Below, piece after piece: positions 1 through 32,000 of a stretch of DNA of 32,000 nucleotides. Origin of the DNA: Candidatus Thorarchaeota archaeon (GTDB lineage: Archaea > Asgardarchaeota > Heimdallarchaeia > Hodarchaeales > Hodarchaeaceae); contig JBHLRO010000032.1 in the NCBI GenBank assembly GCA_048882505.1, forward strand, positions 1,744 to 33,743. The letters run 5' to 3'. Each line of letters begins with the position of its first letter. Position 1 is the stretch's first letter. The position numbers were made by a program, and so were the translations under genes. The notes beneath the pieces were generated by a model. The model saw only the letters and a list, made by a program, of their open reading frames with translations, was not told the origin of the DNA and did not search any database.

Positions 1-1470
1 ATTTTCTTTGATAGTGACCGAAAGCGAATGTCTATGGTTTTCAAACGGCAAAGACCTGGGTTAGAAGAAACATGGGGATTCATGAAAGGTTCACCCAAAA
101 TCGTATTGGACCATTGTTCCCATGTCTTACATGAAAACAGGATAATTCCATTAACAGAGGAACTTCGTCACCAAGTTTTGGAAAATAACTCCAAATTAGG
201 CAGCAAGGCATTTCGTGTGCTCGGACTTGCCGAAAAACAATTACCTAATGATCTTAAGGAATTCAATGAGACAACCGTTGAAACAGAAATGATTTTCCTT
301 GGGTTAGTGGGTATGATCGATCCTCCCCGAGAAGAAGTAGAGGCAGCGATTGCTAAATGCAAGAATGCAGGGATTCGCGTAATCATGATTACGGGGGATC
401 AACTAGATACGGCCCTTGCCATTGCCCGATCATTAGATCTCAAACCATATGAGGATACATTTTACCTCGCTCACACTTCTGCCGAGCTAGAGGCCATGAA
501 TGACGAGGAATTTAAGGCCGTAGTCTCGGATCTTGACGTTTGTGCTCGTGCATCCCCGGGAATTAAGAGGCGTATAGTTGAAACGCTCCAAGACGATTTT
601 GGTCATGTCGTAGCTATGACGGGAGATGGTGTTAACGATGCGCCTGCCCTAAAGAAGGCAGACATTGGTGTTGCCATGGGCATAACAGGGACGGATGTAG
701 CACGGGAAGCTAGTGATATGATACTGGCCGATGATAATTTCGCTAGCATAGTTGCGGCGGTCGAAGAAGGAAGAACCATATATGACAATATGAAAAAATT
801 TATCCGTTACCTTCTCAGTAGTAACTTTGATGAAATTCTTGTGGTCTTTACTGCGACAGTTCTCTTAGGCTTGCATTCTCCATACCTTGCATTAGGCATT
901 CTTTGGATCAATCTTCTAACCGACGGATTACCCGCCTTGGCATTAAGTGTTGATCCCGGAGATCCAGATATTATGAAGAGGAAACCTCGCGGAAGAAACA
1001 GCGGAATGATGGGAGAGATATTGGGTTTTAGTTTGATTGCAGGGATTATTTCGTTTAGCGCAACCATGATCTTGTTCCTATCCTTTTCCCCTACGATATT
1101 GCTTGTTTCTAGCACACCTGGCTCAGAGTTGACGGTTGCAAGGACGCTTGCACTGACTGTCTCCGTGATTTTTGAACTGGGCCAGGTATTTGTTTCCAGG
1201 GCTCCTGATGATAAGAGTGTATTTGTGACTAATCCCTTCAGTAACCTTTATCTACTCTTAGCGGTCGGTACCGCCTTCATTCTCCATCTTTTCATAATAT
1301 ATGTTGGCCCTCTTGCGTCAATCTTTGAATTGGCCCCATTATCAATCAACCAATGGGGTATGATCTTCGGGATAGTAATCATCGGTATTATCTTATTAGA
1401 TGTGGCTAAAGTGGGACTTCACAGGGTTTTAGAGAGAATATCTCCCGATGGGGTAGCTAAATCCGTATAG
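1..1470 (+). CDS. P-type cation-transporting ATPase, P2A (SERCA-like), 5'-partial
   Basis: The frame is open from base 1 (IFFDSDRKRMS), so the true start lies upstream of the window. Motifs: MITGD, VAMTGDGVNDAPALKKADIGVAMG, M5 SSNFDEI, M6 WINLLTDGLPALAL, hydrophobic C-terminal helices. Confidence 0.93.
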   Translation: MFFDSDRKRMSMVFKRQRPGLEETWGFMKGSPKIVLDHCSHVLHENRIIPLTEELRHQVLENNSKLGSKAFRVLGLAEKQLPNDLKEFNETTVETEMIFLGLVGMIDPPREEVEAAIAKCKNAGIRVIMITGDQLDTALAIARSLDLKPYEDTFYLAHTSAELEAMNDEEFKAVVSDLDVCARASPGIKRRIVETLQDDFGHVVAMTGDGVNDAPALKKADIGVAMGITGTDVAREASDMILADDNFASIVAAVEEGRTIYDNMKKFIRYLLSSNFDEILVVFTATVLLGLHSPYLALGILWINLLTDGLPALALSVDPGDPDIMKRKPRGRNSGMMGEILGFSLIAGIISFSATMILFLSFSPTILLVSSTPGSELTVARTLALTVSVIFELGQVFVSRAPDDKSVFVTNPFSNLYLLLAVGTAFILHLFIIYVGPLASIFELAPLSINQWGMIFGIVIIGIILLDVAKVGLHRVLERISPDGVAKSV

Positions 1471-1504
1471 GACTCACACATGAGGATTTAAGTTTGATCG
1501 CGAT

Positions 1505-4500
1505 CTATTCGCGGTTTTTTTGCAGACTTCCTAGAACAATTTGCCGATGTTTAATATTGAGTCCAAAGCAAAGAACGGATAGAATGTCAACAGAATCACC
1601 CAGTATATCTGTTCTCTTGTTTAGGATTTGAATTCGAGAGCTAACATGCTGATACCTTTCATGGACCTTCAGATTCTGCGCCTCTGAAATATAAAAGCTC
1701 CTTTGGATCGTTTTTCTTATTTCGGGCCATTTTTTAATACCAACGACTTCCATTAATCTTATAGAAGCTTCTCTCTCTAATAATTTTGTTTCATATGCCA
1801 CATCGGATTTAAAATGGGTTTGAAGACGTTCAACAAACCCTTGTTGCAACTCTTGAACCTTAGTTTTCATCTTTATGATGTTTTGAACCATGATCGCTAC
1901 TGCATCATGGTAACCATGATCTGTATGAGCTTCCATATATAGATTAATCCCGTTTTGAATGCTTTTTACAATTTCATTCTTCAGGCCTGATCTTGGAGGC
2001 CCATTGAAAGCCAATATTGCATCAATTGATTTCTCGACGTAATGTCTAAATTGTTGTAGTTTCGATTTTGGGGTATCAAATTTTATGACAGGAATCGGTA
2101 TTTTCGATGAATAAGGGAAATCCATAACTCGAGAAGTTTCCGTCGTTTTGCTAAATAGGACATTTGCAAGATAGAAAGACGGAATAGGGCTATTTATAAT
2201 TCCACAGAGGAAATGCAAGGAATATGGAGAGCTTTTAGGCAAGATAATGTTAACTAGTTTTTCAGTTGTACAGAAATCTCCATTCGGATCTACATAAGCT
2301 ACTAGACGGTTCCCACGCAACACTTTGAGGAAAAGGCGCTTTCTAAGAATTTTATCGGCCCGCCTACGTAATCGAAGGTGATGATCGGACGAAAGATCCA
2401 ATAGGTGGTACCTGATGATTTGGTAGGGTTTTACATGAGGAACGCGGTCAATCCAGACATATTGCCCGTTAGTTTTCGCTCGGAGGAGTGATTTTAACGA
2501 ATAGGTGAGTTCGGTAATTACGGTTCTTTTAATTTTATCAGGAATGTACATACCTCGAAATATACATCGTTTGGATCTAATGATCTCCCCCAATGGAACA
2601 GACGAAAGGGATATCCGTTTAACTACATCCAGTTCATTGGATGACATCCCCCGAAAAAGCATGACCTCATTTTTATGATAGAAATCTGAGGGTATTGAAT
2701 GATCGGCGCGAATTACTTTTGGAAGAGCTAATCTGTTGTTGGGATGTGCTACCGCAATTTCAACCTGTTTTTTTGGCTTTTGATATTCGGTCAATCCTCC
2801 AATCAGGCCAATTGTTTCAAAATTGACATTAGCAAATGATAAACCTATATCCAGAACATTTCGAATCCGAGTTTTACTCAGCAATACCGCTCGAACATCC
2901 CTCCATTGCGAATAGAAAGCGAAACTTTTCGGAAGGATAAGCCCGAAACGCTTTGAAATCGTTAAAATAAAAACCAAGAAATATGCTGCAGAGTCTTTAT
3001 GAGTTCTATACAAGTTTTTATAATATTTCTTAAGTTTTGGTGGTATATATGCACCATATGGAGGATTCGTGATGACTAAGTCAAATCCTTGATCCAGAGC
3101 TGATGAATTATCATCCCAGTCCCAAAATTCTACATCAGTATGAAAATATTGGAGGTTCTTTGCTTCGTTCATCACTTCCTTAAGCAATGGGGTTGGCGGC
3201 TCCAATTTACTCCCCTTTAGAAGGGACAATATGATTTCAATTACTCTTCCCTGAAGTGATATGTCATTTAGAGCACAGTGAATCCTTGTCCACTGACAAA
3301 TATCGAACAAGAGTTTCATAATTTCCCTATTGCCTTGTTGCAGCATGGAATAGACCAGATCATCCTTAATCCTGATCCTAGACAGAAATTCCCGAACATC
3401 ACACCAGCGTACCCCCAAAAGGGGATTTCCAACACAGATCCGATCGTCCAAATATGAGTAGTCCATTGGATGCGCTGCTGACGTTATCCAAAGCGAAAAC
3501 TTGGTTATGTCCACCGCAATCGGATCAAGATCAATTCCGTAGAGGCAATGTTTTAGAATCAACCACTCAATATGGTCTCTGGAACTCCTCAAATCGTGAC
3601 TGACGAGAGGTTCAAATCTATATTCTTGACCCATGAGTCCATAAAATGTACTTAATATCTGCTTTGCCCATTTCTTAAGAACATTGAACGTTTCGAGTAA
3701 AAACAATCCCGTTCCGACGGCTGGATCAAGGATTCTAAGTTCAAGCAATTTAGTTAACGGATCAATTTCGCTGAGTTTCTTTATCTTCTCCTCATAGTTA
3801 TCTTCGGTTTTAGACTTAAGAGTTTCAATTTCAGACTGAAAATTCTGGTTTATTCGCATTAAAATATCATTAAGGGCATTATTAGTCAAATACTGAACAG
3901 CATACGAAGGAGAGTAGTAAGATCCTGAAAATTTTTGATTATCCTTTCTTCCCTCGGCTGAAGTTAATGTCAGTTCCTTGGAATTATTTGAGACGTTATA
4001 TTGAAGGCTTAGCTCATAGATTTCACCAAGGAAAGCCGGGGGCAGCGTGCTGTAGTCTATCCAGACAGAAACATCATCGGATGCTGCGAATCTAGAGAGA
4101 GAATCGATCAATTTTGCCATGGATCGGTCAGAAATTTGAGTTTGATTTATGATTACGTCATGTTTACTGTTGAAGATCCAGCTTTTCCATGGGATTCCGT
4201 GGCTAGAAGAAGAGGGTAATCTTAATCTTTGACAAAGCTCCTGAAATGATTTGAACAAATTATAAATGGAGCTACTAAATGATTTATGATCCTCATATGC
4301 ATTTCCGATCCTTTTTCTCAAAACAACCAATTGGAGGTATTCAGAATTGATCTGTACTGAAAAACGATCCTCTACAATCATTACAATGAGGAGGCGTAAT
4401 ATGAATATAACCGCAACATTGTAGATTTTCTGCAAATTATTCGAAAAATGATCTTTTCCGTTTTTAGAGAACTCGTTAATCAAAATAGGTAATGATTCCT

Positions 4501-4570
4501 CAATAATTGTTCTCTTTAGGTGCAAAATGATTTCATTGGTTTTTTGAGGAGAATTTTTCATTATTCTCAT
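1505..4570 (-). CDS. Type IIG/Eco57I-like N6-adenine DNA methyltransferase with TaqI-like specificity domain; no N-terminal nuclease recognised
   Basis: Motif X GSYYSP, motif I ILDPAVGTGLFL, GIDLDPIAVDITKFSLW, motif IV VITNPPYG, TRD-like FLCGIINSPIPSFY. The N-terminus starts at the helical-domain-like segment FILRLLIVMIVEDR. Confidence 0.85.
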   Translation of the reverse strand: MRIMKNSPQKTNEIILHLKRTIIEESLPILINEFSKNGKDHFSNNLQKIYNVAVIFILRLLIVMIVEDRFSVQINSEYLQLVVLRKRIGNAYEDHKSFSSSIYNLFKSFQELCQRLRLPSSSSHGIPWKSWIFNSKHDVIINQTQISDRSMAKLIDSLSRFAASDDVSVWIDYSTLPPAFLGEIYELSLQYNVSNNSKELTLTSAEGRKDNQKFSGSYYSPSYAVQYLTNNALNDILMRINQNFQSEIETLKSKTEDNYEEKIKKLSEIDPLTKLLELRILDPAVGTGLFLLETFNVLKKWAKQILSTFYGLMGQEYRFEPLVSHDLRSSRDHIEWLILKHCLYGIDLDPIAVDITKFSLWITSAAHPMDYSYLDDRICVGNPLLGVRWCDVREFLSRIRIKDDLVYSMLQQGNREIMKLLFDICQWTRIHCALNDISLQGRVIEIILSLLKGSKLEPPTPLLKEVMNEAKNLQYFHTDVEFWDWDDNSSALDQGFDLVITNPPYGAYIPPKLKKYYKNLYRTHKDSAAYFLVFILTISKRFGLILPKSFAFYSQWRDVRAVLLSKTRIRNVLDIGLSFANVNFETIGLIGGLTEYQKPKKQVEIAVAHPNNRLALPKVIRADHSIPSDFYHKNEVMLFRGMSSNELDVVKRISLSSVPLGEIIRSKRCIFRGMYIPDKIKRTVITELTYSLKSLLRAKTNGQYVWIDRVPHVKPYQIIRYHLLDLSSDHHLRLRRRADKILRKRLFLKVLRGNRLVAYVDPNGDFCTTEKLVNIILPKSSPYSLHFLCGIINSPIPSFYLANVLFSKTTETSRVMDFPYSSKIPIPVIKFDTPKSKLQQFRHYVEKSIDAILAFNGPPRSGLKNEIVKSIQNGINLYMEAHTDHGYHDAVAIMVQNIIKMKTKVQELQQGFVERLQTHFKSDVAYETKLLEREASIRLMEVVGIKKWPEIRKTIQRSFYISEAQNLKVHERYQHVSSRIQILNKRTDILGDSVDILSVLCFGLNIKHRQIVLGSLQKNRE

Positions 4571-5105
4571 TATATCCCTTGGTTAATCTTACGTTTTCAT
4601 CGTGCCTTTGGCCTGATAAAGACAATGAGCCTTTAATGATTTTAAATCGAGTGCGTTTGCTGTAGCTTCATGTCGGAGGGATATGGGTATACTCAAAATA
4701 CGCCATTAAACCTACCTTTCGTTGTTCAAGCCACCGTAATTTCTTTGATGGATCCTAAGGATAAAAATTCTTCTTGAAACAGCATATAAGCAAAGTTAAT
4801 TTTATGCATCACGTAATTAGTACTTTTCAGTTTTTCATTGGCCCTTTGTCAGCGTATTTTCAAGAATAAATTGGTTTCGATACGTGGGTATGGCTCGCAT
4901 CTATTCTATCTTTACCTGGCGGCCCAAGTTCCGATTTCCATCGAAATCCCAAAATCGATTTTCCTGACTCCTTTTCTAATATGCAAAATAAATGGAATTA
5001 AGTCCGGAAATAATTATGTCAGCAGAAGTAAACCTCTCTTAACTTTTTCAGTGGATAGTATACCTCAAGTATATTGGGGAGAGGACGTGATTAGAAACTA
5101 AAACC

Positions 5106-5112
5106 TTTTAAA
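5106..5112 (+). promoter_or_regulatory. Putative TATA box for the histone gene
   Basis: TTTTAAA preceded by an A-rich BRE-like tract, about 80 nt upstream of ATG 5191. SD-like GGTGA at 5181-5185. Confidence 0.45.
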
Positions 5113-5190
5113 CAGAATGATTTTTGTCGCGAGCTGTAATCACCCCATCAAAAACTTAAAAATAAACCATAAGGAGAAAAGGTGAGAACC

Positions 5191-5622
5191 ATGGCAAATA
5201 CATTTGCAAAAGCTAGAGTGGAATCGATTGTTAAAGCTGCTGGAGCTGAACGTATTTCAGCAAAAGCTATTATGCGATTAGACGACCTTACATCGGAATT
5301 CGGTACCAATGTGTCCAAAACCGCAATCAATCTCGCACAAACGGCTGGTCGTAAAACCGTGCAAGCTGAAGATATTAAGTTGGCTGTAAATAAAACAGGC
5401 GCTCCCAAAAGTTCCCCAACGGATCCAAAATCGCGTGCATTTGCGAAAGCAAGAGTAGAACGAGTTATCCGAGAAGCCGGTGCTTCTCGAGTTTCGGGTG
5501 ATGCTGTCGAGTACCTCAACAAACAGCTCGAAGCCTACTGCTATACACTGGCCAAATCAGCAATAGAAATTGCACGTCACGCCAAGCGTAAGACGGTCAA
5601 AGACACCGACATTATGGTTTAG
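5191..5622 (+). CDS. Archaeal histone, tandem histone-fold doublet (143 aa from ATG 5191)
   Basis: Two HMf-like folds (AGAERIS...AGRKTVQAEDIKLA and AGASRVS...ARHAKRKTVKDTDI) joined by the linker TGAPKSSPTDPKSR. ATG 5191 follows GGTGA; the ORF track uses GTG 5182. Confidence 0.92.
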   Translation: MANTFAKARVESIVKAAGAERISAKAIMRLDDLTSEFGTNVSKTAINLAQTAGRKTVQAEDIKLAVNKTGAPKSSPTDPKSRAFAKARVERVIREAGASRVSGDAVEYLNKQLEAYCYTLAKSAIEIARHAKRKTVKDTDIMV

Positions 5623-5661
5623 TTTCATTCTATTGGAACTAAAACATTGATATTCACTAAC

Positions 5662-5688
5662 TCTTCCCTCTCTTTTCTTTTTTATTAT
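5662..5688 (+). terminator. Pyrimidine/T-rich archaeal-type terminator after the histone gene
   Basis: TCTTCCCTCTCTTTTCTTTTTTATTA about 40 nt after the stop codon. Confidence 0.45.
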
Positions 5689-5773
5689 CACGACGAACTT
5701 ACCTGATTAGCTATATTCCTAATTTCCCTAGCCGCAAGAGGATTTTGAAATCGCCTCCAACTTAGCAGATGGA

Positions 5774-7711
5774 TTGAATACAGCTCACAAACAGAAGTCA
5801 TTGGGCCAATATAGGACTCCAGATGTTCTAACTTCTTATATGGTTAAACGAACGCTAGATATATGGTTTAGAACAGAAGGCAGCACAAGATCCGTAACAA
5901 GCGTTCGTGTTCTTGATCCAGCCTGTGGGACGGGATCCTTTCTGGCTCAAGCTCTAAAACATCTGATTACAATATATCAAAAGAAATTTCCCCAAATCGA
6001 AAACTCTGGTATCCTAAAACGAATGGCAATTGCAAACAATCTGTATGGCCTTGATATCGACCCATTATTGATAAACACAACTCAAATGGAGGTAGTTGAG
6101 GGGTACAGAGGAAATGTGAAACGGCTTGACGCACTCGTTCCTCCGCCCCGATTCAAACTGAAAGTTTCCTTGCCATCAAAAATTAAAGATCTTAGAGATG
6201 AATACAAGGAATTGTTTATAGCAGAATCAGATGAAATGAGGTTGCAAGAGCTCAGTAAAGAGATTTCACAATGTGAAACACGAGCCAGAAAACAGTTTAT
6301 GGAAGAATTCGCTTCATTTTTCGGGAGAATCCCAGATACGTTGCTTCCCATGTATTGGGAGGCAGTTTTCCCTGAAACTAGTGGTAGATTCTCAATCATA
6401 TTAGGGAATCCCCCTTGGGGTGGAATACTACCGTATCCACGCCAATATGTTGAGCTGTATCAAGTCGGATTGAAACAAGTTGATACGTGGAGTCTATTTC
6501 TAGAGAGAAGCATTTTCGCTCTAGAAGACGGCGGTATGTTGGGATTTGTACTCCCTAATACCCTGTTGCTAAATCAGAACTATTCAGAAGTCCGTCAGCT
6601 CATACTTGAGACTTGCTTCATCCATGAAATAATTAATCTCGGAGAAGGGATTTTTCCTAATGTCACTCAACCTAGTTTGTTGATCATCCTTCAAAGGCAC
6701 CCCATCAAAACTCTTGAGAGACCAATTAAGACTCAGATTGTAAACCAAATTTCTGCTAAGATGAGGAAACAATTACAAAATGAGGGGGCGTCTCTTTTCG
6801 ATCTCCCATATCTAACGTGTCGTCAGGAATATTTTCACAGAGGAAACTATCTGCAATTTGATATATTCTCTGTCGGCCATGAGGGATTCATCAAGGCTAT
6901 GGAGGGTGACTCTCTTTCCGGTAAATTTTTCGTGAAACCTTTGGGGGATCTTGTCATTAATGGCAGAGGAGTCGAAATAAATTATCAAGGAAGAGTGGTA
7001 CAATGTACGAGCTGCGGAATGTGGAATTCTCCAATAACTAGCCGCTCGGGCCCAAGAATCAAAAGGTGTGCTCACTGTAATGACAGTATTACTGAAAAAA
7101 ATCCGAAAGATCGGATCGTTCATGGTACCCCGCGAGAAACCACCGTACCTTTTCTTTCAGGGCGGGATATTCATCGGTACCTAATACATTCCCCGAAATA
7201 CATTGATGTGACGAGGCCTGGAATTCAATACAAACGACCTGAATTATTTGTGGGAGATAAACTTCTTCTGAGAAAAACTGGAAATAAAATCAATCTCGTA
7301 TTAGATACTCAAAATCACTGGGTAAGCCAAGTTGTTTACATTTTCAAGCTTAGAGAACAAGCACCAGTATCATTGGAATACCTTCTGGGAGTACTAAATT
7401 CAGAACTAATTCAGAACTATTATGATCATAAGTATGGGGATCCTAATAGACGAGAATTCCCTCATTTTACACAAGGGAGATTCGTCCAATTACCTATTAG
7501 AATTCCTCGCTCTCTCAAAGAACTTAATTTGGCCCAGAACATTGGAGACCTTGCTTTGTCGATTCAGAAAATGATTCAGCTGAATTATACACAGAATACC
7601 CAGAAATCTTCCCCATTGTTTTCCAAAACACAGATCTTAGAACAGAATGAGCGATTGAATAAAACCGTTAGCCTGTTATATGAAATAACAGATCAAGGCT
7701 CGGAGAATTAG
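5774..7711 (+). CDS. N6-adenine DNA methyltransferase (gamma class, TaqI/Eco57I-like) with a Cys4 insertion in the specificity domain
   Basis: LGQYRTP, VLDPACGTGSFL, LYGLDID, ILGNPPWG, LGFVLPNTLL, TRD-like KLLLRKTG...YLLGVLNS. TTG start. Confidence 0.87.
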   Translation: MNTAHKQKSLGQYRTPDVLTSYMVKRTLDIWFRTEGSTRSVTSVRVLDPACGTGSFLAQALKHLITIYQKKFPQIENSGILKRMAIANNLYGLDIDPLLINTTQMEVVEGYRGNVKRLDALVPPPRFKLKVSLPSKIKDLRDEYKELFIAESDEMRLQELSKEISQCETRARKQFMEEFASFFGRIPDTLLPMYWEAVFPETSGRFSIILGNPPWGGILPYPRQYVELYQVGLKQVDTWSLFLERSIFALEDGGMLGFVLPNTLLLNQNYSEVRQLILETCFIHEIINLGEGIFPNVTQPSLLIILQRHPIKTLERPIKTQIVNQISAKMRKQLQNEGASLFDLPYLTCRQEYFHRGNYLQFDIFSVGHEGFIKAMEGDSLSGKFFVKPLGDLVINGRGVEINYQGRVVQCTSCGMWNSPITSRSGPRIKRCAHCNDSITEKNPKDRIVHGTPRETTVPFLSGRDIHRYLIHSPKYIDVTRPGIQYKRPELFVGDKLLLRKTGNKINLVLDTQNHWVSQVVYIFKLREQAPVSLEYLLGVLNSELIQNYYDHKYGDPNRREFPHFTQGRFVQLPIRIPRSLKELNLAQNIGDLALSIQKMIQLNYTQNTQKSSPLFSKTQILEQNERLNKTVSLLYEITDQGSEN

Positions 7712-7863
7712 GATTGAGCCAAGTATAAAATTCTAAGACAAATTCTGATTCTTAAAAATCTCTATATTTGGCTACGAAGAGACTCCAGCGAATTATGATG
7801 TCGATAACTAGGAAGCCTTTAAAAGGCGGTTTAATGCTAAATTCCGTAACGATAGCATGAGAA

Positions 7864-8232
7864 GTGGCTGGGAATGTCCGAATGAATCAGATATCGAGGA
7901 ACTTTGATTATAATCCTGAAAATTCTGTCGTCACTCTCTCTCTAAGAGGAAACATTATGTTCGGGATAGCAATGACAATGTTTTTGCCGCTATTGGTAAT
8001 CAGCCTGTTCTCCTATCGTAGCAATATATTGTTGTTTATGGTATTGTCATTGATTGTCCTTGGATTTACCGTTTGGTTCTATTTTTTGGTATTCAGGGAA
8101 ATCAAACGAGTAAGATCGGGCTATTATAAAAATTTTGGGCCTTCTCAACCCTCACTTAAAGGAAACGTGGGTATAGGAGTTTGGTCTATTTATTTCTTTG
8201 TTTTGAAATTATTTTGTCCAGTTGGGATTTGA
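7864..8232 (+). CDS. Hypothetical membrane protein, possibly frameshifted near 8160
   Basis: Two or three hydrophobic helices. The start may be ATG 7882. A hydrophobic open frame continues at 8160-8357 in another frame. Confidence 0.45.
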   Translation: MAGNVRMNQISRNFDYNPENSVVTLSLRGNIMFGIAMTMFLPLLVISLFSYRSNILLFMVLSLIVLGFTVWFYFLVFREIKRVRSGYYKNFGPSQPSLKGNVGIGVWSIYFFVLKLFCPVGI

Positions 8233-8608
8233 ATTTTCCCATGAGAGGTATGTTCAGTATTATGCTGTTGGTTCCAGTTATTATATTGAATTATCGGCTA
8301 TTTCAGGATTCTAAATTAATCTGGAAAGCACGAAGTAAGAATTCGGAACCTAGGTAAATGAAATCGATAAATACCTAAAGTGTACCGTTATAGGCATCCA
8401 ATACTATCGAATTGGCGAAATCGGCCTTTTTTTCGTTAGATCCCAATCATACTATTTATTTTGAGGCAAAATTCGATTAAACGCGTTAGATATTTTTACT
8501 CTGAATACCGCTATTTCACTTTCGAAGTGCGAATTAATTTTAAAAGGGGAAAGAGTCCAAAAGGGAAATGATGTTCGCGCATCCACCCTAACTGGGAGTC
8601 GATAACAA

Positions 8609-8752
8609 ATGGATATACTCGGTCCGTGTAAAAGGTGCGGAAAACTCATGCGGAGACCACACCCCTCTGGGGTGTGCAAAGAATGTCGTAAAAAGACATC
8701 CTCACGTCTTCCTGGAACTCCAGATCTCCCCGAACCTTTACGATTTGAATGA
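8609..8752 (+). CDS. 47-aa Cys4 zinc-finger microprotein (not in the ORF track)
   Basis: Manual translation MDILGPCKRCGKLMRRPHPSGVCKECRKKTSSRLPGTPDLPEPLRFE (CxxC-x12-CxxC). SD-like GGGAG at about 8594-8598; TATA-like TTTTAAAA at about 8538. Confidence 0.7.
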   Translation: MDILGPCKRCGKLMRRPHPSGVCKECRKKTSSRLPGTPDLPEPLRFE

Positions 8753-8902
8753 ACTGAGAGACAGCTCATTTATTGTTTAGTTCTTCTCTTCTGTTAACGA
8801 TTAAGTTCCTTGTTTTTGCAAAGAACAGATAGTGTGTACGTTGCAGCGAATCGTAACGTTTATGTGATATCTTGATGAGGACAAAATCCATGGTGTTCTG
8901 CT

Positions 8903-10240
8903 GTGACTCTTGATCTATTCAAGCAATATGACCACATAGAGGAAGCTCTACAAGAAGGAATAGACCCTGAAGAATATATAATTGGTACTTATATGATTCA
9001 ACTTGGCCCTCGTATGGATCCGTGGTATTTAGGTCGGGCCGCCGCCATGGAACAATCCACTGGAACTTGGGTACCAGTTCCTGCAAATACGCCAGAATTA
9101 CGGGCCAAATACGGGGCGAAAGTGGTCGGAGTTTACGAAGTGCCCTCATATGAGTTTGAAATCCCGAAAAATGTGGAGAGAAGAAATTATATTTATCAAA
9201 TCGCTTTTCCAATGATCAATCAAACCGATCAAATAGGTCTTATGCTGACCGCGACGATTGGAAATATCTCAATGGGAGGTAGGCTTAAGTTATTAGACCT
9301 TCGTTTTCCAAAAAAGTGGATCAAATCATTTAAGGGACCGAAATTCGGAATCGGCGGTTTACGGAAACTTCTGAAAGTTCCTAAGAGACCTCTCCTGAAT
9401 AACATGATTAAACCATGCAGTGGATGGACCCCAGAAGTTGGCGCGGATCTTTTCTATAACGCCGCTTTGGGTGGTTGTGATGTCGTTAAAGATGATGAAT
9501 TAATCGCAGATATGGATTACAATCGTCTTGCGGATCGTGTTCCCCTGTTCATGGAAAAAGTAGACCGGGTACGTGAGGAAACGGGTGAGGAAACTCTTTA
9601 CACCGTGAATATCACGGATAAATTAACTAAGCTTAAGGAAAATGCATTGGTCGTTCAAGAAGCGGGCGGAAATGCCCTAATGGTTAATTATCTGGTAATT
9701 GGATTTCCCGCCTTACGCATGTTGGCAGAAGATCCGGAAATAAAATTACCCATATTAGGGCATATGGATTTTGCGGGTGCCTTTTATGAGAGTCCCTACT
9801 CAGGTGTTTCGAGTTTTTTGATTATGGGCAAGCTTGCTCGCCTTGCGGGGGCCGATATCGTCGTATATCCAGCTCCTTATGGAAAGGCTCCGTTTTTGAA
9901 GGAAAAATATATTGGGATCGCTCGAGCTCTTCGATATCGTATGCATGGTCTAAAGCCAACTCTACCCATGCCCTCTGGCGGCATAACACCTGGTATGGTA
10001 CTTAGAGTGATGAAAGACCTTGGATTTGACATTATGATCGGATCTGGTGGGGGTATTCACGCTCACCCAAACGGCCCAATAGCGGGTGCAAGGGCATTTC
10101 GCCAAGCCATTGACATAGGCATGGTCGAACTGGATGCTGCAATGGAGGATTTCGAAGATTACGTCGAGGAGCATGAGGAAGAATACCCAGAACTAAGCGT
10201 TGCTATGGAAACATGGGGAGTCTCTGATACACGTTTATGA
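8903..10240 (+). CDS. RuBisCO-like protein (form IV, RLP)
   Basis: EQSTGTW, MIKPCSG, GGCDVVKDDE, GHMDFAGA, YGK, PSGG, GGGIHAHPNG. The residues equivalent to K177, R295 and H327 of true RuBisCO are substituted. Confidence 0.9.
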   Translation: MTLDLFKQYDHIEEALQEGIDPEEYIIGTYMIQLGPRMDPWYLGRAAAMEQSTGTWVPVPANTPELRAKYGAKVVGVYEVPSYEFEIPKNVERRNYIYQIAFPMINQTDQIGLMLTATIGNISMGGRLKLLDLRFPKKWIKSFKGPKFGIGGLRKLLKVPKRPLLNNMIKPCSGWTPEVGADLFYNAALGGCDVVKDDELIADMDYNRLADRVPLFMEKVDRVREETGEETLYTVNITDKLTKLKENALVVQEAGGNALMVNYLVIGFPALRMLAEDPEIKLPILGHMDFAGAFYESPYSGVSSFLIMGKLARLAGADIVVYPAPYGKAPFLKEKYIGIARALRYRMHGLKPTLPMPSGGITPGMVLRVMKDLGFDIMIGSGGGIHAHPNGPIAGARAFRQAIDIGMVELDAAMEDFEDYVEEHEEEYPELSVAMETWGVSDTRL

Positions 10241-10268
10241 GTCCCAGAGGATCTGGTTACTTCTCCTC

Positions 10269-10598
10269 TTATTTTCCGCCTGCTGCTGGAGGAAAAATAG
10301 CAAGAATATCCTTATTGGTGAGTTTACTTTCCGTTCCTTTTATAAACTTAATATTCCTGCCATTTAGTAGAATTACGATTGAATCTTGCAGATTTTCGTG
10401 CTCCTTATCCTGAAAAACTTCGTTACTTATTTTGGGATAGGTCTGGCAAAGAGCCTGTAATACCGAGAGCACTGTAGTATCATGGTCAATCTCTTTTTCA
10501 ATTTCTTTGACCCCTGTCATTTGCCTGAGGGAGGCGAAAAACCTTATTACGACCTTTCCTATTTTCTGAATCGTATCGTCCATTTTCTTTCCGCTCAA
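10269..10598 (-). CDS. MoaD/ThiS/SAMP-family ubiquitin-like (beta-grasp) protein ending ...PPAAGGK
   Basis: IRFFASLRQMTG, ILLNGRNI, ILAIFPPAAGG. The start is TTG 10598 (overlapping the upstream stop) or ATG 10583. Confidence 0.88.
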   Translation of the reverse strand: MSGKKMDDTIQKIGKVVIRFFASLRQMTGVKEIEKEIDHDTTVLSVLQALCQTYPKISNEVFQDKEHENLQDSIVILLNGRNIKFIKGTESKLTNKDILAIFPPAAGGK

Positions 10599-12391
10599 AC
10601 CCTTGCATTATTCCTGCTAAAGATTTGTCGTAAGATTAGAGGTATGTCACGCGGGGTCGTGGCTGGAAAGATTTCCCCACGAGTCTCTTTTGCAATGATT
10701 CCAGCAACAAAATCATTTACCTCAGGCGGCATTGTGATAATCTTTAATCCTGGCAACCGCCATGCAATAACCGAGGGCACCTTTCCTGCATTGACATCGC
10801 AGTCACTCATCAAAAAGGCGGTATATTTACCATGCTTTCGTTCTCCAAGTTCTTCTATAGCAACTTTTAATCCCAGATAGATATTCGTCAATCCCTTTGG
10901 GGTAAGGGAAAATATCTGCTCCACGAGGGTTTCAGGAGATATATCTATATCAAATCGTTTTAAGACGTGACCTTTTGTTCCGAAGTGAATCACAGCAATA
11001 TTCTGAGCCTCAAATATATGTGACACCGTTGCGGCGAGGGCCGCAGCTAGTACTACCTTTTTTCCACTCATCGAGTAACTGGAATCAATGATTAAAAGGG
11101 CGGAATGATCGGCTCGCGCACGATTGAAAACTCTCAGTGCCTCGAATTTTCGTATTGGATTCTCGATCACGGTTTCAATGGTTCCATCAAGATCGAAATC
11201 AAGAAATTGCCTCTTTGGTTTTTCAGAAACATACCGTGGTATATTACGCCGTATACCCAGAAGTTCACTTGTTTCCTGAATAAGTAGTCTTGTGGCCCAT
11301 TGCACCACACGTTTCCGAAGATCGGCTTGTAACTCGAGCAAAACCGACCCAACCATTTCGATCTGGTCAGTACCATGTTCAGGAGCAAAATTATCTATTC
11401 CCTTTCCTTGAAGGTTCCCCTCGGCTTCATCCGTTGTAACAGCAACCTCTTCATCAATTAAGATCGAAGAATCTTCATCGGTCATTTTTTTTTTGAGAAT
11501 CTCCCAATCCTCTAGATCATCTGGAAATGCGAGCTGGTTAGCGTTTAAAATCTGGAGAAGAAGTTCTTCGATGATATCTTCCGCTGAGCGATCGCTGCTC
11601 GGGTCGATCCATATCTTACCTGATAATGCAGCCCACGCGGAGTCACGAAGCACTTCAAATGAGCTACGCTCACTCCCCACCTCCACTAAACTGGAGACTA
11701 TTGTGACAAGATCTATGGCCCCTCGTACAGATGCCCCCTGCTTTATTTCGGGATGTATACGAGTAGCTCGTACTAATTGCACTGCAATTCGAATGAACTG
11801 GGATTGTATTTCAGGATCTGTTTCTCGTCGTACTATCTCCTGTTCTTCAACTTCTGTTTGATAATGCATTTGGATACGGATTAAACGATCAAAAAGGGCC
11901 CGGCTAATCCGCCCTACACCAACATCATCGAAAGGATTTTGGGCCAACACCACTCTGAAATCTCTATGCGCCTTAACCTGGCCGATTCTTGGGACAACGA
12001 GAACATTTTCCTCAATGGCACGAATCAATGTGTTGCTGGCATCTGGTGCCATTCGGTTGAATTCATCCACATAAAAGATCCCACCTTCCTCCATGGCCTT
12101 ATAGAGAGGTCCCTTAATGAAATATTCTGGATGCATTCCGTGCTCCAAAACAAGGGCTGGATCGAAGTTCCCAACAATCTTGGCTGGTGTCAGATCTGCA
12201 TTTCCTTCCATGATATATAAAGGAAGGTTTGAGTTTTCAGAAATTTCTGTTAAAATTGTAGATTTGGAAGTACCCGGGGCTCCCTCTAAAAGAATGTGTT
12301 TTCCCGCGTCTAAACATGCAATGATTAATTCCAATTCTCTCCGTCTACCAACCACCGCCTCTCGAGTGTTTATCAACACATCTCTAAACAA
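10595..12391 (-). CDS. Fused MoxR-type AAA+ ATPase / von Willebrand factor A domain protein
   Basis: Walker A GAPGTSKS, Walker B FYVDEFNR, sensor 1 QNP, ALFDRL, GASVRG, then an acidic linker and a vWA MIDAS (DSSYS...T...SD). Confidence 0.9.
   Translation of the reverse strand: MFRDVLINTREAVVGRRRELELIIACLDAGKHILLEGAPGTSKSTILTEISENSNLPLYIMEGNADLTPAKIVGNFDPALVLEHGMHPEYFIKGPLYKAMEEGGIFYVDEFNRMAPDASNTLIRAIEENVLVVPRIGQVKAHRDFRVVLAQNPFDDVGVGRISRALFDRLIRIQMHYQTEVEEQEIVRRETDPEIQSQFIRIAVQLVRATRIHPEIKQGASVRGAIDLVTIVSSLVEVGSERSSFEVLRDSAWAALSGKIWIDPSSDRSAEDIIEELLLQILNANQLAFPDDLEDWEILKKKMTDEDSSILIDEEVAVTTDEAEGNLQGKGIDNFAPEHGTDQIEMVGSVLLELQADLRKRVVQWATRLLIQETSELLGIRRNIPRYVSEKPKRQFLDFDLDGTIETVIENPIRKFEALRVFNRARADHSALLIIDSSYSMSGKKVVLAAALAATVSHIFEAQNIAVIHFGTKGHVLKRFDIDISPETLVEQIFSLTPKGLTNIYLGLKVAIEELGERKHGKYTAFLMSDCDVNAGKVPSVIAWRLPGLKIITMPPEVNDFVAGIIAKETRGEIFPATTPRDIPLILRQIFSRNNARV
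11485..11494 (-). repeat. A10 homopolymer at the AAA/vWA junction (candidate slippage site)
   Basis: The minus strand reads CTC AAA AAA AAA ATG ACC GAT GA. Both alternative frames stop within 4 codons. Confidence 0.8.
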
Positions 12392-12545
12392 ATGACACCA
12401 CTGGGGTGGGTCTAAGATGAACAGAATATAAAAAAGTAACCTTTCGGGTTTCTTGGGCCAAGAAAAACTCTAATATTGGTTCGAAGCATTGTTATAGGAT
12501 CCTATCTTTAGAGGAATATAATCACAAATCATTGGTGATTTAGGT

Positions 12546-14009
12546 ATGAGTACATATCAGAAACCTGATATCAAAACAGACTTCTCTAACATGCCTGTTT
12601 GGCTCTGGGTAATTATTGCGCTAGGACTGTACCTCTTCGGGGGTTATGCATTTTTTGATGTAATTCTTGATCCGGCAAACGAAGAGATTCTCGCAGCTAT
12701 TGGCCAGACCTTGGCTCTCTTGGTCCCTCTTTCACTGCCATTTCTACCGCTTTTTCTATTGTTTGGAGTGCTATTTCTTATTGTTACATTCATCCTCGCA
12801 TACGTGATTGTATGGATCATGTCAAAACTTGCTCAAGAGGTAACTATGGCTGTCTCTATACTATTTCCGATTGCTCTGATTGCAGTAGGTGGCTTACTAG
12901 CGACTGCAGGAGCCGTTACATCTGATTCTGATACTGCAGGTCTTCTCTTTGTCGGTATATTCATTGCTGGCTTTGGAGTTCTTCTTTTAGCATTTGTTAT
13001 TTGGAAATTCACAGTCATCAAGAGAAGTGGCCAATTTGTGGAATTTTCTGCTCAGTTGGTGCTTGCAGAAAAGGCAGTTTTGGCGATGCCAGTTTTACTC
13101 GGCTTATATTCAATCGTGACCGGCTTTTTCATGCTATTTGGATTTGTTAAGATAGTTACGCTGTTTGCGGTATACAACCCAGACACAATGACCATGGAAT
13201 GGACTGGCCCTGGTATTTTAGCTGCTATTATATTCGAATACGTCTACTTGGTGGTTTATCTTGGCGTATATTACAGCCTTTCCGCAGGAGTTATTTCTTA
13301 TGCAAGCGATTGGTACCGCGGCTTGGATCCTGATCTTAATTCGGCCATGAAAGACGTGAGTCAAACATTACCAGTTATTATCAAATTTGCGTTTGCGATG
13401 GCAACAGTGAAAATCATTATCTCCGCGGTAACACAGAGCGGACGCCAAGCCATGGCTGGTCAACGCGGACAGGACAACATAGGTGCTGCCATAGGCGGCT
13501 TTATTTTTGCGGCGATTGGAGGTTTCTTTATTTCCCTTTTAGGGGCCATCTGGATGTTTTTGAATTACTTTACACTGGTTTCTATTGTTCAAAACAAGCG
13601 GCATCTCACGGATTCCATTAAAGACTCTGCAAAGACAACATGGAACGCACTGCTTGATGTTTTGGTCGGAGAAACAGGATTCGGTCTTACCACATTCATT
13701 TTTGCAATCATCAACAGTATTTTATGGATCGTTACAGGATTTGCCCTCGGCTGGGCCGTTGGCCAGAACATTGGATACGGCATCGTGATAGGATTCATTT
13801 TCTTCATCTTAGGAAGTCTCCCGTATAGTGTCGTGACTATGCCCATGAAAGTCGCTTTTCGCACGTTTATCTATTCGTTTGCGAAAGATACAGTTGAAGG
13901 ATTTGAGAAACCGAGTAGATTGCCTGCTGAACTTCGAGGCGAGCTAAACGAACTCCGTAAAAGAGACGTGAAACGCCGCGGCATGCGTGATCCAAGTCAA
14001 TACTTCTAG
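12546..14009 (+). CDS. Polytopic membrane protein resembling the choline transporter-like (CTL/SLC44/Pns1) or DUF6159 superfamily
   Basis: About 10 hydrophobic segments. AGVISYASDWY, FLNYFTLVSIV...SIKDS and RTFIYSFAKD resemble CTL motifs (by-eye similarity). Confidence 0.5.
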   Translation: MSTYQKPDIKTDFSNMPVWLWVIIALGLYLFGGYAFFDVILDPANEEILAAIGQTLALLVPLSLPFLPLFLLFGVLFLIVTFILAYVIVWIMSKLAQEVTMAVSILFPIALIAVGGLLATAGAVTSDSDTAGLLFVGIFIAGFGVLLLAFVIWKFTVIKRSGQFVEFSAQLVLAEKAVLAMPVLLGLYSIVTGFFMLFGFVKIVTLFAVYNPDTMTMEWTGPGILAAIIFEYVYLVVYLGVYYSLSAGVISYASDWYRGLDPDLNSAMKDVSQTLPVIIKFAFAMATVKIIISAVTQSGRQAMAGQRGQDNIGAAIGGFIFAAIGGFFISLLGAIWMFLNYFTLVSIVQNKRHLTDSIKDSAKTTWNALLDVLVGETGFGLTTFIFAIINSILWIVTGFALGWAVGQNIGYGIVIGFIFFILGSLPYSVVTMPMKVAFRTFIYSFAKDTVEGFEKPSRLPAELRGELNELRKRDVKRRGMRDPSQYF

Positions 14010-14282
14010 ACTTCAATTTCAGCACTTTCTCTCCCTTTCCTTTTTTTTATCGGATACCTATCAACGATATTGTAATAGAGACCTCCGCGACGCGCACGAT
14101 GAGTATATTTGCTCAAGATTGCTGCTCAGATCTGCTGGTTGGCATCTTCACAAGAGAATTCTCGAGTATATGTTAGGTCGCTTAAGACTATCAGGTTTTT
14201 CGGATAGTAGAAAGATCCCAAATCCTTTAGCATGATGCCATTCATTTTCACGAGCTGGATGATTCTTTGATTGAACATTATA

Positions 14283-14885
14283 TCATTCAATTGAAGGCGG
14301 CTTAGCGGCTAATTCCTCAAATTTTATTTCTTCTCCCAAGAGAAGCTGAACTTTCGAGGCCAATCGCGCCACCATTGTTTTGGTATTTCCCTCCTTGTCT
14401 ACGAAGATTAAAAGGGTCGATAAATCGGATCCTGGTGTAATTTGGTAATCCATTTCCAGCTGATAGCGATTCACCATTCCCACCATGTCGAGAGGAATAA
14501 TATGGACTCGAATTGCTTGAACCTGGTTTTTCAAGATCTCTTGTTCTCTGTGCCATCGGAAGAAGGCTGATCCGAATATTATTCTTCCCTCTTTGCCATT
14601 CTTCACCAATGTATATTCCTTCCACCCGAACTCTCGTACTGAAACCAACAGGCAGCCGCCTCCAAACATGAAAACAATAGAAAGGTAAGGAAAAAGTTCA
14701 CTCTGAATAATTCCCAAAGTAAGAAGGGCCCATATTCCACTCGCCGCGGTAAATGTCAGTAATCCCCAAACAAATAGGATTTGGAACATTAAGCCAAGTA
14801 TGAGAAAGAATAACGCGGTTGGCAGGTTCCCACTCTTGATAATCCTGAGTTCCGCTGGATCAGTGTCAAATATTTCAATTGGCAT
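14283..14885 (-). CDS. Hypothetical membrane protein (N-terminal TM helices plus soluble domain)
   Basis: 200-aa ORF 18 nt downstream of the acyl-CoA ligase, probably co-transcribed. Confidence 0.65.
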   Translation of the reverse strand: MPIEIFDTDPAELRIIKSGNLPTALFFLILGLMFQILFVWGLLTFTAASGIWALLTLGIIQSELFPYLSIVFMFGGGCLLVSVREFGWKEYTLVKNGKEGRIIFGSAFFRWHREQEILKNQVQAIRVHIIPLDMVGMVNRYQLEMDYQITPGSDLSTLLIFVDKEGNTKTMVARLASKVQLLLGEEIKFEELAAKPPSIE

Positions 14886-14903
14886 GGATTTCCCACATTC
14901 ATC

Positions 14904-16586
14904 CTATGTATGATGTTTGTTGAGTTCTTCTTCTTTCAACCGTTTCTTGTCCATTTTTAAAATCCTTGTTAATGGAATATCAAACCGAAAATCGATTTGC
15001 CGAGGTACCGCGTAAGGAGGTAGCTTTTCTTTGCAGTATGCGATGATCTCAGCCTCTGAAATCTCCTGTGTATCCTTCGGAACTATTATCGCCTTAACTC
15101 GTTCACTTCCAGGACGTTCTGGATCAGGGATTCCAATAACACCCGCCATTCTTACAGCAGGATGTTCATAGAGGATTTCCTCGATTACTTGAGAATATAC
15201 TTTCATGCCTGATACGTTTACCATATCTTTCATCCTATCAACTATCCAGAAATAGCCATCATCGTCCATTTTGGCGATATCACCAGTTCTAAGCCATCCA
15301 TCACGTTCAAGGCCCCTTCCTGGTTCTGGATAATATCCTTTCATGACTTGAGGCCCTCTAACCCAAATTTCTCCAGGTTCTCCAATATCGACCTCTTCTC
15401 CGGTATCTGGATCTACCAACTTTACCTCAGTATCAGGAATGGGTACTCCGACTGATCCTTCCTTACCTTTAGCAGACATAAATCCTGTAATTTTTGAAAC
15501 TGCAGAGAGATCTACGTGCGTACATGGACTCGTTTCTGTCATGCCATACCCTTCGGCCATAGGAACTCCAACTTTTTCTTTAAATTTCCTTGATATATCA
15601 GGAGCGAGAGGAGCCGCCCCTGAGAAGAATAAGGTCTGAGATCTCTTTAATTCATGACTAAGCAATTCCATATAATGAGTTGGTACCCCGAAAACTCCAA
15701 AAGGCCTCGTATTTCTGATTACGTCAGCGATCATCCCAATGTCCCTCGCATCCATTAGGATAGATCTTAATCCCCAGGATATCGCGGCGTGAAGCACCCA
15801 GTGTCCATATTGATGAAAAATTGGAACACAGATTAAAAACGCTGATTTACCCTTTGCGCCTGCTTCAAGTGGTTTTAAAAACCAGTGAAGTGCTTGAATA
15901 ACATTAGTGGTAATGTTGTAGTGAGTGAGCATGGTTGCTTTAGGTTTTCCAGTAGTTCCACCTGTGAAAGGAAGAAGAGCCAAATCCTGTTCAGGATTAA
16001 CTTTAACAGGACTGAAATTTGAGGAATTTTTAGCAATCAGCTCTTCAAAAGAGAGAACATCGGGAGGAGGTTCCATATCAAGGAGTTTATAATCAGGGAA
16101 AATTGGAACCGGAGTATGAATGACGTGTTCCAGACTCGTTTGATCTTTTATCGATAATGCTCTCTTTAATCGCCTGGAAGAACAGATTAATACTTTGGAT
16201 TTAGAAGTAGCCAATTCATAAGCTAGTTCAGGGGCCTTATGCATTATGCTAAGAGGAACATGGATAGCACCGAGGCCCATGATGGCGTAGTCCGCTATTA
16301 CAAACTGAGGACATGTTGGTAGTACGGTAGCGACCATATCCCCTTTCTGGACATTTAGATTAATCAAGGCGTTAGCGAATTGGTTTACGTGTTCCAAAAG
16401 CTCTGTGTACCCAAGCTCACTGTCTAAATATGCCAAGGCGACATTATCGGGATATTCTTCGGCAGCATCCATCAAGAACTTATATACATTGATTTTAGGA
16501 TATGGGGCCATCGTTTTTTTTAGTTTAAAGGGACCAACAAAGTAACTTTTCTGCCATGGCTTCTCTAGATATGTCATTAATTCCAC
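14904..16586 (-). CDS. fadD: Long-chain fatty-acid--CoA ligase (AMP-binding family)
   Basis: FTGGTTGKPK, EGYGMTETSP, WLRTGDIA, DRMKDMV, PPYAVPR. Confidence 0.9.
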   Translation of the reverse strand: MELMTYLEKPWQKSYFVGPFKLKKTMAPYPKINVYKFLMDAAEEYPDNVALAYLDSELGYTELLEHVNQFANALINLNVQKGDMVATVLPTCPQFVIADYAIMGLGAIHVPLSIMHKAPELAYELATSKSKVLICSSRRLKRALSIKDQTSLEHVIHTPVPIFPDYKLLDMEPPPDVLSFEELIAKNSSNFSPVKVNPEQDLALLPFTGGTTGKPKATMLTHYNITTNVIQALHWFLKPLEAGAKGKSAFLICVPIFHQYGHWVLHAAISWGLRSILMDARDIGMIADVIRNTRPFGVFGVPTHYMELLSHELKRSQTLFFSGAAPLAPDISRKFKEKVGVPMAEGYGMTETSPCTHVDLSAVSKITGFMSAKGKEGSVGVPIPDTEVKLVDPDTGEEVDIGEPGEIWVRGPQVMKGYYPEPGRGLERDGWLRTGDIAKMDDDGYFWIVDRMKDMVNVSGMKVYSQVIEEILYEHPAVRMAGVIGIPDPERPGSERVKAIIVPKDTQEISEAEIIAYCKEKLPPYAVPRQIDFRFDIPLTRILKMDKKRLKEEELNKHHT

Positions 16587-16603
16587 ACAGCAACATAGAC
16601 TCT

Positions 16604-17737
16604 TTAACGTAACCTGTTATACTTTTCCAAGACTTCTTTCAATTCCGAATGCGGAAGAGAATAAACTGTGTTATTATTTATCCCTGTCATTGTTTTTGCA
16701 CTAACTAAAGCGTTAATTATGGCTTCTTCCGTGGCGTCCGCGGCGGCTTTGAATAACGGAGTCATGAGGGGGTCTCTTAGTGTCTTTACCTTGTTTATAG
16801 GATTTTGTTGGCCAGATCTGGTTTTGAGAATGTTTGCTGTCGAGAAAGCAATGAAAATATCACCCGAAAAATGCCCCCCATAACCTCCAACCTTGGCGAT
16901 ACCCGCAGGAATCCTTTTCGCCAAGCGTTTCAACTGATACGGTAACAGCGGAGCATCAGTTGCCAGGACCACAATGATCGAACCAACCGCATTTTCGCTT
17001 TCAAACCTCGGCGTGTTTATTTCAGGTAAGAGATCAGGTAGTTCCTCACCCACTGGAACGCCTGCAATAGTCAAATCTTGACGAAGACCATAGTTACATT
17101 GAGCTAAGACTCCTAACATAAATTTATCCAGTACCCGTCTTGAACTGGTGCCGATCCCCCCTTTGAATTGATGACATACCATGCCTGTTCCACCCCCTAC
17201 GTTTCCTTCCTCTACTTGGCCTGAGGATGCCCCGTTCAAGACTTGAAAAACATGTTCTCTTTTTACGTGAAATCCGTTGATATCATTGAGGATTCCATCG
17301 TAAGTTTCGGCGACAACTGGAAGCCCCCAAAAGAATTCCTCATCCTTACCGAGTAAATTGCGTTTTAGGCCCCATTCAATCACTGCATCTCTCACAGTAC
17401 CGATACTATGGGTATTCGTGATACAGATAGGCCCCTGAAGATGGCCAGTTTCTTCGATCCAAACTGTGCCTGTCATCTCTCCATTTCCGTTGTAAGAATA
17501 AAAAGCAGCGAAAATTTCCGTCGAAGTTCTACCCAGAGGAAAGATACCTGTCACGCCTGTCCGAATTGGTCCTTGGCCCACAATAAGTTTGCCATCGCCT
17601 TTAATTAACGTGCAATGGCCTACTTCTACCCCCTGCACATCAGTTATTGCATTCAGCTTTCCTGGTGTACCCCCAAAGGGGATACCTAATTGTCTGGCTC
17701 GCATGTTTGCCGAAGAGAGTTTGAGTTTTTTTAGCAT
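16604..17737 (-). CDS. dmpA: DmpA-like L-aminopeptidase/D-esterase (P1/S58 family)
   Basis: NAITDVQGVEVGH, EGNVGGGTGM, GGIGTSSR, autocleavage site GSIIVVLATDAPL, GDIFIAFSTAN. The start is probably ATG 17737 or 17704, not 17848. Confidence 0.9.
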   Translation of the reverse strand: MLKKLKLSSANMRARQLGIPFGGTPGKLNAITDVQGVEVGHCTLIKGDGKLIVGQGPIRTGVTGIFPLGRTSTEIFAAFYSYNGNGEMTGTVWIEETGHLQGPICITNTHSIGTVRDAVIEWGLKRNLLGKDEEFFWGLPVVAETYDGILNDINGFHVKREHVFQVLNGASSGQVEEGNVGGGTGMVCHQFKGGIGTSSRRVLDKFMLGVLAQCNYGLRQDLTIAGVPVGEELPDLLPEINTPRFESENAVGSIIVVLATDAPLLPYQLKRLAKRIPAGIAKVGGYGGHFSGDIFIAFSTANILKTRSGQQNPINKVKTLRDPLMTPLFKAAADATEEAIINALVSAKTMTGINNNTVYSLPHSELKEVLEKYNRLR

Positions 17738-18005
17738 TAGGTAGGCCTGAAAAAGAATAGATAGCCAAGAGAATCTGAAATCGTAGTAATCGATCCTACT
17801 AATGTCAGCTATCTCTGTAACTAGTAGCCATAGGGGATATGTATTCAAGACAAAAAAATCGGGAGAAAATCGAAGAAAATCAAGCCATATCTCATTGAGA
17901 AGCCTCTGTTGGCTTTATCAAGGATAAAAATGTCTTTTTTTCCCCTTATTCCACGTACATCCGGTTTTCGTCCCTAAACCAGACCCAGTCGGCACGTCCC
18001 AGGTG

Positions 18006-18536
18006 TCAGATACTTCCCTTCTTGGTTCGATACAGCTGTCTAATGGTACTTATTTGGCCGTGATGATAGGAATCATGGTGAATCATCGTGAATATGATCC
18101 TTTTAACAGGCCACAAGTCCCCCCAGTTGGTAGAAACCTCTAGTTCCAGTTGCTCATCGGTTAACAACCGAATGCTTTCCACTAATCGCTCTTGAGTCTG
18201 TTTCAAGTAACTAACGCACATGGGCCATTGGGGCGAATCCAGGGCACTCCACTTTAGGTGACGCTCCCTGAAAGCGTAATCATCATACATTATTTTGCAA
18301 TGCGCTAGATGTACCACCTTAAATTCAATGGTAGAAACAGGATCAAATTTTTGTGCCCTTAGCCAATCGCTTCCTTTTTCGTTCCACCTTTTTATGGTAT
18401 CTAACGTCATCGAATTAGGAGTCGGCAACCATCTAGCCTCTGTTTTTGACAGCATAGCTAGGAGTTTAAGTAGCTCCTGAAAACGGTATTCCAATTCCCG
18501 TTCTATAATAGGAATAATCTTTCGGTCAGCGGTCAT
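18006..18536 (-). CDS. DinB/YfiT-family protein
   Basis: VVHLAHC and IHHDSYHHGQI metal-binding His pattern in a helical protein. Confidence 0.8.
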   Translation of the reverse strand: MTADRKIIPIIERELEYRFQELLKLLAMLSKTEARWLPTPNSMTLDTIKRWNEKGSDWLRAQKFDPVSTIEFKVVHLAHCKIMYDDYAFRERHLKWSALDSPQWPMCVSYLKQTQERLVESIRLLTDEQLELEVSTNWGDLWPVKRIIFTMIHHDSYHHGQISTIRQLYRTKKGSI

Positions 18537-18728
18537 AGTTCAGACGTTCTATGCGATCTTTTCTAATATCTTTGGTTCAAGAAACTAGGAAACGTGGATG
18601 CTGATTCTCGAATCACCCGTGTAAGCAGAATCGTAGTTTCGCAAATAATAATAAAACTTCCGGCTGCAAGTGAAGTGAAGGTGGCGTGTGATAACTAGAT
18701 AGGAAATGTAATCAAGCAGATTACGAGA

Positions 18729-19151
18729 TTATTGCGGTGAATCGCCGTGATGGAGGTCAATCGAAGATAAGACAGGATCTTTGCCTTTTCTAACAATCAT
18801 AACTACGCCATCACATACATCTGGACAGCAATCAACCAGAAATCCCAGTATCTTTTGAACTCGCATTGTTACTTCGGTCACCATCTCCTTACCCTTCAAA
18901 GTCAGCGCATACGTTCGGATCCGTTTATCTTTTCGGGCATCCAATGTTGTTTCTTTGATGTAACCTTTTTCTGACAATGATTGGACGATCTTATAGGTAG
19001 CTCCAGTGGTAGGAGTCCAATTCTCGCCTAGATCATTCCTGATCTTTTTTACGATTTCTGTACCAGATAAGGACGAGGAATTGTAGAGTGACATTAAAAA
19101 CAGGGCTTCTAAAGAGGTTATCTCAATATTCTTGCCGATCATACTTAACAC
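18729..19151 (-). CDS. PadR-family winged-helix regulator with C-terminal DCCPDVCD
   Basis: LSGTEIVKKI...PTTGATYKIVQSLSEKGYI...RIRTYALTLKGKEM. The start is GTG 19151 or ATG 19142. Confidence 0.85.
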   Translation of the reverse strand: MLSMIGKNIEITSLEALFLMSLYNSSSLSGTEIVKKIRNDLGENWTPTTGATYKIVQSLSEKGYIKETTLDARKDKRIRTYALTLKGKEMVTEVTMRVQKILGFLVDCCPDVCDGVVMIVRKGKDPVLSSIDLHHGDSPQ

Positions 19152-19215
19152 ATTGAGTTTGTTAACAGTTCTCCAATTCTCGAAGTGTTTTTTGTCATTT
19201 TCCCTGACCTCAAAA

Positions 19216-19225
19216 TATATAAATA
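19216..19225 (+). promoter_or_regulatory. TATA box of arsM (possibly shared with divergent padR)
   Basis: TATATAAATA preceded by CAAAA in the AT-rich divergent intergenic region. Confidence 0.6.
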
Positions 19226-19232
19226 TTTGTTT

Positions 19233-19270
19233 CTTTGGAATATTCCAAAGGAATATTGATTATGAATATT
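19233..19270. promoter_or_regulatory. Candidate operator: perfect 18-bp palindrome plus GAATATT repeats
   Basis: CTTTGGAATATTCCAAAG at 19233-19250. GAATATT occurs at 19238, 19251 and 19264, a 13-bp period. Confidence 0.65.
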
Positions 19271-19310
19271 TGCCAATCCAATCGTTAGAATCTTAAAAGA
19301 AGGAAATCCT

Positions 19311-20339
19311 ATGACAAGTCTTGAAACATCCAAGAAGGTAAAAGATGAACAAAAAAATACCGATTCGAAAGCTAATATCGAATCGACGTTTGTAGAGGCC
19401 CTTTCTGACCGCAACTACTCGTGTTGTGGGTCTGAATCATCTTCTGAAGAGAGCTCACCAAAGACAATTGATGATACCACCGTGAGGAGAGAAGTTCGGA
19501 AACAATATCGGGCAATTGCTACTGAGACTAACCAATCTGAAGACGATGGATCTGAAATTCTCAAGCAAAACCTTGAGACGAGTGGCTATACGTGGTATTC
19601 TGAGGAAGACCTAGATAGTATTCCCCAAGGGGCTAATCTAGGTTTGGGTTCAGGTAATCCGGTCAAGCTGGCGTCAGTTCGACCAGGCGAGGTCGTGGTT
19701 GACCTTGGTTCAGGAGCGGGAGTAGATGTATTTCTCGCCTCGAAGAAAACGGGGAGCAACGGAAAAGTCATAGGAGTGGATATGACTCCAGAAATGGTTG
19801 ATAAGGCACGTAGCAATGTTCGATCAGGTAAATACGACAACGTCGAATTTCGACTTGGTGAAATCGAACATTTACCTATTGCAGACAATACTGCGGATCT
19901 CATAATTTCAAACTGCGTTATCAATTTATCCGTTGATAAATCGCAGGTATTCCGTGATGCTTATCGTGTTCTAAAGCCTGGGGGTCGATTGGTGATTTCA
20001 GACATAATCTTGGAGAAAGAACTTCCAAAGGTTGTAAGGGACGCAATTCAGCACGTTCCTGGATGTCTTACAAGATCGCAAACGGAACGAGAGTACCTCA
20101 GTCTAATCGAATCCGCTGGATTTGTTAACGTCGAAACATTGGATAAAATGATCCTTTCCCCTCGGGATTCGCAGAATAAGAAGCTATTAGAAGAGAATTT
20201 TGAAGGGACACGGAAGGCTCGCGTCATTCTGGATGGAAAGCCCGTCGAAATAGATATGTCTGCTGAGGAAATCAAGGAATTATCAACGTCTATTTCTGCT
20301 GCCCACATCAGAGCGATAAAACCCAAGATAGGCCCTTGA
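19311..20339 (+). CDS. arsM: Arsenite S-adenosylmethionine methyltransferase
   Basis: ANLGLGSGNP, VVDLGSGAGVD, VIGVDMTPEMV, LGEIEHLP, ISNCVINLS, LKPGGRLVISD, GC motif. Confidence 0.85.
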   Translation: MTSLETSKKVKDEQKNTDSKANIESTFVEALSDRNYSCCGSESSSEESSPKTIDDTTVRREVRKQYRAIATETNQSEDDGSEILKQNLETSGYTWYSEEDLDSIPQGANLGLGSGNPVKLASVRPGEVVVDLGSGAGVDVFLASKKTGSNGKVIGVDMTPEMVDKARSNVRSGKYDNVEFRLGEIEHLPIADNTADLIISNCVINLSVDKSQVFRDAYRVLKPGGRLVISDIILEKELPKVVRDAIQHVPGCLTRSQTEREYLSLIESAGFVNVETLDKMILSPRDSQNKKLLEENFEGTRKARVILDGKPVEIDMSAEEIKELSTSISAAHIRAIKPKIGP

Positions 20340-20510
20340 AAACTTTTCATCCTTAACTTATACCCGTTTCTTCGCACGTTTTAAGAGAAAACCTTACTTC
20401 TACTCTTTTTTGTAGCGTAAGTTTTCCAGCTCCAGCCTTCCAGATTAATAGCCGTCATTGAAAAAGTAATAAATCCTAGAAACCCTTAGTTTCTGCAAGC
20501 GGAGATCAAC

Positions 20511-20609
20511 GTGGAGTATGCAAAACTTCTTCGTGCAGCCCTATTACTAGTAATCACGATCATATTTATCATAGGATTAATTGTCTTCTTCTATTTTAAC
20601 ATGGATTGA
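20511..20609 (+). CDS. 32-aa single-pass membrane microprotein (not in the ORF track)
   Basis: MEYAKLLRAALLLVITIIFIIGLIVFFYFNMD. GGAG lies 6 nt before the GTG, with an AT-rich TATA-like tract at about 20461-20474 and a T-rich tract after the stop. Confidence 0.5.
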   Translation: MEYAKLLRAALLLVITIIFIIGLIVFFYFNMD

Positions 20610-20681
20610 AAAACTATACCTTTTTATTTCCTTATCTGGAGTCTAACAGGCCTAAAATTAATATATCACCATTTTGCTTTT

Positions 20682-22016
20682 CTATATTGGCATTTTCTTA
20701 CCCAGGTATTCATCTGATTCCCAAAATTCATCTGAATCCCTTGTTTCGCGTTTCCACCATTTTTTGCTTTCCTTTGGACGTTTGGAGATCCTTTTTTTAA
20801 GCGATTCATAATTTCGTTTGAAAAATCCAATCTTGGGTTCCTCCCCACAAACGGTTCTTCTTGGAATCTTTGGTTTTCCCTTTCCTCGATCCAACCAGAC
20901 CCAAAGAGGATTAAATACTGGTAATTTTCTTATTATGAACAGTCTAAGCCTCCTAAAAAGACTGCGGGGCTTGCCAAATTGGCAAACGGCCAGGCAATTA
21001 GAACAATCCGAGGTATTTAATGTCCAGTACTGATAACACGTGTCAACGTTCACGTACCACTTATATGTGGCGCCGGAATTATTGGAGGGGGTTTTCCAAT
21101 GGCTCTCCCAAGTGGGATTTTTATCGAAAGGGATAGCCTGGGGAGGGCAATATTTCGCGCACTTCTGACAAACTTGGCAATATTTTCTAACACCAAAAAA
21201 GGTTGGGGAGTCTGATTCCATTGGAAAATCGGTAAATACTTTGCATATTCTGACATTCGGACCCAACCTAGGATGAATAAGCATTCCGTGCCTCCCAAAT
21301 TCGCCCAGTCCGGCCTTGATGGCAAGAGGGACTGAGAGTCCTACATCATTTCCCGCTTGAATGGCAGTATAACCCAGATTCCGAAGGAATTCTCCCATTA
21401 GCGAAATCGAAAAGGCCATTCTTGAATACGCATCTCCGGTCGTAATACTAGCAGGAAGTTCCGGTGACGTTCTCAAAGCCTCTGCATCCATCTCTATGAG
21501 CAATATGATTGCATATTTGACCCCTTCTGGTAATTTCAGTGGACTTCCGTCGTCATTATGAGAATAGATTAACTTCGGATCTATCTCACAAATCCCCACG
21601 TCAGCCGCGCCAAATATCTGCCCGACTCGTTTAACGGTTTTCGAATTGATTCTGGGATCCTTGGATTCATATTTAGGAAGAGTTGTACTAAGTTGAGTCA
21701 ATTCAACTTTTCCAGGATACGGTATACGATCCCAGGAAAAGGCTTGTGGGTATTTATCGTAGATCGTCCATGCTGCTGATTGTACAGCATAACCCACTCG
21801 ACTATATCCTTTCTTCCCAACCATTGTTCCCTGTTTTTCGGCCAAAGTCTTTCCGTATGCTCTGTATGAAGGATCCCATCTAACCCGGGAAAAAATCACA
21901 TTCCTTTGCGAGAATTGTGAAAAATCCTCTTCTAGCATTGCATAACCTAACTTGTTGCTCCAAAACTCCCTTTCTTTCGATCGTTTCTGTTCACTTAACT
22001 GCATCGAATGAACCAT
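20682..22016 (-). CDS. rdhA: Reductive dehalogenase (cobalamin, 2x Fe-S), no Tat signal
   Basis: FGAADVGI, LRNLGYTA, PLAIKAGLGEFGRHG, GPNVRICKVFTD, CQVCQKCAKYCP and C...CSNCLAVC. Confidence 0.88.
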   Translation of the reverse strand: MVHSMQLSEQKRSKEREFWSNKLGYAMLEEDFSQFSQRNVIFSRVRWDPSYRAYGKTLAEKQGTMVGKKGYSRVGYAVQSAAWTIYDKYPQAFSWDRIPYPGKVELTQLSTTLPKYESKDPRINSKTVKRVGQIFGAADVGICEIDPKLIYSHNDDGSPLKLPEGVKYAIILLIEMDAEALRTSPELPASITTGDAYSRMAFSISLMGEFLRNLGYTAIQAGNDVGLSVPLAIKAGLGEFGRHGMLIHPRLGPNVRICKVFTDFPMESDSPTFFGVRKYCQVCQKCAKYCPPQAIPFDKNPTWESHWKTPSNNSGATYKWYVNVDTCYQYWTLNTSDCSNCLAVCQFGKPRSLFRRLRLFIIRKLPVFNPLWVWLDRGKGKPKIPRRTVCGEEPKIGFFKRNYESLKKRISKRPKESKKWWKRETRDSDEFWESDEYLGKKMPI

Positions 22017-22341
22017 TTAATGCGAAAAAATACTCTCCAATAAATTTTATGGTTATTCTTTTCAATAATTAAGTTGAATCAAATAAATATTTCGATAACG
22101 GAATAAGAATGCCTTTTTGAAGTGCCTCATGATGTTTCTTCATGATTTAGCTATATTGGGCCTAATTAAAGGGTGTTTAAGCTGGTGTCCCCCGAATATG
22201 GTCATATAGCTGGAATTCACGGTACATTGACCGGATGTTACTGCAAACATCCGTCAATATCGCTATCTATTAAAACTGAATTTAGAACGTATTGGTTAAA
22301 CCAGCGAAAAAATATTCCAACAGACTCCAAGGTGGATTGTT

Positions 22342-23151
22342 ATGGATTCAGGTCTTGATGGAGAGCATGTTCTAATAACAGGAGCTAGCGGAGGTATCGG
22401 ACAGGCAATAGCGAAAGTTTTTGACGGCGAAGGGTGTAAACTTTCGCTTCATTATAATAAAAACGAAAAGGGGATTTCCCGGCTAATTCGAACCCTGAAT
22501 AACAATTATTGTGTACTCAAGGCGGATTTGACTTCGGAAAAACAAACTAAACAGCTATTTCAGGATAGTATGGGCGCCAATGGGCGAATCGATAGGTTGG
22601 TGATAAATCACGGTGTTTGGCCAGAAAATTCAACGCCTGTCCATGAAATGGAGTTAGATCAATGGGATAGAACAATTGGAATCAACCTTCGAGCGGCTTT
22701 TATCTGCAGTAAGTTCTACATGCAGAATCTAACAACCTTTCCAAAAGCTACCGGAAGTGTTGTATATATTGGTAGTACAGCAGGCGTATTTGGGGAGGCT
22801 GGGCATGCAGATTATGCTGTTTCAAAGGCAGGTCTTCTGGGACTAATGCTATCGTTAAAAAATGAAATTATATATGTGGCATACAGGGCCCGTGTAAATA
22901 TCGTTGCTCCGGGTTGGACAAAAACGCCAATGGCTGAAAATTCTCTAAAAGATGACACTTTGGTGAGGTCTGCTCTTCAAACGATGCCATTGAGAAAAAT
23001 TGCCCAACCGTCCGATATTGCCAACATGGTTTTGTTTCTGAGTTCAGATAAGCTAGCGGGACACATATCTGGGCAAATAGTTACTGTAGCTGGTGGAATG
23101 GAGGGAAGAAAGCTTTTTAAACCGAATGAAATTGAAATAGATAAAATCTAG
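22342..23151 (+). CDS. Short-chain dehydrogenase/reductase
   Basis: TGASGGIG, catalytic Ser in IGSTAG, YAVSK, RVNIVAPG. Confidence 0.9.
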   Translation: MDSGLDGEHVLITGASGGIGQAIAKVFDGEGCKLSLHYNKNEKGISRLIRTLNNNYCVLKADLTSEKQTKQLFQDSMGANGRIDRLVINHGVWPENSTPVHEMELDQWDRTIGINLRAAFICSKFYMQNLTTFPKATGSVVYIGSTAGVFGEAGHADYAVSKAGLLGLMLSLKNEIIYVAYRARVNIVAPGWTKTPMAENSLKDDTLVRSALQTMPLRKIAQPSDIANMVLFLSSDKLAGHISGQIVTVAGGMEGRKLFKPNEIEIDKI

Positions 23152-23218
23152 GCCCTGAAAAGGTGGAAGATCGGGGTGAGAACGAATCTATTCCACGAAA
23201 AGTCGAGTAAAAGGGTAT

Positions 23219-23758
23219 TCAAATTTTAAATCGCAATCTTCTGGTCGGACATTCAAATCTCTCAAAGAAAGGGCCCTTCCAATGCACGATTCGAATTATC
23301 TCTGCTTTTACATAAAGATCATTCGTTGAGGCAAAGGTTTCTACCAACATGGGTATAAGGTGGGAACTGTATCGTCTCCGAAGCCGTTCCAAACATTCTG
23401 AGATATCCTCCCAAGAATCGCTTAGTTCTGTTACCGCGGTGATCATTATACCAGAATTTTCAAGGGGATTAGACGGGTGCGTCGTATCTGTAGTCAATGA
23501 AACAAAAGGATTCCTTCTTAGATTTCTTGCCTTGACAGAGGTTTTACTAATCAGGAATGATAAGCTGCATTGGTTCATTTCGTAGTAATACATGATGGGA
23601 GTTATGTGGGGCATCCCTCGAGATAAGGTACAGCAATACAAAAGCTGACTGTTTATCAAAAATCCAAGGTTGTCTCTGGAAATATCACAAAAGTGCTTAT
23701 TATCTGAACACTCGATTGTGATAATTCTTTTACTTAAATTTTGCTGCAGATTGATCAC
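23219..23758 (-). CDS. Pyridoxamine 5'-phosphate oxidase-like split-barrel flavin/F420-binding protein
   Basis: GMPHITPIMY...SVKARNLRRNPFVSL. Confidence 0.8.
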   Translation of the reverse strand: MINLQQNLSKRIITIECSDNKHFCDISRDNLGFLINSQLLYCCTLSRGMPHITPIMYYYEMNQCSLSFLISKTSVKARNLRRNPFVSLTTDTTHPSNPLENSGIMITAVTELSDSWEDISECLERLRRRYSSHLIPMLVETFASTNDLYVKAEIIRIVHWKGPFFERFECPTRRLRFKI

Positions 23759-23764
23759 TCGGCT

Positions 23765-25039
23765 CTAAAAAGCTATTTGAGTATATTTGGTTCCTTTCCA
23801 CCAGATTAAGCGTGAGGGAAGGACTTCAACAATAGTGCGACTTAAGATAGGTCGTGTTCGCCACGCAGTCGGTAAGAAACGTCGTTGTTCCTTATACTGC
23901 TTAAGATACTCGGGATATTTCCTATAAAAAAGGCTTCTAATCAAAAGAAGTCGAACTCCAAAAACCATTATGTACAAAATGGCAGTAAAAAGGTCATGTC
24001 CATAGACTCTTGCCTGGCCCTGAATTAATACTCCTTGGCTTTTTGCCAGCTCCCTTTCATCCCTTCTTTCAATACATACAGCCACCCTGGGGTTTTTACG
24101 TAAATGTCGAACTTTTGCGCTTTTAATGGAGGTGGCAAAGAACACATTTCTCCCGTCAAACACAAATAGCGTTGGAGTTACGTGAGGCATCCGGTTTTTC
24201 GATCTGGTACCAACATAGGCAAATCGAGTCGATGTTAAAAGGCGAATGACGTTTTCAGGAATTGCCTTGGCGTGGAGGATTCTTAGCTGAAGAAGATTAA
24301 CGGTTGCAGAAATAAAAGCTACCGTCAAGTACAAATATAGTCCAATGATTAGAATAGGATCTAAGATAAGGAAGGGAAATAGAAAAATCCCGCCACCTAG
24401 AGCCAAATAATGGTATTTATCCGCTTCTTCTAGAACCTTAATGTTGTTAGGGAGGAAATTCTCCTTTAATTTCGCGTTCTGGATAATCCGTCCTAACCAA
24501 ACATTCCTACGGATTTGGGTGAACATAACATAGGTTGAGAGGCCAATTCGATAACAGATATCCCACGAAACAAGAAATACGTACAAGAGGATAAACGGGG
24601 GGAGTGAAGTAAGTTGGAGTTCTTCCTGAAGTGTCACAATTAGAGAGTGAGGGGCCAACAAGAAGACAAGAGTTATTATATATATAATTACACCTATAAC
24701 AATGCTGGAGGGGTGAAATAGGGCATCCAGGTATTGAATTAGAAATTTCCTGTTAACGCTGTTAAGTTTTTCAACCTGGGTTTCCCGTAAGATCCTAGCG
24801 TACCTGAAAATGCCCAGGGTCCAAACGCTAATACTGAGCGCTGCCATGATCCCTGACATAAAAAAATACGGAGGAATGGGGTAAACTACGAAAATTGCCA
24901 CACCCCAGAGGAAATAGAGAACTGTTAACAGCCCTACGTTTAAAGGCGACTTAAATTTATTCAGAGGCCAAACGCCATCAAAAACCTGTTCTTGGAGAAA
25001 CTTATAAGGCTTAGGACGTTGCATTTTGCCAAGTTTCAA
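23765..25039 (-). CDS. Membrane protein (about 6 TM) fused to a C-terminal PNPOx-like split-barrel domain
   Basis: Hydrophobic N-terminal region, then RMPHVTPTLFVFDGRNVFFATSIKSAKVRHLRKNPRVAVCI. TTG start with upstream GAGAGGT. Confidence 0.8.
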   Translation of the reverse strand: MKLGKMQRPKPYKFLQEQVFDGVWPLNKFKSPLNVGLLTVLYFLWGVAIFVVYPIPPYFFMSGIMAALSISVWTLGIFRYARILRETQVEKLNSVNRKFLIQYLDALFHPSSIVIGVIIYIITLVFLLAPHSLIVTLQEELQLTSLPPFILLYVFLVSWDICYRIGLSTYVMFTQIRRNVWLGRIIQNAKLKENFLPNNIKVLEEADKYHYLALGGGIFLFPFLILDPILIIGLYLYLTVAFISATVNLLQLRILHAKAIPENVIRLLTSTRFAYVGTRSKNRMPHVTPTLFVFDGRNVFFATSIKSAKVRHLRKNPRVAVCIERRDERELAKSQGVLIQGQARVYGHDLFTAILYIMVFGVRLLLIRSLFYRKYPEYLKQYKEQRRFLPTAWRTRPILSRTIVEVLPSRLIWWKGTKYTQIAF

Positions 25040-25220
25040 TATATATACCTCTCAATCGCCTTTAATGAAGTGAGTTGCCTAGATGGACGAGTGGGATGGA
25101 TCCATTCCACTTGGTTTTTTTTTATGATTTATCGTTCTTCGGAATTTTAATTTTTAATTAATAAACTTTGGCACGAAAATTAGAAGTTTAACGTTCTTCT
25201 CGGAACAGTAGGAACGGCTT

Positions 25221-25667
25221 ATGTCAATAATAGCTGTAAAATCAAACGTGGAAGCATCGATAGATCAGGTCTGGAATGTGATATCAAATTTTGAGCAACC
25301 CCATCGTTATCACCCTTATATCATCAAGACACAGTTGTTGAGTGATCAAAAACAAGGGATCGGCGCAAAACGTCGATGTGATATGAATGACAACACTTTC
25401 GTGGTTGAGGAGGTGATTGAGTGGATTGAAAAAGAACGTATAACCGTGGATGAAACCCATTTTCACGCTGTGTCTCAATCAAGAGTCTCCTTTGGATTAA
25501 ATAAGTTAACTGCGTCAACCTCTGCAGTAACAATCAGAATGGATTATGTCCGAAAACCAGGTTTCTTGGGGTGGCTGGAAGAGCAAATTACAGTCAAAAT
25601 ATTCATGAAACGGGTTTTCAAGAGGATAATAAAAAATATCGGGGAGATAATTCATAATAGTTCGTAA
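25221..25667 (+). CDS. SRPBCC (START-like/polyketide cyclase) family protein
   Basis: VEASIDQVWNVISNF...GIGAKRRC...VEEVIEW. Confidence 0.8.
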   Translation: MSIIAVKSNVEASIDQVWNVISNFEQPHRYHPYIIKTQLLSDQKQGIGAKRRCDMNDNTFVVEEVIEWIEKERITVDETHFHAVSQSRVSFGLNKLTASTSAVTIRMDYVRKPGFLGWLEEQITVKIFMKRVFKRIIKNIGEIIHNSS

Positions 25668-25823
25668 AAGACACTTTTTTTTCTTATTAAGTATGGAAAC
25701 TCTTCGGGTAAATAGAAAATCGCCGATTAAGCGGGAGAGATTCTTTAGTTCAACTTATTAATACTGGGAGACCCATCATATTCGACAGTTAATTATAGGG
25801 GCGTTATAAAACTGAATTTTGGC

Positions 25824-26381
25824 TTGGTTGGAGGATGTGCGATGGGTGAGCGAATTCCTCAAGAGTCTTACACAGCGCATATTGTATTCTTTAATTATTC
25901 TCTTTGCTGTCTTCCATCGTTGGATAAGATGATAGGGGGCCTGGATGAGGCATGGCGAGTATTGAGACCAGGAGGATTACTCGTGAACTTCTATCCGTTT
26001 GTTGCACCCGTCCAGCTTTTTGCACGAATTGACTCCAATATATCTATCGAAGTTCCTCCATATACCCAGGGGATGGGATTCGATGAAAGCTACACGTTCA
26101 AGAATGCAGTCGTTTTCCGGGGATTTGAGCTGATCATTGAAGAAAAGATTACACTAAGATCATTTTATCGCTCCGAACACCAGGCAATGAAAGATATATT
26201 GCCTGAAAGAAGTATAAGGTATCTTGGAATTGATCAGTTCCTTAATTTTTGTATATCCAAATTGGTTGGGAAGTTTGTTACGAACCGAGAAAAACCTGAA
26301 TGGTTCCAGCTCGGGAAAGATGATGAATTTACGCTCGTCTGTCAGATATTCATGAAAAAGGGTTACATGGCGAGGAATTAG
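25824..26381 (+). pseudogene. Class I SAM methyltransferase, apparently N-terminally truncated
   Basis: NYSLCCL...LDEAWRVLRPGGLLV is present. No glycine-rich motif I was found before the in-frame TAG at 25746-25748. Confidence 0.45.
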
Positions 26382-26639
26382 CAGCCGGATTTTTTCAAAC
26401 GGTTGGATATTGAATGTCGTCAAAGTGGAGATTGACGACATACGCGATGGCTCATATGTAATTCGATCATTGAGGAAAGATTCGGCTAGCTCACATGGAA
26501 CTTCTGCTGGTATTCCTTATTGCCGCCTCCAAATGGGTTCCCAGATCAACTTGTTTATATGATTAAGTTCCCTTTATCTTGTATTTACGAAATCTATAAA
26601 CATGTCGATCCTGTCCGATGAAATCGAGGTGACAACTAG

Positions 26640-27110
26640 ATGGTGGAAATAGACCATGGATTTGACACTGATATGACCTACGCAATAGCAGGAACATTCA
26701 CAGGGGGGCTGTCAAGCAAGGGATTCCGAGCCTTGAAAGACGAATGGTTCAACGTGAAAAAAGTTTATCCTATCTGTCCTGACAAAGATAGTGTTGATGA
26801 CATCAAAGCCTATCAATCTCTTGGCGAGCTTCCAGAGCCAGTAGATGTGGTTATTGTGGTACACAAACCTTCGATAACAACGGATATTGTGAGGCAAGCC
26901 AGCCGGTTGGATCCTAAACCAGCGATTTGGTTTATGCCCCGAACTGATACACCTGAGAGCATAGATATTTGTGAGCAAAATGGGATGAAATATGCTAGAT
27001 CGTGCTTAATGGGACATCGGGAGGTTTCGGGGATGAAACGCTTCATTAATATTCACTACTACCATTCAAGATTAGGAAAAATGAATCGTATTCCAAAACA
27101 AGTTAGCTAG
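26640..27110 (+). CDS. CoA-binding domain protein (YccU-like)
   Basis: VYPICP, AYQSLGELPEPVDVVIV, AIWFMP, SCLM. Confidence 0.8.
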   Translation: MVEIDHGFDTDMTYAIAGTFTGGLSSKGFRALKDEWFNVKKVYPICPDKDSVDDIKAYQSLGELPEPVDVVIVVHKPSITTDIVRQASRLDPKPAIWFMPRTDTPESIDICEQNGMKYARSCLMGHREVSGMKRFINIHYYHSRLGKMNRIPKQVS

Positions 27111-27240
27111 TGTTCCATGTCCCGCCGATTCTTGAGGACAATTTCGGGTAAATTCTCTCTTAGTGTATTCGTTGGATGACTATTATTCTTCTACTAAATC
27201 CATCAAAGCAGTTAAGTAATCCAACAAGCTACCTTTACGC

Positions 27241-28089
27241 ATGAACTATCCAGACCATCGCCTCCTTGTAGATCCACTCTGGCTCGCAGAACATTTGGAT
27301 GACAAAAATATTGTACTTATAGATTGTGTTTTCGATAGTAACGCCTATAGCAGAGCACATATACTGGGGGCAATCATGCGACCTGGCACTCCGTATATTA
27401 AGTCCGTTAACGCCGATGGAAATCCCGCGCTTCATTTGCCATCACCTCAGGAATTCGCCAGTTTGATGAACCAGATGGGTGTTGGTACTGATACCAGTGT
27501 TGTTTGTTATGATGAGTGGGGATCCCTTTGGGCCACCCGTTTATGGTGGGCTCTCAGGGTTTACGGTCACACGAAGACAAGGATCCTGAACGGGGGGTGG
27601 CAGGGGTGGGTATCTCGTGAACTTCCTGTTTCTTATAAGATGGTTAAACCCGAAAAACCAGAAAAGCCATTTCATTCCAGATTTCGTGAGGAATTCGTCG
27701 TATCTCTGGATACTCTAGAAAAGGAGTATAACTCTCCTAATTGGAAACTAATCGACGTTCGCTCTACAGATGAATATTACGGTGTTCGACCTGAAACAAA
27801 TAAACGACTTGGACATATACCTGGGGCCATACATTTGGAGTGGACCCAATTAGCAAAAAATGGTCGAAACAAAGAAGCGATAAGAGAATTTCGTTCTCCC
27901 AGTGAGTTGGAAGAAATATTCTCAAATGTTGGAATCACTAGGGATAAGACTATCGTAACTTATTGTCAATCAGCTATTCGTGCGACTCACACCGCATTTG
28001 CCCTAGAATTGTTGGGATATCCCAATGTTCGCGTTTATGACGGATCTATGAAAGAATGGGCAAACTTAGAGCATACTCCTTTGATTTAA
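27241..28089 (+). CDS. Tandem-domain sulfurtransferase (rhodanese, TST/SseA-like)
   Basis: YSRAHILGA, ILNGGWQGW, LIDVRS, GHIPGA, active loop YCQSAIRA, YDGSMKEW. Confidence 0.9.
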   Translation: MNYPDHRLLVDPLWLAEHLDDKNIVLIDCVFDSNAYSRAHILGAIMRPGTPYIKSVNADGNPALHLPSPQEFASLMNQMGVGTDTSVVCYDEWGSLWATRLWWALRVYGHTKTRILNGGWQGWVSRELPVSYKMVKPEKPEKPFHSRFREEFVVSLDTLEKEYNSPNWKLIDVRSTDEYYGVRPETNKRLGHIPGAIHLEWTQLAKNGRNKEAIREFRSPSELEEIFSNVGITRDKTIVTYCQSAIRATHTAFALELLGYPNVRVYDGSMKEWANLEHTPLI

Positions 28090-28133
28090 TAGTCTCCTAA
28101 ACTGCTGCTCAAAACGGTTTTGTCGTACAACAC

Positions 28134-28718
28134 TTATTCCTTAGGATCCGATCCAGCATTGAACTTGTCTAGATCCTGGTAATAAATGGTAATTCGGTCT
28201 TGATGGTCAAAGCCAACGCCTTCATAAGCTTTCCGGGCGGGGATATGTGCATCATCCAATCCTGTTTCAACCAACGCAAAACGAATTCCCAAACTTCTAA
28301 AATATTTCAAAACATGTCGATACATGAATTTTCCCCATCCTTGATCCCCGTGGGAAGGCAATACTGCGTTATTATCGAATATTCCGTAATTTTTTCCGGG
28401 TCTTAGTTTGAAGGAAACATAACCAAATACTTCGCCTCGTTTTTCTAAAACCCAGATCCATTCTGGGTGTTCTTTAAACAGGCGATGATTTTGAGATGTT
28501 TTATTCTCGGGCCAAGGATTCTCCGGATCATAGTAAATCTCTTGATACGCTTCTCGACCAACCATTTCAATAAAACTTTCATAGATCGGAGTATAACATG
28601 TAATAGTGATATGATCGATTGCCACGAAGTCTTCTGGCCGTGCATGACGGAGTATAACATCATCTTTTTTGGCTATTATCAACATTAAAACACCCACAGC
28701 TTTCATAGAAATATTCAA
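28134..28718 (-). CDS. GNAT-family N-acetyltransferase
   Basis: AVLPSHGDQGWGKFM, PARKAYEGVGF. The start may be about 10 codons downstream (MLIIAKK). Confidence 0.8.
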   Translation of the reverse strand: MNISMKAVGVLMLIIAKKDDVILRHARPEDFVAIDHITITCYTPIYESFIEMVGREAYQEIYYDPENPWPENKTSQNHRLFKEHPEWIWVLEKRGEVFGYVSFKLRPGKNYGIFDNNAVLPSHGDQGWGKFMYRHVLKYFRSLGIRFALVETGLDDAHIPARKAYEGVGFDHQDRITIYYQDLDKFNAGSDPKE

Positions 28719-28991
28719 AGATGCCTATTCGTCTGCTGACTCCAAATTCAAAAACCGTTTGGAAACCCAAGAGACTCCTAACAGCGAACCTTTCTAGCTG
28801 ATATACAGAAGTTATTTCCTCGGCCAAATCGGATCCTTCCTTTGGGAATGTAGCGATGATTTGACCTACGCATATATATGGGCTATGGAGGAGGTAAGTT
28901 TCATAAAGGAGACGCAGCTCATGATTATCTGCCAGAAAAAGTGATTTGTTTTTCATTTGTGATTGTTTAGCGATAACATGTTGAGCTGGAC

Positions 28992-30098
28992 TCAGGGAAT
29001 CATCCACTTGCCCTGTTGGTAGATTACATCGCCATCGAGGAGAATCTTCGCTTTAGGTCCCTTCATGTCCTTGAGAATGTCCCAATGAATAGCACTCTGG
29101 TTCTTGGATCCAGTTTCAGGATACCCGGATCCAATGGCCAGGTGGACTGTACCTCCCATTTTTTCATCAAACAGCATATTTTTGGTGAATCGCTGAATGC
29201 CGTAATTGGTTCCCACTGCTAATTCACCTAGGATCTCTGCGTTTGTGGTGGTCAGCAATTTCCCGAGTAATTTTTTCCCTTTTGCTGCGTCATGATCTGT
29301 TATCTTTCCATCCTTGAAGGTAAGTTTAATATTTTCAATCTCTTGACCCTGATAGATACCTGGATAGGTGAAACGAATGGATCCATTCGTACTGGATTCA
29401 TCAGGCCCAGTAAAAACCTCTCCATCAGGAAGGTTGCGATGTCCAGAAGCGTTTATCCATTTTCTTCCTTCTATACCAAGAAATAGATCAGTATCCTCGC
29501 CAATGATGCGAAATTCCGACCCTTTGTTCAAAATCTCTATGATTTTCTCCTGTTTAACTTCAACATTTTTCCAAAATCTGACAGGATCTTCCTGTAAATG
29601 TAGGGCATTATACACAAACTCCAAATATTCAAAACGTCCCATATTGGCCTCCTGAGCAAAGGAATTATTAGGAAAAGGCGCGATAACCCAATCAAGGTCC
29701 TTTTTCGCAGATCTTTCCATGAATATCTGATTTATTTCCTTTCTAGCCTCTGCGACCAAAGCCTTTTTTTCAGGTAAAACATTGGTAAGAGCGCGGGTGT
29801 TGAAGGAGGAATATATATTGATCAACTTTTTTACTTTTTTGATAATGTCAATAGCTGTGGTATCTACATACTCCAACTGCCCATCGGAAGCATATTTGTA
29901 GAAAGTCTCTAGCTGCCCATCAAAAGAAAGACGAGTTTGAATTACGTGCCCTCCTACCTGCAATACTTCCCTATAGATTTCTCGAACAAGCTCCTGGGCG
30001 TTGTTAGGCCCTTGAATTATCACAGTATCTTCTGATTCAACACGGACCGCGTAATTCACGACCAAACTTGCTAATTTTTCCGAATAATCACTGTACAT
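28992..30098 (-). CDS. Aminopeptidase, M29 (AmpS/AmpT-like)
   Basis: NLPDGEVFTGP, GELAVGTN, LFDEKMGGTVHLAIG, SAIHWDI. Confidence 0.92.
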   Translation of the reverse strand: MYSDYSEKLASLVVNYAVRVESEDTVIIQGPNNAQELVREIYREVLQVGGHVIQTRLSFDGQLETFYKYASDGQLEYVDTTAIDIIKKVKKLINIYSSFNTRALTNVLPEKKALVAEARKEINQIFMERSAKKDLDWVIAPFPNNSFAQEANMGRFEYLEFVYNALHLQEDPVRFWKNVEVKQEKIIEILNKGSEFRIIGEDTDLFLGIEGRKWINASGHRNLPDGEVFTGPDESSTNGSIRFTYPGIYQGQEIENIKLTFKDGKITDHDAAKGKKLLGKLLTTTNAEILGELAVGTNYGIQRFTKNMLFDEKMGGTVHLAIGSGYPETGSKNQSAIHWDILKDMKGPKAKILLDGDVIYQQGKWMIP

Positions 30099-30257
30099 TT
30101 CGGTTCCTCAAAGAAAAAAAGGATTTGTTTGATATAAGTAAGACCTTTTATACAAAATTCGTATTAAATTACGAAAATTAACCTCAGACTCACCTGAACT
30201 TGAAAAAGAACGATATATTCATCCAACCAAAACAGGAATGAAACTCTGGATTGCTAT

Positions 30258-31208
30258 CTAGTTTTCCGAGCTGAAATCGATTTCTATTTTGGGTATCATT
30301 GGATCCCCAGTAGAAAACGGGGCCGAACTGTAAAAAAAGTCTACACGCTTTACCGTATCGATTTCGAGATCGTACTTCCGACTTATCATCCTGGCGTCAA
30401 GACCTTCCGACAAATTCATCAGTATTGTATCGACTTGACTCGAGTCAAGATTAAAGAAATACAGATACTTGTTTTTTATACCTGGTACCAAATCTGCCTT
30501 GGCTAAATCCCGAATGGAATGGGGAATCTCCAACTTTTCGGCCAATTGCAGTATTTGAGTTCGGTATAGATCCCCAAGCGGTAGTAAATCTGAACAGTGT
30601 CCATATCCCCATTTTGTGAATAATCCAGTTTGAATTTCAGTCTTATTGATACTACCGAGTATTAAGCGATTCTCCTGTTCAGCAAAGAGGTGTGCGGCCG
30701 CCATATGAATACGAGAGCGGAGTTTATTATGAGCAAATATATTTCGGAGTTGCCTCTCCCGTTCAGAGTCTATGGAGCCGATCATACCGTAGGTTTTCTC
30801 CAAAATCTCATCTTTCATTGTTATCTTTAGGAGATCATAGCTCAGGGGTTCGTAGATAGATTGAACTTCCTTGATAGCACTAGTTGGGATTTTGGTAGTT
30901 TTCAATTGGTCAACAATTGGATCAATATTGAGACTCTCGATATTTTCATCATCCACGCCCAAGAAGTCAAAAGAATTGGTCAAAATTTCGGCCTGATTCC
31001 TATTGAATCTGTCCATCCTGACAAACAGTTTTACTTTTTCTTTTCCAAAAATATCCAAGGAAAGCCTCGCAACTATTGTGGAATCGATATAACCAGAGAA
31101 GAGAATAAGGACACCATCAACACCCCGATCTCTGCCTTGAATTTCGATAAAATTGGAAATTGTTGTAATAATCTTTTCTTCAGAACCGAAGATGTCAAGA
31201 TTTGCCAA
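30258..31208 (-). CDS. NAD+ synthetase (NadE)-like protein with degenerate active-site motifs
   Basis: SGYIDS, RSRIHM, LILGSINKTE, FTKWG, LLPLGDLYRTQI, ADLVPG. Confidence 0.75.
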   Translation of the reverse strand: MANLDIFGSEEKIITTISNFIEIQGRDRGVDGVLILFSGYIDSTIVARLSLDIFGKEKVKLFVRMDRFNRNQAEILTNSFDFLGVDDENIESLNIDPIVDQLKTTKIPTSAIKEVQSIYEPLSYDLLKITMKDEILEKTYGMIGSIDSERERQLRNIFAHNKLRSRIHMAAAHLFAEQENRLILGSINKTEIQTGLFTKWGYGHCSDLLPLGDLYRTQILQLAEKLEIPHSIRDLAKADLVPGIKNKYLYFFNLDSSQVDTILMNLSEGLDARMISRKYDLEIDTVKRVDFFYSSAPFSTGDPMIPKIEIDFSSEN

Positions 31209-31401
31209 TAATTAGCACCAATTTCCGTTCTATTATCCACTTAAAAGAATTATATGTTGGTACCGTTAGTGGGCTTATAATCAGAATCAACTTCAGGAAA
31301 TTCAGATTTCTGCCAACAGGAAGTTTGTATATGGAATTTAAGCTTGATTTGAACTTTTCTTATGTTTCAACAGGTGATTATAGTAGGGAAATCATATTCG
31401 T

Positions 31402-32000
31402 CTATTTAATTTTATTTTTCCAGAATTTAATCCACTTAGGCACCGTATCAGCATGAATAAATACGCCATGTTTATCTGCGGATCTCATATTGGATACTTC
31501 CGCAATTATCTCCTTATCTCTAACGTTTTCCGATAATAGTTTTTGTGTTCTCCTTTTAACCTTAATCGTTAAATCCAGAACGGCCTTTACATTTTCAATC
31601 GTCAAAACCTCTCCATGTCCGATTATAATGTAATCTGCGTCTAGGGAAGTAAATTCTTTTAGTGCGGAAATCCAATGATCTGGATTACACCTTCGTCCTC
31701 CCCAAAGAAAATCGGAACGAAGGTTGTCTCCTGCAACCAAAACTTTGTGTCCTGAAGAATACACGTAGCATGAATCAGGCGTGTGTCCTCCAGTTTGTTT
31801 ACAGACGATTTCGTAACCTGCTTCCTTTAGGACGTAATCATCTGTAAAGGTAATATTCGGAATCTGTTGCCAATTCACTGGACACTTTTTGATTGGTTTT
31901 CGTTTTGCAGATCTTAGGAACTTTGTAGTGAGGGCTGACGCTATGATATCGCAGTCAACGAAACAAGGCAAGCTATGAGTATGATCGCTGTGTAGATGAG
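31402..32000 (-). CDS. Metallo-beta-lactamase-fold hydrolase, 5'-partial
   Basis: The frame is open to the window edge and reads H-L-H-S-D-H (HxHxDH) upstream of the ORF-track start. Also GGHTPDS, AGDNL, IIGHG. Confidence 0.85.
   Translation of the reverse strand, partial: HLHSDHTHSLPCFVDCDIIASALTTKFLRSAKRKPIKKCPVNWQQIPNITFTDDYVLKEAGYEIVCKQTGGHTPDSCYVYSSGHKVLVAGDNLRSDFLWGGRRCNPDHWISALKEFTSLDADYIIIGHGEVLTIENVKAVLDLTIKVKRRTQKLLSENVRDKEIIAEVSNMRSADKHGVFIHADTVPKWIKFWKNKIK

Follow-up and report, generated by a model that had tools for sequence, protein, structure and literature searches.

Within the window, by which we mean the whole 32,000-nucleotide stretch of DNA analysed here, two genes are transcribed divergently from one intergenic region: padR-CC (18729..19142, minus strand), which on the basis of Pfam, an AF2 model and an alignment of homologues encodes a 137-aa PadR-family, subfamily-2-like winged-helix regulator, and arsM (19311..20339, plus strand), which by alignments and NCBIfam encodes a 342-aa ArsM-family SAM methyltransferase. 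The padR open reading frame had been called as 18729-19151(-), but the GTG start at 19151 was discarded in favour of the ATG at 19142, because close homologues throughout the alignment open with M-[ILF]-GK. The product of arsM scores 294.7 bits against NF008823, 'arsenite methyltransferase' (cut-off 263), which bears out the divergent pairing of a PadR with arsM put forward in the sequence-only reading of this DNA. A DinB_2/MST-like gene (18006..18536, minus strand; Pfam DinB_2) adjoins the pair here as well as in loci L001, L006, L008 and L034; it may be accessory to padR-arsM, and its membership of the unit is uncertain. No ArsR was seen within 1.5 kb of the Acr3 gene of this genome.

PadR-CC matches the Pfam PadR family (PF03551) over residues 24-91 with 40.7 bits (cut-off 27, E 2.3e-10) and gives no Pfam match to HTH_5 (PF01022), the domain of ArsR/SmtB proteins, at E<=0.01, so that the regulator is indeed a PadR-type winged helix and not an ArsR. 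Its closest sequence match in the PDB is B. subtilis PadR (5x11), and the AF2 model, with a mean pLDDT of 86, matches winged helix-turn-helix structures in a structural comparison and places helices at residues 10-20, 27-38, 46-58 and 82-105 and a wing at 62-80. As a homodimer the model scores 0.52 against 0.02 for the best control, a mark reached by 20 of 30 proteins solved as pairs and by one of 23 solved as single chains, although this pass may partly reflect likeness to solved structures because PadR dimers have already been solved. The dimer runs share at least 51% of their contacts, with pLDDT of at least 71. As modelled, PadR-CC has the architecture of PadR subfamily 2, in which the winged helix-turn-helix is followed by one C-terminal dimerisation helix and the protein forms a homodimer. 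Residues 104-110 fall in the predicted interface, against alpha1 of the partner subunit, and in the model both CC sites lie far from the dimer dyad (residues 95-99).

The tail D-C-C-P-D-V-C-D, spotted earlier in the translation, is present; the codons for C105-C106-P107-D-V-C110, a proposed thiolate site at the C-terminus of dimerisation helix alpha4, occupy 18813..18830 on the minus strand. C105, C106 and P107 are invariant in 15/15 close homologues in the alignment, and each of the 19 single-domain representative clusters at E<=6.6e-8 has CC, down to 35% identity, followed by proline in most. Among the next-weaker PadR matches CC is found in 4 of 50, at the same position in only 2, while 3.8% of the 80-270-aa open reading frames in the genome itself contain any CC. 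C110 is missing in seven of 18 orthologues, L005 and L014 among them, and these seven carry only the vicinal pair. The conservation of the cysteines among PadR homologues, which had been proposed as a check, therefore gives a divided answer: the pair is invariant in the arsM-linked family, but C110 is variable, and the three-cysteine site does not survive as the conserved unit. That unit is the vicinal CC, usually followed by Pro. The variability of C110 means that the ancestral protein cannot have worked through a classical three-sulfur As(III) site.

The operator-like palindrome noted earlier in the intergenic region is real, in that CTTTGGAATATTCCAAAG at 19233-19250 is a perfect 18-bp palindrome whose centre is a conserved element, here called box A. 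Its outer arms (TTTGG/CCAAA) are not conserved, and a single palindrome of 16-18 bp was discarded as the operator. The putative operator is instead an array of three GAATATTC boxes with no strand assigned, comprising box A (GGAATATTCC, 19237..19246), which lies nearest the padR-side TATA and is kept in 18/18 promoters, box B (GGAATATTGA, 19250..19259), 13 bp from box A, and box C (TGAATATTTG, 19263..19272), 13 bp from box B. Two or three such boxes, spaced by exactly 13 bp, stand next to a BRE/TATA-like element in all 18 orthologous promoters. In the window this element is CAAATATTTATATA on the padR strand (19216..19229, minus strand), and its distance from box A is 8-12 bp in every orthologue, as placed by eye in 16 aligned promoters plus those of L021 and L023. 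Judged by its sequence it is a candidate padR core promoter, and it may be active in both directions. The window contains two 13-bp-phased AATATT pairs against 0.2 expected, and phased AATATT boxes occur in 18/18 CC-PadR promoters, compared with 0.045 per kb in the remainder of those loci. Nineteen loci that have no CC-PadR lack them in their arsM promoters. The same boxes stand upstream of the CC-PadR of L023, whose partner is not arsM, and because this locus keeps the boxes without that partner we conclude that they belong with the regulator. At <=1 mismatch the three-box form occurs nowhere else in the 4.3-Mb genome; two further matches, with two mismatches each, resemble chance matches in AT-rich sequence. 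A regulon beyond the local promoter was discarded, as the genome holds no other convincing three-box site.

Every orthologous locus with enough contig has padR divergent from arsM, in a sample of 16 loci with both genes whole, together with partial ones, drawn from genomes labelled Heimdall-, Loki-, Hod-, Hermod- and Promethearchaeota and from several unlabelled metagenome contigs. In our sample of the phylum, arsM is adjacent on the same contig in 5/5 other genomes with a full-length, uninterrupted CC-PadR (E<=1e-40), and the flanks beyond the pair differ among those loci. Furthermore, the pairwise identities of PadR and ArsM co-vary (Mantel r=0.86, 0/2000 permutations). The CC-PadR family is rare, being found in eight of 201 sampled Asgard genomes, against 109 of 201 for an ArsM-like gene. 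Its place can be taken by another regulator: in a sister genome (L034) the order DinB-ArsM-[regulator]-MaoC of L008 is kept, with identities of 81% for DinB, 76% for ArsM and 69% for MaoC, but where L008 has a CC-PadR the slot of L034 holds a canonical ArsR (Pfam HTH_5) with the sequence ELCTCDL, and CC-PadR has thus been replaced in situ by a non-orthologous ArsR. The ArsRs that adjoin arsM in L034 and L049 do match HTH_5. Taken together, the divergent synteny and the conserved operator support PadR-CC as a dedicated local regulator of arsM.

The enzyme itself departs from the usual form. We take the four conserved cysteines of ArsM to be C44, C72, C174 and C224 in the CmArsM numbering. The full set is absent from the protein encoded here, in which residues were mapped by alignment to Chlamydomonas ArsM (5evj) and among 16 orthologues: the equivalents of C174 and C224 are kept as C202 (SNCV) and C252 (GCL), a C38-C39 pair is placed further N-terminal than usual, and S114 replaces the cysteine of GCGNP. 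As that cysteine has been lost in 13 of the 16 orthologues, the substrate of these enzymes may not be inorganic As(III).

We propose that PadR-CC is probably a thiol-based repressor of the divergent padR-arsM promoter that responds to As(III) or MAs(III), a reading built on sequence comparison, from which we infer that the protein represses and does not activate, which ligand it takes and by what allosteric route it responds. An arsenic-sensing switch is the most likely role for this protein because its cysteine pair is invariant, arsM lies back to back with it and the three-box operator is conserved. Homodimeric PadR-CC, when free of ligand, would sit on the three boxes, which take up the gap from the padR-side BRE/TATA to the arsM start, and would there block access of TBP/TFB or RNA polymerase for arsM and probably for padR too. 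A trivalent arsenical would then be captured by the thiolates of C105-C106, with C110 completing a three-sulfur As(III) site in the protein of the window, whereas in the two-cysteine orthologues the natural ligand may be MAs(III), for which two thiolates would be sufficient. As C105-C106 are predicted to lie at the very end of alpha4, packed on alpha1 of the partner subunit, binding of the metalloid should deform the dimer, free the DNA and so turn arsM on.

Vicinal thiols bind many soft metals, and the CC pair might instead sense another thiophile, for example Sb(III), Hg(II), Cd(II) or Cu(I), or act as a thiol redox or electrophile switch, with the ArsM-like enzyme methylating some other substrate, for example Se/Te species or thiols. 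Some of the neighbourhoods fit such a role, as a MerB lies near locus L006, and of two more distant CC-PadRs, the one in L023 has a Cys-rich 61-aa peptide beside it and the one in L024 a CopZ/HMA protein, in neither case arsM, so that the CC module could sense other soft metals in some members; the most distant CC-PadRs (P0021, P0028 and P0033) lie on contigs of <1.6 kb, whose context is only partly informative. The absence of one canonical cysteine from ArsM points the same way. Synteny with arsM is, however, invariant across the close family, the enzyme of the window stands above the curated arsenite-methyltransferase cut-off and keeps the As-binding residues C202 and C252, and the regulator that occupies the slot in the sister genome is an ArsR with an R773-type ELC-x-CDL motif, all of which makes a switch for another thiophile unlikely. 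We regard as more doubtful still that PadR-CC acts as an activator dependent on arsenicals, or as a dual regulator, which when loaded with ligand recruits TBP/TFB upstream of the padR BRE/TATA. Archaeal activators typically bind upstream of BRE/TATA, and the boxes do lie immediately upstream of the padR-side element in 18/18 promoters, but the characterised metalloid sensors of the PadR, ArsR and MarR_ars types are repressors released by their ligand, and a bidirectional TATA, or an arsM promoter sited after box C and ahead of the ATG, would place the array across or directly beside the region where arsM starts, which fits repression. Least credible of all is that the cysteines are structural (Zn, Fe-S cluster or disulfide staple) and that PadR-CC senses an organic ligand, as PadR proteins typically bind aromatic or hydrophobic ones, or none at all, for although the four or five tail cysteines of several orthologues (CCPECC...C) could hold a metal cluster, the seven two-cysteine orthologues have too few for a Zn or Fe-S site within one subunit, the CC sites are modelled away from the dyad, and the regulators from six DNA-binding families found beside Asgard arsM all have CC, which favours ligand chemistry over fold stability.

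Arsenic sensing has been worked out almost wholly in bacteria and almost wholly for ArsR. The locus described here, with its three boxes and a two- or three-cysteine site, offers a concrete and testable candidate for an archaeal sensor, and Lokiarchaeum ossiferum, an Asgard archaeon in culture, has an orthologue (CP104013, locus L012, 4001-4369). The natural two-cysteine and three-cysteine variants give a handle on selectivity between As(III) and MAs(III), and PadR-CC, being small, could be a new basis for building arsenic biosensors. The regulators found beside Asgard arsM comprise PadRs with a C-terminal CCP, PadRs of a Thorarchaeota clade with an N-terminal CCPPDCC, AbrB/MazE-like proteins, MarR, TrmB and ArsR. 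On this basis we suggest, as a speculation that may well prove wrong, that the Asgard vicinal-cysteine tag is a portable arsenic-sensing module set on at least six DNA-binding scaffolds that guard arsM, and that among these a two-cysteine PadR and an ArsM without the GCGNP cysteine would make up a circuit tuned to methylarsenite, MAs(III), and not to arsenite, as a defence against MAs(III) made as an antibiotic by other sediment anaerobes. Many folds sharing one CC tag beside arsM would clearly exemplify the convergent evolution of sensors, and the pattern suggests that methylated arsenic is ecologically important to Asgard archaea in anoxic sediments.

Among known systems, the subfamily-2 PadRs, namely LmrR and, for DNA binding, B. 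subtilis PadR, share with PadR-CC the N-terminal winged helix-turn-helix and the single long C-terminal dimer helix, but the known members detect drugs or phenolic acids by way of a hydrophobic pore, and the terminal CC motif is absent from all members compared. The proposed thiol chemistry has precedents in other metalloid repressors. In AfArsR of Acidithiobacillus ferrooxidans (type 2 site) C95, C96 and C102 lie at the ends of the C-terminal dimerisation helices (PMC11868830), and in PadR-CC C105, C106 and C110 come directly after helix 82-105, so that in both a vicinal pair and a third cysteine are found in a winged-helix homodimer and, as modelled for PadR-CC, the pair ends the dimerisation helix. 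SpArsR of Shewanella putrefaciens, a two-cysteine, MAs(III)-selective protein (PMC11868830), resembles through its vicinal pair the orthologues without the third cysteine. The three- and two-cysteine forms of the Asgard PadR parallel AfArsR and SpArsR as a functional analogy only, since both of these belong to the ArsR/SmtB family (HTH_5) whereas PadR-CC matches PadR. MarR_ars (Achromobacter AdMarR; C36/C37/C157) is a winged-helix repressor from outside the ArsR family that has likewise been recruited to arsenic genes; it has a vicinal pair and a third cysteine, and As(III) and Sb(III) dissociate it from DNA (bioRxiv 10.1101/2021.08.12.456183). It differs in being a bacterial MarR, in carrying N-terminal cysteines and one distal one, and in controlling arsV rather than arsM.

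Finally, a PadR in the place of an ArsR has a precedent, as PadRars from Azospirillum halopraeferens Au 4 is described as a PadR-family repressor responsive to trivalent metalloids (Zhang et al. 2022, Environ Microbiol 24:5139; pmid 35880613; cited in PMC11566425 and PMC12817078). The literature on PadR with Asgard and on PadR with arsenic in archaea yielded nothing beyond this bacterial protein, and an exhaustive search of 1.84 billion representatives placed no PadRars-like protein among the relatives that carry CC. PadRars is reported to repress a trivalent-metalloid resistance operon and to bind an inverted repeat in its own promoter region, and PadR-CC shares its siting beside an arsenic gene with a putative operator in the common intergenic region. 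Compared by description and operator motif, the two differ in that PadRars is bacterial and its operator is reported as CCTTGA-N11-TCAAGG (PMC12817078), in place of the GAATATTC boxes at 13-bp phase in PadR-CC promoters. A metalloid-responsive PadR as such has already been published for bacteria; we regard the archaeal variant as new.

We propose that the PadR-family protein with a vicinal cysteine pair (CC-PadR) encoded at 18729-19142(-) is very probably the local regulator of the divergent arsM gene and, with a more modest preference, that it is a CC-thiolate repressor of arsM responsive to trivalent arsenicals, with ligand identity and regulatory sign both inferred. The full padR open reading frame (18729-19151(-)) matches PF03551 (40.7 bits, cut-off 27); since M-[ILF]-G-K opens every homologue, translation begins instead at the ATG at 19142 and yields 137 aa. 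The arsM frame (19311-20339(+)) matches NF008823, the NCBI curated arsenite methyltransferase model (294.7 bits, cut-off 263). These matches and the gene order bear out the sequence-only reading of a PadR-type protein divergent from arsM, and the tail it described, D-C-C-P-D-V-C-D, is present as ...GFLVD-C105-C106-P-D-V-C110-D... (codons at 18813-18830). The host is an Asgard archaeon (assembly of 4.3 Mb, 94.5% complete), and the nearest relatives of both genes lie in Heimdall-, Hod-, Hermod-, Lokiarchaeota and 'Promethearchaeota' genomes, with the label Odinarchaeota on one database homologue.

The AF2 model of the PadR (mean pLDDT 86) predicts a winged helix-turn-helix (H10-20, H27-38, H46-58, wing 62-80) followed by a single long helix, 82-105, that carries the CC pair at its very end, with the tail disordered past residue ~115. 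Foldseek returned MarR/PadR-type winged-helix proteins only, and the sole match of a PDB sequence search was B. subtilis PadR. The homodimer model scored 0.52 against 0.02 for the best control, passing a mark met by 20 of the 30 proteins solved as pairs and 1 of the 23 solved as single chains, although this pass may partly reflect likeness to solved PadR dimers; at least 51% of contacts agreed between runs, with pLDDT of at least 71. The modelled dyad falls near residues 95-99, and residues 104-110 are predicted to pack on residues 14-20 of the other subunit, in its helix alpha1.

None of C105, C106 and P107 varies among 15 close homologues (50-85% identity). Searched exhaustively with HMMER, 1.84 billion representative proteins yielded only 70 hits. 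Every one of the 19 single-domain clusters at E<=6.6e-8 has the pair at an identical position, just past the conserved F-x(3-4) with which the last helix closes, as against only 2 of the 50 weaker PadR hits. The pair stands alone (CCPDG, CCPNG and similar) in seven of 18 orthologues, three have one further cysteine, and the remainder have two or three, as CCPxCC and/or C-terminal cysteines. What is conserved is thus the pair and not the triad on which the sequence-only reading had built its sensor, the third cysteine being absent in those seven.

An arsM orthologue is divergent from CC-PadR in every case where the contig has room, as counted over 16 loci with both genes whole together with incomplete loci (L002, L021/L022 and one contig without DNA), while the other neighbours vary. 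Across a phylum sample of 201 genomes the CC-PadR profile matched in eight, the window's own included. Apart from the window's genome, five carry a CC-PadR that is full-length and uninterrupted (E<=1e-40; G181, G102, G136, G127, G092), and in each of them arsM is its neighbour on the contig; the sixth (G172) has a PadR fragment alone, on a short contig, and the seventh (G025) a weak match (E 8e-19) with an in-frame TAG and arsM on a different contig. ArsM-like genes are found in 109 of the 201 genomes, and CC-PadR therefore serves only one arsM clade. Pairwise identities of PadR and ArsM co-vary over the 16 loci (Mantel r=0.86, 0/2000 permutations), a pattern that a cassette inherited together would show and to which common species descent by itself would add. 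A DinB_2/MST-like gene of a putative thiol transferase family (18006-18536(-)) lies beside the padR-arsM pair here and also in L001, L006, L008 and L034; a reductive-dehalogenase-family gene (20682-22016(-); TIGR02486, 195 bits, cut-off 160) is convergent with arsM and has an orthologue in L001; and a MerB gene of the organomercurial lyase family (L006:1-408(+)) lies 3.5 kb from the pair in a metagenomic orthologous locus.

The best single piece of evidence that the PadR would take the part of an ArsR is an in-situ non-orthologous replacement. A Hodarchaeota MAG (L008) and a genome of the same genus (L034) have three genes in common and arranged alike, DinB (81% identity), ArsM (76%) and MaoC-like (69%), and the slot between ArsM and MaoC holds a divergent CC-PadR in the former (L008:2479-2868(+)) and a co-directional ArsR (Pfam HTH_5; L034:2636-3100(+)) in the latter, which bears ELCTCDL, an R773-type motif, plus an N-terminal SCC. 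CC-PadR may sense another soft-metal or redox signal; the trivalent arsenical that we prefer as ligand goes with this exchange for an R773-type ArsR and with the constant arsM partner of the close family.

The padR-arsM spacer of 168 bp contains the operator-like palindrome of the sequence-only reading (19233-19250), perfect over 18 bp, which comprises the first of the boxes described next and flanks that lack conservation elsewhere. Comparing 16 promoters in a common orientation, and then adding L021 and L023, we found that (G)GAATATTC(C) is repeated two or three times at a spacing of exactly 13 bp, centred in the window at 19239-19244, 19252-19257 and 19265-19270, with a BRE/TATA-like element facing padR 8-12 bp past the boxes (e.g. 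AACATTTTTAAAG; CAAATATTTATATA in the window, TATA at 19216-19223). With <=1 mismatch allowed, 18/18 CC-PadR promoters have a phased box pair, compared with 0.045 per kb across the remainder of those loci; the window has two such pairs where 0.2 would be expected, and in 19 Asgard loci without CC-PadR the arsM promoter has none. At the same stringency the genome contains no second copy of the three-box form. L023 encodes a 44%-identical CC-PadR with the same three boxes (L023:200-291) whose divergent partner is not arsM, and the boxes therefore track the regulator, which is how its operator should behave; that partner (L023:14-199(-)) is a 61-aa Cys-rich peptide ending ...CGSLMGTGARCGCGAQAGCC, possibly metal(loid)-binding. 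The candidate boxes either overlap the arsM transcript start, if the TATA is bidirectional, or occupy the interval separating two divergent core promoters. CC-PadR may work in an activator mode from these boxes; repression is the sign we favour.

A survey of the surroundings of 19 other Asgard arsM genes gave further cysteine-tagged proteins. Six loci have AbrB/MazE-like genes (PF04014, three of the six tested), co-directional with and upstream of arsM (one gene removed in L037), with two CC motifs (e.g. CCKVE... and ...CCISLI) in five and one in L041: L036:3748-4041(-), L037:4803-5198(-), L038:2545-2835(+), L040:1183-1464(+), L041:3821-4069(-) and L048:2614-2958(+). To our knowledge no AbrB-type arsenic regulator has been described. 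Four loci have a second PadR lineage divergent from arsM (L045:3936-4358(+), L046:2447-2875(-), L050:216-569(-), L051:2625-3017(-)) with an N-terminal CCPPDCCDMRG, found in 113 of 120 database homologues, the named ones mostly Thorarchaeota; gene calls starting at the internal MRG methionine lose the motif. The others are ArsR with CxC plus CC (L034, L049), a divergent MarR with two CC motifs (L035:3608-4297(+)), an HxlR with FCC one gene from arsM (L047:4848-5267(+)) and a protein with one CC, TrmB-like by eye (L044). At ~42.7-44.3 kb of contig C10 the window's own genome has another divergent pair. One gene encodes a second ArsM paralogue (L030:2272-3057(+), 247 aa; NF008823 238 bits, just below cut-off) with all four canonical cysteines. 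Divergent from it, a TrmB-family regulator (L030:1438-2181(-)) ending ...SSSACCKVEDKTCP (...ACCKVEDKTCP), whose only homologue found (70% identity) retains SSSACC, appears to be a further Cys-tagged regulator, of different fold, beside an arsM of this genome. The cysteines of CC-PadR may be structural, but CC turns up repeatedly beside arsM on different DNA-binding folds, whereas only 3.8% of 80-270-aa ORFs in this genome have a CC at all, and this speaks for the pair being the ligand-binding device.

The partner enzyme aligns with solved ArsM structures and retains both catalytic-domain arsenic-binding cysteines, C202 (SNCV) and C252 (GCL); its CC pair (C38-C39) is found upstream of the VRxxY motif, and Ser114 (19650-19652) stands where ArsMs have GCGNP. 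GLGSGNP replaces GLGCGNP in 13 of 16 orthologues, and the three that keep GCG(N/S)P (L007, L012 from Lokiarchaeum ossiferum, L020) are exactly the loci with a CCPxCC PadR, a small and phylogenetically non-independent sample. In established ArsM enzymology the first two cysteines are required for methylating As(III), not MAs(III). Together with the MAs(III) selectivity of the two-Cys repressor SpArsR, these roles allow, and do not prove, a circuit that would be oriented towards MAs(III).

Metalloid repressors are established in bacteria, with several As(III)-binding ArsR site types and the two-Cys, MAs(III)-selective SpArsR (PMC11868830) as well as MarR_ars (bioRxiv 10.1101/2021.08.12.456183). 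In 2022 a PadR-family repressor of a trivalent-metalloid operon was reported from Azospirillum halopraeferens (pmid 35880613), and the arsenic-sensing PadR of the sequence-only reading is therefore not a new concept. Asgard arsM and acr3 genes were already known from cold-seep metagenomes (PMC10060404); in the window's genome an Acr3 arsenite efflux gene (L028, C3:237477-238433; TIGR00832 409 bits) has ~480 bp of non-coding DNA upstream and no regulator within 1.5 kb. Our literature search found no paper linking PadR, Asgard archaea and arsM. The operator of the Azospirillum PadRars is given as CCTTGA-N11-TCAAGG in PMC12817078, and CC-PadR differs from that repressor in being archaeal and in its operator. 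The cysteine pair of CC-PadR is placed equivalently to that of AfArsR. New here are the Asgard lineage, the different operator and the AfArsR-like placement of the pair, together with natural two-Cys and three-Cys variants and an orthologue in a cultured Asgard archaeon.
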